Source: Trueperaceae bacterium | GTDB taxonomy: Bacteria > Deinococcota > Deinococci > Deinococcales > Trueperaceae | Length of the DNA: 64,000 bases | NCBI GenBank assembly: GCA_034521815.1 | Contig: JAXHLW010000013.1 | Coordinates: 224,001 to 288,000, forward strand | Direction: 5' to 3' | In this document: one piece after another, positions 1-64,000 of the stretch | Position numbering within the stretch: the stretch's first letter is position 1 | Layout of the letters: each line of letters opens with the position of its first letter | The notes under the pieces: model-generated | What the model saw: only the letters and a program-made list of their open reading frames with translations | What the model was told of the DNA's origin: nothing | Databases searched by the model: none | Translations under genes and position numbers: made by a program

Positions 1-226
1 GCTGGAGCGGGTTCAGGAGAGCCTGGCTGTGGCTGGCAACGGCTGCTATCTCGCTGGGAGCGTCTTGTACCTGGTGGACGCGGCGTCGGTGGCGGCGTGG
101 TCGTTCGTGGTGGGGAGCGCCCTCGCGCTGTTGGCGGGATTCCTGCCGCGATTGGTGCGGTTGTGGATTCAGCCGCGTGAGAGCGGTGATCACCACGCAG
201 GCGTTGGGATGCTTCAGCTGGCGTAG
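1..226 (+). CDS. YrhK-like small membrane protein (5' truncated by window edge)
   Basis: Frame is open from position 2 (LERVQESLAVAGNGCYLAGSVLYL...WSFVVGS); two hydrophobic segments with a GSxxY/FxxGS pattern like YrhK. Confidence 0.5.
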   Translation, partial: LERVQESLAVAGNGCYLAGSVLYLVDAASVAAWSFVVGSALALLAGFLPRLVRLWIQPRESGDHHAGVGMLQLA

Positions 227-346
227 TCCGTGGGTGCGCCATGGCACGACGGCCAGCACCCCCGGGGGCGAGGGCGGGCCGACGGGCGGCCGAGAGATCG
301 GCGCCTTGCGGTTCGCGGCTCGATGGTCGATGGATTTCGCTCGAAA

Positions 347-411
347 GAGCCGGTGCGCGTTCCGACATGGGATTCGGCGGAAACCCACGAGGTCGGAACG
401 TGCACCGGCTC
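347..411 (+). repeat. Long inverted repeat/hairpin
   Basis: GAGCCGGTGCGCGTTCCGAC (347-366) pairs with GTCGGAACGTGCACCGGCTC (392-411), one G-U; further inner pairing TGGG..CCCA. Confidence 0.8.
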
Positions 412-542
412 GTCCCGAGCATACGCCATGTCGCGGGCGAGCACCGTTCGGATGTCGGCCTCCCGTTCGCTCGCTCGCACGGTCCCCGACGCGGAGGCCC
501 TGACCTAGCCCCGTGGGCGGGTCACGCCGGTACGCTGCCCGC

Positions 543-1352
543 ATGCATCCGAACGCACGGCACGCCGCCCGCCTGCTGGGGACGTCGGTCGTCGAGGCGA
601 CGGCGCTGAGCGGCGGCTCGCTGGCCGAGGTGTTGCGCGTCCGGTTCGAGGACGGCCGCGAGGCGGTGGTCAAGGGCGGCGACGCGCCCCGGCGGGAGGC
701 GCGCATGGTCCGGGCCATCCGGGCGCGGGGCGTGCCGGTGCCCGAGGTGATCGCCGTCGACGCCCACGTGCTCGTGCTGGGCGTCGTGCCCGACCGTGGC
801 ACGCTGGACGCCGCCTGGGGCGACCTGGCGCGCGTGCTGACGACGCTGCACGAGCCGTCCAGCGTGGCGACGCCCTACGGCTGGGAGGAGGACGACGCCT
901 TCGGACCGTTGGCGATCCCCAACGCCGCGGCGGACGACTGGCCGACGTTCTGGGCCGAGCGGCGGCTGCTGGCGCACGCGGCGCGGCTCCCGGCCGACCT
1001 GGCGCGACGCGTCGAGCGTCTCGCCGCGGACGTGCCGGGCCGCCTGCCCGCGCGGCCGATCCCGGCGCTGCTGCACGGCGACTTGTGGACCGGGAACGTC
1101 CTCGCCGACGGGTCACGCGTCAGCGCCCTGATCGATCCGGCGTGCTACCACGGGCACGCCGAGGTGGACCTGGCGATGCTGACGCTGTTCGGCTCGCCGG
1201 CGCCTGCCTTCTGGGACGCCTACCCCGTCGAGCCCGGCTGGCACGAGCGGCGGCCGATCTACCAGCTGTGGCCGGCGATCGTGCATCGGCTCCTGTTCGG
1301 GGAGGCCTACCGGCCGATGGCGAGCCGGCTGCTGAGCGAGGCCGGAGCGTAG
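543..1352 (+). CDS. Fructosamine kinase family protein
   Basis: LLHGDLWTGN and LIDPACYHGHAEVDLAML motifs; TACGCT -10 at 531-536 just before ATG. Confidence 0.9.
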   Translation: MHPNARHAARLLGTSVVEATALSGGSLAEVLRVRFEDGREAVVKGGDAPRREARMVRAIRARGVPVPEVIAVDAHVLVLGVVPDRGTLDAAWGDLARVLTTLHEPSSVATPYGWEEDDAFGPLAIPNAAADDWPTFWAERRLLAHAARLPADLARRVERLAADVPGRLPARPIPALLHGDLWTGNVLADGSRVSALIDPACYHGHAEVDLAMLTLFGSPAPAFWDAYPVEPGWHERRPIYQLWPAIVHRLLFGEAYRPMASRLLSEAGA

Positions 1353-1424
1353 CGTCCGTTCGTCTTCGGGCGCCGATTCGAAGACCGTCCCGTAGGTACC
1401 GCGCCAACGGGGGTAGCCTGAGCC

Positions 1425-1682
1425 ATGACCTACCTCTTCTTCGCGCTGCTGATCGGAGTCCTGTACGTCTACCTGCGCGCCAGGCAGGAGGAGGCCCGCT
1501 TGCGCGAGGCGTCGCGCCACCGCGCCTCTCGCGCCTTCGAGCTGGGGCTGCGTGCCGCGAAGGAGCTGGCCGACCATCCCGACGATGCACGCGCCGAGTA
1601 CGACGCGGACCGGGACACCTACGTCATCGTGCGCGACGCGCGATTCACCTACCGCGTCGACGACGGCTCGATGCCCCTGTAG
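1425..1682 (+). CDS. Small hypothetical protein with N-terminal TM helix
   Basis: Hydrophobic N-terminus, high-GC3 codon usage, TAGCCT -10 at 1414-1419. Confidence 0.7.
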   Translation: MTYLFFALLIGVLYVYLRARQEEARLREASRHRASRAFELGLRAAKELADHPDDARAEYDADRDTYVIVRDARFTYRVDDGSMPL

Positions 1683-1844
1683 GCGAGGCGCCGGCCCGCC
1701 TCGGACGAGGCGATTCGCGAGGGGCGGCCGGACGATGGCGGTACGCTCGAGGGGACGCCGAAGCGGGGCCGACCGAGCCGGCCCCGTCCGCGGCGAGGCG
1801 TCCCGATCGTCTTCTCGCACGCGGGAGCAGGGGCGGTGGCACCG

Positions 1845-4537
<2,693 letters not shown>

Positions 4538-4541
<4 letters not shown>

Positions 4542-5650
4542 CCGTCCTCCGCCATTCGGATCTGGACGGCGCGCAGAAGGTCGGTCGTGCTCACGATCCC
4601 GACCATCTCGCCGTTCCGTCCGGTGACGATCAGTCGGCGGCCCGAGCTCTCGTTGATCCGCTTGAACGCCTCGGCGGCGCCGGCGTGCAGGTCGATCGTC
4701 GCGACGTCGCGGGCCATCACCTCTTCGACGCGCGCGGTGGGCTCCGCGTCGTCGATGTCCTGAAGGCGGATCGATCCGATCAGCTCGCCCTCGTCGCTGA
4801 CGACGGGAAAGAAGACGTGCTTCCTGGTGAACATGTGCCGGGTCAGCGCCTCGACCGTCATGTCCGTGCGGACGGTGACCGGGTCGTCCGACATCAGGTC
4901 ACGGACCTCGACGTTCTCGAGCGCCTTCTCGACCGTGGCGAACTGGGCCTCCGCCTTCACGGCGATCCAGATGAAGAACGCGATCGCGACCATGAACAGG
5001 TTGAACGTGGCCAGACCGAGCAGCCCCAGCAGGACTGCGAGAACCTGACTCACGCCGGCCGAGACGCGGGTCGCCCGAAGGTGCCCCATACGCAACGCCA
5101 GCAGCGACCGCAGAACGCGCCCCCCGTCCATCGGCAGCGCCGGCAGGAGGTTGAACACCGCGAGCACGATGTTCACGGCCGCCAGGTAGCTGAGGACCAC
5201 GAGAAGCGCACCGCCCGCCGGCGCGATCAGGCCGGTGATCCCCCACAGCAGAACGCCCAGCACGGCGCTCGTGATCGGCCCCACGATCGCGACGACAGCT
5301 TCCGCCCGCGGCTGCTTCGGCATCTCGCTGAACTGCGCGATGCCGCCGAGGATCCAGAGCCGGATCTCCTTGATCTCGACGCCGTAGCGCCTCGCGGTCA
5401 GCGCGTGGGAGAGCTCGTGGACGAGCACGCTGATCATCAGGCCGATCGCGGACAGCAGACCCAGAAGGTACGGCGTCGCCCCCTGCTCCAGCGGCGCGGC
5501 CTCGATGGGAAGCTCGAACATCTCGACGTACGTCGCCACGTTGCCGCCGATCAGCCAGGTGAGCAGCGCGATCAGCAGCAGGAACGTGGCGTCCAGACGG
5601 ATCGGGATGCCGAAGAGGTCGAACGGAAGGCGAAAGCCGGACTTGAGCAT
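4538..5650 (-). CDS. Site-2 protease (M50) with two CBS domains
   Basis: HELSH and FNLLPALPMDGG motifs; C-terminal CBS pair. Confidence 0.92.
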
Positions 5651-5681
5651 GTCTCACCCTAGCGCCGCGGATCGCGCGGGG

Positions 5682-5987
5682 TCAGTCGGTTCCTTCGGCG
5701 AGCCGCTCGCCCATGCGCTTGCGCATCGCGCCGATCGGGTTCGCGACCGCCAGGCGGGCGGCCGCCCACGCCTTCTTGCGGTCGTGCTCTTCGGGCCCCA
5801 AGCCGCCGTCCTCCAGGTCGGCGTAGTGCAGCACCTGATCCTCGTTGGCAGCCAGCACTTCGTTCAGCACCGAGTGCAGCGAGTCGCGCACGGCCAGGCC
5901 CTCGCGCAGCATGTCCTGCATCTCCAGGACGCGCTCGACCAGCTCGGCGTGCGTCATCGACTCCAGTTCGGCGCGGGTGCGTTGCAT
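5682..5987 (-). CDS. Hypothetical helical protein (101 aa)
   Basis: MQRTRAELESMTHAELVERVLEMQ...; GGGAGGT RBS upstream; tail of the long shadow ORF 5682..7199. Confidence 0.75.
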   Translation of the reverse strand: MQRTRAELESMTHAELVERVLEMQDMLREGLAVRDSLHSVLNEVLAANEDQVLHYADLEDGGLGPEEHDRKKAWAAARLAVANPIGAMRKRMGERLAEGTD

Positions 5988-6038
5988 ACGACCTCCCACC
6001 GCCACTCTACACGGGGCTCCAGGCCGGTACGATGCCCC

Positions 6039-7382
6039 ATGTCCGCCGATCTGACCACGCTTTCCCTGACCGAGCTCGCGGCCGCCTACCGGAGCGGCCG
6101 CACGACGCCGCTCGAGGCGGCCGAGGCGTACTTGCGCACGATCGAGCCAGGACCGGTCTGGCGCGTGGCGACCGCCGACCGGGCGATCCGTCAGGCACGG
6201 CGCGCCCAGCACGCGTTCGAGGCGGGCGTGGACCTCGGCCCGCTCCAAGGGATTCCCGTCGCCGTGAAGGACCTGATCGACATGGAGGGAGAGGTGAGCG
6301 CGGCCGGGTCCGGCGCCCGGCTGGCCGAGGCCCAGCCCGCCCAGCGAGACGCCCCGCTGATCGCCCGCTTGGACGAGGCCGGCGCCGTGTTCCTGGGCCG
6401 GACGCAGATGACGGAGCTGGCGTTCTCCGGCCTGGGTATCAACCCACATTTCGGAACGCCACGCGGGCCCCACGATCCGGAGCGGGTCCCGGGAGGCTCG
6501 TCGTCCGGCTCGGCGGTCGCCGTCGCGACGCACCAGGCGTGCCTGGCGCTGGGGTCCGACACGGGCGGCTCGGTCCGGATCCCGTCCGCGTTCCAGGGGC
6601 TGGTGGGGCTCAAGACCAGCGATCGCTCGCTTCCCTTGGAAGGCACGGTCCCCCTCTCGACCACGCTGGACACGCTGGGGCCGATCGCCAGGACGCTCGA
6701 GGACGCCTGGGCGGCCTGGCGCGCGATGCGGGCGCTTGCCCCGGCGCCGTTCCCCGAGGCGCCCGGCACGCTTCGACTGTGGGCGCCGCCGACGGTGGTG
6801 ATGAATGACCTGGACCCCGAGGTCGCAGCCGCGTTCGAGGACGCGCTGAACGCGCTGACGGCCGCGGGCCATTCGGTCGAACGGGCCGAGATGCCGTCGC
6901 TGCGAGAGGCGAACGGTCTGTACGGGCGGTACGGCAGCTTCGCGGCTCACGAGGCGCTGGCGCTGTACGAGGCGTTCTTGGAGCGGGCCGAGCCGGCCGT
7001 CGATCCACGCGTCGCGACGCGGATTCTGGCCGTGCGGGATCGGCCGTCCAGCGACTACCTGCGCCTGGGGTACGCGCGCCAGCGGATCGTCGCCGACGTC
7101 TGGGACGAGGCGCGGGGCGTCGACGCGATCGTGACCCCGACGGTCGCGATCCGGGCGCCGCGGACCGCTCCGCTCGAAGCGGACGACGCCGCCTACCACC
7201 GCGCCAACGCGGCGGTGCTGCGCAACACGACGCTGTTCAACCTCCTGGCCGGCCCGGCCGTCACCGTTCCCATCGGCGATCCCGAGCTCGGGATCGGGGG
7301 CACGGTCGCGGCGGCACCCGGACGCGAAGCCCAGGTCCTGGCGGTGGCGGCTCGCTGGCGCGAGGCCACGCGGAGCGCCTAG
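6039..7382 (+). CDS. Amidase signature family protein
   Basis: GIPVAVKD, GGSSSGSA and GSDTGGSVRIP motifs; TACGAT -10 at 6028-6033. Confidence 0.92.
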   Translation: MSADLTTLSLTELAAAYRSGRTTPLEAAEAYLRTIEPGPVWRVATADRAIRQARRAQHAFEAGVDLGPLQGIPVAVKDLIDMEGEVSAAGSGARLAEAQPAQRDAPLIARLDEAGAVFLGRTQMTELAFSGLGINPHFGTPRGPHDPERVPGGSSSGSAVAVATHQACLALGSDTGGSVRIPSAFQGLVGLKTSDRSLPLEGTVPLSTTLDTLGPIARTLEDAWAAWRAMRALAPAPFPEAPGTLRLWAPPTVVMNDLDPEVAAAFEDALNALTAAGHSVERAEMPSLREANGLYGRYGSFAAHEALALYEAFLERAEPAVDPRVATRILAVRDRPSSDYLRLGYARQRIVADVWDEARGVDAIVTPTVAIRAPRTAPLEADDAAYHRANAAVLRNTTLFNLLAGPAVTVPIGDPELGIGGTVAAAPGREAQVLAVAARWREATRSA

Positions 7383-7406
7383 CGGGCGGTCAGGCCCAGG
7401 GGGCGG

Positions 7407-8291
7407 TCAGGTCGGCTCCAGGCTGGGCCGCGTCCGGTCGCGCAACAGCGCCAACGCGGTCAGGAACCCGCTGCCGTACTTGACCATGACGTCGGTCACG
7501 ATGACCTGCACCATCCAGCCGGCGGTGGCGAACGGTGCGCCGGCGAAGGCCAGCACGGTGAACAGGATCGTGTCGATCGGCGCGGACACGGCGTTGGACG
7601 AGAGCACGCGCACCAGCCAGCGGCGTCGGACCAGCCGCTGGTACACCTCGGTGTCGGCGGCCTCGGAGACCACGATGGCCAGGAAGCTGACCGCGACGTA
7701 GCGCAGCGGCGTTCCCACCGACAGCGCTGCCGCCACGTTCATCACGGCCGCCGCGAAGATCATGGCGTACACGGCGCGTCGGCCGTAGCGGTGGACGCGG
7801 TCTCGCTGCGTGAACGTCACGCCGAAGAAGAGGGTCCCGACGTTGACCAGGAACCAAGGTCCTACCGGCAGGAACGCGTCCAGGGTGTAGTTCGCCAGCA
7901 GCGTCGCCGCGGCGTACACGCTCATGGCGCCCACCATGTGGCCCTGGCGTTCGGGCACCGCGGCCAGCGCCACGCCCAGCAGGGCGGAGGCGAAAGGAGC
8001 CACGAGGTCGCGGACCGGAACTCCGAACGCCGCGAGGACGGCCGCGAACGCGAGTCCGGCAGCCAGGAAGGCGGTCCCGCTCCGTCCGGTGCGGATCAGG
8101 GAGCGGGCCAGCGCATCCCCGAACAGGGCGCCTAAGAACACCAGCGTGGCGATGGGAAGCCGGTCGGGCGGCGTCGCGCCGAACCCCGACATCCAGAGCA
8201 GCGCACCTGCCCCCACCGTCACCAGGGCGGGCAGAGCGAGCAGGCGGAGTCGATCGGATCGCCGTGGCGCGGCGGGTGTAGGCGCGGTCAT
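7407..8291 (-). CDS. VUT/YhhQ family queuosine-precursor transporter with extra N-terminal TM region
   Basis: C-terminal half has [26 protein letters not shown] and [13 protein letters not shown] typical of Vut_1. Confidence 0.8.
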
Positions 8292-8385
8292 GACCACCTC
8301 CGGAACGGATCGGCATCGGGGCTCGCGAGCACGGCGGGGCCGGGTACGGGAGCGCCCCCCGAGCGCGTGGCCCAGGGGGCGGCTG

Positions 8386-8462
<77 letters not shown>

Positions 8463-8474
8463 ATGCAGCGACGG

Positions 8475-8503
8475 AGCATACCAGCGCGGTCAGAACCGGT
8501 CAA
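8475..8503 (-). promoter_or_regulatory. sigma70-type promoter of tRNA-Pro
   Basis: TTGACC (8503-8498) - 17 nt - TATGCT (8480-8475). Confidence 0.7.
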
Positions 8504-9063
8504 GCGACGTCCTCCGCGTCGGTCTCCGTCGCTTCGAACGCCGCGTCGACCGCGCTCCGCACCGTGTCTCCCGCGAAGCCGCGCCGTGCGAGGAACGCCG
8601 ACGCCTTGGCGCGGTCCTTGCGGGGATCGCCCGACGCGAACCGCCAGGCGTGCTTGGCCAACACGCCGCGCGCGGCGGCCAGCTGCTGCGCATCGTCCAG
8701 CGGTGCCAGGGCCTCGTCGCGAAGCTGTTCGGAGACGCCGCGGCGTTCGAGCTCGCGCCGGAGCGCCCGCCGGCCCTTCCGGTGCGCCCGGCCGCGGACG
8801 TGGCCCTCGGCGACACGACGGTCGTCCAGCAGCGCGAGCTCCTCCAGGCGAGCGAGCGCCGCCTCGCGAACCGGGTCCGCGACGCCCTTGCGACGCAGGC
8901 GCTCTTCGAGCTCGGCGCGGGCGTAGTCGCGTCGCGCCAGCAGTCGCAGCAGGTAGGCCACGGCACGGGGCGCGTCCCAGTCGCTTCCCGTCGTGCCCCG
9001 CCCCGTCGTGCCCCGCCCCGATGCGCCGCTGGCCGATGCGTCCCGTCCAGGCGTGCGGCTCAC
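8500..9063 (-). CDS. recX: Regulatory protein RecX
   Basis: [35 protein letters not shown] and FLARRGF repeats. Confidence 0.88.
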
Positions 9064-10238
9064 CGGAGCACCTTGGTCGGGTCCAGTCGTGCTGCGCGGC
9101 GGGCCGGCAGCAGCCCGGCCGCGCCGCTGGTGACCAGCGACAGGGCCGCGACCCAGGCGACGTCCAGAGGCGCGACCTCGACGGGGAGCCGGGTGATGAA
9201 GTAGAGGTCGCCCGGCAGCGGGAACGGCTGCAGCCTGAAGTAGGTCGCCGCGGCGACGCCCAGGCCCACGCCGAGCAGCGTACCGGCGCCCCCCAGGAGC
9301 GAGCCTTCGAGCGTGAAGGTGGCCAGGATCTGCCGCTGGCTCGCGCCCAGCGCGCGAAGCACCGCGATCTCGGGCGTCTTCTCGGCCACGGTCAGGACCA
9401 GGATGTTGGCGATCCCCATCGCCGCGACCAGCACGATCAGGAACACGACGACCGAGATCACCGCCTTCTGCAAGCGGAGCTGGGTGACGAGGCCGCCGAA
9501 GAGCGAGCTCCAGGCGATCGCCCGCAGCCCTGAGAGGTCGGCGAGCTCCTGCCCGACCTCGTCCGCGCGACCGGGGTCCGCGATCCGGACGTGGTAGCCG
9601 CTGATCTCGCCGGGCGCGTCCAGGTACGCCTGAACGGTGGCGAGCGAGGCGTAGGAGGCGAGCCCGTCGATCAGCTCGTTCCCGACACGGAACGTGTCCG
9701 CGACGATGAAGCGGGCACGGTGGCCGGCGACGTCCTGGACCAGCACCTCGTCTCCGCCGAGGACCCCGAGCTGCATCGCCAGCGAGGCGCCCAGGATGAC
9801 GCCGTCGCCCTCCCGCATCGCGTCCGCGGACGCGTCCAGCGTGGCGAGGTCCAGGACGTCGGTGTGGAGCGCCGGCTCGATGCCGAGAAGCTGGGTGTAG
9901 CCCTGACGGCCGGTGATGCCCAAGGTGGCGTCCGCCCGCCGCGCGATCAGCGCCTCGACCGCCAGGAACGGGGCGACGGCGCGCACGTCATCGTGCGCGG
10001 CGATGCGGCGTCGCAGCTCGGCGACGTCCGCCATCCGGCCGTCGGCCTGGTAGGTGCGCAGCGTGACGTGAGGGGTGGCGCGCAAGGTGCTGTCGAGCAG
10101 CTCGTCGATGAAACCGTTCGTGAGGGAGAGAGCCAGGATCAACACCGCGACCCCGACGGCCACGCCCGCCACCGTCAGAGCGGACTGCAGCACGCGCCGG
10201 CGGACGTGAGCGAGCGCTAGGTAGAGCGGCAGAGGCAC
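9060..10238 (-). CDS. ABC transporter permease, LolC/E (FtsX/MacB-like)
   Basis: [39 protein letters not shown] and [10 protein letters not shown]. Confidence 0.85.
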
Positions 10239-10288
10239 GCCCGGACTCTACCGTGCGGCGCTGGCGTGCAGCGCTCCGCCTGCGGCGA

Positions 10289-10906
10289 TCAGCGAGCGGA
10301 TGCGGTGAGGATCGGTCGGCCTTCGAACGGCGCGGCGGCGTGCGGATCGAGCAGCGGTCCGTCGTAGCCGTAACGCACGACCTCGACCTCGACCTGGCGC
10401 ACGCCCCAGTTCACGGCGCTGGCGTAGTCGCCGAACCAGACGTCGATCTGATCGCGCTTGCGTGCGTGCATCGTGTCTTCGACGACGAACAGGCCGTGGG
10501 CGTCCAGAACGCTCTGGAACCGTCCCGAGCCGCGCCCGTCGTAGTACCCGCCGAGGTCGCGGATCCGCACCAGCGAGCCGTAGGGAATATCGCCCCCGAG
10601 GAGATCACGGCTGACGGCGAGCACGCCGAAGCGGGTGCGGGTGCCGGTCGCGGTGGTGTGCGGGCTCGCGTCGGTCTGCGACGCGAGCGAGTTGTAGCCG
10701 GTAGCGCGTACGGTGAACGTCGGGTTGGCGTCGGGTCCGTGAGGAGTGTCCGAGATCGCCGCGGGACCACCCGGATCGGCGAGGATACGAACCTCGGGCG
10801 CGATCGCGAGGGTGACCGTGTCGGTGCGCTCGGTCCGGAAGCCCAGGACCAGCGAGCCGACGACGAGACCGATGGCGCAGAGCTTGGCGCTGATGTGCAG
10901 TGCCAT
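10289..10906 (-). CDS. 3D-domain (cell-wall lytic-like) secreted protein
   Basis: Signal peptide; ATGYNS..QTD, AVSRDLL, VEDTM and IDVWF; GGAGGTGGAG RBS. Confidence 0.85.
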   Translation of the reverse strand: MALHISAKLCAIGLVVGSLVLGFRTERTDTVTLAIAPEVRILADPGGPAAISDTPHGPDANPTFTVRATGYNSLASQTDASPHTTATGTRTRFGVLAVSRDLLGGDIPYGSLVRIRDLGGYYDGRGSGRFQSVLDAHGLFVVEDTMHARKRDQIDVWFGDYASAVNWGVRQVEVEVVRYGYDGPLLDPHAAAPFEGRPILTASAR

Positions 10907-10978
10907 CTCCACCTCCAGTCGCGTGACGGTAGCACCGTGGCGGCGCGTTTCCGCGATCGGAGGCGACACGATCCCCAG

Positions 10979-11017
10979 GCCGCACCCTGTAGCCGCACCC
11001 TGTAGCCGCACCCTGTA
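10979..11017. repeat. Perfect 13-nt tandem repeat x3 (GCCGCACCCTGTA)
   Basis: Read directly in the divergent intergenic region between the 3D-domain gene and tgt. Confidence 0.95.
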
Positions 11018-11112
11018 GACGACGGCCGACCGAGCGGCGCGATTCGCTGGGCACGGCGATCGTCACGCGAGGGTCGGCTGCCGCCCGGCGCTCCGCGCTA
11101 GCATGGTCCGCG

Positions 11113-12393
11113 ATGTCCACCAGCCCCGACTTCGGCTTCGAGATCCTCGCCCGCGACGGTGCCGCCCGGCGCGGTCGCCTGCGCACCGCACACGGAACGG
11201 TCGAGACGCCCGCCTTCGTCGCCGTCGCGACGCAGGGGAGCGTCAAGAGCGTGGCGCCGGCTGCGGTGCGCGCGGCCGGCACCCAGATCCTGTTCGCGAA
11301 CACCTACCACCTCTACCTGAGGCCCGGCGCCGAGACGGTCGCCCGCCACGGCGGCCTTCACCGGTTCATGCACTGGGACGGCCCGATCCTGACCGATTCC
11401 GGCGGGTTCCAAGTGTTCTCGCTGGGCGCGGGCCTGGAGCACGGCGTGGGCAAGGTGGCCAGCATCTTTCCCGGGGAGGGCCCGGGCCCCGCCGCGGCCC
11501 GGACGGGGCAGGGCATGGTCCGCGTCGAAGAGGAGCGGGTGGTGTTCACCAGCCACATCGACGGGAGCCGCCACCTGTTCACGCCCGAGATCTCGATCGA
11601 GATCCAGCGAGCGCTGGGCGCGGACGTGGTGCTGGCCTTCGACGAGTGCACGAGCCCGCTGCACGACGAGCTCTACACGGCGCAGAGCGCGGACCGGACC
11701 CACCGCTGGGCGGAACGCTCGCTGCGGGCGTTCCGGGAGAGCGAGCCTCGCCACGGTTACGACCAGGCGCTCTACGGGATCGTCCAGGGGGGCGCGTTCG
11801 AGCGGGTGCGGGCAGCGTCGGCCCGCGTGATCGGCGGCATGGGGTTCGACGGCTTCGCCGTGGGCGGGAACCTGGGCGACACGCGCGAGACGATGTACCG
11901 GGTGCTCGACTGGACCGTGCCGGAGCTGCCGGAGGCCCCGCCGCGGCATCTCCTCGGGATCGGCGACGTGGCCAGCGTGTTCGAGGCGGTGGGCCGGGGC
12001 CTGGATACCTTCGATTCCGTGGCGCCGACCCGGAACGCGCGCAACGGTGGGGTTCTCGCTCGTTTCGACGACGACGGCACGCCGCTCCCCGCGTTCCGCC
12101 TGAACCTGAAGAACGCGCGCTTCGCGGACGACCTGCGGCCGATCGACGCAGCGTGCGACTGCGACACCTGCCGTCACCACTCGCGCGCCTACCTACGGCA
12201 CCTCCTGAAGGCGAACGAGCAGCTCGGTCAGCAGCTCGCCACGATCCACAACCTTCGGTTCATGGCACGTCTGATGGAGGCGATCCGCGACGCTATCGCG
12301 ATCGGCCGCCTGGACGCGCTCAGGGCCGCCTGGCTGGAGCCGGCGCGCGAGGCGAGGTCGGACGAGGCGAGGTCGGGCGCTGCACCGCGCTGA
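11113..12393 (+). CDS. tgt: tRNA-guanine transglycosylase
   Basis: NTYHL, LTDSGGFQVFSL, FDECT, GIVQGG, HLLGIG and CDCDTC..H zinc site. Confidence 0.95.
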   Translation: MSTSPDFGFEILARDGAARRGRLRTAHGTVETPAFVAVATQGSVKSVAPAAVRAAGTQILFANTYHLYLRPGAETVARHGGLHRFMHWDGPILTDSGGFQVFSLGAGLEHGVGKVASIFPGEGPGPAAARTGQGMVRVEEERVVFTSHIDGSRHLFTPEISIEIQRALGADVVLAFDECTSPLHDELYTAQSADRTHRWAERSLRAFRESEPRHGYDQALYGIVQGGAFERVRAASARVIGGMGFDGFAVGGNLGDTRETMYRVLDWTVPELPEAPPRHLLGIGDVASVFEAVGRGLDTFDSVAPTRNARNGGVLARFDDDGTPLPAFRLNLKNARFADDLRPIDAACDCDTCRHHSRAYLRHLLKANEQLGQQLATIHNLRFMARLMEAIRDAIAIGRLDALRAAWLEPAREARSDEARSGAAPR

Positions 12394-12405
12394 ACCGTCG
12401 CTCGC

Positions 12406-12963
12406 TCAGAACGCGCGCTCGATCAGGTCGATCTGCGTGCCGTCCTGCGTCACGAACCGGACCACGCCCACGGTGGGGACGAAGAAGAGGTCCAGCACCG
12501 TTCGTCCGCCGCTGCTGGTGAGGGTGGTCTGGCGGACGTGCAGGGCGTTGAACCGTCCCGCGGGCGTCTGGACGCCGGCGAGGCCGACGACCTCGCTCGA
12601 GAGCGTGATGTCGATCCCGCTGACCCGGGTCGTGCTCTGCCACGTGTCGCCCGGCTGCAACGGCGAGGGAGGATACACCGTGAGCGGCGGCTGGTACGGC
12701 ATGATCTCGCCGCCCGCCGAGGTGCCGTGGCTGACCACGCCCGCCCCGAAGGTGAGGATCTCCTCGCTGACCGGGACGCCCGAGAAGTAGTGCGTCAAGA
12801 CCATCCGCTGGGCGCCGAGCAGGTCGCGAGGCCCCGACAACGTCTGCGTCTCGCCGTTCGAGTAGGTCCAGGTCATTCCGGCGTCGGACGGGTAGTAGCT
12901 CGGCTGGGCGACGGCCCAGGAGAGAGCGACCAGGGCGAGCAGCGCTGCGAAGGTCCGGCTCAC
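12406..12963 (-). CDS. Secreted beta-rich hypothetical protein
   Basis: Signal peptide; YYP..GMTWTY and VQTPAGRF motifs; GTGA overlap with proC. Confidence 0.75.
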   Translation of the reverse strand: MSRTFAALLALVALSWAVAQPSYYPSDAGMTWTYSNGETQTLSGPRDLLGAQRMVLTHYFSGVPVSEEILTFGAGVVSHGTSAGGEIMPYQPPLTVYPPSPLQPGDTWQSTTRVSGIDITLSSEVVGLAGVQTPAGRFNALHVRQTTLTSSGGRTVLDLFFVPTVGVVRFVTQDGTQIDLIERAF

Positions 12964-13748
12964 GCTTCGTCCTCGCCCGACAGCTCCTCTGCGCGGAGCG
13001 CCGCCTCTTCGACCGCGCGCATCACCGCGTAACGCGCGCCGTGTCGCTCCAGCGCGCGAACACCGGCGATGGCGGTCCCGCCCGGCGACGCGACCTCGTC
13101 CTTGAGATCGGCGGGGCCGGCGTCCTCGAGCAGGCGTGCGGTGGCGTGCAGGACCTGTCGCGCCAGCTCCTGGGCGGTCTCGCGGCCGAAGCCGGCGCGG
13201 ACGCCGCCGTCGGCGAGCGCTTCGGCGATCACCGCGGCGAACGCCGGTCCCGACCCGGCCAGGCCCGTGAACGCGTCGAACTGCGACTCGGGAATGCGGT
13301 GCACGCGACCGACGGCCTGGAACAGCGCCTCGGCGAACGCCAGGTCGTCGGCGTTCGCGCCGGGAAGCGCAGCGAGGGCTGTCGAGGAGAGGCGTACCCG
13401 TGCGCCGAGGTTCGGCATGGCGCGAAGCACTCGGCGACTCCCGACGCGGCGGGCGATCGCCTCGGCGGGGACTCCCGCCATGATCGAGAGGTAGCAGCCG
13501 GAGCGCCGCGCGATCAGCGGGGCGACCCGCTCGAACGCTTGCGGCTTGACGCCGATCAGAATCCGTTCGGCGTGATGAACGCCGTCGTCGTCGAGCTCCG
13601 CGACGCCGTAACGCTGGGCCAGCAAGGTGCGGCGCGCGTCGTCGGGGTGGTAGACCCCGACGTCGGCGGCGTCGAGCACGCCGGCGCGAAGGGCTCCTGT
13701 CAGCACGGCGCCGCCCATCTTGCCGGCACCGACGATGGCGAGCTTCAC
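12960..13748 (-). CDS. proC: Pyrroline-5-carboxylate reductase
   Basis: GAGKMG, VKPQ, RAMPN, GSGPAF and VASPGGTAI. Confidence 0.93.
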   Translation of the reverse strand: MKLAIVGAGKMGGAVLTGALRAGVLDAADVGVYHPDDARRTLLAQRYGVAELDDDGVHHAERILIGVKPQAFERVAPLIARRSGCYLSIMAGVPAEAIARRVGSRRVLRAMPNLGARVRLSSTALAALPGANADDLAFAEALFQAVGRVHRIPESQFDAFTGLAGSGPAFAAVIAEALADGGVRAGFGRETAQELARQVLHATARLLEDAGPADLKDEVASPGGTAIAGVRALERHGARYAVMRAVEEAALRAEELSGEDEA

Positions 13749-13776
13749 CGGATCGGACCTCCGTTCCTGACGCACG

Positions 13777-14142
13777 TTACCGCGCTGAACGGCGGCCTGG
13801 TGCCAACCATCTCACCGCGGAGGCGCCCAGCACGGCGCCGGCGAGGTCCGCCGCGAAATCGGCGAGCTGCGGCGTGCGCCCCGGCACGGCGCCCTGATGA
13901 AGCTCGTCGGCGACGCCCAGGCCGGCCGCCACCAACAGCGCCGGCACCACGCGAAGCCCGGCGAGCCGCAGCAGCACGGTCTGCACGAAGAACAGCCCGG
14001 CGTGCCCCACCTTGTCCAGCTGCGGAAGGTCCAGCAGACCGCTTCCGGGGGGATCGGACCGAGAGGACAGCCACCACACGCCGGCCGCCCAGGCGACGGC
14101 GGGGACCACGCGGAGCACGCGCACCAGCGCGGAGCGGGTCAT
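13777..14142 (-). CDS. VanZ family protein
   Basis: DKVGHAGLF and DELHQGAVPGR..DFAADLAG. Confidence 0.85.
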   Translation of the reverse strand: MTRSALVRVLRVVPAVAWAAGVWWLSSRSDPPGSGLLDLPQLDKVGHAGLFFVQTVLLRLAGLRVVPALLVAAGLGVADELHQGAVPGRTPQLADFAADLAGAVLGASAVRWLAPGRRSAR

Positions 14143-14591
14143 CGCGAGGGCGGCTCGGGCGCGGCGGGCTGCACCAGCTCGACCAGCACGCCCCCCGCCC
14201 ACGACGGGTGCAGGAAGGCGACGCGGCTTCCGGCCCGGCCCGGCCGCGGCGCCAGGTCCACGGCGCGCGCGCCCTCGGCCAGCAGACGCGCCAGCTCCGC
14301 GTCGACGTCGTCGACGCGGAACGCGACGTGGTGGACGCCCGGACCGCGCCGCTCCAAGAAGCGCGCGAGCTGCGACGTGTCGTCCAGCGGCGCGAGCAGC
14401 TCGATGGCGGCGTCGCCGGCGCGGAGCAGGCGGACGCGGACGCCCTGCTCCGGAACGGTCTCGTCGTCGAGCGCGGGCAGGCCCAGCTGGCTCCACGGCG
14501 CCGCTCCCTCGTCCAGGTCGCGCACGGCGATGCCGACGTGGTCGATCGGAAGCCCTGCGACGCCCGCTGGTAGCTCGTCGGGCCAGGTCAT
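14139..14591 (-). CDS. mce: Methylmalonyl-CoA epimerase
   Basis: IDHVGIAV, EQGV, IELL, GPGVHHVAFRV, AFLHP and GVLVELV. Confidence 0.88.
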   Translation of the reverse strand: MTWPDELPAGVAGLPIDHVGIAVRDLDEGAAPWSQLGLPALDDETVPEQGVRVRLLRAGDAAIELLAPLDDTSQLARFLERRGPGVHHVAFRVDDVDAELARLLAEGARAVDLAPRPGRAGSRVAFLHPSWAGGVLVELVQPAAPEPPSR

Positions 14592-15613
14592 GCCGCGCGT
14601 CCCTCGGGCGTCAGCTCGCCACGGAGATCGGTCGTGATCAAAGCCCGCACCGCCGCCGGCTCGCGTTCCCTCGACAGCAGCCAGATCAGCTTCGCCAGGG
14701 CGGCCTCGGCGGTCATGTCGCCGCCCGGGACCACGCCGGACGCGGCCAGCGCCGAACCGGTGGCGTAGTCGCCCATGCGGACGCCTCCGCGCAGGCACTG
14801 CGTGACGGCCGTGATCACCACCCCGCGATCGTGCGCCTCGGCCAGCACCTCGAGCAGGGCGGGGTCGCGCGGCGCGTTGCCCGCGCCGTACGTCTCGAGC
14901 ACCATCCCCTCGACCGGGTCGCGCAACACGTTGCGAAGCGTCTCGGCGCCGATCCCGGGAAACAGGCGCAGCGCCAGGACCTGCACGTCGCGCAGCCGGG
15001 TGGTGCGCAGAGGGCCGGGGCCGGCGGGTCGCAGGCGGTCGGTGGCCAGCTCGATCGTCACGCCCGCCCGGCCGATCGGTGCGGCGTCGGGACTCTCGAA
15101 CGCGTCGAAGCCCGAGGTCGAGACCTTCGTCGCCCGCACGCCCCGCAGAAGCCGGCCGCCCGCGTAGACGCCGACCTCGGCCAGCTCCGGGCGGGTCGCG
15201 AGCAGCAGCGAGGTGATCAGGTTCTCGCGCGCGTCGCTTCGCGCTTCCGCCAGCGGAATCTGCGCGCCGGTGAGAATCACCGGCCGGTCCAGGTCCTCGA
15301 GCAGGAACGCCAGCGCCGAGGCGGTGTACGCCATCGTGTCGGTGCCGTGAAGCACCACGAAGCCGTCGACGCCGGCCTGCTCCTCGACGAGCGTGTCGGC
15401 GACGCGTTGCCAGTCGGACGGTCGCGTGTCGGAGCTGTCCAACAGCGGGGCGTGCTCGACCAGGCGAAAGCTGGGAAGCTCGGGGCGTCCGAGCGCGTCG
15501 ATCCCGGCGAGCAGCCGCTCGAGATGCCCCGCCTCGGGAGCGTAGCCGTTCGGTCCGCGGCGCATGCCGAGCGTGCCACCGGTGTGGAGCAGCAGGACGT
15601 GGGGTCGGGCCAT
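14588..15613 (-). CDS. ansA: Type I L-asparaginase
   Basis: HTGGTLGM, HGTDTMAYTAS, GAQIP and DMTAEAALAKL. Confidence 0.9.
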   Translation of the reverse strand: MARPHVLLLHTGGTLGMRRGPNGYAPEAGHLERLLAGIDALGRPELPSFRLVEHAPLLDSSDTRPSDWQRVADTLVEEQAGVDGFVVLHGTDTMAYTASALAFLLEDLDRPVILTGAQIPLAEARSDARENLITSLLLATRPELAEVGVYAGGRLLRGVRATKVSTSGFDAFESPDAAPIGRAGVTIELATDRLRPAGPGPLRTTRLRDVQVLALRLFPGIGAETLRNVLRDPVEGMVLETYGAGNAPRDPALLEVLAEAHDRGVVITAVTQCLRGGVRMGDYATGSALAASGVVPGGDMTAEAALAKLIWLLSREREPAAVRALITTDLRGELTPEGRAA

Positions 15614-15641
15614 GACGCCAGCGTACCGCCCTGCCGCGCCG

Positions 15642-16190
15642 TCAGCGGATGCCGGGAGGCACCTGGGTCGGCGGCGGCTCGGGCAGGTTGCGCGGCATGG
15701 GCACGCCCTCGAGCCGCTTCATCACGCCGTTCTCGTTGCAGCCCACGAAGAACGGGCAGCGCAGGCACTCCGACCACACCCGGGGGTGCAGCTCGCGGGT
15801 CTTGTCGATCAGGGTGAAGCCGCACGCCTCGAAGAAGCCCACTTCGTACGTCCAGGCGAACAGGACCGGCACGCCGATCCGCCGCGCCTCGGCCTCGCAG
15901 GCGGCCACCAGCGCCCGGCCCACGCCGCGTGCCCGGACGTCCTTCGCGACCGCCAAGCCGCGCACCTCGGCGATGTCGCCCCACAGCAGGTGCAGCGCGC
16001 CGTTGCCGGCGAAGGTGACGGTCCCGTCGTCGTCCACCACCTCGGCGACGAAGAAGTCGCGAAGGTTCTCGAAGATGTTCTGCATCGGCCGGACCAGCAT
16101 CCGGCTCTGCGACGCCCAGTAGCCGATGTTCTCGAAGATCGCCGGAACGTCCTCGGCGGTGGCGTGCCGGACCCGGACGTCGCCGCTCAC
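15642..16190 (-). CDS. Short GNAT N-acetyltransferase, ArgA-like (N-acetylglutamate synthase)
   Basis: ENLRDFFV, AEVRGLAV, GVGRALV and VWSECLRCP..CNE; GTGA-coupled to argH. Confidence 0.75.
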   Translation of the reverse strand: MSGDVRVRHATAEDVPAIFENIGYWASQSRMLVRPMQNIFENLRDFFVAEVVDDDGTVTFAGNGALHLLWGDIAEVRGLAVAKDVRARGVGRALVAACEAEARRIGVPVLFAWTYEVGFFEACGFTLIDKTRELHPRVWSECLRCPFFVGCNENGVMKRLEGVPMPRNLPEPPPTQVPPGIR

Positions 16191-17617
16191 CGCGGGCCGA
16201 CCGCGGCGCCGGCCTCGTCGCCGTCGACCTGGTCGGCGTCCAGCTCTCCTCGGAGCGCCTCGATCCGCTCGCGAACGCGGCTGGGCGCCGTCCCGCCCCA
16301 GCTGGTGCGCCCCGACACGACCGTCTCGAGCGCCAGCGCGTCGTACACGTCCGCCTCGATCCGCTCGTCCAGCGTCCGCATCTCGGCCAAGGGGAGCGCC
16401 TCGAGCGGCACGCCCCGCTCCAGCGCGGTGGCGACCATGCGGCCGACGACCTCGTGCGCGTCCCGGAACGGCAGCCCCTTCTTGGCGAGGTAGTCCGCCA
16501 GATCGGTCGCGTTGGAGTACGCCCCCGCTGCGGCGGCGCGCATGCGCTCTTCGTGCACCTCGAGCCGCGGGATCATCTCCGCCTGCAAGGTCAGGCAGGC
16601 GCGCAGCGTGGCGACGGCGTCGAACGCACCCTCCTTGTCCTCCTGCATGTCCTTGTTGTACGCCAGGGGAAGGCCCTTCATCACCGTCAGCAAGCCCATC
16701 AGCGCGCCGTAGACGCGGCCGGTCTTGCCGCGGATCAGCTCCGAGACGTCCGGGTTCTTCTTCTGCGGCATGATCGAGCTTCCCGTCGTGTGGCTGTCGG
16801 GAAGCGTGACGAAGCCGAACTCCTGCGACGACCAGAGGATCAGCTCCTCCGACATGCGGGACAGGTGCATCATCGCGATCGCCGCGGCCGAGAGGAACTC
16901 GAGCGCGAAGTCGCGATCGCTCACGGCGTCCAGCGAGTTCTCGGCCGGGCGGGCGAATCCCAGCAGCGAGGCGGTCCGGTGCCGGTCGATCGGGAAGGTC
17001 GTGCCCGCCAGGGCGCCCGCGCCCAGCGGCGAGACGTCCATCCGCGCGAGCGCGTCGCGCAGGCGGCCCTCGTCGCGCGCGAACATCTCCTGCCACGCCA
17101 GCAGGTGGTGCGAGAACAGGACGGGCTGGGCGACCTGGAGGTGGGTGTAGCCGGGCAGGATCACGCCCAGGTGCCGCTCGGCGGCGTCCACCAGGACCAC
17201 GCGGTTGCGGCGGACCAGGCGCAGCAGGACGCGCAGGTGCCGCCTGAGCCAGAGGCGGAAGTCCGTCGCGACCTGGTCGTTGCGGCTGCGGGCGGTGTGG
17301 AGCTTGCCGCCCACCGATCCCAGCCGCTCGGTGAGGGCCGACTCGAGGTTCATGTGGACGTCCTCGAGCGCCACGCTCCAGTCGAAGCGGTCCGCCTCGA
17401 CGTCGTCGCGAAGCTCCCCTAAGCCCCTCACCAGCGCCTCGGCCTCGTCGGGCGCGACGATTCCCGTCTCGCCCAACATCGTGGCGTGCGCGATCGAGCC
17501 TTCGAGATCGTCGAGCGCCATGGCGCGGTCGACGTCGATCGAGGCGTTGAACGCCTGCACCAGCAGGTCGGTGTCCTCCGCGAACCGTCCGCCCCACATC
17601 CGTTTCGGCACGCTCAC
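16187..17617 (-). CDS. argH: Argininosuccinate lyase
   Basis: MWGGRF, EDVH, RSRNDQVATD, PGYTHLQ and GSSIMPQKKNPD. Confidence 0.96.
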   Translation of the reverse strand: MSVPKRMWGGRFAEDTDLLVQAFNASIDVDRAMALDDLEGSIAHATMLGETGIVAPDEAEALVRGLGELRDDVEADRFDWSVALEDVHMNLESALTERLGSVGGKLHTARSRNDQVATDFRLWLRRHLRVLLRLVRRNRVVLVDAAERHLGVILPGYTHLQVAQPVLFSHHLLAWQEMFARDEGRLRDALARMDVSPLGAGALAGTTFPIDRHRTASLLGFARPAENSLDAVSDRDFALEFLSAAAIAMMHLSRMSEELILWSSQEFGFVTLPDSHTTGSSIMPQKKNPDVSELIRGKTGRVYGALMGLLTVMKGLPLAYNKDMQEDKEGAFDAVATLRACLTLQAEMIPRLEVHEERMRAAAAGAYSNATDLADYLAKKGLPFRDAHEVVGRMVATALERGVPLEALPLAEMRTLDERIEADVYDALALETVVSGRTSWGGTAPSRVRERIEALRGELDADQVDGDEAGAAVGPR

Positions 17618-18116
17618 GGCGCCGATCCGGGCTGACGCTGCCAGGTGCCGCCCACGCGTTTGGCCAGCTTCACGACGTCGCCGTCGCGCGACTCCTCGCG
17701 GTAGCCGAGGCGCTCGTAGTAGGGAAGCAGGTCGGGCTGGCGCAAGGTGAGGCGCAGCGTCGGGACGTTGCGCTTGATCGCCAGCGCTTCGAGCTTCGTC
17801 ATCAGCCAGCGGCCGAAGCCCTGTCCCCGGGCCTCGGGCAGCGTGGCGATGCGGTCGACGTCCCAGCCGTCCTGGCCCCAGCGCCAGCGCACGGCGCACT
17901 GCGGACGCCCCTCGGCGTTCTCGAGCAGAACCGCGCCGCCGTGCTCCAGCCAGTCGCGCATTCCGGCGGCGTCCTCGAGGGGCGCGTCCACGTCGTCCGC
18001 CTCGCGGCCGGTCCGCCACAGGCCGGCGAGCGGCTCGGCGTCCGCGGCGGCGGCCCAGCGCAACCGTGCCGCGTCGTAGGCGCGTCCGGAGCCGAGGTCG
18101 CCGGCACCGGCCGGGG

Positions 18117-18120
<4 letters not shown>
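17614..18120 (-). CDS. GNAT family acetyltransferase
   Basis: [18 protein letters not shown] and YYERLGY; coupled to argG and argH. Confidence 0.8.
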
Positions 18121-19334
<1,214 letters not shown>

Positions 19335-19404
19335 GGTTCCTCCATCACGAAGACGGCCCACGGACCCGTGGTCACGCAGACGACGGCGCCCGTGGGGAAC
19401 GGGG

Positions 19405-19449
19405 TCAGCGGCGTCGGGCGCGGAGCGGGGTGTGAGCCGGTAGGTTCAT
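19405..19449 (-). CDS. Putative arg operon leader peptide [14 protein letters not shown]
   Basis: ATG at 19449 to TGA at 19405; four Arg codons in the last five, 70 nt upstream of argG. Confidence 0.7.
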
Positions 19450-19462
19450 CGAAAAAGGGTCC

Positions 19463-19476
19463 TGCAAGCGTATGCA
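19463..19476. promoter_or_regulatory. ARG-box-like operator
   Basis: TGCATACGCTTGCA (minus strand), one mismatch to TGCAT-N4-ATGCA; upstream of argG. Confidence 0.6.
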
Positions 19477-19497
19477 AGCAGCGCGATAACGTTGCGC

Positions 19498-19526
19498 AAT
19501 GTAGCACCGGACTCGGGAGCGGTCAA
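19498..19526 (-). promoter_or_regulatory. sigma70 promoter of the arg operon
   Basis: TTGACC (19526-19521) - 17 nt - TACATT (19503-19498) with extended TGn. Confidence 0.7.
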
Positions 19527-20428
19527 GAGAGATCGGACCCCGCCAGCGGCGTTCTCCTGGGCCCCCTGGGGCGGATCCCGGACGCCGCGGCGCAGCCCAG
19601 CACCAACGCCGCCCCCGCCAGCCCCCAGGCGCCCAGCCGCTCGCCGTACAGCGCCCAGGCCAGCGCGCCGGCGACCAGCGGCTCGACCGTCGCGACCAGC
19701 ACGGCGCGCGACGCGGTCGCGCGCCGCAGCCCCAGGCCGTAGAGCAGGTAGGCGAGGTAGGTCGAGACGATCGCGGCGCCGGCCAGCAACGCCCAGGCCA
19801 GCGGCGGCTTGGCTCCCCACGTCACGAACGGCGCGATCCCGGCCGCGCCCAGCGGCAGCGCCAGTCCGTACAGCTGGACGGGCGCCTGCCGCACCAGCAG
19901 CCGCTTGCCCAACAGGTAGTAGCTCGCGTAGCCGAGCCCGGCGGCCAGCCCCCAGCCGATCGCCGCCGCCGAGGCGGTCACGCCCTCGCCGCGCGCCGAT
20001 GAGACCAGCGCCACGCCCACGACCGAGCCGCCGACCAACAGCCACTGACGCCGTCCCGGTCGCTCTCCCAGCACCGGACCCGCCAGCAGGGTCACCCACG
20101 CCGGTGCGGTGTACAGCAGCACGAACGCCAGGCTGATCCCGCCCAGATCGATCGCGCGGATCAGCGCGACGTAGAAAAGGCTCACGCCGACCGCGGCGAA
20201 GGCGACCGTCGCGAGACCGTTTCGCCACGGGAGCCGCACCAGCCGCCGAGCGGCGAGGGCGTGCGCCAGGAAGGCGCTTCCGCCGAACAGGGCCCGCCAG
20301 AACGCGATCTCGACCGCGCCGACCCCGAGGTCGAGCAGCCCGGCGGTGAACACGCCCAGCAGGCCCCACAGAATCGCGGCGGCCAGCACCAGCGCCAGGC
20401 CGATCGACTCGGCTCGGTCCTCGTTCAC
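19523..20428 (-). CDS. DMT/EamA family transporter
   Basis: About 10 TM helices; LYTAPAWV and ATVEPLVA. Confidence 0.88.
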   Translation of the reverse strand: MNEDRAESIGLALVLAAAILWGLLGVFTAGLLDLGVGAVEIAFWRALFGGSAFLAHALAARRLVRLPWRNGLATVAFAAVGVSLFYVALIRAIDLGGISLAFVLLYTAPAWVTLLAGPVLGERPGRRQWLLVGGSVVGVALVSSARGEGVTASAAAIGWGLAAGLGYASYYLLGKRLLVRQAPVQLYGLALPLGAAGIAPFVTWGAKPPLAWALLAGAAIVSTYLAYLLYGLGLRRATASRAVLVATVEPLVAGALAWALYGERLGAWGLAGAALVLGCAAASGIRPRGPRRTPLAGSDLS

Positions 20429-22743
20429 GCCTCGGACGTGGGGTCCCGCCTCGTCTCACGTTTCAGGTCGGCGGTCGCGTCGCGCTTCACCACGATCGGC
20501 TGAAGGCCGTACGACCTCGCCAGCTCCGGCCGCTGCTCGCGAAGCAGCCGCATGCGGCGCCGATAGCTGGCCGTCTCGACGGCGAAGCCGATCAGGTTCA
20601 AGGCCCAGAACGCGACGAGCAGCCCCGTTCGGAGGGCGGGCGACAGGCCCAGCGCGCCCTCCCCGGTGCGCCACGCCACGACCGCGTCGGCGGCGACCAG
20701 GGACCAGGGCACGAGCAGCATGAGCCCCCACAGCTCGTCGGCGTGGCCGCTGCCGGGCACCAGCAGCGCGCCGACGTGATACCCCACCGTCCTCGGCGCG
20801 TCGCGGGCGACGCGAGGCCGGGGGATCGCCACGAACGCCACGAGCGCCACGAGAAGCGAGGCGTACGTGATCAGGACCGCCCACCACCCCCAGGCGGGCA
20901 ACGCGAGCGGACGCGCCGCAGGAAGCGCGGACCATGGAGAGGTGGCGGCCCCGGACAGAGCGGATCGCCAGTCGCCCGCCACCGCCAGCCGCAGCTCCAG
21001 CGGCGTGGGGACCGACCAGAGCGGCGCGTCCGGCGTCATCGTGGCGTGGAACGGCGAAGGATCGTCCGTCCGCCCCAGGAGGTGCCGAGCGACCGGCTCG
21101 CGCGGGTCCGCTCGCAGGGCGGCCTCGAGCAGCTCCTCGTCCCCGCCGGCAGCGACCGCCCGGTTGGTGAGCGCCGGCGCCAAGGCGCCCGCGGCGAGCC
21201 ACGCCTCGCGCGCGGCGTCCGGCTCGCCGCGTTGCGCATGCGAGAGCCCCTTCACCAGCGCGGCGTACGCCGTGTCCGGCAGGGCCTCGGTCGCCAGGAT
21301 GGCGGACGGACTCGCCAACGTTCCCGACCGGAGCGAGACGGGCACCTCGTCCATGCCCTGATGCCAGCCGGCCAGAACCGCCTGGAAGCCCGCCAGCGCC
21401 AGGATGGCGACCAGCACCAGCTTCTCCGTGGTGCTGGCGTAGCGCGGCACCCAGGCCCGCGTCAGCGGGCTGTCGGTCCTGCCACGCTCGCGCCGCTGAC
21501 GGCGCAACAGCGACTGCGCGCGCCACACCTTGGCCAGCAGCACCAGCCACAGCAGCGCGAACACGGTCAGCAGCGCAGCGACCCCGCTCCAGCCCAGGCG
21601 AGCCAGGGCCAGGGCGAGCCGGTCCACCCACGTCGTCAGTCCGGCGCTGTCCAGCTCGCGTGCACGCTCGCGCCAGGTCTCGGCCGCCTCGCGGTCGCCG
21701 GCCGCGCGCAGCTCGTCGGCCAGGCGGTGGAGCGTCTCGACGCTGGCGGGGGCCTCTTCCGCCGCGAGGCGCCAAGCGTACGGACCCAGCAGGCGCGCCG
21801 ACGCCAGATCACCGTCGTCGAGGGCACCTTCGAGCGCTCGATCGGGAAAGCCGTAGGCGTCGCGCAGTGCGCGGTCGGTCGCGAGGCGTGGATCGTAGCC
21901 GCGCTCGGCGAGGTCCTGAAGCCCGGCCTCGAGCAGCTCCGGCGCCCGCTCCGGCACGCCCGCCTCGATCAGCGCCAGCGCCACCCCCATCGACTCGAAG
22001 AACGGCAGGCGCGAGGCCGCCTCGACCGAGCGCTCGAACCACGAGGCCCGCGCAGACGCGTCGTCCACGGCGCCTGCGGCGTACAGGGCGGCCCACGGAT
22101 CGGTGGGGTCGCGCTCGGCCCGCGCGACGGGATCCTCGGCGGCGGCCGCGGCGCGACGAAGCGCGCCGAACGCCGCGACGTCCGGATCGAAGCGCACCGG
22201 CGCCTGCACGCGACCGTCCTCGACGGCGAGCGTTGCCGAGCTGCCGTCCCTCAGAGCGACGACGACGGACACGTCGTCGGGTCCGACCTCGAGCCGCTCC
22301 GCCGTGGCGGGAAGGGGCGAGCGCTGCACGATGGCGCCGTCGTCCGCGGCGAGGGTGATCAGGTACGGCCCCTGACCCACCAGGACTCGACCGTTTCGTC
22401 GGAGCGGGGTCGTCATGTCGCCGGCGAGCTCGCCCGGTGCCCAGGTCCAGCGCACCCCGTCCGCATCCCTGAGCACGAGGGCGCCGTCCTCCAGGGCCGC
22501 GGTCGGAGCGTCGACGGCGTCGTCCTCCGGCAGCGGACCGTTCTCCTGCGGCGTGGCCGAGGTGTCCGGCGACGTCTGGGGCGCCGGCTGGCGAGAGCTC
22601 GGATCGACCGGTCCAGGCTGGGCGAGCGCTCCGCTCAGAACCGCCGCGACCAGAACCGCAGCGGCCAGGAACGCGAGGCTCGCGCGGTCGGCGAGCCACC
22701 GAAGGGGTGCGAGGCGAACGGGGAAACGCAGAGACGGCGCCAT
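20425..22743 (-). CDS. Large hypothetical membrane protein (helical repeats, several TMs)
   Basis: 772-aa ORF with N-terminal signal/TM, helical TPR-like regions and C-terminal TMs; coding-like codon usage. Confidence 0.75.
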   Translation of the reverse strand: MAPSLRFPVRLAPLRWLADRASLAFLAAAVLVAAVLSGALAQPGPVDPSSRQPAPQTSPDTSATPQENGPLPEDDAVDAPTAALEDGALVLRDADGVRWTWAPGELAGDMTTPLRRNGRVLVGQGPYLITLAADDGAIVQRSPLPATAERLEVGPDDVSVVVALRDGSSATLAVEDGRVQAPVRFDPDVAAFGALRRAAAAAEDPVARAERDPTDPWAALYAAGAVDDASARASWFERSVEAASRLPFFESMGVALALIEAGVPERAPELLEAGLQDLAERGYDPRLATDRALRDAYGFPDRALEGALDDGDLASARLLGPYAWRLAAEEAPASVETLHRLADELRAAGDREAAETWRERARELDSAGLTTWVDRLALALARLGWSGVAALLTVFALLWLVLLAKVWRAQSLLRRQRRERGRTDSPLTRAWVPRYASTTEKLVLVAILALAGFQAVLAGWHQGMDEVPVSLRSGTLASPSAILATEALPDTAYAALVKGLSHAQRGEPDAAREAWLAAGALAPALTNRAVAAGGDEELLEAALRADPREPVARHLLGRTDDPSPFHATMTPDAPLWSVPTPLELRLAVAGDWRSALSGAATSPWSALPAARPLALPAWGWWAVLITYASLLVALVAFVAIPRPRVARDAPRTVGYHVGALLVPGSGHADELWGLMLLVPWSLVAADAVVAWRTGEGALGLSPALRTGLLVAFWALNLIGFAVETASYRRRMRLLREQRPELARSYGLQPIVVKRDATADLKRETRRDPTSEA

Positions 22744-22834
22744 TCCTCACGGTACCGCACGGGCGCAGGCGGACCGTGGTCGGCTGGCCCTCCGCAGCCG
22801 AGCCCCGCCGAGGTCGACTGCTATACTCCGCTCG

Positions 22835-23683
22835 ATGTCCGACCGCTCCTGGTCCTCCTTGTCGGCGCCGTTTCCGTTGTCGAGCGTGCGCTGGCACGCC
22901 GTCGACCGAAGCCACGATGGACGCCTCGTCCGGCTGGCCCCGCACCTCGCCACCGACGCCCTCCGCGCTCGCTTGGACGAGGGGGCGGGGCCCGACGCCT
23001 GGTCGCTCACGCTCCGGGCCTGGGGCGACGACGCGTTGATCGCCGAGCTCGCGTTTCTCGGCGCCTCGGGCGCGAGCGTCTCCAGGGCGGTGGTGTCACG
23101 CGCGCTGAAGCTGCCCGCCCTGGCGGGAGCGGACGGCGTCGGATCGGTGAGCGCGGCGGACGCCACGACGGGCGCCGCCTGGACGGCGGCCGCAGCCGCG
23201 TTCGGCGCGACGGTGCCGATCGAGGTTCTCGACGACGGCTGGGTCGACGCCGACCCGGAGAGCGGCGAGGGCCTGCACCCGCCCGAGCACGGCGCGGCCA
23301 GCGAGGGGGTCGCGCCCCGCCAGGACGGCGCTTCTCGCCAGGACGGCGCGCGACGGGCGGCGCACGACGACGGTGCCGACGCGTCGCCGACACGACCGAC
23401 CTCTCCGCCGACAGCGCAGGGCGCATCGCAGGGGTCCGGCGCCAGCGGATCCGGCGGGACCGGATCCGGCGGGACCGGATCCGGCAGCGCCGAGATCGCC
23501 GACAAGCCGGACGGCCACCAGGTGATCGATCGCCTCGTCGAGCGCCTCCGCCAGGAAGGGCTTGGCGCCGACGCGGCCCGGCTCGTCACGAGCTACGGCG
23601 GCTACGGCGGCGACGCCGAGGCCAGCCGCGAGCTGTACGCGAAGCTCAGGGCCCTGCTGGTCCAACGGAGCGCCCGGCCGTGA
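22835..23683 (+). CDS. Rad52/Rad22 (DdrA-like) family protein, divergent
   Basis: LSAPFP..VRW and ARLDE..GPDAW N-terminus; C-terminal KPDGHQVIDRLVERL..YGGYG..ELYAKLRALL; TATACT -10 at 22822-22827. Confidence 0.7.
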   Translation: MSDRSWSSLSAPFPLSSVRWHAVDRSHDGRLVRLAPHLATDALRARLDEGAGPDAWSLTLRAWGDDALIAELAFLGASGASVSRAVVSRALKLPALAGADGVGSVSAADATTGAAWTAAAAAFGATVPIEVLDDGWVDADPESGEGLHPPEHGAASEGVAPRQDGASRQDGARRAAHDDGADASPTRPTSPPTAQGASQGSGASGSGGTGSGGTGSGSAEIADKPDGHQVIDRLVERLRQEGLGADAARLVTSYGGYGGDAEASRELYAKLRALLVQRSARP

Positions 23684-24429
23684 TCAAGGTCGTCGCGGTC
23701 GGAGACGTCCACGGCATGTGGGCCGAGCTGTGGCGCGTGCTCAAGGCGTCGGCTGCGGCCACGCCGCAGTACGAGCCCAGTCCGGCCGTCGTCGAGGGCC
23801 GGGTCCAAGTGGTGTGCGTGGGCGACCTGGTGCACTTCAAGGACGAGCGGGCGTACGCCAACGCCGTCGGCGTCGAGCCGTTCGATGCATCGAACCCCGA
23901 CCACCTGCGTCGCGCGGCGAAGGCCCAGATCCGAGAGCTGTACCGCTTCAAGCGGTTCGTCGAGGCCGCAGGCGGCAACGTCCAGATCGTCCTCGGGAAT
24001 CACGACGACGCGGCGATGCGGCACGAGTACGAGCTCAGCACACGCGGAGGCTTGCGCCACGTCGAGTTCGATCCGTCGCACGGAGGGCTGGCGTTGCCCG
24101 ACGATCTGGCCGAGTGGTTCGCGAGCTTCCCGAGGGACGTACGGTTCCACGGCGTTCAGTTCGCGCACGCCGGCCCGACGCCCGGTATGCAGCAGTTCGA
24201 CGATTTCTTCTATCACGACCCCGATACGAAGTCGTGGTGGTACGAGAAGCCGGAGCTCGTCAAGCTGTCGGGGCACCGCTTCGGGGTGTACGGCCACACC
24301 GTCATGACCGACGGGATCTACGTCGACCGCGAGCACGGCTTCGCCATGATCGACGCCCTGGCGCACCTGCAGTTCCTCGAGATGTTTCTCGACGACGATC
24401 GCTTGGACTACAGCATCAGTCGGATCTGA
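23680..24429 (+). CDS. Calcineurin-like metallophosphoesterase
   Basis: GDVHG, GDLVH, GNHD, HAG and GHT motifs. Confidence 0.88.
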   Translation: MIKVVAVGDVHGMWAELWRVLKASAAATPQYEPSPAVVEGRVQVVCVGDLVHFKDERAYANAVGVEPFDASNPDHLRRAAKAQIRELYRFKRFVEAAGGNVQIVLGNHDDAAMRHEYELSTRGGLRHVEFDPSHGGLALPDDLAEWFASFPRDVRFHGVQFAHAGPTPGMQQFDDFFYHDPDTKSWWYEKPELVKLSGHRFGVYGHTVMTDGIYVDREHGFAMIDALAHLQFLEMFLDDDRLDYSISRI

Positions 24430-25110
24430 TCAGAGGGCGTAGCCGCCCTCGTCCGCGTCGCGAACCAGCTCCCCGCCTCGCAGCACCAGGGTGCGCCGGC
24501 GCAGCCGATCGACCAGGTCGCGCGAGTGGGTGGCGATCACGATCGTCGTGCCGCGAATGTTCAGGTCGCTGAGCAGCTCCAGAATCTCCCAGCTGGTGTC
24601 GGGGTCGAGGTTGCCGGTCGGCTCGTCGCAGAGCAGCAGGGGAGGGTTCGTCACCATCGCACGGGCGATCGCGACGCGTTGCTGTTCCCCCATCGACAGC
24701 TCGATCGGGAACGCCTTGCGCTTGTGGGCCAGACCGACTTGGCGGAGCACCTGCAGGGCGCGCTGGTCGAGGTTGCCGCGCGTGCCCGAGGCGCGCAGGG
24801 CGAAGGTCAGGTTCTCGATCGCGGACATGCTGGGCAACAGCGCGTGGTCTTGGAACACCATCCCGATCGCCCGACGCAGCAGCGGCAGCTTGCGCTCCGG
24901 CAGCCGGGCGAGATCCTGACTGCTGACGGTCACGCGACCTTCGCTGGGCACGATCCGGCGCAGCATCAACGACAGCAGCGTCGACTTGCCGGCGCCCGAA
25001 TGGCCCGTGATGTACACGAACTCGCCCTTGCGGATGCGGAAGTCGACGTCCCGCAACGCATGGGTGTGCGTTCGTGGGTACGTCTTCGTGACGTGTTCGA
25101 AACGGATCAC
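24430..25110 (-). CDS. ftsE: Cell division ATP-binding protein FtsE
   Basis: GHSGAGKST, LRRAIGMVFQD, EQQRVAIARA and DEPTGNLDP. Confidence 0.85.
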   Translation of the reverse strand: MIRFEHVTKTYPRTHTHALRDVDFRIRKGEFVYITGHSGAGKSTLLSLMLRRIVPSEGRVTVSSQDLARLPERKLPLLRRAIGMVFQDHALLPSMSAIENLTFALRASGTRGNLDQRALQVLRQVGLAHKRKAFPIELSMGEQQRVAIARAMVTNPPLLLCDEPTGNLDPDTSWEILELLSDLNIRGTTIVIATHSRDLVDRLRRRTLVLRGGELVRDADEGGYAL

Positions 25111-25119
25111 GAACGCATG

Positions 25120-26058
25120 CTACCGGCTGCCGCTGTACTCGGCCAGAGCCTGGTGCAGCCTTTCCCGCGCGGAGACGGCGTCGATCCTGACGAGGACCTC
25201 GGTGTTCGGCTCGCGCCTGCGCTCCAGGTCGCGCTGGTCGCACAGCGTCATGCCGCGCGTGTGCACGCCACGAAGCTCGACGGCGACGTGCAACGGCTCG
25301 CGCTCGAACAGCTCGGGATCGGTGAGGGCCAGGACGGCGCACGGGTCGTGCATCGGCGCCGAGGTTCGACCGGAGTGCCGTTGGTAGGAGTCCAGGAAGA
25401 AGCCCAGCAGCTCCGACGCGAACACGCCCACCTCGCTGCCCAGAGCGTGCAGCGCCTCGACCTCGTCGCGCCCCAGCCTGAACTGGTGGGTCAGATCGAG
25501 GCCGGCCATGACGATCCTCGCCCCGCTGCTGAACACGACGTCGGCCGCCTCGGGGTCGGCCAGGATGTTGAACTCGGCCGCTGCGGTGGTGTTGCCGTAC
25601 GTTCGCGAGCCGCCCATCAGGCTGATCCCCGCGATCCGGCGAGGCAGCTCCGGGTCGAGGCGCATCGCCAGCGCCACGTTCGTGAGCGGTCCCGTCGGGA
25701 CCAGCCACAGATCGTGATGCGCCTTGGCCGCCTCGACGATCGCGATCGCGGCCGGCGTCGGGTCGACGTCGCCACGGGGCGAGGGCAGCACCGGCCCGTC
25801 CAGCCCGCTGTCGCCGTGGATGTCGGGGGCGTGGAGCGGCTGGCCGACCAGCGGCCCGGCCGCTCCACGGTGCACCGGCACGTCGAGGCCGGCGAGGTCG
25901 CGAACGATCAGGGCGTTGCGGGTCGTGGACGCGATGCCGACGTTGCCCGAGACGGTCGAGATCGCGACCAGCTCGCAGGTGCGCGCGGCGAACAGCAGCG
26001 CGAACGCGTCGTCGTGCCCGGGATCGCAGTCGATCAGGACGCGCGGACGAGCGCTCAC
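25120..26058 (-). CDS. Nucleoside hydrolase (IU-NH family)
   Basis: [31 protein letters not shown] and HDP. Confidence 0.92.
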
Positions 26059-28625
26059 GACGCGTCCTCGTCGTCGTCTTCGCCGTCGCGCCCGGACGCG
26101 TCGCTCTGCGTGGGGTCGCTCTGCGGGGCGATCTGCGTAGGGTCGATCTGCGCGGCGTCCAGCTGTGCCGACTCGACCTCGTCGCCGACCTCCTCGAGCT
26201 TCTCCTCGGCCAGCATGACCAGCGCCGAGACCACGCGGTCCTCCTCGCCCAGGCGCATGATCGTCACGCCTTGCGAGGCGCGGCCGTACGAGCTGACCTG
26301 CGCGACCTTGGTGCGGATCAGGATGCCGCCCTCGGACAGGACGAACAGCTCCTCGTCGCCCAGGACCGGGGCCAGCGTGACCAGCGAGCCGGTCTTCGGC
26401 GTCACGCGGAGCGTGATGACGCCCATCCCTCCCCGGCCGCGCAACGGATAGTCGGTGAGCCTCGTGCGCTTGCCGTAGCCACGCTCGGAGACGGCGAGCA
26501 GCTCGGCGACGTCGCGCTCGTCGGGGCCGGTCGTGGCCAGGCTGACGACGACGTCCCCCTCGCGGAGGCGGATGCCGATCACGCCCTGCGTCGCGCGGCC
26601 GGTGTCGCGGACCGCGGACTCCTCGAAGCGGATCGCCTGTCCGTCGCGCGTGGCGAGGACGACGTCGTGCTGGCCCTCGGTCACCCGCACGGCGACCAGG
26701 TGGTCGCCGTCGACGAGGTTGATCGCGATGAGCCCGGCGGCGTTGATGTTGGCGTACTCGCGGAGCGCGGTGCGCTTGACGAGGCCCTGACGGGTCGCGA
26801 ACACGAAGTAGCCTTGGGCGCCGAAGTCCTTGATCGACAGCACCGTCTGCACGGTCTCGTCGTCGTCCAGCGGCAGCAGGTTGCGGACGTGGCTGCCGCG
26901 CGCGGCGCGCTCGGCTTCGGGCAGATCGTAGATCTTCTCGCGATGCACCCGGCCGCGATCGGTGAAGAACAGCAGGTAGTCGTGCGTCGAGCCCACCAGC
27001 AGCAGGCTGTTGACGTCGTCCTCCTTGGCACGCTGGCTGCTGACGCCGCGCCCGCCGCGCGACTGGGCCCGGTACGAGCTCAGGGCCGTGCGCTTGATGT
27101 AGCCGCCCCGCGTGAGGGTGACGACCATCGCCTCCTCGGCGATCAGGTCCTCCTTGCCGATGTCGTCCGACAGGCGTCCGACCTGCGTGCGGCGCGCGTC
27201 GCCGAAGCGCTCCTTGATGTCGAGCAGCTCGGCCTCGACCACGCCCCACAGCTCGGTGGCGTCGCCCAGGATCGTCTCGAGACGACCGATCAGCTCCTGC
27301 AGCTCGGCGTACTCGCTCTCGATCTTGGCGCGCTCCAGGCCGGTGAGGCGCTGCAGGCGCATGTCCAGAACCGCCTGCGCCTGGGCCTCGCTCAGGCCGA
27401 AGCGCTCCATCAGGCCCGTCCGCGCGGCGGGGCCGTCGGGCGAGCGGCGGATCAGCGCGATGACCTCGTCGAGGTTGTCCAGCGCGATCAGGTACCCCTC
27501 GAGCACGTGCGCGCGCTCGCGCGCCTTGCGCAGCTCGTACTCGGTGCGCCGCTGGATCACGTCGGCCCGGTGGTCGAGGTAGTGCCGCATCGTGTCCGCG
27601 AGCGGCAGCAGCCGCGGCGAGCGGCCCACGATCAGCACGTTGTTGATCGCGAAGGTGGACTGAAGCTGGGTGTACTTGTACAGCTGGTTCAGCACCAGCT
27701 CGGGGAAGGCGCCCTTCTTGAGCTCGAACACGATCCGCATGCCTTGACGGTCGGACTCGTCGCGGATGTTCGAGATGTCCTCGATCTTCTTCGAGCGCAC
27801 CAGCTGCGCAGCCGTCTGGATCAGGCTGGTCTTGTTCACCTGGTAGGGAATCTCGGTCACCACGATGGCGGCCTTCGCGCCGCGATCCTCGATCCGGGCG
27901 CGGCCACGGACGCGGATCGAGCCTCGGCCGGTCTCGTACGCCAGGCGGATCCCCTCGGTGCCGATGATGCCGCCGGTCGGGAAGTCGGGGCCCTTGACGT
28001 GGGTCATGAGCTCGTCCAGCGACAGGTTCGGGTCGCGGATCAGCGCGACCAGGCCGCCGATGATCTCGTTCAGGTTGTGGGGCGCGATGTTGGTCGCCAT
28101 GCCCACGGCGATGCCCGACGCGCCGTTCACCAGCAGGTTCGGGAAGGAGGAGGGCAGCACCTCGGGCTCGCTGGTCGTGCCGTCGTAGTTCTCGCGGTCG
28201 TCGACCGTCTCCTTGTCGATGTCGACCAGCAGAGACTCGGCGACCTTCGTCAGGCGCGCCTCGGTGTACCGGTAGGCGGCCGCAGGGTCGCCGTCGATCG
28301 ATCCGAAGTTGCCCTGGCCGTCGACCAGCGGGTAGCGCACGTTCCACGGCTGCGCCATCCGCACCATCGCGTCGTACACGGCGGAGTCGCCGTGCGGGTG
28401 GTACTTCTTGATCACCTCGCCGACGACGCCGGCGGACTTCGAGTGCTTACGGTTGCTTGCCAGGCCCTCTTGCTGCATCGCATAGAGGATCCGCCGCTGG
28501 ACGGGCTTGAGCCCGTCGCGGACGTCGGGCAGGGCCCGGTCCACGATCACCGACATGGCGTAGTTGATGAAGCTCGTCTTGATCTCGTCCGTGATCTGGA
28601 CGGGGACGACCTGTCCTTCGTTCAA
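26055..28625 (-). CDS. gyrA: DNA gyrase subunit A
   Basis: [22 protein letters not shown], GyrA-box QSRGGRG and acidic tail; TTG start with GAGGAGG RBS. Confidence 0.97.
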
Positions 28626-28896
28626 CGGGTCCCTCCTCGGGGGTCGGGCGGGGGTCGCGCTCCGGAGGCCGCGCCCCTATCGGGGCGGCCGGTCCGGGGC
28701 GTCGCGGCAACGGCGCAGTCTACCATTCCGCTGCGCACCTCGGTCCATTGGCGCGTGCGTCTGCGACGCACGAAACCGATTCCGGCCGGGAGCGGCTCGG
28801 CGGCCTCCGAGCGGTCGCGAGGCGGCCCGGCACGGTTGCCGTGAGGCGCCCGCCGTCGGCCCCGGCCGGCGCGGCGCACCGTGGTAGCGTTCCGCC

Positions 28897-30216
28897 ATGA
28901 TCGACCGCTACGGCACGCCGGAGACGACCGAGCTGTGGAGCGAGGCCCAGCGCTACCGGACCTGGCTCGAGGTCGAGCTGGCCGCCGTCGAAGCGTTCGA
29001 GGCCCTCGGCGACGTGCCCGCGGGAACCGGGGCCGAGCTTCGCGCCGCGTCGGCGGCGAGGCCGCTGGACGCCGCCTTCGCGGTCCGCGTGGCCGAGCTC
29101 GAGGCGGAGACGCGGCACGACATCGTCGCGTTCACGCGCGCGCTCACCGAGCGCTTCGGCGCGCCGGCCCGCTTCGTGCACCTCGGTCTGACCTCGACCG
29201 ACGTCGTCGACACCGCCCAGAACCTGTCGCTGCGCCGGGCGTGCGAGCTGATCGAGGACGATCTCGCTGCCCTGCGGAGCCGCCTTCGTGACCTGGCCCA
29301 GCGCTACCGTCACGCTCCCTGCATCGGCCGGACCCACGGCGTCCACGCCGAGCCGATGACGTTCGGCCTCAAGTTCGTGTCGTTCGATGCGGCGGCGGCG
29401 CGCGATCAGCGCCGCCTGGCCGCGGCGAAGCAGGCGGTGTCGGTCGCGATGCTGTCCGGATCGGTCGGGACGTACGCGCACGTGCCTCCCGAGGTCGAGG
29501 CCCGGGTCGCTGCGCGCCTGGGCCTGGCGGTGGACCCGGTCACGAACCAGACCGTGGCGCGCGACCGGCACGCCGAGCTTCTCGCCGCACTGGCGCTGAT
29601 CGGCACCACGATCGAGCGGATCGCGCTCGAGATCCGGCACCTGCAGCGCAGCGAGGTCCGCGAGGCGCGCGAGGGCTTCGCGAAGGGTCAGACCGGCTCG
29701 TCGTCGATGCCGCACAAGAAGAACCCGATCGCGTCGGAGAACCTGACCGGCGTCGCCCGGCTGCTTCGCGGCTACGTAGGCCCCGCGCTCGAGGACGTCG
29801 CGCTCTGGCACGAGCGCGACATCAGCCACAGCTCCGTCGAGCGGGTCGTGCTGCCCGACGCCACGACGTTGGCGTCGTACGCCCTGCGCAGGATCGGGCG
29901 GGTGCTGGACGGCCTGGTGGTGGACGAGGACCGGATGCGCGAGAACGTCGGCGCGCTGCACGGCCTGGTCTATTCGCAGCGCGTGCTGCACGCCCTGATC
30001 GAGGCGGGCGCGATGCGCGAGGAGGCGTACGCCGTCGTCCAGCGTCACGCGCTCAGGGTCTGGGAGGGCGAGGGCGAGCTGAAGACGTTGCTCGCGGACG
30101 ATCCCGAGGTGCCACTGAGCGACGCCCAGCTCGACGCGGCGTTCGACCCGGCCTGGTACCTCCGGCACGTCGACGCGATCTACGCCCGCAACGGGCTCGG
30201 AGAGGACCAGCGATGA
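28897..30216 (+). CDS. purB: Adenylosuccinate lyase
   Basis: [29 protein letters not shown] and [10 protein letters not shown]. Confidence 0.95.
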
Positions 30217-30947
30217 CCGACGACGCACCGGCGCGCACGGAGCTGCGCTACGAAGGCAAGGCCAAGCGCGTGTACGCCACCTCCGACCCCGAGCTGTACC
30301 GGGTCGAGTACAAGGACGACGCGACGGCGTACAACGCGGCGAAGCGCGGGACGATCGCCGGGAAGGGCGAGATGAACGCCGCCATCACCGCCACCCTGAT
30401 GCGCCACCTCGAGGCGGAGGGGATCCGGACGCACTTCGTGGCGCAGCTCGGCCCGCGTGAGCAGCTCGTCCGCCGCGTCGAGATCGTTCCCGTGGAGGTG
30501 ATCGTCCGCAACCGGGCGGCCGGCAGCTTCGCCGCCCGCTACGGCGTCGAGGAGGGGCCGGCGCTCGATCCGATCGTGATCGAGTGGTGCCTGAAGAGCG
30601 ACGAGCTGGGCGATCCGCCGATGAACGACGCGACCGCCGTGGCGCTGGGGTTCGCCAGCGAGGACGAGCTCGAGGCGCTGTTCGAAGGGGCGATCGCGGT
30701 CAACGAGGCGTTGCGTTCGTTCTTCGAGGAGCGCGGCCTGGACCTGGTGGACTTCAAGCTGGAGTTCGGCACCGATGCGGATGGACGCCTGCTGCTGGCC
30801 GACGAGATCAGCCCCGACACCTGTCGGCTGTGGGACCTGGAGAGCGGCGAGCGCCTGGACAAGGACCGGTTCCGGCGCGATCTCGGCGGCGTCGAGGAGG
30901 CGTACCGCGAGGTGACGCGACGCGTCGTGGACGAGGCGTCGGCATGA
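30213..30947 (+). CDS. purC: SAICAR synthase
   Basis: [27 protein letters not shown] and DKDRFR. Confidence 0.95.
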
Positions 30948-31270
30948 GCGCGAAGAGTGCGAGCCGTACCCGGGCGCGCGTCACCGTGCGCCTCAAGCCG
31001 GCGATCCTCGATCCGCAGGGTCGTGCGGTCCAAGCGACGTTGCAGCGGCTGGGGTACGAGGGGATCGACGAGCTGCGCGTCGGCAAGATCGTCGAGTTCA
31101 CGATCGCCGGCGAGCCGGCCCAGGCCGAGGGCGAGGTGCGCCGTATCGCCGAGGAGGTGCTGGCCAATCCGGTGATGGAAGACGTCGAGATCGCGCTCGA
31201 GCCGGCCGACGCGGAAGCACCGAGCGACGCGGACGCACCGAGCGACGCGGACGCGCGCGGCGACGGGTAG
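30944..31270 (+). CDS. purS: FGAM synthase subunit PurS
   Basis: [14 protein letters not shown] and LANPVME; C-terminal 18-nt repeat tail. Confidence 0.9.
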
Positions 31271-31282
31271 GGGAGCGGCCTG

Positions 31283-32122
31283 GTGGCCAGGACGCAGCGC
31301 GACACCCGTGGCGACGATCCCCTGCACGTCTCGGTCGTCGCCCAGGCGGGGCCCGTCCGCGGTCGCGTGGCGGTGCTGCACGGCTTCGCCGAGCACGGTG
31401 GGCGCTACGGCGAGCTGGCGCGCACCTTCGCCGCGCAAGGGCTCGAGGTGCACGTCCTGGACCTTCGTGGACACGGCCTGAGCAGCGGCGTCCGGGCGCT
31501 GGTCCGCGACGTCTCCGAGACGGCGAACGACGTGGTCGTTCTCCTGGAGCGCCTTCGCGCGGCCGGCGGGCCGGTGCTCGGCTTCGGTCACAGCTTCGGC
31601 GGCGCGCTGATGCTGCGCGCGGCGCAGCTCCGGCCGGACCTGGTCGACGCGGTGGCGGTGACCGGACCGTACCTGAAGACCGCGCTGGACGATCCGCCGT
31701 GGCTGTTCGGCGTCGTCGACGTCGTATCGCGCGTCCTGCCGCTCGTCAGGGGCCGGCCGATCGACGCGACGGTGGTATCGACGATTCCGGCAGAGGTGAG
31801 GCGCTACGTCGACGATCCGCTCGTGGACGTCGGCGGCGTACGCCTGGCCAGCGTGCGCGAGCTGCACGCGCTGGGCCCGCGCGTGCTGGCCGACGCGGGC
31901 CGCCTGGTCACGCCCACCCTGATCGTGCACGGTGGCGCCGATCGGCTGTCCTCCCCACGGGGAAGCCGCGAGCTGCGTGACGGCGCCGGCGCCGACGACG
32001 TCACGCTGATCGAGGTGCCGGGCAACGCGCACGACCTCCTTCACGACGTCGCGTCGGAGCAGGTGCTGAGCACGATCGTGACGTGGAGCCTGGAACGCCT
32101 TGGCCTCGCCGGCCGCGCGTAG
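31283..32122 (+). CDS. Alpha/beta hydrolase (lysophospholipase-like)
   Basis: HGFAEHGGRY, DLRGHGLS and GHSFGG. Confidence 0.88.
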   Translation: MARTQRDTRGDDPLHVSVVAQAGPVRGRVAVLHGFAEHGGRYGELARTFAAQGLEVHVLDLRGHGLSSGVRALVRDVSETANDVVVLLERLRAAGGPVLGFGHSFGGALMLRAAQLRPDLVDAVAVTGPYLKTALDDPPWLFGVVDVVSRVLPLVRGRPIDATVVSTIPAEVRRYVDDPLVDVGGVRLASVRELHALGPRVLADAGRLVTPTLIVHGGADRLSSPRGSRELRDGAGADDVTLIEVPGNAHDLLHDVASEQVLSTIVTWSLERLGLAGRA

Positions 32123-32172
32123 GCCCATAGTCCGTAGGCCGATGGTCCGTAGGCCGGTGCTCCGATCGATCG

Positions 32173-33318
32173 TCAGTCGTCCAGCCGGAACACCATGAAC
32201 TTGAGGTAGCGCCCCTCGGGAAACGACGCCGGAACCGGATGGTCGGCCGGCTGACCGCCACGGTGAACCACGGTGCCGTGGCGGCCGGCCTCGCGCAGGC
32301 CGGCGCGGACGGCGCCCTCGAACGCTTTCGGTGACACCTGCGCGGTGCACGACGCGGTCGCCAGCAGGCCGCCCGGCGCGACCAGGCGGGCGGCCCCCGC
32401 GTTGAGTCGCCGGTACGCCGCCTCCGCCCTGGCCCGCTGCCGCTTCCGTCGCGCCAACGACGGCGGATCGAGAACGACCAGCTCGAACGCCTCGCGTTCG
32501 TCCGCCCAGCGTGGCAGCGCAGCGAACACGTCCTCGTGGACGAGCCGGTGGCGAGACGCCGGCAGGTCGTTCAGCGCGACGTTCCGCTCCGCGTCGCGCA
32601 GCGCGGCCTCGGCGACGTCCACGCTCCACGCCTCTCGCGCCCCGCCGTCCAGGGCGTTGACGGTGAAGCCGCCGGCGTAGGCGAACAGGTTCAGCACGCG
32701 CGCGTCGCGAGCCAGCTCGCGCACGGTGGCCCGATGCTCGCGGTGGTCGAGGAACAGGCCGGTCTTCTGCCCCTCGCGGACGTTGGCGAGGAACCTGAGC
32801 CCGTTCTCGATCACCGTCTCCTCGGGGGGAGGAGCCTCCCCCGCGAGCACCTCGAGGCCGTCCGCGCGGCGCACCACGACGCCCTTCAAGCGGGCCTCGC
32901 GCAGCAGCGTCCTGGCGACGAGAGGGAGGTACGGCTCGACCGAGGAGGCGTGGGGCTGGATCACCGCGAACCGGCCGTAGCGGTCGGCGACCACCGCGGG
33001 CAGGCCGTCGCCCTCGCCGTGGATCAGGCGGTAGGCGGTGTGACCGGCCGCGGCCAGAGGGTCCCGCGCCCGGACCGAGCGGGCCACCGCCGCGCGCCAC
33101 CAGGCGTCGTCCGGGGTCGCCTCCCACGAGAACAGGCGCACGCCGATCGCCCCCTCGTCGTCGTACAGGCCGAACGCCACGGCCGAGCCGGCCTCCACGC
33201 GCACCCACTCGCCGACCCGAAGGTCGTGCCGTGGCAGCCGGTCACGGTAGATCCACGGGTGGCCGGAGCGCAGCGCGCGCTCCAGATCGGGCGTCAGCGT
33301 CACGGTGGCGAGACTCAA
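32173..33318 (-). CDS. RlmI-like SAM-dependent rRNA methyltransferase
   Basis: GHPWIY, GEGDGLP, GQKTGLFLD, LNLFAY, LDPP and YLK. Confidence 0.88.
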   Translation of the reverse strand: MSLATVTLTPDLERALRSGHPWIYRDRLPRHDLRVGEWVRVEAGSAVAFGLYDDEGAIGVRLFSWEATPDDAWWRAAVARSVRARDPLAAAGHTAYRLIHGEGDGLPAVVADRYGRFAVIQPHASSVEPYLPLVARTLLREARLKGVVVRRADGLEVLAGEAPPPEETVIENGLRFLANVREGQKTGLFLDHREHRATVRELARDARVLNLFAYAGGFTVNALDGGAREAWSVDVAEAALRDAERNVALNDLPASRHRLVHEDVFAALPRWADEREAFELVVLDPPSLARRKRQRARAEAAYRRLNAGAARLVAPGGLLATASCTAQVSPKAFEGAVRAGLREAGRHGTVVHRGGQPADHPVPASFPEGRYLKFMVFRLDD

Positions 33319-33357
33319 GGCGTGCTCACCCCTCCATCATGCCAGGCCTGTTCACGT

Positions 33358-34071
33358 TCACGAAAGCCCGGCCAGCGCTTTCGCCTCGGCCAGGACCGCG
33401 TCCAGCATCGGCTCGGTGAGCACGCCGGTGTTCGTGTTCTGGAAGCTGACGTGGTAGCCGTCGATCAATGGCAGCGCGGCCACCTCCGGATACGCCTCGT
33501 CCAGGCGGTGCACCTCGCCGTGGGCGAAGCGGTGGCGGGCCTTCACCAGCCGCGCCCCGCGCGCCTTCACCAGCTCCAGGTAGGCATCGTGCGCGAACGC
33601 GCCCAGCGCCAGGACCACGCGCAGCCGCGGCAGCGCGCCCAGGTCGCCGACCAGCCAGGGGCGGCAGCGGGCCGCCTCGTCGCGCGTGGGCTTGTTGCCG
33701 GGCGGGACGCAGCGCACCGCGGCCGTGATCCACACTCCCCGCAGGCGCAGGCCGTCACCGCGCGACAGGCTGCGGGGCCGGTCCGCCAGGCCCGCCCGGT
33801 GCAGCGCGGGGAAGAGGACCGAGCCGGAGGCGTCGCCGGTGAACTGACGGCCGGTACGGTTCGAGCCGTGCGCGCCGGGCGCCAGCCCCAGCAGCACCAG
33901 CCGGGCCTCCGGATCGCCGAAGCCCGGCACGGGGCGTCCCCAGTACGGCTCGTCGCGGTAGGCGGCCCGCTTGCGGGTGGCCACCGCCTCGCGGTGCTCG
34001 ACCAGGCGCGGGCACGCCGTGCAGCGCTCCAGCTCGCTGGGCAGGCGCTCGTGCGCCGACCACGAGGTCAC
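33358..34071 (-). CDS. Uracil-DNA glycosylase (family 5, Fe-S)
   Basis: CTACPRL, GLAPGAHGSNRTG, RCVPPGNKP and YHVSFQNTNTG. Confidence 0.9.
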   Translation of the reverse strand: MTSWSAHERLPSELERCTACPRLVEHREAVATRKRAAYRDEPYWGRPVPGFGDPEARLVLLGLAPGAHGSNRTGRQFTGDASGSVLFPALHRAGLADRPRSLSRGDGLRLRGVWITAAVRCVPPGNKPTRDEAARCRPWLVGDLGALPRLRVVLALGAFAHDAYLELVKARGARLVKARHRFAHGEVHRLDEAYPEVAALPLIDGYHVSFQNTNTGVLTEPMLDAVLAEAKALAGLS

Positions 34072-35228
34072 GCGTCCGCGAGCGTCCGGGCGATCCGCTG
34101 CAGCGCGTCGTCGACGATGGCGCGCGAGGTCGCGAAGTTCAGGCGCGCGAAGCCGCGGCCGGCAGGGCCGTAGCTGGCGCCGTCGTTCAGGCCCAGGCGC
34201 GCACGCTCCAGCAGCGCGCCGGCGGGGTCGTCCGCCAGCGGCGTGTTCCGGAAGTCCAGCCAGGCGAGGTAGGTGGCCTCGGGCGAGTGCATCCGAACGC
34301 CGGGAAGACGGTCGCTCACGACCTGTGCCACGTGGTCGCGGTTCGCTTTCAGGTACGCCAGCGTGTCGTCCAGCCAGGCGTCCGCGTCGCGCACCGCCGC
34401 CAGGGCTCCCGCCTGCGACACGCTGGGGGCCGGCATCGCGAAGCCGAACATCGCCTCCTTGAACCGCTCCATCACGGCCGGATCCTCGGCGACCGCGAAG
34501 CCGATCTTCAGCCCGGCCAGGTTGAACGCCTTGGTCGGCCCGACCAGGGTGACGGTGCGCCTCGCCACCTCGGGCGACACGGACGCGAACGGCACGTGGG
34601 TCGTGCCGTAGTTCAGGTCGGCGTGGAGCTCGTCGGAGACGACGAACAGGCGGTGCTCCAGCACCCGCTGGGCCAGCGCCTCGAGCTCGGCGCGGTCGAA
34701 CACGCGACCGGTCGGATTGTGCGGGTGACACAGCGCCAGCAGCCGCGTCGACGGGTCGATCGCCGCGTCGAGCGCGTCCAGGTCCAGCCTCCAGCCGCCT
34801 TCGGTCTCGGTCAGGTCGGCCGTCTGGAAGGTCCGTCCCTGCTTCTCGGCCGCCATCCGGAACGGGGGATAGAGCGGCGTCGTCGCCAGCACGCCGTCGC
34901 CCTGCGAGGCGAACGCCTTCACGGCTCCGAACAGCCCCGCCACCGTTCCGGGGACGATCCAGACCGCGTCCGGATCGACCCGCCAGCCGCTGCGACGCTC
35001 CAGCCGGTCGCAGACCGCCTGGCGAAGCCCCGGCAGGCCGCCCCACTCCGGGTAGCCGAACAGGTCGCCGTCGGCGTAGGCGCGAAGGGCCGCGCGGATC
35101 GGCTCGGCCACGGGAAAGTCCATGTCCGCCACCCACAACGGCAGCACGTCGGCGTCGTAGAACCGCCACTTCATCAACGGTCGCGCCCGCAGCGCGTCCA
35201 CGGTCAGGTCGTCGTAGGGGTGAGCCAT
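34068..35228 (-). CDS. MalY/PatB PLP-dependent C-S lyase
   Basis: LWVADMDF, HNPTGRV, DELHAD, TKAFNLAGL and ATYLAWLD. Confidence 0.92.
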   Translation of the reverse strand: MAHPYDDLTVDALRARPLMKWRFYDADVLPLWVADMDFPVAEPIRAALRAYADGDLFGYPEWGGLPGLRQAVCDRLERRSGWRVDPDAVWIVPGTVAGLFGAVKAFASQGDGVLATTPLYPPFRMAAEKQGRTFQTADLTETEGGWRLDLDALDAAIDPSTRLLALCHPHNPTGRVFDRAELEALAQRVLEHRLFVVSDELHADLNYGTTHVPFASVSPEVARRTVTLVGPTKAFNLAGLKIGFAVAEDPAVMERFKEAMFGFAMPAPSVSQAGALAAVRDADAWLDDTLAYLKANRDHVAQVVSDRLPGVRMHSPEATYLAWLDFRNTPLADDPAGALLERARLGLNDGASYGPAGRGFARLNFATSRAIVDDALQRIARTLADA

Positions 35229-35272
35229 GCGGGAGGATACCCAAGCGGCTCCGGCACCGGTACCGTGAGGGC

Positions 35273-36276
35273 ATGGACCTCGACGTGAGCGTTCCCTCCT
35301 GGGCCAGGCACGTGGTGTCGGACCTCACCGACATGCACCGGGCGCCCCGGCCGGTCGACGCTACGAAGGTCGCGCGCTTTCGGCTGGCGCTTCCGGACGA
35401 CGTCTACTTCGAGTACGGCTTCATGGACGAGGAGGGTCGACTGCGTGCCGATCCCGATGCAGAGGAGCGCGCCGACAACCCCTGGTACGACGAGGCGAGC
35501 TGCGTCCGTGGGCCTCGCTACCGCCCGCACCCGCTGGCGTCGCCGGATCCGGAGGCGGCTCGCGGCCGGACACGCAGGCTCCGCTTCGAGGACGCCAGCG
35601 GCACCCCCCGCCGGGCGACGGTGTACGAGCCCGCCGGCTTGTCGGGGCCGGCACCGTTGGTCCTGGTGCACGACGGCACCGCGTACCAGCGCATCGCGGC
35701 GCTTCCCGCCGTGCTCGAGGCGCAGGTCGCTGCTGGGCGTGTCCGTCCCGCTCGGCTGGCGTTCGTGGACCCGTCGAGGCCCGAGCGACGCGAGGACGAG
35801 TACGGCTTCGGCGCGGACTACCAGGCGTTCCTGCGCGACGTGGCGGTGCCGCGCCTCCGCGACGAAGCCCAAGCGGAGGGTGGCCTGCTGCTGATGGGCG
35901 CGTCGCTGGGCGGGCTGGCCTCGACGCAGCTGGCGCTGCACGATCCTTCCGCCGTGGCAGGCCTGGCGCTGCAGTCGCCGGCGTTCCTCGGTGCGCCCGA
36001 CGAGCGGACGTTCCACGGCACCGAGCGCTCCTGGCTGCTCGAGGCGCTGGCCGCGGACGATCGTGCCCTGCCGTGGCGGGTCTACCAGGAGGTCGGCTCG
36101 ATGGACTGGCTCCACGACGTGAACGCGGAGGCGGCCGAGCGGTTGGCCGAGCGCGTCGACGCGCACCGCTTCGAGGTCCGCCCCGCCGGCCACAACTGGA
36201 CGTTCTGGCGCGACGGGACCGCGCAGGCGCTCGAGCACATCCTGCCGCCCGTCGCGCCCGGCGGTACGATGCCGGC

Positions 36277-36280
<4 letters not shown>
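35273..36280 (+). CDS. Esterase (Fes-like alpha/beta hydrolase)
   Basis: GASLGG and GHNWTFW. Confidence 0.85.
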
Positions 36281-37665
<1,385 letters not shown>

Positions 37666-37733
37666 GGGGGCGCCCGCACGGCCTTGGCCGCCTTCGCGGG
37701 CTGGGCCTGCGCGAACTCGGGCACCGGTAGGGC

Positions 37734-38459
37734 TCAGCCGCCCTCGGCGGCCTCCTCCTCGGTCTCGTCGGCCCGCTCGTCGATGATCTCGGCGTCCTCG
37801 GGGAGGAACGTCACGCTGTCGGCCTCCAGGCCGGTGTCCAGCGCGAGGTCCTCGAACACCAGCTCGGCCAGCAGGTCGCCGTCGCGACCGAACAGCTCCA
37901 GGCGGTAGGGCAGCAGGGTCGACTCGGGGATCGTCACCGACACCCACGCGATCTGCGCGTTCTCCTCGACGTTGTCGAGCCGAACGATCGTCGCGGGTCC
38001 GTGCGGCGTCTCGGTCTCGCCGACGGTCGACGCCGCGTACCCCGCGAACAGGCGCTCCAGGTCGAACGTGACCTGGAGCTCCTCGTCGTCGCCGGCGCCG
38101 ATCAGGCCGCCCAGAGCGTCCGGATCGTCGGCGTCGAACAGCGTGACCTGATTGGTCAGGAACGTGTAGTTCGCGACCGTGTCGCCGTCGAGCACCACGA
38201 TGTTGTCCGCCAGGGCGTCGGGCTGCAGCACGTACGCGCTGGCCACGCGTCCTTCGGGGATCGCCTCGACCTCGAGCTCCAGCCGGATCTCCGTGCCGTC
38301 CCCGTCGATCAGCCGGCCGGTCAGCAGGAACGAGACGTCGCCGATCGCCTCGGCGGTCTCCGCGACCCGGTCCAGGAGGGCGTCGGCGTCCTGTTGCGCG
38401 AACGCGACGGAGGCGCTCGCGAGGAGAAGGAGGGCGGTGAACAGGGCAGGTCGAATCAT
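37734..38459 (-). CDS. LolA-like periplasmic protein
   Basis: Signal peptide; QPDALADN and NYTFLTNQV; F.PEDAE C-terminus. Confidence 0.65.
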   Translation of the reverse strand: MIRPALFTALLLLASASVAFAQQDADALLDRVAETAEAIGDVSFLLTGRLIDGDGTEIRLELEVEAIPEGRVASAYVLQPDALADNIVVLDGDTVANYTFLTNQVTLFDADDPDALGGLIGAGDDEELQVTFDLERLFAGYAASTVGETETPHGPATIVRLDNVEENAQIAWVSVTIPESTLLPYRLELFGRDGDLLAELVFEDLALDTGLEADSVTFLPEDAEIIDERADETEEEAAEGG

Positions 38460-38603
38460 GCGCACCAGCCTACCCCCGCCCCCGCAGGGGGGCGTGAGGG
38501 AAGGGTGAGGCGGGCGCGCGCCAGCGTGAACGCACGTTCAGACGGCCGTCACGAACGCGCCTAGGGGACCGTGCTACCTTCGCTGCACGAAAGGAGGTCG
38601 TTC

Positions 38604-39842
38604 ATGAAACGCATCCTCTCCATTCTCGCGGTCGTGGCCGTCCTTACATCCGTCGTCTCCGCGTTCGCCCAGGGCGTCCGCTTCGAGCCTCGCGCCATCG
38701 TCGTCAATCCTTCACCGTCGTTCGGGGTGACGGTGTTCCTCGACAAGTCGGGCGAGGTCCCGACCTACCGTGTCGGCGAAGAGATCCGCATCAGCGTCCG
38801 CGTCGACCGTGACGCGTTCGTCTACCTCTACAGCCTGCAGCCCGACGGCACGGTGACGCAGATCCTGCCCAACCGTTTCGACGACGAGCATTTCCTGAGG
38901 GCCGGTCAGACGAGGACGTATCCGCCCTCCGGTGCCGGCTACGTGTTCAACGTCGAGCCGCCCACCGGCCTGTCGAAGGTCGTGGCGGTGGCCAGCACCC
39001 GCGAGCTCCAGACCCGGGAGCTGGCCCGCTTCCAGTCCGGTCAGAGCTTCGCGACCAGCGACATCGGCGAGCGCGGCTTCCAGAGCGCGTTCCGGATCGT
39101 CGTGAACCCCGTGCCGCAGTCCGATTGGGTGACCGCCACGACGTACTACGACGTCAGCCGGAGCGGGAGCTCGCAGCCCACCAGGCCGGCGGAAGCGACG
39201 CTGGCGATCGACTCCGATCCCCAGGGCGCGAACGTCTACTTGGACGGCAGCCTCCTAGGCGCCACGCCGCTGCGCGCCACCGCCCAGCCTGGCAACCGCA
39301 GCCTGCGGATCGAGCGGGACGGCTACCGCACGTTCGAGACCACGCTGCGTCTGTCGCCGGGCGAGTCCCGACGCGTGAGCGCCGACCTGGAGCGCGTCCC
39401 GACCACCGGAACGGTGCGGTTCGAGTCGAACCCCGACGGCGCGGACGTGTTCGTGAACGGACGGTTCCAAGGAACCACGCCGATCGCCGCACAAGACTTC
39501 CAGCCCGGCACGTACGACGTGACGTTCGAGCGTTCCGGCTACACCCCCGAGCGGCGTAGCGTCACGGTCGAGCGGGGCCAGAGCCAGACGGTCAGTGTCC
39601 GTCTGAGCCCACGGCTCGGATCGCTTCGAGTGAACGCGAACGTCGGCGGTGCGCAGGTCTTCCTCGACGGCCGGGCCGTCGGAACGATCGCCAGCGGAAG
39701 CGGCGTCCTGAACGTCGAGGAGCTCGAGCCCGGCGATTACCAGCTCACGGTGGTCGCGCCCGGATACGAGACGTTCGTGTCCCGGGTCTCGGTCCGCGCC
39801 GGCGAGATGTCCGACGTTCGACTCCGTCAGTCGCCGCTCTGA
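38604..39842 (+). CDS. DUF4384 + PEGA domain secreted protein
   Basis: Signal peptide; YRVGEEI..YLY..ILPN; three PEGA-like repeats (SxPxGAxVxxxG); AAGGAGG RBS. Confidence 0.85.
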   Translation: MKRILSILAVVAVLTSVVSAFAQGVRFEPRAIVVNPSPSFGVTVFLDKSGEVPTYRVGEEIRISVRVDRDAFVYLYSLQPDGTVTQILPNRFDDEHFLRAGQTRTYPPSGAGYVFNVEPPTGLSKVVAVASTRELQTRELARFQSGQSFATSDIGERGFQSAFRIVVNPVPQSDWVTATTYYDVSRSGSSQPTRPAEATLAIDSDPQGANVYLDGSLLGATPLRATAQPGNRSLRIERDGYRTFETTLRLSPGESRRVSADLERVPTTGTVRFESNPDGADVFVNGRFQGTTPIAAQDFQPGTYDVTFERSGYTPERRSVTVERGQSQTVSVRLSPRLGSLRVNANVGGAQVFLDGRAVGTIASGSGVLNVEELEPGDYQLTVVAPGYETFVSRVSVRAGEMSDVRLRQSPL

Positions 39843-39886
39843 GCGACCGCGCTCCGAGCGACCGCGCTCTGACCCGCCCGCACGCC

Positions 39887-39922
39887 ACCGCGGAAGCGTC
39901 CGATCCCGGACGCTTCCGCGGT
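39887..39922 (+). terminator. Perfect 16-bp hairpin after the PEGA gene
   Basis: ACCGCGGAAGCGTCCG-ATCC-CGGACGCTTCCGCGGT; no U-tract. Confidence 0.55.
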
Positions 39923-39936
39923 ATGGTGTCGCCTAC

Positions 39937-40770
39937 GTGAAGGAAGCCGCTCCCGACGACACGACCGCGCCCGCGCCGGCCCCCGTCACCGCTTTGGTGC
40001 TGGCGGGCGGTGACGCGTCGGACGCCTTGGCGGCCGCCGTCGGGGCGCCGGCGAAGGCGTTGGTGCCGCTCAAGGGGCGTCCACTCGGGGCGTACGTGCT
40101 CGACGCGCTCCTCGGCGCCGCCTTGGTCCGGCGGATCGTCTGGGTCGGTGCGGCGGACGCCGAGATGCGCAGTCGCGTGGACCTCGTCGTTCCCGGCGGC
40201 CCTAGGCTGGCCGATTCGCTGGCGATCGGGCTGGGAGCCGTCGCGGCGGAGGTGCAAGGTGGCGAGCGACTGTTGCTGGTCAGCGCCGACATCCCTTGGC
40301 TCGGAGCCGACAACGTCGACCGGTTCGTGACCGAGGCCGGAACGGAGCACGATCTGGTCTATCCGGTCGTCTCGCGCGAGGCCTGCGAGGCGGAGTTCCC
40401 GTCGCTCGCCAGGACCTGGGTTCGGCTGGCGGGCGGTGACGTGACCGGCGGCAACGTGATGCTGGCGCGTCCCGAGACGCTCCGCGCGCTGCTTCCCTGG
40501 GTGGACCTCGCCACGCGCGACCGGAAAGCTCCCGTCCGCCTGGCCTGGCGGCTGGGTCCAGGCATGCTGATCGCCCTGCTCGCGGGGCGCGCCACGCTCC
40601 CGATGCTCGAAGCGCGCGTGGGACGACTGCTGGGAGCCGACGTGCGGGCGATCGCCAGCGACGACGCGACGCTGGGCAGCGACATCGATCGCATCGAGCA
40701 GCTTCCCGCCACCCTGCGCCTGTCCGATGGACGAGCCGCCGTCCAACGCGACGAGCCGAGGTCGGCGTGA
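39937..40770 (+). CDS. Nucleotidyltransferase (MobA-like NTP transferase)
   Basis: LVLAGG, KALVPL.GRP, SADIP and DID. Confidence 0.82.
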   Translation: MKEAAPDDTTAPAPAPVTALVLAGGDASDALAAAVGAPAKALVPLKGRPLGAYVLDALLGAALVRRIVWVGAADAEMRSRVDLVVPGGPRLADSLAIGLGAVAAEVQGGERLLLVSADIPWLGADNVDRFVTEAGTEHDLVYPVVSREACEAEFPSLARTWVRLAGGDVTGGNVMLARPETLRALLPWVDLATRDRKAPVRLAWRLGPGMLIALLAGRATLPMLEARVGRLLGADVRAIASDDATLGSDIDRIEQLPATLRLSDGRAAVQRDEPRSA

Positions 40771-41326
40771 GACGCCCGTCGCAGCTTCGGCTTGCCGCCC
40801 TTTTGGGGCCAGCGCCTCGATCGCGGCCGCGTTGCTGGCCGGCTACCTCGTGCACGTCCTGATCGACGGTGACGGGCGGCTCGGCTTCGGCACCTTCAAC
40901 GCCGCCGGCCTGCTCGAGGGGCTGGTGTTCGTGCTGGCGTTCTCGACCAGCCTCCGCTACGTCCGCAGCGCGCTCAGGCTGCCCAGTCCGACGCTGCTGT
41001 CGTTCGGACTGGTCGCTCCGCCGAACGCGGCCCGGGTGGCGCAGTCGGTTCCGCAGGTCGACGCGGCGCGTGGCCTGCACACCCTCATCGAGAACCGGAT
41101 CGTGATCGTGGAGGAGGACGGCGTCCCCGTCGGCGTGGCCGGCGTCAGGCGCGAGCGCATCACCTCGTGGGAGGAGCTGGTGAAGGTCGACGGCGGCGTC
41201 GCCGTCACCGACCTGCGCCGCGTGCTGGCCCACGAGCCGCTGGTGATCGTCACCGAAGGCGACCAGGTCCGTGGCATCGTCACGCAGGAGATGTACCTGG
41301 CCGGCTTGTGGGGCTCGGTGCGCTAG
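40767..41326 (+). CDS. Membrane protein with CBS-like C-terminus (probable frameshift near 40805)
   Basis: Two TMs, then VEEDGVPVG and VRGIVT; a GTG start overlapping the upstream stop is one base out of frame. Confidence 0.6.
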
Positions 41327-41344
41327 GCGCGAGGGCTCGCTGGT

Positions 41345-42217
41345 TCAGGCGCCGGGCGCCGCGATCAGCGCGGACTCGGGGTACGCGACGATCACGAGCG
41401 CGCCAGGACCCAGATGCGTCGCCAGCGCAGGTCCGAGGCGTTGGATCCGGCCTTCGCGCACATCGAGGCGCGACGTCTCGAGCGCCTGCACCAGCGCGCC
41501 TGCGTCGCTCAAGTCGTCACTGGCCACGCCGATCGCGACGCGAACGGGCTGCGGATCGTCGCGCGGCTCCAGCTCTCGAACGATCGCAGCGACCTTCCGC
41601 GTGACGCGCGCCGACGCCAGCGGCACGATCTCGCCCTCCCGCATCGTCAGCAGCGGCTCGACGGACAGCACGCCCGAGACGACTCCGCGCATCCAGCCGA
41701 TCCGGCCTCCGCCGCGCAGCCACGCCAGTCCCGCGGGCGCCAGGACCACCCGACTGGCGTCGCGGATCCGCTCGGCCGCCGCCACGACCTCGTGCGCCCC
41801 TCGACCGGCGGCGGCCGCCCGTGCCGCGGCAAGGACCTGCTCGGCCAGCGCAGGGCCGGCCGCACGCCCGTCGACCACGTGCACGCGGTCCCGCACCCCC
41901 GCTCGCTTCGCGCCCTCGAGCGCGTGCGTCATCGTCTCCGACAGCTTCGACGAGAGATGGATCGATACGACCTCGTCCGCTTCGGCCAGGGCGGCCGCGT
42001 ACACCTCGGCGAAATCCTCCGCGTCCGGGGGGCGCGTCCGCGGCCGGGGCCCGTCGCTACGCATGCGGCGGTACAGCTCGGTCGGCAACAGCTCGCGTCC
42101 GTCCCGGTACGTTTCCTCGCCGATCCGAACGCGCAGGGGGACGGCGACGACGTCGGCGGCAAGCAGGCTGGACGGAGGCAGGTCGCAGCTCGAATCGGTC
42201 ACGACACGGATCGTCAC
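41345..42217 (-). CDS. DegV family fatty-acid-binding protein
   Basis: VVTDSSCDL, IHLSSKLS, L..GGRIG and HLGPGA. Confidence 0.9.
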   Translation of the reverse strand: MTIRVVTDSSCDLPPSSLLAADVVAVPLRVRIGEETYRDGRELLPTELYRRMRSDGPRPRTRPPDAEDFAEVYAAALAEADEVVSIHLSSKLSETMTHALEGAKRAGVRDRVHVVDGRAAGPALAEQVLAAARAAAAGRGAHEVVAAAERIRDASRVVLAPAGLAWLRGGGRIGWMRGVVSGVLSVEPLLTMREGEIVPLASARVTRKVAAIVRELEPRDDPQPVRVAIGVASDDLSDAGALVQALETSRLDVREGRIQRLGPALATHLGPGALVIVAYPESALIAAPGA

Positions 42218-42267
42218 GCTCCCACGCTCGCGTCATCGCTATGACGAAATTCTTACAGCGGCCCGCG

Positions 42268-43266
42268 TCAGGAGCCGGCTCGGGCGGCCACGTCCAGGGG
42301 AAGGTACGGCGCCGCGTCGCGGGTCCAATCGGACGGCAGCGGTCCCCTTCGCCGCCGCGCCCGCGCTGCCAGCGCGATCATCGCCCCGTTGTCGGTCGCA
42401 AGCCCCTCCGGGGGCACGCGCACGTTCAGTCCGCTGGCCGCGAGCGCGTCGCGCAGGCGCAGGTTCGCGGCCACGCCGCCGACGACGGTCACGTTCCGGC
42501 ATCCCTCGTGCCGGGCGGCACGAACGAGGGTGCCCACCAGCGCCTCGACCACGGTCCGCTCGAACGACGCCGCCACGTCGGCGGGACGCGCGTCGGGCGT
42601 TCGCTCCAGCAGCACCGCCACGGCGGTCTTGAGCCCGCTGAACGAGAAGTCGAAGCCTTCCTGGCCACGAAGCGGCACGGTCAGCGGATAGGCGTCGGGA
42701 TCGCCGCCGAGCGCCAGCTCGGCCAGGGCCGGCCCTCCGGGGAAGGGAAGGCCGAGCAGCCTCGCGACCTTGTCGAACGCCTCGCCCGCCGCGTCGTCCC
42801 GGCTGCGGCCCAGCTCGGTGGGAACGCCGTCGGCGTCGACGCCGAACAGGCTCGTGTGGCCACCCGACGCCACCAGGCAGAGGTGGCGCTCGCCCTCCAT
42901 GTCGGCGGACGCGAGGTGGCCTTCGAGGTGGTGGACCGGCACGAACGGCACGCCTCGTGCCCAAGCGAGCGTCTTGCCCCAGGTGAGGCCGACCAGCAGG
43001 GCCCCGACGAGGCCCGGTCCGTAGGTGGCCGCGACCAGGTCGACGTCGTGCAGCGTGGCGCCCGCGTCCTCGAGCGCTCGCGCCGCCACGGCGTCGATCA
43101 CCGCGAGATGCTCGCGGCTGGCGCGCTCGGGCACCACGCCACCGAACGGCGCGTGAACCGCGGTCTGCGAGGCGACGACGTTGGCGCGCACGACACCGGA
43201 TTCGATGTCGACGAGGCCGATGCCGGTGTCGTCGCAGGAGGTGTCCACGCCCATGATCAGGGGCAC
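42268..43266 (-). CDS. tsaD: tRNA threonylcarbamoyltransferase
   Basis: TSCDDT, GGVVPE, HHLEGH, SGGHT, DDAAGEAFDK, FSFSGLKT and DNGAMIA. Confidence 0.96.
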   Translation of the reverse strand: MPLIMGVDTSCDDTGIGLVDIESGVVRANVVASQTAVHAPFGGVVPERASREHLAVIDAVAARALEDAGATLHDVDLVAATYGPGLVGALLVGLTWGKTLAWARGVPFVPVHHLEGHLASADMEGERHLCLVASGGHTSLFGVDADGVPTELGRSRDDAAGEAFDKVARLLGLPFPGGPALAELALGGDPDAYPLTVPLRGQEGFDFSFSGLKTAVAVLLERTPDARPADVAASFERTVVEALVGTLVRAARHEGCRNVTVVGGVAANLRLRDALAASGLNVRVPPEGLATDNGAMIALAARARRRRGPLPSDWTRDAAPYLPLDVAARAGS

Positions 43267-43307
43267 GGGAGGGACGCTACCACGTCGGCGTCGGGTATCC
43301 TCCCGCC

Positions 43308-44485
43308 GTGCGCCACCGAGGCTCCGACCGTCCCGGCGACGACGTCGTCCCGGCTCCGACCGACCTGGCGACGATCGTTTCGGCTACGACCGTGCCGACG
43401 TCGCCGGCGTGTCCTTCTCGTGGCGCGCCGGCTGTCGTGGACACCCGGCGCCGCCGGCCGGCTGGACCGCCCTGGTCGAGACGGCCCGCTCGCTCCGCGG
43501 CGACGTCCTGGACGCGTCGGCCTGCCTGGGCGTGCCGGCGCGTGCCGCGACGGCGGCGGACGTGGTCGTCCTGGAGCCGTCGGCGCTGGGCCTCTCCGCC
43601 CTCCGGCACGACCTCGCGGCTGCGGCAGCGGACGTGGATGCGCGCCTGCGGGTCTCGGCGGGCCTTCCGTGGGACGCTCCGCGAGGATCGTTCGATCACG
43701 TGCTGCTGGCCCCGCCCGCGGAACGGGGCTCGCACCGGGTGCGGAGCGAGATCCACGCCGCGGCCGCCGCGCTTCGGCCTGGCGGGACGGCGTGGATCCT
43801 GCTCGAGAAGGACCGCGGCGCCAAGCGGTACGAGCGCGAGGCTCGCGCGTCGTTCGGGGAGGTGCAGGTCGTCGACCGCCGCAAGGGCTGGCGGCTTTCG
43901 CGGGCGACGCAGCCCCGGTCCGACGTTCGGCCCCAGCCGTGGTCGACGTTCGAGACGCCCCACGGCGAGGCGGCGGCGCTGGCGGGCTGCTTCGCGGCCG
44001 GCAAGCTCGATCCGGGCAGCGCGCTGCTGCTGGAGCGCATGGATGCAGGCGGCGCCGTGGTCGGCGGCGCCACCGTGCTGGACCTGGGCTGCGGCTGGGG
44101 GCCGCTGGCCAGGCACGCCGCGCGCCGCGGCGCGCGGGTGACGGCCGTGGACGACGACCTGGCCGCCGTCCGGAGCTGCGTGCAGAACGTGCCGGACGCG
44201 CGGGTGGTGCACGGCGACCTGGACGACCCCCTGGACCGGGACGAGAGGTTCGAGCGGGTGATCCTCAACCCGCCGTTCCACGTCGGCAGCGGCGTCCGGC
44301 TGGGACTCGGACGGGCGTTCCTCGACGCTGCGCGCCGGCGCGTGTCGCCGGGTGGCGAGATCTGGCTCGTCGCGAACGACGCCCTGCCGTACGAGGCGAC
44401 GTTCTCGTCGCGCGAGACGGTCGACGTGCTCGCGCGGGCGGGCGGCTTCAAGGTTCTCCGGGCTCGTCCTCCCAACGTCCGGTGA
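43308..44485 (+). CDS. RsmC-like class I SAM methyltransferase (start uncertain, possible frameshift near 43343)
   Basis: F..GKLDPGS, LDLGCGWG, NPPFH and LVAN motifs in the frame ending at 44485. Confidence 0.8.
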
Positions 44486-45356
44486 CCCGGGGGCCCCGCC
44501 CGATCGGCGGCTCGAGCACTCGGCCGTCCGAGCCGGCGTAGCGCTCCAGGATCTCCAGGCAGGCCGTCACGCGAGCGGCGGAGCAGACCACGCCCAGCGT
44601 GGGCCCTGCGCCGGAAAGGTAGGCGGCCCAGGCGCCCGCGGCGCGCAGCTCGCGCTGCGCCTCGGCGAACCCGGGCAGCAGGTGGTGCCGGTACGGTTCG
44701 TGGGTCACGTCGGCGGACGCGAACCGAAGCAGCTCCGGCTCGTCACGGAGGACCGCCAGCGGCCAGAACGAGACGCGGCTGGCCGTGGCGACCGCCTCGG
44801 CGCGCGGGATGTGGGGCGGCAAGACCGCGCGTGCGTCCTCGGTCCGGACCTCGAACGCCGGCACGCCGAACAGCAGCCGCCACGACGGCGGCCACGGCAG
44901 CACCCGCGTCATCCAGCGGGCGTCGTCGCGCGCGCTCACCGTGAGACCGCCGAACAGCGCGGGGGCGACGTTGTCGGGGTGGCCCTCCAGATCGGCGGTC
45001 AGCTGGTACACGCCGTCCAAGCCCAGCTCGCCGCCGCAGACGGCGTCGCCCAGCAAGGCGCCCGCGACCAGCGCGGCGGACGACGATCCCAGCCCACGCG
45101 CCAGCGGAATCGGATTGTCCGCTTCCAGCAGAGCCGTCGGCGCCGTCCGGCCGGTGGCCTGGACGGCGGCACGGAAGCCGCGGTGGACGAGGTTGTCGGG
45201 ACCGGCGTCGACGGTCCCGTCGCCGCGGTAGACGAATCGGTCGCGCGTCGCTGGCGTCGCCCGCACCACCAGCTCCAGGCCGATCGAAAGCCCCAGGCAG
45301 TCGAAGCCGGGGCCCAGGTTGGCGCTACTGGCGGGAACGGTCACCTCGAGCGGCAC
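44448..45356 (-). CDS. thrB: Homoserine kinase
   Basis: PASSANLGPGFD, PLARGLGSS, EGHPDN and LSGAGPT. Confidence 0.95.
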   Translation of the reverse strand: MPLEVTVPASSANLGPGFDCLGLSIGLELVVRATPATRDRFVYRGDGTVDAGPDNLVHRGFRAAVQATGRTAPTALLEADNPIPLARGLGSSSAALVAGALLGDAVCGGELGLDGVYQLTADLEGHPDNVAPALFGGLTVSARDDARWMTRVLPWPPSWRLLFGVPAFEVRTEDARAVLPPHIPRAEAVATASRVSFWPLAVLRDEPELLRFASADVTHEPYRHHLLPGFAEAQRELRAAGAWAAYLSGAGPTLGVVCSAARVTACLEILERYAGSDGRVLEPPIGRGPRVTGRWEDEPGEP

Positions 45357-45365
45357 GCGCGGAGG

Positions 45366-46856
45366 CTACCACGCACCGCCGAGCGCCTTGCGAGCGCCAG
45401 GAATCGCGTCGGCGAGGTCGCTCGCGAGCAGGGCGGCGCCGTGCCGGCGGGCCGCGCGCTCGCCCGCGCGCGCGTGCAGATGGACGGCCGCGGCGACCCG
45501 GGCCAGCGCGTCGTCGTGAGGCGACGCCAACGCCGCTCCGAGCAGCCCTGCGAGAACGTCGCCGGTACCGCCCGACGCCATGCCGGGATGGCCGGCGGCG
45601 ACGATGCGGACCCGGCCGTCGGGATCCGCGAGCACCGCGCCGGCGGACTTCAGGACGACGCCCGAGCTCCACGCCTCCGCGAGACGTCGCGCGCTCCCGA
45701 TCGGGTCGGCGTGGACCTCGTCCGAGCCGGTCCGCAGCAGCCTGGCCGCCTCGCCGTGGTGCGGGGTCAGCCACCTCCCCGGACGTCGCGAGCTCGACTC
45801 GCGAAGCTCCTCGTCCAGCGCGCTGGCGTCCAGCACGGTCGGTGCGTCGCCGTGCTCGAGCGCGTACACGAGCTCGGGAATCCGGCTCTCGTCCAGACCG
45901 GGACCGAACACCCGCGCGGCGGCGTGCCGCGGGTCGGTCGCGGCGAGCGCGCGGGACAGCGCTCCCACCCCTTCGCCCAGGACCAGCGCGATCGTCTCGG
46001 GCCAACGACCCGGATGGACGGCGTCGGTCAGGAGGGTCACCAGCCCGGCACCGCCGCGGTGCGCACCGCGACACGCCAGCTCTGCGGCACCCGACCAGCG
46101 GGCCGACCCGGCGGCGATCAGGACGGTCCCCGCGTCGTACTTGTGGGCGGCGGGATCGTGCGCCGGCCAGGCGCGGGCGGCGGCGGCGTCGTCGATCAGC
46201 TCGGGTCGCTCGCGCTCGGGCAGCGCGCCCGCGGGCATGCCGATGTCGGCGACGGTCCACGACCCGAACGCGAACCGGGCGGGGGAAAGCACGGAGGCGT
46301 GACAGGCGTACGCGAGCTGCACGGTCCTGTCGGCCCGGACGTGCCGTCCGGGCGGAACGGCTCTGTCGGCGTCCACGCCGCTGGGCACGTCGACCGCGAG
46401 CACCGGACCGGTCCATTCGGTCAGGCGCGCGACGACCCGCTCGGGGTCGCCCTCCAGAGGCCGGTCCAGACCGGTCCCGAACAGCGCGTCGACCACGACG
46501 TCCGCGTCGCGCAGCGCGCTCGCGAGCGTGTCCTCGTCCAGGGTGCCGATGTCCGCGACGTCGCGCCAGGCGAGGCGTGCCCCCTCGGCCGCGTCGCCAC
46601 GCGAGCCGTCCGGGCGGAGCGCCAGCACGACGGGCCGCAGACCGCCGCTCGCGAGGTGGCGTGCCGCGACGTACCCGTCTCCGCCGTTGTTCCCCGCGCC
46701 GCACAGCACCAGCGGGCGCTTGGCGCGGGGCCAGCCGCTCCGGACGGCGGCCGCGACCGATCGTCCGGCGGCTTCCATCAGGCGCGAGGGTGGCGCGCCC
46801 AGCCCGGCGGCGGCCTCGTCGGCCGCCTTGACGTCAGCTGCGGAGACGAGGCGCAT
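45366..46856 (-). CDS. nnr: Bifunctional NAD(P)H-hydrate epimerase/dehydratase
   Basis: GNNGGDG, DALFGTG, DVPSG, TPHHGE and GGTGDVLAG. Confidence 0.92.
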   Translation of the reverse strand: MRLVSAADVKAADEAAAGLGAPPSRLMEAAGRSVAAAVRSGWPRAKRPLVLCGAGNNGGDGYVAARHLASGGLRPVVLALRPDGSRGDAAEGARLAWRDVADIGTLDEDTLASALRDADVVVDALFGTGLDRPLEGDPERVVARLTEWTGPVLAVDVPSGVDADRAVPPGRHVRADRTVQLAYACHASVLSPARFAFGSWTVADIGMPAGALPERERPELIDDAAAARAWPAHDPAAHKYDAGTVLIAAGSARWSGAAELACRGAHRGGAGLVTLLTDAVHPGRWPETIALVLGEGVGALSRALAATDPRHAAARVFGPGLDESRIPELVYALEHGDAPTVLDASALDEELRESSSRRPGRWLTPHHGEAARLLRTGSDEVHADPIGSARRLAEAWSSGVVLKSAGAVLADPDGRVRIVAAGHPGMASGGTGDVLAGLLGAALASPHDDALARVAAAVHLHARAGERAARRHGAALLASDLADAIPGARKALGGAW

Positions 46857-47007
46857 GGCCCGAGTCTACTACCCGGTCCGTGCCGCGGGCGGCCACGCCT
46901 GGCGCGCGTCCGTCGCGATGCGGACCTTCGTCCCTTGCGCCCCGGGGGCCGGGTGCACGATCATGGACTACGGCCCCACCCGCCGGGTCGCACGCGAGGA
47001 GGCCGCG

Positions 47008-47394
47008 ATGCGGATCAACCTGACCCCAAGACGACCCGCCGAGCGTGTGCGTGCCGGTCTCGACGCCTGTCGCGTCGAGGTGCTGCGCGACATCGCGCGC
47101 GATCCACCAGGACGATTCGATCCGCGGGCGGCCCGGGCCCGTGCCCGCGTCTACGAGCGGGTGCGGATCGACCTGGACCGATTCGGGCTCGAGATCGCGA
47201 TAGCCCGCGCTGCCGCCGCCTACCGGCACGTGCCCCTCGTACCCCCACGCCTGCTTGGACGTCATCCAGCGGCCCGTGGTCGCGGCGAGGCGTTCGAGAA
47301 GGTGTTCGATGCCGCCGGCGTCGATCCGACCCAGGTCGAGCGCATCCGTCGCTTGCGGCCCCGGTTCGTCGACGACCCTCAGGCCGCGTCCTGA
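47008..47394 (+). CDS. Hypothetical protein (128 aa)
   Basis: GAGGAGG RBS before ATG; fills the intergenic gap. Confidence 0.6.
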   Translation: MRINLTPRRPAERVRAGLDACRVEVLRDIARDPPGRFDPRAARARARVYERVRIDLDRFGLEIAIARAAAAYRHVPLVPPRLLGRHPAARGRGEAFEKVFDAAGVDPTQVERIRRLRPRFVDDPQAAS

Positions 47395-47485
47395 CCGGTC
47401 ACCGGCGAGCCGTGGCCCCTGCGTCGTGATCCGTGAATCGTGAGCTGCCGGCCCGTGGCGAGCACGGGCCGGCAGCGGCCGACGA

Positions 47486-48436
47486 TCAGTCGTCCAGGAT
47501 CGATGCGATCCGCTGGGTCGCGTCGGACGACAGGGTGAGGTCGCCGGCCGCGAGGTTCTCCTCGATCTGCTGGACCTTGGTCGCGCCGGTGATGACCGAC
47601 GACACGCCCGGCTGACGAAGCACCCACGCCAGCGCCAGCTGCGCACGGCTGACGCCCAGGTCGTCCGCGACGTCGCGCAGGGCGATGACCTTGCGGCGGT
47701 TCTCCTCGGTCAGGAAGCGCGACGCCATGGACTCGTCCGCGGCGAAGCGGCTGCCCTCGGGAATCCCGTCGTCGTACTTTCCGGTCAACATCCCTTGCGC
47801 CAGCGGGCTCCACACCACCAGGCCGACGCCCTTGGGCTCCGTCACCGGCAGGATCTGCTCCTCGACCCGCTGCCGGTGCAGCATCGAGTAGTGCGGCTGC
47901 TCGACCACCGGGGCGACGAGCCCGTGCGCTTCGGCGTAGGTGTGGGCCTCGGCGATCTGGGCGGCGGACCACTCGCTGGTGCCCCAGTAGTGCGCCCGGC
48001 CGCTGCGGACGATGTCGCTGAACGTCTCGACGATCTCGGGCATCGGCGTCTCGGGGTCGTGCCGATGCGCGAAGTAGATGTCGAGGTAGTCCTCGTCCAT
48101 CCTGTCCAGCGACCGGTCGATCGACTCCATGACGTGCTTGCGTGACAGCCCGCGATCGTTGACGTCGTCCGACATCGGCCAGAACACCTTGCTGGACAGC
48201 ACCAACGTGTGGCGGGGAGCGCCGATGTCGTGGAGCACGCCGGTCATGAAGCGCTCCCCTTCGCCGCGCGCGTAGATGTCGGCGTTGTCGAAGAAGTTGA
48301 CCCCGCCCTCCAGCGCCTTCTCGACGATCTCCGTGATGAGCTTCCGATCCTGGACGCTGTCTCCGTACGTGGTCCAGGCGCCCAGGCTGACCTGCGACAC
48401 CTTGAGTCCGCTGTTTCCGAGTCTGCGATAGTCCAT
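47486..48436 (-). CDS. Aldo/keto reductase (Kv-beta/Tas-like)
   Basis: LGNSGLKVS, FDNADIY, YWGTSEW and WSPLAQG. Confidence 0.93.
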   Translation of the reverse strand: MDYRRLGNSGLKVSQVSLGAWTTYGDSVQDRKLITEIVEKALEGGVNFFDNADIYARGEGERFMTGVLHDIGAPRHTLVLSSKVFWPMSDDVNDRGLSRKHVMESIDRSLDRMDEDYLDIYFAHRHDPETPMPEIVETFSDIVRSGRAHYWGTSEWSAAQIAEAHTYAEAHGLVAPVVEQPHYSMLHRQRVEEQILPVTEPKGVGLVVWSPLAQGMLTGKYDDGIPEGSRFAADESMASRFLTEENRRKVIALRDVADDLGVSRAQLALAWVLRQPGVSSVITGATKVQQIEENLAAGDLTLSSDATQRIASILDD

Positions 48437-48515
48437 CGATGGCCTCCGGTGCGAGCGTACCGCTCCGGAGCGGGAGTCCGGCGTCGCGCCGCGGGCGTGC
48501 GGCTATCATCGCCGC

Positions 48516-50089
<1,574 letters not shown>

Positions 50090-50102
<13 letters not shown>

Positions 50103-51106
50103 CGGCCGGACCGGGATCGCGGCCGGCGTCGCGAGGCCGGCTCGCCGTGCGGACCGACCTCCCGTAGCGCCTCGTGGACCACGGTGACGATCGTGTCCAC
50201 GGTGGCGCGCTGGTGCGATCGGCCGTCGGGGAGGTGCATCTCGTCGTCGAGGTAGCCGGCGCGGCCGGTGTGGTCCATCGAGCCGAGATCGACGACCTCG
50301 ATCCGCCCGTCGGCCTTCAGCCGGTTCCAGGTCGACCAGCGCACCCACGGCCAACGGCCGGGGAAGAACGCCGCGCCGATCCTGGCCACGACGTCGTTCT
50401 GGCCCCGAATGTGGACCATCTTCGCCAATCCGTCGGGGCTCCTCGGACTGGCCATGACGCCGCCCAGCGAGACGACGTGGGCGGGCCGGCCGATCCGCGC
50501 CGCCAACGGAGCCGCCGCGCCCATCGCGATCTGCCCCCCGCCGCTGTAGCCCACGAGCACCACCGGCGCGTCCGACCCGGGGCGGTAGCCGTCGCGCGCG
50601 AGCGCACCGAGGACGAGGTCGGCGGTGCCTTCGTCGTACATCGGGCCGTAGCGGCGGTCGGTCGAGACGGCGACCTGCCAGGCGTTGCGGAGGTTGATCA
50701 GCATGCCCGCGACGCCCGCGAGCTGCCGCCGGCTCATCTTGCCGGCCAGCGCCCAGCGCCAGAAACGCGCGAAAAGTCGCTGCCCGGTGAGAGCCCGGTT
50801 CGTCACGGAGTAGGGGAACACCTCGATGACGTGCACGTTCGGCAGCTCGGCCTGGAGGCTCCGTAGGAAGGCCCGCTCCCTCGGTGCGAACGTCGCTCCA
50901 CCGACGGAGTGGACGCCCGAGAGGAACACGAGCCAGCCAGCCGGTGGCGGGTCGACCGGCTCGTTGGGCGGCATCGGCTCGCTCTCGGTGCCGTACCAGC
51001 CCGCCCACCAGCCCAGCGCCTCGAGCGGGGCGAGCAGACCGGCGACGAGCATCGCCGCGACGGCCGCCAGCGCCAGCGTGCCCAGGTCCGGCAGCGGCAG
51101 CGTCAC
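50090..51106 (-). CDS. Membrane-anchored alpha/beta-hydrolase-like protein
   Basis: APLEALGWWAGWY; GYSGGGQ nucleophile elbow; late His..Y. Confidence 0.7.
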
Positions 51107-51702
51107 GGCTGGCGCTCCCGAGCACGCGGACCGGCACGGCCCGCGACCCGTTCGCGGATGCGGCGCGTGGCGGCCACGACCGGACGGCCCACCGTCCGGG
51201 ACAGCAGCTCGGTCACGATCCATGCGGCTCCCAACGCGACGAGCGCCTCGGGCAGGGTGAAGCCGAACGTCGCGCGGGCACCGACGGCCAGCGCCAGGAA
51301 CGTCCATACCGTCAGCGCGACGCCGATGCCCGAGCCGAAGTAGGGCGTGAGCACCACGAATCCGAGAAGGCGCGGGGCGTGCGCCAGCCCGACGATCTTG
51401 ATCACGGCGGCGAACGGGGCAGGATGCCCGAACGCCACCGTTCCCGCCGTCGTCAACGCTCCGGCCCAGACGCCGACCGAAGCTGCGAAGATCGCGGTGC
51501 CCAGACCGATGCTCAGGACGAATCGCCACGGGGGGACGCGGTTCGCGACCAGCGCGACGCTCTGGCCCAGCACGTGCGACAGGCCCGATCCGACCAGGAC
51601 GAGGATCGCGATGCGCAGGCCGTGCGGATGGTTCACGACGTTCGTGAACGCCGCGGGATCCAGGCGGAGGGCGCCGGCGACGAGAGCCCAGAGACCGTCC
51701 AC
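51103..51702 (-). CDS. Yip1-like membrane protein
   Basis: About 5 TMs; GQSVALVANRV and GLAHAP. Confidence 0.65.
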   Translation of the reverse strand: MDGLWALVAGALRLDPAAFTNVVNHPHGLRIAILVLVGSGLSHVLGQSVALVANRVPPWRFVLSIGLGTAIFAASVGVWAGALTTAGTVAFGHPAPFAAVIKIVGLAHAPRLLGFVVLTPYFGSGIGVALTVWTFLALAVGARATFGFTLPEALVALGAAWIVTELLSRTVGRPVVAATRRIRERVAGRAGPRARERQP

Positions 51703-51703
51703 G

Positions 51704-52900
51704 TCAGTGGACGTGGGCGTGGTCGAGCTCGCCCGGCGCGATAGGGAGACGATCGCCTCGGAACATGAACGCCGCGATCAGGGTCGTGACCGGTACGGCG
51801 AGGATGAGGCCGATCGAGCCGACCAGGGTGTGGACCACCTCGGCCGCGATGAGCTCCAGGTTGACGGCGCGGGCGAAGCCGATCTCGCCCTGCCCGAGCA
51901 GCACCAGGAGCGGTAGCGCGGCTCCGGTGTAGGCGAGCACGAGGGTGTTCACGAGCGATCCGATGTGGTCCAGTCCCACGTTCATGCCGCGGCGGTAGAG
52001 CGTGCGGACGTCCCAGTCCGGATCGGCGTGCGCCAGCTCGCGCACGACCGCCGCTTGGACGATGGTGATGTCGGTCAGCGCTCCGAGGGCGCCGATCATC
52101 AGCCCGGCCAGCATCAGGCCACGCAGCGCGATGTTCGGCGCCGTGGCGGCGATCATCGCGGCGTCCTCGCTGCCGAACCCGGTGAGGTGCGCCAGGTCGG
52201 TGAACACGATCCCGAGCAGCATCGTGACGACGGCCGCCAGGAAGGTGCCGATCAGGGCGGCCGTGGTGGACCAGCTGACGCCGTGGACGAAGTAGATCGC
52301 GAGGATCAGAATGGCGCTGACGCCCAGCAGCGAGATCGGCACCGGGTGGTCGCCGGCGACGATGCGCGGAACGACGAACCCGATCACGATCGCCAGGCTC
52401 GCGCCGGTCGCCAGGAACGCTCGCAGGCCTTTGAACCGTGCCACGGCGACCGACACCAGCAGGAACAGGCCGACGAGCCAGCCGAGCGCGGGGCGTCGCA
52501 CCCAGTCGGCCACCACGTGCACACGCTCACCGCTCGGTCCGGGACTGTAGTACACCTCGACCCGGTCGCCCACCTCGAACGCCGGCAGCTCGTAGCCGGC
52601 CATCGGGTCCTGGCCCGGAAGGCGCGCCTCGATCACGCGTCCGGTCGACAGCTCCACCAGCGCCGTCCCCGATCCGTTCCCCTGGTCGACCAGGGTACGG
52701 ATCGTGCCATCGACCCAGCCGATCGCGGACGCATCGTCCATCGGCGCGCCGGGCGACTGCGCCGTCGCCACGCTCGCCAGCACGATCGCCAGCACGATCG
52801 CCAGCACGCCGAGCAGCAGTCGTGTCAGACGCCGACGCGGGCGACGAGCCGCGCCGTGCGAAGCGTCACGGGGCGCTTCGCCCGAACGCCCGGTGCTCAC
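51704..52900 (-). CDS. YibE/F family membrane protein
   Basis: IGALGALTDIT, DHIGSLVNTLVLAYTG and GSIGLILAVP. Confidence 0.88.
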   Translation of the reverse strand: MSTGRSGEAPRDASHGAARRPRRRLTRLLLGVLAIVLAIVLASVATAQSPGAPMDDASAIGWVDGTIRTLVDQGNGSGTALVELSTGRVIEARLPGQDPMAGYELPAFEVGDRVEVYYSPGPSGERVHVVADWVRRPALGWLVGLFLLVSVAVARFKGLRAFLATGASLAIVIGFVVPRIVAGDHPVPISLLGVSAILILAIYFVHGVSWSTTAALIGTFLAAVVTMLLGIVFTDLAHLTGFGSEDAAMIAATAPNIALRGLMLAGLMIGALGALTDITIVQAAVVRELAHADPDWDVRTLYRRGMNVGLDHIGSLVNTLVLAYTGAALPLLVLLGQGEIGFARAVNLELIAAEVVHTLVGSIGLILAVPVTTLIAAFMFRGDRLPIAPGELDHAHVH

Positions 52901-53304
52901 GAAGGCGGCGTCGGCGCGTCGGAGCGGTGCTGGCACCGCTCGCACAGGCCGTACAGCGTGAGGGCGTGGTCCTCGACGCGGAAGCCGCCAGGCAGGGTGA
53001 CGCCTTCGAGGATCGAGACGGGACAGTCGGCCTCGAGCTCGAACACCCCCTGGCAGGCACGGCAGATGAAGTGGTGATGGTGACCGCGTCCGGACGGCTC
53101 GTAGCGGGTCGCGTCGTCCGGCAGGTGGACCGCGACGACGGTGCCGGCTTCCTCGAGCCGAGCCAGGTTCCGGTACACCGTAGCCAGTCCGAGGCTGCTC
53201 TGCTCCTGCCTGGCCGCGTCGTGCACCTGGTGCGGCGTGAGCGGCCCCTCGGCATCGTGCAGCGCCCTCAGGATCGCGCGTCGCTGGCTGGTTCGGCGAG
53301 TCAT
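52897..53304 (-). CDS. Fur-family regulator (probably Zur)
   Basis: TSQRRAIL, GLATVYRNL, HHHHFICRAC and GLCERC; next to znuACB. Confidence 0.88.
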   Translation of the reverse strand: MTRRTSQRRAILRALHDAEGPLTPHQVHDAARQEQSSLGLATVYRNLARLEEAGTVVAVHLPDDATRYEPSGRGHHHHFICRACQGVFELEADCPVSILEGVTLPGGFRVEDHALTLYGLCERCQHRSDAPTPPS

Positions 53305-53331
53305 CGTCGGCAAGTCTACCGGCCGGTGAGG

Positions 53332-53700
53332 TCAGGCGTCGTCGCTGACCGAGCGGCCCAGCATCGGTCCGAGGGGGCGGCCTCCCAGCAGATGGACGTG
53401 CAGGTGATCGACTTCCTGGCCGCCGTGCTCCTTGCAGTTCACGATCAGGCGGTAGCCGTCGTCGGCCAGGCCTTCGGCCTCGGCGATGCGGCGCGCCACC
53501 GTGAACAGCCGTCCCAGCATGGGCTCGTGGACCGGCTCGACGTCCGCGGCGGTGGGGACGGGCTCGTTCGGCACGATCAGGACGTGCACCGGGGCTTGGG
53601 GCGCGATGTCGCGGAAGGCGGTCACGAGGTCGTCCTGGTAGACGACGTCGGCCGAGACCTCGCCACGCACGATCCGTTCGAACAGCGTCTCGTCGCTCAT
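53332..53700 (-). CDS. Histidine triad (HIT/HinT) protein
   Basis: [13 protein letters not shown] and [14 protein letters not shown]. Confidence 0.93.
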
Positions 53701-53704
53701 GGCC

Positions 53705-54235
53705 TCAGTCCACGGACGCCGCGACCAGCTCGCGCATCGTGAACAGCGCTGCGAGCTCGACGCCCGCCGCCGCCAGCGCTTCGGGTCCGCCGGCCTGACG
53801 GTCGATGACGCACAGGGCCTTCTCCACGATCGCTCCACGCTCGCGGAGGTCGTGGGTCGAGGCCAGCAGCTGGCCGCCCGAGGTCACGACGTCCTCGACG
53901 ATCAGGAGTCGCTTTCCCTCGACGGGGCCGCCCTCGGCCAGCTTGCAGGTGCCGTACGTCTTGGCCTCCTTGCGAACGAACAGGGCAGGCAGGCCGGTAC
54001 GCTGCGAGAGGATCACGGCCAGGGGGATGCCGCCGGTCTCGAGTCCAGCGAGAGCGTCGGCTCCATCGGGCACGAGCGGGGCCAGCGCGTCCCCGATCTC
54101 GGCCAGGAGTCGCGGGTCCGATTCGAACAGGTACTTGTCGAAGTACTCGTGGCTGACGGCGCCGCTGCGAAGCACGAAACGGCCGGTGAGGTGGGAGGCG
54201 CGATGGATCTCGCGGGCGAGCCGGGTCCGGTCCAT
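53705..54235 (-). CDS. pyrE: Orotate phosphoribosyltransferase
   Basis: FVLRSG..S..YFD, RKEAK.YG and VEDVVTSG. Confidence 0.9.
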
Positions 54236-54433
54236 GACCGTATGCTACCGCCGCCGCGTTGCCCGAGACCTCGCCAACCTGCGCCGATGTGCTATACTCA
54301 CGCGTTCCCTGCCGGAGCGACGCGCGTCGTCGCGGATCCGGCCGACGCCCACGCGACGCCCACGGTTCGCCTCGGTGGGCGATTTCGATCGACACGTCTC
54401 GGCGCCGACGGTGCCGGAGCGCAGGAGGAGAGC

Positions 54434-54676
54434 ATGCCGCGAGTTTGTGCCGTCACCGGCAAGAAGACCCGGAGCACCACGACCAGCAAGCGCAAGGGGT
54501 CGCCGAAGAAGCGTGGCGGCGTCGGCGTCAAGCAGGTCGGGGTCCACAAGCGTCAGATCAAGCCGAACCTGCAGAAGCGCACGATCTGGGTCGACGGCGC
54601 GCCACAGAAGGTGTGGCTCTCGGTCAAGGCGATGCGCACCATGGATCCGACGCTGTTCATGAACCCGCACAAGTAG
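54434..54676 (+). CDS. rpmB: 50S ribosomal protein L28
   Basis: MPRVCAVTGKK..GGVG..KR..KPNLQK..WLS..AMRT; AGGAGGAG RBS; TATACT -10 at 54293-54298. Confidence 0.88.
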   Translation: MPRVCAVTGKKTRSTTTSKRKGSPKKRGGVGVKQVGVHKRQIKPNLQKRTIWVDGAPQKVWLSVKAMRTMDPTLFMNPHK

Positions 54677-54732
54677 CCGCAGGCAGCGAGCCTCGTCGCC
54701 CGGGCAGGGCGGCGACGTCCGTGCCCCAAGTG

Positions 54733-54764
54733 CGACGCTCGGCCCTGTTCGGGGCCGAGCGTCG
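54733..54764 (+). terminator. Hairpin downstream of rpmB
   Basis: CGACGCTCGGCCCT-GTTC-GGGGCCGAGCGTCG followed by TTCGT. Confidence 0.55.
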
Positions 54765-54889
54765 TTCGTGGCGTGGTCCGTGTCGGAGCTCGTCATATCC
54801 GTTTCATGACAGCGCGATCTCGATACTGGTCGTGTAGCGACGGTCGTGCACGCCGGCCCGATGGAAGCTGGACATGATTCTGGCTGTAC

Positions 54890-54944
54890 TTGTGTTCGCT
54901 CGCGGTGGTGGGTACAATCGCCAAATGATGAAAATGCATTCTCA
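54890..54944 (+). promoter_or_regulatory. znuA promoter with overlapping Zur/Fur-like operator
   Basis: TTGTGT-17 nt-TACAAT (54913-54918); palindrome TGAAAATGCATTCTCA at 54929-54944. Confidence 0.65.
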
Positions 54945-55989
54945 ACAAGCCGACGGGTTCCGCCTCCTCGCCCTCCGCGGGCGCACGCTCCTGACGACGG
55001 CGATCCTCGTGGTCCTGGGCCTCGCGGTCAGCGCCCACGCCCAGCCTCGCGTGGTGGTGTCGATCGAGCCGTACCGCGACGCGGTCCAGCGCCTTCTGGG
55101 CGACGACGCCACCGTGGAGGTGCTGCTTCCGCCCGGGGCCAGCCCGCACGCCTACGATCCGACGCCGCGGCAGGTGGCGGGCCTCGCGGACGCCGACCTG
55201 GTGATCGTGAACGGCGGTCTGGACGGGTGGGTACTCGCGATGGTCGACGCGCTCGGCGGGGACGTGCCGGTGTTCGTCGCGATCGAGTCGTTGCCGCTGA
55301 GCGAGCTGGTCGCGGGTGATCACGAGCACGATCACGACCACGCCGACGACGAGCAGCGGCGACGAGCCGACGAAGACCACGCGGACGAAGAGCACGCCGA
55401 CGAAGAGCACGCCGACGAAGAGCACGCGGAGGAGGACCGTGCCGACGTGCCCGCCAGCTACGGCGACGTCAATCCGCACGTCTGGCTCGATCCGGGACAC
55501 ATGCGCACGATCGTCGCCGCGATCGCCGAGCGCCTGAGCGAGCTCGATCCGGCGCGCGCGGACGCCATCGCCCAGCGGTCCGCGACGTACCTGGCCGAGC
55601 TGGATGCGCTGGACACCGAGATCGCTCGCACGCTCGCGCCCGTCGCGGGTGCCCCGTTCGTCCCGTTCCACGACGCTTGGCCGTACTTCGCCGCGCACTT
55701 CGGGCTGGATCTGATCGTCGAGATCGAGCCGTTCCCCGGACGCGAGCCCACCGCCCGTGAGCTCGCCGATGCGATCGACACGATCCAGCGGGCCGGAGCG
55801 GCAGCCGTGTTCTCCGAGGTCCAGCTCGCGGAGCGCGCCGCACGCGTCCTCGCGGACGAGGCCGGCGTCCGTCTGGGCGTGCTGGACCCCATCGGTGGCG
55901 CGCCGGGGCGGCGAAGCTACGCCGAGCTGCTGCGCTACAATGCCGCCGTGATCCTGGAGGCGCTCCGACCCGACGCCGACCGACCTTGA
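54925..55989 (+). CDS. znuA: Zn ABC transporter substrate-binding protein with His/acidic loop
   Basis: SPHAYDP, (ADEEH)n loop, NPHVWLDP and HDAWPYF. Confidence 0.88.
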   Translation: MMKMHSQQADGFRLLALRGRTLLTTAILVVLGLAVSAHAQPRVVVSIEPYRDAVQRLLGDDATVEVLLPPGASPHAYDPTPRQVAGLADADLVIVNGGLDGWVLAMVDALGGDVPVFVAIESLPLSELVAGDHEHDHDHADDEQRRRADEDHADEEHADEEHADEEHAEEDRADVPASYGDVNPHVWLDPGHMRTIVAAIAERLSELDPARADAIAQRSATYLAELDALDTEIARTLAPVAGAPFVPFHDAWPYFAAHFGLDLIVEIEPFPGREPTARELADAIDTIQRAGAAAVFSEVQLAERAARVLADEAGVRLGVLDPIGGAPGRRSYAELLRYNAAVILEALRPDADRP

Positions 55990-56063
55990 CGTCGAACGGG
56001 CGCTCGGTTCCAGGCCCGCCGTTCGGCACGGCCAGCCCGAGCGAGCCGCCGATGGAGGACGCC

Positions 56064-56804
56064 ATGAGCACGTCCCCAGCCCTTCGCTTGCGCCACGTCA
56101 CGGTACGGCGTGGCGACGTGGAGATCCTTCGCGACATCGACCTGGACCTGGGCGAGCGACGCTTTCTGGCGATCATCGGACCCAACGGCGCGGGCAAGTC
56201 CACCCTCGTGAAGGTGCTGCTGGGACTCGTCGAGCCGGACCGCGGCGAAGCGCTCCTGTTCGGGCGTCCCGCCGGGAGCGATCCCGTTCGGATCGGCTAC
56301 GTCCCTCAGCTCAAGACGTTCGATCGCTCGTTTCCCGCCACGGCGCTGGAGCTGGTCGTGTCGGGGCTCAGGCGTGCCTGGCCGGGACGCGTGAGCCGGC
56401 ACGAGCACGACGTGGCGTGCGAAGCGCTGGAGCGGGTCGGGGCGGGACGACTCACGGACCGCCCCCTGGCGCGGCTCTCTGGAGGCGAGCTCCAACGGGC
56501 CTACCTGGCCCGTGCGCTGGTCCGCCGGCCCGATCTGGTGATCCTGGACGAGCCCGCCACCGGCGTCGACTTCCTGGCCGAACACGACCTGAACCGGCTG
56601 CTCGAGGGGTACCAGAGCGACGCCGACGCCACGGTCGTGATGGTGACCCACGACCTCGCCGCCGCTCGGCATCACGCGACCGACGTGCTCGTGCTGAACC
56701 GCGTGGTGATCGGCTTCGGACCGCCGGAGCGAGCCCTGGCCGGCGACTGTCTGGAGCGCGCCTACGGGCACGTGGGCCACGGGCACGGCCTGGTCGTGCC
56801 GTGA
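56064..56804 (+). CDS. znuC: Metal ABC transporter ATPase
   Basis: GPNGAGKST, GYVPQ, LSGGELQR and LDEPATGVD. Confidence 0.88.
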   Translation: MSTSPALRLRHVTVRRGDVEILRDIDLDLGERRFLAIIGPNGAGKSTLVKVLLGLVEPDRGEALLFGRPAGSDPVRIGYVPQLKTFDRSFPATALELVVSGLRRAWPGRVSRHEHDVACEALERVGAGRLTDRPLARLSGGELQRAYLARALVRRPDLVILDEPATGVDFLAEHDLNRLLEGYQSDADATVVMVTHDLAAARHHATDVLVLNRVVIGFGPPERALAGDCLERAYGHVGHGHGLVVP

Positions 56805-57643
56805 TCGCGGAGCTGTCCGGCATGCTGGACTACGCGTTCATGCAACGCGCTCTGCTGGGGGGCGTCGCCATCGCGACCATGACGGGCTTGCTGGGCGTCT
56901 TCGTGGTGCAGCGCGGACTGGCGTTCCTGGGCGACGGCTTGGCGCACGCCTCGTTCGGGGGGATCGCGCTGGGCGCGCTGGTCGCCTACGGCACCTCGGG
57001 CAGCGGCGTGCTGTCGCAGCCGCTCTGGGTGGCGCTGCCGTTCACGATGGCTGCGGCGCTCGCGATCGCCTGGGTGAGCGATCGCACCGAGCTGTCCAGC
57101 GACACGGCGATCGGCGTGTTCTTCGCCGTCTCGGTCGCCCTGGGCGTCCTGTTCCTCTCCCGCATCCCGCCCGACCGGAACGTCGTCGACGTCTGGCACC
57201 TGCTGTTCGGCTCGATCCTCGCGGTCGGACCGGGCGACCTCACCATCATCGTCGTGACCGCGGCCGTGGTGGTCGGCCTCCTCGCCGCGGCCTGGGGCCG
57301 CCTGGCGTACGCCACCTTCGACGCCGAGCTCGCGGCGAGCGACGGCGTTCCGGTCCGAGCTCTCGACTACGCACTGTTCGCGGTCGCCGCGGTCGCCGTC
57401 GTCGTCAGCGCTCAAGTCGTGGGCGTCGTGCTGATGGCCGCGTACCTGGTGATTCCCGCCGCCGCGGCGCGACTGCTGGCGCCCACCTTGTCCGCCATGA
57501 CGTTCGGTGCGATCGCGATCGGGGTGACGACCACCTTGGCCGGCCTGGTGGCCTCGTTCTTCGCCGACGTACCGAGCGGCTCGGCGATCATCCTGCTGCA
57601 GGCCGCGGTCTTCCTCGTCGCGACGGTCGCCGCTCGTCGCTGA
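56801..57643 (+). CDS. znuB: Metal ABC transporter permease
   Basis: FMQRALL, GDGLAHASFGG, LFGSIL and IPAAAA. Confidence 0.88.
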   Translation: MIAELSGMLDYAFMQRALLGGVAIATMTGLLGVFVVQRGLAFLGDGLAHASFGGIALGALVAYGTSGSGVLSQPLWVALPFTMAAALAIAWVSDRTELSSDTAIGVFFAVSVALGVLFLSRIPPDRNVVDVWHLLFGSILAVGPGDLTIIVVTAAVVVGLLAAAWGRLAYATFDAELAASDGVPVRALDYALFAVAAVAVVVSAQVVGVVLMAAYLVIPAAAARLLAPTLSAMTFGAIAIGVTTTLAGLVASFFADVPSGSAIILLQAAVFLVATVAARR

Positions 57644-57724
57644 CGCTTGGTCGTGACGAACGCCTGAGCGATCGACAGATCGCCGTGGCGCGTCGCTCAG
57701 CGCCACGGCGCGAGGCCGCTTCGC

Positions 57725-59722
57725 TCAGCTCCGTTCTCGTGACCCGCCGGCGCCGCTAGGCACGTGCGCGAGGTCGCTCGTGCCGGTGTCGTCGTCCGAA
57801 TCGTCCGAGTCGTCCGAGTCGCCCGAGTCGCCGACATCGTCGTCAGCGGCACGACCGCCGCCGCCATCACGGTCGTCGCCTCCGGCTTCGTCGGCGCCAT
57901 CGGCGTCGCCCCGGATCGTGCGCAGCAGCTCCGGGAAGCGGCGTTCGACCTCGTCCTCGACGTCCGGATCCATCGTGATCTTCTCCGGCCAGGCGCGTGA
58001 GAAGCCCTCTTGAGGCAGCTTGGGTGTGCCGTCCACCACCCAGGTCGGCCCGCCGAGCGCGTCCTCGACCACCTGCACGTCGCGCTCCGGATCGATGTTG
58101 TTCAGCATCGTCCAGATGCAGTCCTCGAAGTCGGTGGGATCGGTCGTGTCGTCGAGCACGGCGATCCAACGGATCCCGCGAGCGGCGTACTGTCGCGCCG
58201 CCCACTCGCCGAGGTGCCGACCCTGATCGGGACGCACCTTGCGCGTGGTGATGAACCAGAACCCTCCACCGGGCTGATCCTGGGCGACCGTCTCCGCGTG
58301 GTAGGGAAGCGTCGCTGCCGAGCGGGCGGGCGCCGCCTCCCACGGCGTGCCGCCACCTTCCTCCTCGTGCTTCGTCGTGCCGTCCAGCACGAGCTTGCTG
58401 CCGTAGCTCCACGACCTGCTGGCGTGGTCCAGCACGTCGATCGGTCCCTTCGCGATCTGCTGGTCGCGGCCCGGCTGCGCACGAGCCAGGACGTGGCGCC
58501 AGAAGGCGGCGTGGTCCTGAGGGGCGACCTCGGGATCGTCCGAGACCAGGATCACCTTCGCGAACATCATCTGCCCGAGCCCCAGCAGGCCGTTGGCGAC
58601 CTTGTACGCCTGGCCGGGGTAGGCCTTGTCGATCACGACGTTCACGAGGTTGTGAGCGATACCCGCCGGCGGCATGTGGTAATCCCGGATCTCCGGAAGG
58701 ATCAGCTGCGCCGGAGCCAGGAACAGGCGCTCGCTCGCCTCGATCAGGTAGGCGTCCTCCATCGGCGGCCGGCCGACGATCGTCGCGGGGTAGACCGGGT
58801 CGCGTCGCATCGTCACGGCGGTCACGTGGAACGTCGGGTAGAGATCCTCGAGCGTGTAGAAGCCGGTGTGGTCGCCGAACGGTCCCTCGACGCGCCACGG
58901 CTCCTCGGGATCGACGTAGCCCTCGAGCACGAACTCCGCCTGGGCGGGGACCTCGAGGTCGACGCTCACGCCGCGAACCAGCTCGACGCCCCGGCCACGA
59001 AGCCAACCGGTGAGCGAGAACTCGTTGATTCCCGGGATCGGCGGCAGGGGTGCGGTCGCGGCGTACGTGAGCGCCGGGTCGCCGCCCAGCGCGACCGCGA
59101 CCTCGAGCTTGCGGCCGGCCTTCCGAGCGTTCTCGAGGTGGCGTGCACCGGTCTTGTGGCGCTGCCAGTGCATGCCGGTCGTGTTCCGGTCGTACACCTG
59201 CATCCGGTACATGCCGATGTTGACGTCGCCCGCGACCGGGTCGCGGCTGATCACCAGCGGCAGGGTCACGAACGGACCGCCGTCCCCCGGCCAGCAGGTG
59301 AGGACCGGCAGCCTGGACAGGTCGACCTCGTCCCCGCGCCACACGACCTCCTGCACGGGAGCGCGCCGCACGCGCTTGGGCGGCAGCGACGCCAGCTCCC
59401 TGAGCTTGGGAAGGTTCGAGGCGAGCCCCATCAGGCCGCCACCGACCTTCACGTCGAGCAGCTCGCGGACGCGGTCGCCCAGGTCGTCGAGCGTCTCGAC
59501 ACCCAGCGCCCACGCCATCCGCCGGCGCGTGCCGTACAGGCCGATCACGACGGGGAAGTCGCGGTCCTCGACGTTCTCGAACAGGAGCGCCGGACCTTCG
59601 GCCTTCACGGCCGCGTCGGCCAGCACGGTGATCTCGAGCTCGGCGCGGACCGGATCGCGCACGCGCACCAGCTCGCCCTTCTGTTCGAGGAAGCTCAGGA
59701 ACCGCTGCAGATCTGCGTACAT
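57725..59722 (-). CDS. UbiD-family decarboxylase (menaquinone/futalosine-pathway type)
   Basis: GPALLFEN, NIGMYRMQ, EGPFGDHTGFY and GRPPMED; acidic tail. Confidence 0.9.
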   Translation of the reverse strand: MYADLQRFLSFLEQKGELVRVRDPVRAELEITVLADAAVKAEGPALLFENVEDRDFPVVIGLYGTRRRMAWALGVETLDDLGDRVRELLDVKVGGGLMGLASNLPKLRELASLPPKRVRRAPVQEVVWRGDEVDLSRLPVLTCWPGDGGPFVTLPLVISRDPVAGDVNIGMYRMQVYDRNTTGMHWQRHKTGARHLENARKAGRKLEVAVALGGDPALTYAATAPLPPIPGINEFSLTGWLRGRGVELVRGVSVDLEVPAQAEFVLEGYVDPEEPWRVEGPFGDHTGFYTLEDLYPTFHVTAVTMRRDPVYPATIVGRPPMEDAYLIEASERLFLAPAQLILPEIRDYHMPPAGIAHNLVNVVIDKAYPGQAYKVANGLLGLGQMMFAKVILVSDDPEVAPQDHAAFWRHVLARAQPGRDQQIAKGPIDVLDHASRSWSYGSKLVLDGTTKHEEEGGGTPWEAAPARSAATLPYHAETVAQDQPGGGFWFITTRKVRPDQGRHLGEWAARQYAARGIRWIAVLDDTTDPTDFEDCIWTMLNNIDPERDVQVVEDALGGPTWVVDGTPKLPQEGFSRAWPEKITMDPDVEDEVERRFPELLRTIRGDADGADEAGGDDRDGGGGRAADDDVGDSGDSDDSDDSDDDTGTSDLAHVPSGAGGSRERS

Positions 59723-59789
59723 ACGAGCATGCTACCCGTCGAGCGTGGCTGCCCGTGGGCGCCTGGCCACACACATGACCGGAGGCGCC

Positions 59790-61073
59790 TCAGAGCAGTC
59801 GAGCGACGATGCGGGCTCCCGCGAGCCAGGTGCCCAGGGCCGACCCCAGCGTCGCGCCGAAGAACACCAGCAGCGTGCGTGCGACCCTGTTCGTGTACCA
59901 GCCGCGAAGCTTCGTCGCGTCGCTGCGCAAGGTCGCGAAGTCGCCCACGCTGGGCTTGCGGCGCCACAGCTCCAAGGCCGCGGCGACGAAGCCGGCACCG
60001 ATCGTCGGATTCAGACTGGTGAGGGGGGCGGCGAGGGCGGTACCCACCACCGTCACGGGATGCGCGGCCGCCACCATCGCTCCGATCGCAGACGCGACGC
60101 CGTTGATCCAGAACCAGTCGCCGATCAGCTGGCGGCCGAGCTCCGGATCGCGAAGGAACCCGATCGCGAAGCCGCTCAGGACCAGCGCGACGATCGCCCA
60201 CGGAAGGGCGCGCACGACGAGCGAGGCCGGCGGCACCGTGGACAGCTGCTCGATGGCGGCCTGAGGGTCTTCCTCCGAGGCCTCGCTCAGCGCGGTGCGC
60301 ATCCCGCTCAGGTGACCGGCGCCGATGATCGCGAGGATCGGGTCGGGCGTCTCGCCCGCCGCCTTCGCCTCCTGCGCGATCCTCTCGGCCTCCTGCCGGA
60401 TGCGTGCCGCCATGAACGTGTCGCGCTCGGCGATCAACGGCTGGTACAAGCGCTCGGAGCGCTCGGCGAACTCGGCGAACGTCGCCTCGAGCACGTCGCC
60501 GTCCTTGAGTCGCTCGATCTCCTCCTCCGAGATCTGCTCGCGGGAGAGGACGCTGGCGACCAGCCCGGCCATCAGCTCCAACCTGCGCCACCACGGCACG
60601 TTCCGGTACACGCGCCGCAGCGTCACGCCGATGTCGCGGTCGATCAGCAGAAGCGGAAGGTCGGCCTCCTTGGCGGCGGCGATCGCGTCGCGCATCTCCT
60701 GCCCCGGCTCGATCCCGTACTGGTCCGCGAGGCGCTGCTGGAACGCACCGAGCGCCAGGTTCGCGGCCATCGCGCCGGCCTGCCCGCGACGGATCACGGT
60801 GAACAGATCGGTCTTCAGCATGCGGTCGGGATCCACCAAGCCCGCATGGCGCGAGGCGTCCAGCTCGATCGCGACCGTTCCGTACTCGCCCGAGGCGATC
60901 CGGGCGCGGACCTCGTCCGCGCTGGCCCGCGATACGTGGGCCGTTCCCAGGAGCGTCACCGGCACGCCGTGCACCAGGACGGTCGCCGAGGGGCCACCGG
61001 CCCCGTCCGGGGCGGGCCGCTCCGTGGCTTCGCCGGGCGCCTGGCCCGGTGCGTGCAGGGGGTCGGTGTCCAT
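59790..61073 (-). CDS. TraB/PrgY family protein
   Basis: LLGTAHVS, IDRDI.VTL.R, ERDTFMA, GAGHLSG and LTSLNPTIGAG. Confidence 0.9.
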   Translation of the reverse strand: MDTDPLHAPGQAPGEATERPAPDGAGGPSATVLVHGVPVTLLGTAHVSRASADEVRARIASGEYGTVAIELDASRHAGLVDPDRMLKTDLFTVIRRGQAGAMAANLALGAFQQRLADQYGIEPGQEMRDAIAAAKEADLPLLLIDRDIGVTLRRVYRNVPWWRRLELMAGLVASVLSREQISEEEIERLKDGDVLEATFAEFAERSERLYQPLIAERDTFMAARIRQEAERIAQEAKAAGETPDPILAIIGAGHLSGMRTALSEASEEDPQAAIEQLSTVPPASLVVRALPWAIVALVLSGFAIGFLRDPELGRQLIGDWFWINGVASAIGAMVAAAHPVTVVGTALAAPLTSLNPTIGAGFVAAALELWRRKPSVGDFATLRSDATKLRGWYTNRVARTLLVFFGATLGSALGTWLAGARIVARLL

Positions 61074-61199
61074 AGGCGTTCGAGTGTACCGGCTCGCGTC
61101 CGTACGGTGCCATCCGCGGCGTACGCGGAGCATCGCCATGCCCCCTCCCGCGTCGCCGACACGATGCGCCGGGCGCGGCACGACGGTACGCTGGCCGTC

Positions 61200-63047
61200 A
61201 TGAAGTCCAGCGAGACGCGTCGCACCCCCGGCCGCTACGGTTCCGACGGCACGACGAACGAGGCGTCCATGCGCAAGAACCTGGCCCAGGAGGTCGACCG
61301 TGCCAGGGTCTGGCTGCCGCTCTCGATCGTCGGGATCGTGGTGCTGTTCGAGCTGGGCTTGGTGCCCCTCCTCGGGCCGGAGACCGGGCCGTGGGTGCGC
61401 TTGGCGTTCTACAGCATCCTCGGGCCGCTGGCGACCGTGCTCACGCTGTCGTGGATCTTGCGCGAGGTGCGCGCTCGCGAGCAGGCGCGGTCCGAGCTGG
61501 CGACGACCTACCTGGAGCTGCAGGACAGTCACGAGCTGTTGGCCGCGATCCAGCGGGTGACCGAGCGATTCGCCGCTGCGACCGATCTCGAGGAGGCCGT
61601 GCGGGCCGCCGCCAGCGGGATTCGCGAGGCGACGGGCGCCCAGGCGAGCGCCGTGGTGCTCGGCGTCGAGATGCGCGAGCTGGCCGGCGAGGAGAACGTG
61701 GACGACGAGCTGCGCGCACGGATCCACGCGCGCGACGCCGCGGTGCGACGCGGACAGACGCCTCCCGAGCTCGAAGAGGGTCCCTCGGGATCCCGCTGGC
61801 TGCTGTCCGGACCGGTCCGTCAGGGTGAGCGCGTGACCGGAAGCGTGCACGCCGTGTTCGCGTCGGAGCCCGCACCGAGGTCGCGCGAGGCGTTCGGGAT
61901 TCTCGTGGCCGAGTTCGCCTCCGTCGCCGAGGCTTCCCAGAGTCGGATGCGCGACCTGCTGACGCTGTTCGACGTCGACCGCTCGATCCGGGCGGAAGGG
62001 AACCTCGAGCGGCTGCTCGGAACGTTGCTCGAGCGGACGCTGCAGCGGGTGGACGCGTCGCGCGGAGCGGTGTTCCTGGCCGATGCCGGGCCGCTGCTCC
62101 AGCCCAAGGTCGTGCGTCCAGACGAGCCGATCGGCCCGCTCCACCGCGACGAGGACGTTCTGGCCAAGTGGGCGATGCGCGGAGGCCCTCAGCTCGTCAC
62201 GACGCTCGGCGCAGAGATCCGAGCCGAAGCCGGCGGTCTGCTGCGCGACTCGTGTTGCGCCGTGGTGCTGCCCCTCCTGGCCGACGACGAGCTGTTGGGC
62301 GTGGTCGTCCTCGGCGTGGACCGGCCCGGAGCGGTCCGTCCGGCGCAGCTCCCCTTCCTCTCCCTGCTCGCGGGGCAGGTCTCGCTGGCGGTCCGCAACG
62401 CACGGGCGTACCTGCACAGCGAGGAGCTCGCGATCGGCGAGGAGCGCTCCCGCATCGCTCGCGAGATCCACGACGGCGTCGCGCAGTCGCTCGCGTTCGC
62501 GGCGCTCAAGATCGATCTGGGCAGGCGCCTGATGGGCCGCGACGAGGAGCGTGCCCGCGACGAGCTCCAGAAGGCGGGGGACACCGTCCGCGAGTCGATC
62601 CGCGAGGTCAGGCGCAGCATCTTCGCGCTACGTCCCGTCGACCTCGAGCGCCACGGCTTCGTCGAGACGGTCCGTCGCTACGCCTCCGACTTCGGTCCCC
62701 AGAACGGCGTCCAAGTGAACCTCGAGATCGGCGAGGTCGGCGATCTCGAGGTGCGTAGCGAGGCGGTCCTGTTCAGGATCTTCCAGGAGGCGATGCACAA
62801 CGTCGCGAAGCACGCGCGCGCCAGGTCCGTCTCGGTCCAGCTGGGGCGCGACCACCGGATGCGGGCGTTCGTCGAGGTGAGGGACGACGGCGCGGGGTTC
62901 GACGTCGACGACGTCGGCGACCGCGTCACCAGCGCGGGAGGACTGGGGCTGCGGCAGATGCGCGAGCGGGTCGAGGGGCGAGGCGGCGATTTCGAGATCA
63001 CCAGCGTGCCGGGCGAGGGTACGCGCGTACGCGCAGCGGTGTACTGA
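61200..63047 (+). CDS. GAF-domain sensor histidine kinase (HisKA_3)
   Basis: Two TMs, GAF regions, ERSRIAREIHDGVAQSL, QEAMHNVAKHA, DDGAGF and GLGL. Confidence 0.92.
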   Translation: MKSSETRRTPGRYGSDGTTNEASMRKNLAQEVDRARVWLPLSIVGIVVLFELGLVPLLGPETGPWVRLAFYSILGPLATVLTLSWILREVRAREQARSELATTYLELQDSHELLAAIQRVTERFAAATDLEEAVRAAASGIREATGAQASAVVLGVEMRELAGEENVDDELRARIHARDAAVRRGQTPPELEEGPSGSRWLLSGPVRQGERVTGSVHAVFASEPAPRSREAFGILVAEFASVAEASQSRMRDLLTLFDVDRSIRAEGNLERLLGTLLERTLQRVDASRGAVFLADAGPLLQPKVVRPDEPIGPLHRDEDVLAKWAMRGGPQLVTTLGAEIRAEAGGLLRDSCCAVVLPLLADDELLGVVVLGVDRPGAVRPAQLPFLSLLAGQVSLAVRNARAYLHSEELAIGEERSRIAREIHDGVAQSLAFAALKIDLGRRLMGRDEERARDELQKAGDTVRESIREVRRSIFALRPVDLERHGFVETVRRYASDFGPQNGVQVNLEIGEVGDLEVRSEAVLFRIFQEAMHNVAKHARARSVSVQLGRDHRMRAFVEVRDDGAGFDVDDVGDRVTSAGGLGLRQMRERVEGRGGDFEITSVPGEGTRVRAAVY

Positions 63048-63136
63048 GGCGCGGGCGCGGCGCCGCATCGCGAAGCGCGCGTTTCGGCGCCCGTTCCGTC
63101 GCGCCCGTTCCGTCGCACCCGTGCGGCCACGACGAA

Positions 63137-63162
63137 GGGCCCGAGCGCGTACGCCCGGGCCC
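63137..63162 (-). terminator. Hairpin downstream of rpmE
   Basis: Minus strand GGGCCCGGGCG-UACG-CGCUCGGGCCC followed by UUCGU. Confidence 0.5.
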
Positions 63163-63218
63163 CTCCGTTCGCTGCACACCTGCACACGACACGACCGACC
63201 GGCCGCGCCGAGCGGCGA

Positions 63219-63428
63219 CTACTTGCGGTAGCTGGTGCCGAACCGCTTCTGGAACTTCTCGACCCGGCCCTCGGTGTCGATGAAGCGCTGCTGGCCGGTA
63301 TAGAAGGGGTGGTTGCCCGACCACACGTCGACGTGGATCTCGGGCTTGGTGCTGTACGTCTCGAGCACCACTTCGCCGTCGCAGATGATCTTGCACGGCA
63401 CGAGCTTGGGATGGATGTTCTTCTTCAT
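63219..63428 (-). CDS. rpmE: 50S ribosomal protein L31
   Basis: MKKNIHP, HPFYTG and GRVEKF. Confidence 0.95.
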   Translation of the reverse strand: MKKNIHPKLVPCKIICDGEVVLETYSTKPEIHVDVWSGNHPFYTGQQRFIDTEGRVEKFQKRFGTSYRK

Positions 63429-63579
63429 GGCGTTCTCCTCGCGCTTCGGGGTCGCGTTCCGATCGTTCTGGCGATGGTCTTCCTGCCCCTACGTCGGCGC
63501 CGCCTCACGGGGCTGCCGACCGTAACCGAACGATCGTAGCAGACTTGTGCAGCTGCCGCCAACTCTCGTCGCTGTGCTG

Positions 63580-64000
63580 TCAGGCGCCGGACGCGGACGC
63601 ACGCACCTGACGTTGCAGCCGGCGCAGCATGCCCTCCATGCCGCGCAGCCGAAGGGGACTGATCAGATCGCTCAGGCCCAGCTGGCCCGAGACGTCGCCG
63701 GGGACGGCGAGGACCTCCTCGACCGTGCGGCCGTCGAGGCCGTGCGCCAGGATCGACGCGAAGCCTCGGGTGGTCGGCGCCTCCGGCGGCGCATCGAACC
63801 AGATCGACACCCGGTCGTCGTGCACCTCGCTGGTCAGGAACAGCGGCGTCTGGCACTCTTCGACCTTCTCGAAGCGGTCGCCCTGCCCTGCGAGCTCGTC
63901 CGGAAGGGGAGGAAGCTTGTTCGCGTACTCGAGAAGGAGCTCGAGCCGCAACGCCCGTGGTGCCCGCGCGAACTGGTCGATCACGTGCTGCAAGGAGTCT
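63580..64000 (-). CDS. sufE: SufE family protein (5' end outside window)
   Basis: LLEYA.KLP, VEECQTPLF, APTTRGFA and ISPLRLRG. Confidence 0.88.
   Translation of the reverse strand, partial: DSLQHVIDQFARAPRALRLELLLEYANKLPPLPDELAGQGDRFEKVEECQTPLFLTSEVHDDRVSIWFDAPPEAPTTRGFASILAHGLDGRTVEEVLAVPGDVSGQLGLSDLISPLRLRGMEGMLRRLQRQVRASASGA

Follow-up and report, generated by a model that had tools for sequence, protein, structure and literature searches.

A candidate arginine-sensing leader peptide and a predicted ribosome-binding-site-hiding RNA structure upstream of the argG operon of a Trueperaceae bacterium

The 64-kb stretch of Trueperaceae DNA that we analyzed (referred to here as the window; 72% GC) contains a single arg operon, argG-GNAT-argH, on the minus strand, and all of the features described below are read on that strand. 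The first gene, argG (18117..19334), encodes an argininosuccinate synthase of 405 amino acids (NCBIfam NF001770, 609 bits versus a cut-off of 334), and a protein database search showed the same length for the closest ArgG relatives. Its start is the ATG at 19334, which is preceded at a distance of 4 nt by GGAGG. The second gene encodes a GNAT acetyltransferase (17614..18120) and begins with a GTG that overlaps the stop codon of argG (GTGA). The position of this gene matches that of a short N-acetylglutamate-synthase-like gene described as adjoining argH in Thermus and Deinococcus (PMC1382215). The argininosuccinate lyase gene, argH (16187..17617; TIGR00838, 624 bits), has two possible start codons, a GTG at 17617, which overlaps the GNAT stop codon, and an ATG at 17599 (MWGGRF). 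Upstream of the argG spacer lies a gene for an EamA-type transporter, whose stop codon (19525-19523) falls inside the −35 box of the promoter described below.

Scanning of positions 19200 to 19700 for promoter-like sites yielded 1 site, compared with 0.1 in shuffled sequences. This site is a sigma-70-like promoter, TTGACC-17-TACATT, with an extended −10 TG (19498..19526); a promoter of this composition had been noted before argG in an earlier, sequence-only reading of the locus, and it is indeed present at 19526-19498 on the minus strand. Transcription is predicted to start at ~19492, which gives a predicted leader of ~158 nt. Two symmetric DNA motifs lie in this region. An imperfect palindrome, ACATTGCGCAACGT (19489..19502; 6 of 7 pairs), spans the −10 box and the predicted transcription start and, judged from its sequence, is a possible operator; there was no sign that it represents a regulon motif, with 8 matches in the window (≤3 mismatches) versus 3.7 expected. 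A repeat search also revealed the direct repeat GCTTGCA-TAC-GCTTGCA (19463..19479), which has a 10-nt period and whose recurrence in the window was not above chance. The segment that contains this repeat (19482-19461) is predicted to form a weak alternative hairpin (−8.7 kcal/mol), which is followed by ACCC and then by a T5 run at 19456-19452. A terminator scan flagged the hairpin and T5 run (19478-19452), located between the promoter and the mini-ORF described below, as terminator-like. We considered whether this site could be an attenuator 5′ of the mini-ORF or could terminate transcription of the transporter gene and rejected it as weak, with ACCC splitting the stem from the T run. The idea that CCACGGGTCCGTGGG is a repeated element was likewise dropped (12 matches with ≤3 mismatches versus 9 expected).

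On the sense strand, 3′ of the sole promoter-like site in 19200-19700, lies a mini-ORF of 14 codons plus a stop codon (19405..19449), which runs from the ATG at 19449-19447 to the TGA at 19407-19405 and ends 70 nt before argG. Codons 10, 12, 13, and 14 specify Arg (CGC at 19422-19420, CGA at 19416-19414, CGC at 19413-19411, and CGC at 19410-19408), and this confirms the observation, made in the sequence-only reading, that four of the last five codons of the peptide are Arg codons. CGC, which makes up three-fourths of the Arg codons of the mini-ORF, is the commonest Arg codon (50%); CGA is uncommon (57 of 818 Arg codons, 7%), but another Arg codon is rarer. GC content in the leader is lowest around the mini-ORF start (40%, versus 72% for the window). 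The sole Shine-Dalgarno-like core before it, AGGA (19460..19463), is situated 10 nt 5′ of the ATG; this is a weak signal, and as much as a 4-nt core at 10 nt is found with 20 of 159 chance mini-ORFs (12.6%).

How readily such an ORF arises by chance was assessed by counting as Arg-rich any mini-ORF of 8 to 40 codons that starts with ATG and has at least 4 Arg codons in 5. Such mini-ORFs appeared in 39 of 5,000 dinucleotide shuffles of the 188-nt spacer (0.78%). At least 4 Arg codons in 5 were present in 7 of the 159 mini-ORFs across the whole window and in 4 of the 41 located in unannotated stretches, the target included. Arg runs are common in DNA of 72% GC, where 4 to 10% of chance mini-ORFs are equally Arg-rich, and the chance figure for an Arg-rich mini-ORF in the argG leader is about 0.01 to 0.03.

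The sole part of the leader with a significant predicted fold is a 67-nt element between the mini-ORF and argG. Folding of these 67 nt (19401-19335) produced a three-helix structure, P1-P2-P3 (19336..19400), that begins 4 nt past the mini-ORF stop codon. P1 is formed by GUUCC (19400-19396) and GGAAC (19340-19336); P2 by CCACGGGC (19395-19388) and GUCCGUGG (19365-19358), with CCGU/ACGG and GUC/GAC as inner pairs; and P3 by CCGUC (19356-19352) and GAUGG (19346-19342). The argG Shine-Dalgarno sequence, GGAGG (19343-19339), is divided between P3 and P1, and the pairing probabilities of its five bases at 37°C are 0.99, 0.99, 0.01, 0.75, and 0.96. The structure has a predicted energy of −36.5 kcal/mol, accounts for 69% of the ensemble, and has a z score of −3.43, with none of 200 shuffles being equally stable; it falls within the lowest 0.65% of 9,268 windows of the same GC content. 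The predicted P1-P2-P3 fold did not change from 30 to 60°C. Neither the whole leader (z score of −1.05) nor the segment from the mini-ORF start to argG (19449-19335; z score of −0.93) is more stable than shuffled sequences.

The sequence-only reading had proposed that CCCACGG, just after the mini-ORF stop codon, and CCACGG, further on, are rivals for the same partner. Both pairs exist as exact inverted repeats, CCCACGG (19396-19390) with CCGTGGG (19363-19357) and CCACGG (19371-19366) with CCGTGG (19363-19358); an exact 7+7 pairing is expected 0.02 times per window, and inverted repeats of at least 6 nt number 14 in 261 nt. The rivalry itself did not survive folding, in which both arms are part of a single structure, and CCACGG/CCGTGG would have a loop of only 2 nt, so that full pairing is impossible. 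The small hairpin that had been suggested to cover the start of the ribosome-binding site, CCGUC-UUCGU-GAUGG (19356-19342), was recovered with a predicted energy of −5.1 kcal/mol, and the first two G residues of GGAGG fall within it. Globally, two folds are predicted, one in which the mini-ORF is paired with downstream RNA and one with the local P1-P3 helices, and neither is a terminator. Nor did the predictions include a terminator and an antiterminator that exclude each other and between which the ribosome, by its position, would choose.

To represent ribosomes on the leader, we folded it with a ribosome footprint masked at the start, at one of the four Arg codons (10, 12, 13, and 14), or at the stop codon, which is a thermodynamic model only. 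The argG GGAGG sequence was still paired at every position (mean of 0.69 to 0.88), and the opening of the ribosome-binding site that translational attenuation, as suggested earlier, would entail was not seen in the model. For the masks on the Arg codons and the stop codon, the mean pairing of the Shine-Dalgarno sequence was 0.69 to 0.85 (0.6 to 0.98 per base). P1 was absent from the predicted fold when the mask was placed on the final Arg codon or the stop codon; when P1 was lost, P3 persisted and other C/U-rich partners took over the Shine-Dalgarno sequence in the model. A mask reaching 10 nt past the first base of the A-site codon left P1-P3 intact for stalls at codons 12 and 13. As modeled, only a ribosome at the stop codon would reach P1, and by itself this effect would have the wrong sign for a biosynthetic operon, because a ribosome at the stop codon corresponds to the arginine-replete state and would yield more argG when arginine is plentiful.

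The mini-ORF lies within a stretch of the sense strand that is rich in C and poor in G (19382..19459; 39 C versus 17 G in 78 nt) and that represents a candidate Rho loading (rut) region. Between 19451 and 19392 there are 32 C versus 12 G residues, a skew reached by only 0.019% of 60-nt windows on either strand. When C-over-G peaks on both strands of the 64 kb were ranked, the leader was tied among the top 3 of 62 peaks (78 nt) and among the top 5 of 177 (60 nt), and several of the peaks tied with it are merely the antisense strands of genes. From the predicted transcription start to the mini-ORF stop codon (19492-19405), structure was not above that of shuffled sequences (z score of +0.57), and the C-rich stretch up to the stop codon is predicted to be unstructured. 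The excess of C over G together with the predicted absence of structure over the mini-ORF would fit a candidate Rho loading site. The terminator scan found no intrinsic terminator between the mini-ORF and argG, where the longest T run is 2 (19405-19335). The earlier statement that the region lacks a U tract is thus correct 3′ of the mini-ORF and incorrect just 5′ of its ATG, given the T5 run at 19456-19452. No rho gene was seen within the 64-kb window.

We searched for related loci with ArgG and compared the best 80 of at least 597 relatives (at least 600 matching stretches). These argG loci, from Acidimicrobiia, proteobacteria, and others, are 59 to 67% identical and share no neighboring genes with the window, and the EamA and GNAT proteins had no match in them (tblastn, E values up to 1e-3). 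When ATG starts within 200 nt of argG were considered, which leaves out 2 loci with <200 nt of upstream sequence, 50 of the 78 distant loci had some mini-ORF, 2 of 78 had one with at least 3 Arg codons in 5, and none of the 78 had one with at least 4. With ATG, GTG, and TTG starts within 350 nt, at least 3 Arg codons in 5 were found at 26 of 80 loci, mostly in what are C-terminal tails of upstream genes. An Arg-rich uORF common to related loci was not found among the best 80 argG loci. As a proxy for the leader, a protein database was searched with residues 1 to 70 of a translation in which the argG frame is extended through the leader. Among the close ArgG relatives, P0001 to P0009, P0016, P0030, and P0041 carry the name Trueperaceae. 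The closest ArgG proteins (P0001 to P0008, 94 to 97% identical in the searched part) share the same start Met and carry no information on the leader. The N-terminal extensions of 14 longer ArgG proteins are unrelated to it, except for GSVGR in that of P0120 (ArgG 76% identical), a candidate that we discarded since the local alignment was not significant (P of 0.12 to 0.14 by shuffling). A tblastn search of a plasmid collection with ArgG returned 113 records with a best identity of 61%, and there were no Deinococcota among the 25 matches listed.

The sole match to Rfam at the gathering level in the window is a tRNA, and the sole match in 19200-19700 at E values up to 10 was noise (13.2 bits versus a gathering threshold of 59). 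Matches to the E. coli-type ARG box (≤3 mismatches) numbered 0 in 64 kb, as judged with a consensus from which the lineage's own box may differ, and no argR gene was found among the scanned genes of the window. With no Rfam family and no E. coli-type ARG box, the databases offer no competing explanation for the leader. In the literature searched, for Arg leader peptides before arg biosynthesis genes and for ArgR in Thermus and Deinococcus, the element is undescribed.

The classical leader-peptide transcription attenuators are trpL, hisL, leuL, thrL, and pheL of proteobacteria. The argG leader resembles the trp/his-type attenuators in having a short leader ORF, cognate codons clustered near its end, and GC-rich pairings after it but differs from them in having neither an intrinsic terminator nor a terminator/antiterminator pair. 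In the translational attenuation of ermC and cat, stalling depends on the drug and the peptide, and the stalled ribosome demonstrably opens a hairpin. The argG Shine-Dalgarno sequence is similarly hidden in a stable structure beside a leader ORF, whereas stalls modeled on the argG leader keep the binding site paired. Operons for arginine biosynthesis are usually under ArgR/ARG-box repression; as in such operons, symmetric DNA motifs overlap the argG promoter, but the window has no E. coli-type ARG box.

Leader-peptide control can also be Rho dependent, as in E. coli tnaC, where a uORF ribosome near the stop codon governs Rho loading on C-rich RNA. The mgtL leader is cited as another Rho-dependent case (PMC6386406). 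Like tnaC and mgtL, the argG leader has an unstructured stretch rich in C over G that overlaps the uORF and its stop codon, and a hairpin-plus-U terminator would not be needed; unlike in those systems, whose signals are free tryptophan or proline/Mg2+, the candidate signal is tRNA-Arg charging. For Salmonella speF, consecutive Arg codons of orf34 are described as sensing arginine, with translation counteracting Rho and unfolding a structure that hides the ribosome-binding site; the 34-codon orf34 lies in a leader of 516 nt, precedes a polyamine gene, and acts partly via decay by RNase G (PMC6386406). The candidate argG leader would differ in that its target is arginine biosynthesis itself. In Staphylococcus aureus, rbfL is described as a small uORF with rare Arg codons (AGA/AGG) on which ribosomes pause when arginine is scarce, which affects initiation at the downstream gene; occupancy blocks the downstream binding site, and the gene is turned off on starvation (PMC13009471). 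In contrast, the argG mini-ORF contains three of the commonest codon, CGC, and one CGA, and the sign needed is the opposite. Since bacterial uORFs that sense arginine through Arg codons exist (speF orf34 and rbfL), we counted them in favor of an Arg-sensing leader. For Actinobacteria, a survey described no conserved RNA element ahead of arginine operons (PMC1262725).

We hypothesize that argG-GNAT-argH is transcribed from the promoter at 19526-19498 and that the 14-codon ORF acts as an arginine-sensing leader peptide. Ribosomes would load at the AU-rich start (AGGA, 10 nt, AUG) and translate the C-rich, unstructured stretch. Under a shortage of charged tRNA-Arg, they would stall on CGA-CGC-CGC just before the stop codon and would shield the C-rich RNA from Rho, allowing RNA polymerase to continue into argG. 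With arginine in ample supply, the ribosome would finish and depart, and Rho would end transcription early on the naked C-rich leader. The structure that hides the ribosome-binding site may form a second, translational layer, in which a ribosome at the stop codon would reach helix P1. Translation of the mini-ORF, stalling, the action of Rho, and the direction of the response are what we infer from the leader; as such, the mini-ORF is a plausible candidate for an Arg-sensing leader peptide, most likely a Rho-dependent one, and we assign it this function tentatively. Of the original proposal of attenuation sensing Arg-tRNA, the anatomy, the rarity of the Arg run, the Rho-site-like excess of C, and the fold hiding the ribosome-binding site all speak in its favor, whereas competing hairpins and release of the ribosome-binding site were not borne out. 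We are somewhat doubtful of the further claim that this would be the first leader-peptide sensor before an arginine-biosynthesis operon, one that reads tRNA-Arg charging through a shielded Rho site combined with a structure hiding the ribosome-binding site and has no intrinsic terminator.

Only slightly less likely than an Arg-sensing leader peptide is an ORF that arose by chance within a structured 5′ UTR. The mini-ORF would then be a compositional by-product and the structured 5′ UTR would be functional, with P1-P2-P3 possibly setting a low basal level of argG translation or being unfolded by temperature, a small RNA, or a protein. Any control by arginine would then fall to a repressor acting at the promoter, which might bind the GCTTGCA direct repeat or the palindrome that spans the −10 box and the start of transcription. 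Each part of this account is possible, if doubtful. In its favor, the significant fold is confined to the 67-nt element, and no modeled position of a mini-ORF ribosome frees the binding site. Operator-like symmetry is present at classical repressor positions (19502-19489 and 19479-19463), arginine operons are generally controlled by ArgR, and the frequency of Arg runs among chance mini-ORFs argues in the same direction. However, there is neither an E. coli-type ARG box in the 64 kb nor an Rfam family to support it, neither symmetric motif recurs above chance in the window, and it leaves to coincidence both the presence of an Arg-rich ORF on the sense strand (0.78% of shuffles; 0 of 78 distant loci) and the location of its stop codon 4 nt from the structure.

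That nothing regulatory is present strikes us as unlikely. The leader would in that case be an ordinary promoter spacer in which the 72% GC composition gave rise to the hairpins, the C-rich stretch, and the mini-ORF alike, and the weak hairpin and T5 run at 19478-19452 may end the transcript of the upstream transporter gene. The unexceptional fold of the whole leader, the wealth of alternative pairings in GC-rich DNA seen in the inverted repeats, the Arg-rich mini-ORFs and C-over-G peaks of like size elsewhere in the window, and the presence of a terminator-like site between promoter and mini-ORF are all in keeping with this explanation. It would nonetheless require a single 190-nt spacer, located before the window's sole arg operon, to combine by coincidence an ORF found in 0.78% of shuffles, a structure in the 0.65% tail, and a 7+7 pairing expected 0.02 times, and the terminator-like hairpin is weak, with ACCC before the T run. 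Finally, translational attenuation alone, in which a stalled or stop-pausing ribosome would melt P1 and free the argG ribosome-binding site with no termination of transcription, accords with the start of the structure 4 nt past the stop codon, the loss of P1 under masks at the last Arg codon or stop codon, and the lack of a terminator but is improbable given that the Shine-Dalgarno sequence stays mostly paired, P3 persists, the narrower mask at codons 12 and 13 leaves P1-P3 intact, and an arginine-replete ribosome at the stop codon would raise argG expression, which is the wrong sign.

For arginine, as for few other amino acids, control of the biosynthetic operons is attributed almost exclusively to a repressor protein, and RNA-level regulation in Deinococcota is, to our knowledge, little explored. 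If the mini-ORF is a chance ORF, the locus serves as a warning that DNA of 72% GC easily yields Arg-rich mini-ORFs and alternative hairpins, and for this reason conservation evidence is needed for such candidates. If the arginine-sensing leader is real, ribosome-based sensing of tRNA charging would have been recruited for arginine as well, and cognate-codon leader control could operate without a hairpin-plus-U terminator. The ~160-nt leader would then constitute a compact part for making expression respond to arginine in thermotolerant or high-GC hosts, and ribosome-mediated attenuation would extend to an amino acid and a phylum without reported cases in the literature searched.

The argG gene (NCBIfam NF001770; score, 609 bits; cut-off, 334) starts on the minus strand at ATG 19334, 4 nt downstream of GGAGG, and heads the gene order argG-GNAT-argH. 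The GNAT acetyltransferase gene (17614-18120, minus strand; weak NCBIfam matches, 31 bits versus a cut-off of 124) shows a 4-nt GTGA overlap at each junction: at 18120-18117 its GTG start overlaps the argG stop, and at 17617-17614 it meets argH, also on the minus strand. This position matches that of a short N-acetylglutamate-synthase-like acetyltransferase gene that, in the excerpted text of PMC1382215, adjoins argH within or beside the argG/argH cluster of Thermus and Deinococcus, in varying order. No other arginine-biosynthesis genes were found among the ORFs scanned in the window (71.9% GC). Upstream of argG lies an EamA-type transporter gene (19523-20428, minus strand; TIGR00950, 93 bits, under the cut-off; stop TGA 19525-19523). 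The span 20425-24429 holds a pair of long, overlapping ORFs in opposite orientations (20425-22746, minus, 773 aa; 20743-24429, plus, 1,228 aa); neither matched NCBIfam models, and GC3 is higher (0.89) in the minus-strand ORF.

The argG frame is open for 37 codons upstream of its ATG (19335-19445, minus strand), with an in-frame GTG at 19361, and gene callers could over-extend argG into this region. The extension is not coding, because the closest relatives are 405 aa long with the same Met start. Close ArgG relatives were recovered by protein search (P0001 to P0009, P0016, and P0030), the closest with 94 to 97% identity across the N-terminal part searched; P0016, P0030, and P0041 are “Trueperaceae bacterium” by source name, which makes the lineage suggested by the sequence-only reading a reasonable one. 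When the argG frame was read through the leader and searched against proteins, no informative N-terminally extended relatives were found; GSVGR is common to this reading and the N-terminal extension of relative P0120, but the alignment was not significant. A contig scan with ArgG gave 59 to 67% identity among the best 80 of 597 relatives, and EamA and GNAT protein queries had no match in those 80 loci. No Deinococcota argG was on a plasmid among the matches listed (25 of 113), and the leader matched no Rfam family.

The sequence-only reading had placed an Arg-rich mini-ORF before argG, and it is present: 14 codons from ATG 19449 to TGA 19405 (minus strand), with Arg at codons 10, 12, 13, and 14 (CGC, CGA, CGC, and CGC; CGA and CGC have 7% and 50% shares among Arg codons). 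Its start falls where the leader is poorest in GC (40%), and AGGA lies 10 nt before the ATG, a core that precedes 12.6% of chance mini-ORFs. Dinucleotide shuffling of the 188-nt spacer before argG (5,000 trials) produced an ATG mini-ORF of 8 to 40 codons in 31.9% of cases; requiring 3 or more Arg among 5 codons lowered this to 6.4%, and requiring 4 or more lowered it to 0.78%. Of the 78 further argG loci whose upstream sequence spans 200 nt or more (GC is lower in most of those genomes), 50 have an ATG mini-ORF of any kind; one with 3 or more Arg among 5 codons is present at 2 (in one case as the tail of a frame 823 codons long), and one with 4 or more at none. At gammaproteobacterial loci L009, L020, L036, L060, and L072, the upstream gene ends in a conserved ...NRRVTIRLERE before argG; these tails, the C-terminal ends of a genuine gene, mimic Arg-rich mini-ORFs and can mislead uORF scans.

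Beginning 4 nt beyond the mini-ORF stop, the 67 nt that run up to the argG ATG (19401-19335, minus strand) have one dominant predicted fold (energy, -36.5 kcal/mol; ensemble share, 69%; z, -3.43; none of 200 shuffles equally stable), predicted to be unchanged across 30 to 60°C. It comprises helices P1 (GUUCC/GGAAC), P2 (CCACGGGC/GUCCGUGG, with inner CCGU/ACGG and GUC/GAC), and P3 (CCGUC/GAUGG), and the argG GGAGG would be divided between P3 and P1. Across the 64 kb, 611 of 18,268 67-nt windows (3.3%) are as stable, and at matched GC (within 3 points) 0.65% of 9,268 are. The exact 7+7 pairing has an expectation of 0.02 per window; that the motif is a dispersed repeat was rejected by a search of the window for further copies. 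The CCGUC-UUCGU-GAUGG hairpin proposed earlier is predicted at -5.1 kcal/mol. The alternative pairings proposed with it, CCCACGG/CCGTGGG and CCACGG/CCGTGG, are both exact but do not compete for CCGTGGG: the first CCACGG arm is predicted to form P2 with CCGTGGG and the second to pair with the CCGU inside P2. The 64 kb reaches its highest 67-nt stability (-50 to -47 kcal/mol) at 54699-54765 (plus strand, with pyrE on one side and a zinc ABC-transporter binding-protein gene on the other), 346-412 (both strands), 23439-23505 (minus), and 60985-61051 (plus); terminators, palindromic elements, and structured RNAs are possible explanations.

In the ribosome-free state, a long irregular duplex (-62.2 kcal/mol) is the preferred predicted fold of the full leader: the mini-ORF, AUG included, pairs with sequence downstream of it, and the argG GGAGG is paired with CCUUU (19458-19454). 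Masking a ribosome on the mini-ORF gave the local P1-P3 fold instead; with a narrower mask, extending 10 nt past the first base of the codon in the A site, P1 was reached only by a ribosome at the last codon or stop. No terminator was found downstream of the mini-ORF, and the sequence therefore rules out a classical trp-type mechanism. The reported lack of a U-tract holds downstream of the mini-ORF (longest T run, 2) but not upstream of its start, where a T5 follows a weak hairpin.

Rho loading sites are C-rich, G-poor, unstructured RNA. The mini-ORF and the next 20 nt form a C-rich, G-poor stretch, with sense-strand C over G at 32 to 12 in 19451-19392 and 39 to 17 in 19459-19382 (minus strand). 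A skew this strong occurs in 0.019% of 60-nt and 0.005% of 78-nt windows (all windows, both strands); as distinct peaks, it is tied in the top five of 177 and the top three of 62, respectively, and its fellow top peaks are mostly antisense strands of genes. RNA from the predicted transcription start (about 19492) to the mini-ORF stop is predicted to be unstructured (z, +0.57 versus shuffles). If a ribosome stalled at the terminal Arg codons, it would shield the C-rich leader; if it finished the mini-ORF and left, the leader would be exposed. A Rho-dependent model fits both the leader anatomy and the needed sign, and we tentatively propose that Rho acts here; loading on C-rich, unstructured RNA is discussed in the accessible text of PMC6386406.

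Nearly as likely as an Arg sensor, though itself doubtful, is a structured, binding-site-hiding 5' UTR combined with a protein repressor, the mini-ORF being a by-product of composition. The promoter noticed earlier, TTGACC-17-TACATT with a TG-extended -10 (19526-19498, minus strand), is the sole promoter-like site in 19200-19700 (0.1 in shuffles), and two operator-like symmetries occupy repressor-typical positions. The imperfect 14-bp palindrome ACATTGCGCAACGT, with a perfect TTGCGCAA inside (19502-19489, minus strand), overlaps the -10 box and predicted transcription start, a classical repressor position, and the direct repeat GCTTGCA-TAC-GCTTGCA (10-nt period; 19479-19463, minus strand) lies between promoter and mini-ORF start. 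However, no E. coli-type ARG box with 3 or fewer mismatches occurs in the window; the box of this host may differ. Sites similar to either symmetry are not above chance elsewhere in the window. The GCTTGCA repeat can also form a weak hairpin, followed by ACCC and then TTTTT (19479-19452, minus strand), which a terminator scan flagged as terminator-like. The element may serve as an operator, mark where the transporter transcript ends, or belong to the initiation region of the mini-ORF.

That the leader has no regulatory meaning seems unlikely. Runs of Arg codons are common here (4 or more Arg among 5 codons in 7 of the 159 ATG mini-ORFs of the window and in 4 of 41 in unannotated stretches, target included), and the whole-leader fold is no better than shuffles (z, -1.05; -0.93 for 19449-19335); shuffle rates and window counts together give a fair chance estimate of 0.01 to 0.03 for this leader. 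Least probable is a purely translational switch, which the thermodynamic model does not support because the argG Shine-Dalgarno sequence stays mostly paired (mean, 0.69 to 0.88) in every modelled state (free leader, initiating ribosome, and A site at codon 10, 12, 13, 14, or stop) and which, taken literally, would have the wrong sign.

An Arg-sensing leader peptide, by whatever mechanism, is a candidate at somewhat less than even chances, on the strength of one sequence. The observation behind it is confirmed and the interpretation partly supported: the attenuator anatomy stood, and the alternative pairings and binding-site release by modelled ribosomes did not. Arg-codon-sensing uORFs are documented in bacteria: in Salmonella speF orf34, consecutive Arg codons are tied to Rho and to a structure that hides the binding site (PMC6386406), and in Staphylococcus aureus rbfL a pause at rare AGA/AGG codons blocks a downstream binding site (PMC13009471). 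For cysteine in mycobacteria, cognate-codon leader ORFs without classical terminators are reportedly present (10.1101/834739), and an Actinobacteria survey reported no conserved RNA element before arginine-biosynthesis operons (PMC1262725). The literature searched, limited to non-subscription papers, yielded no description of a leader peptide before an arginine-biosynthesis operon. The sensor idea is appealing, and an alignment would test it cheaply; if real, this candidate would join an already known kind, the cognate-codon leader peptides, rather than represent a new one.
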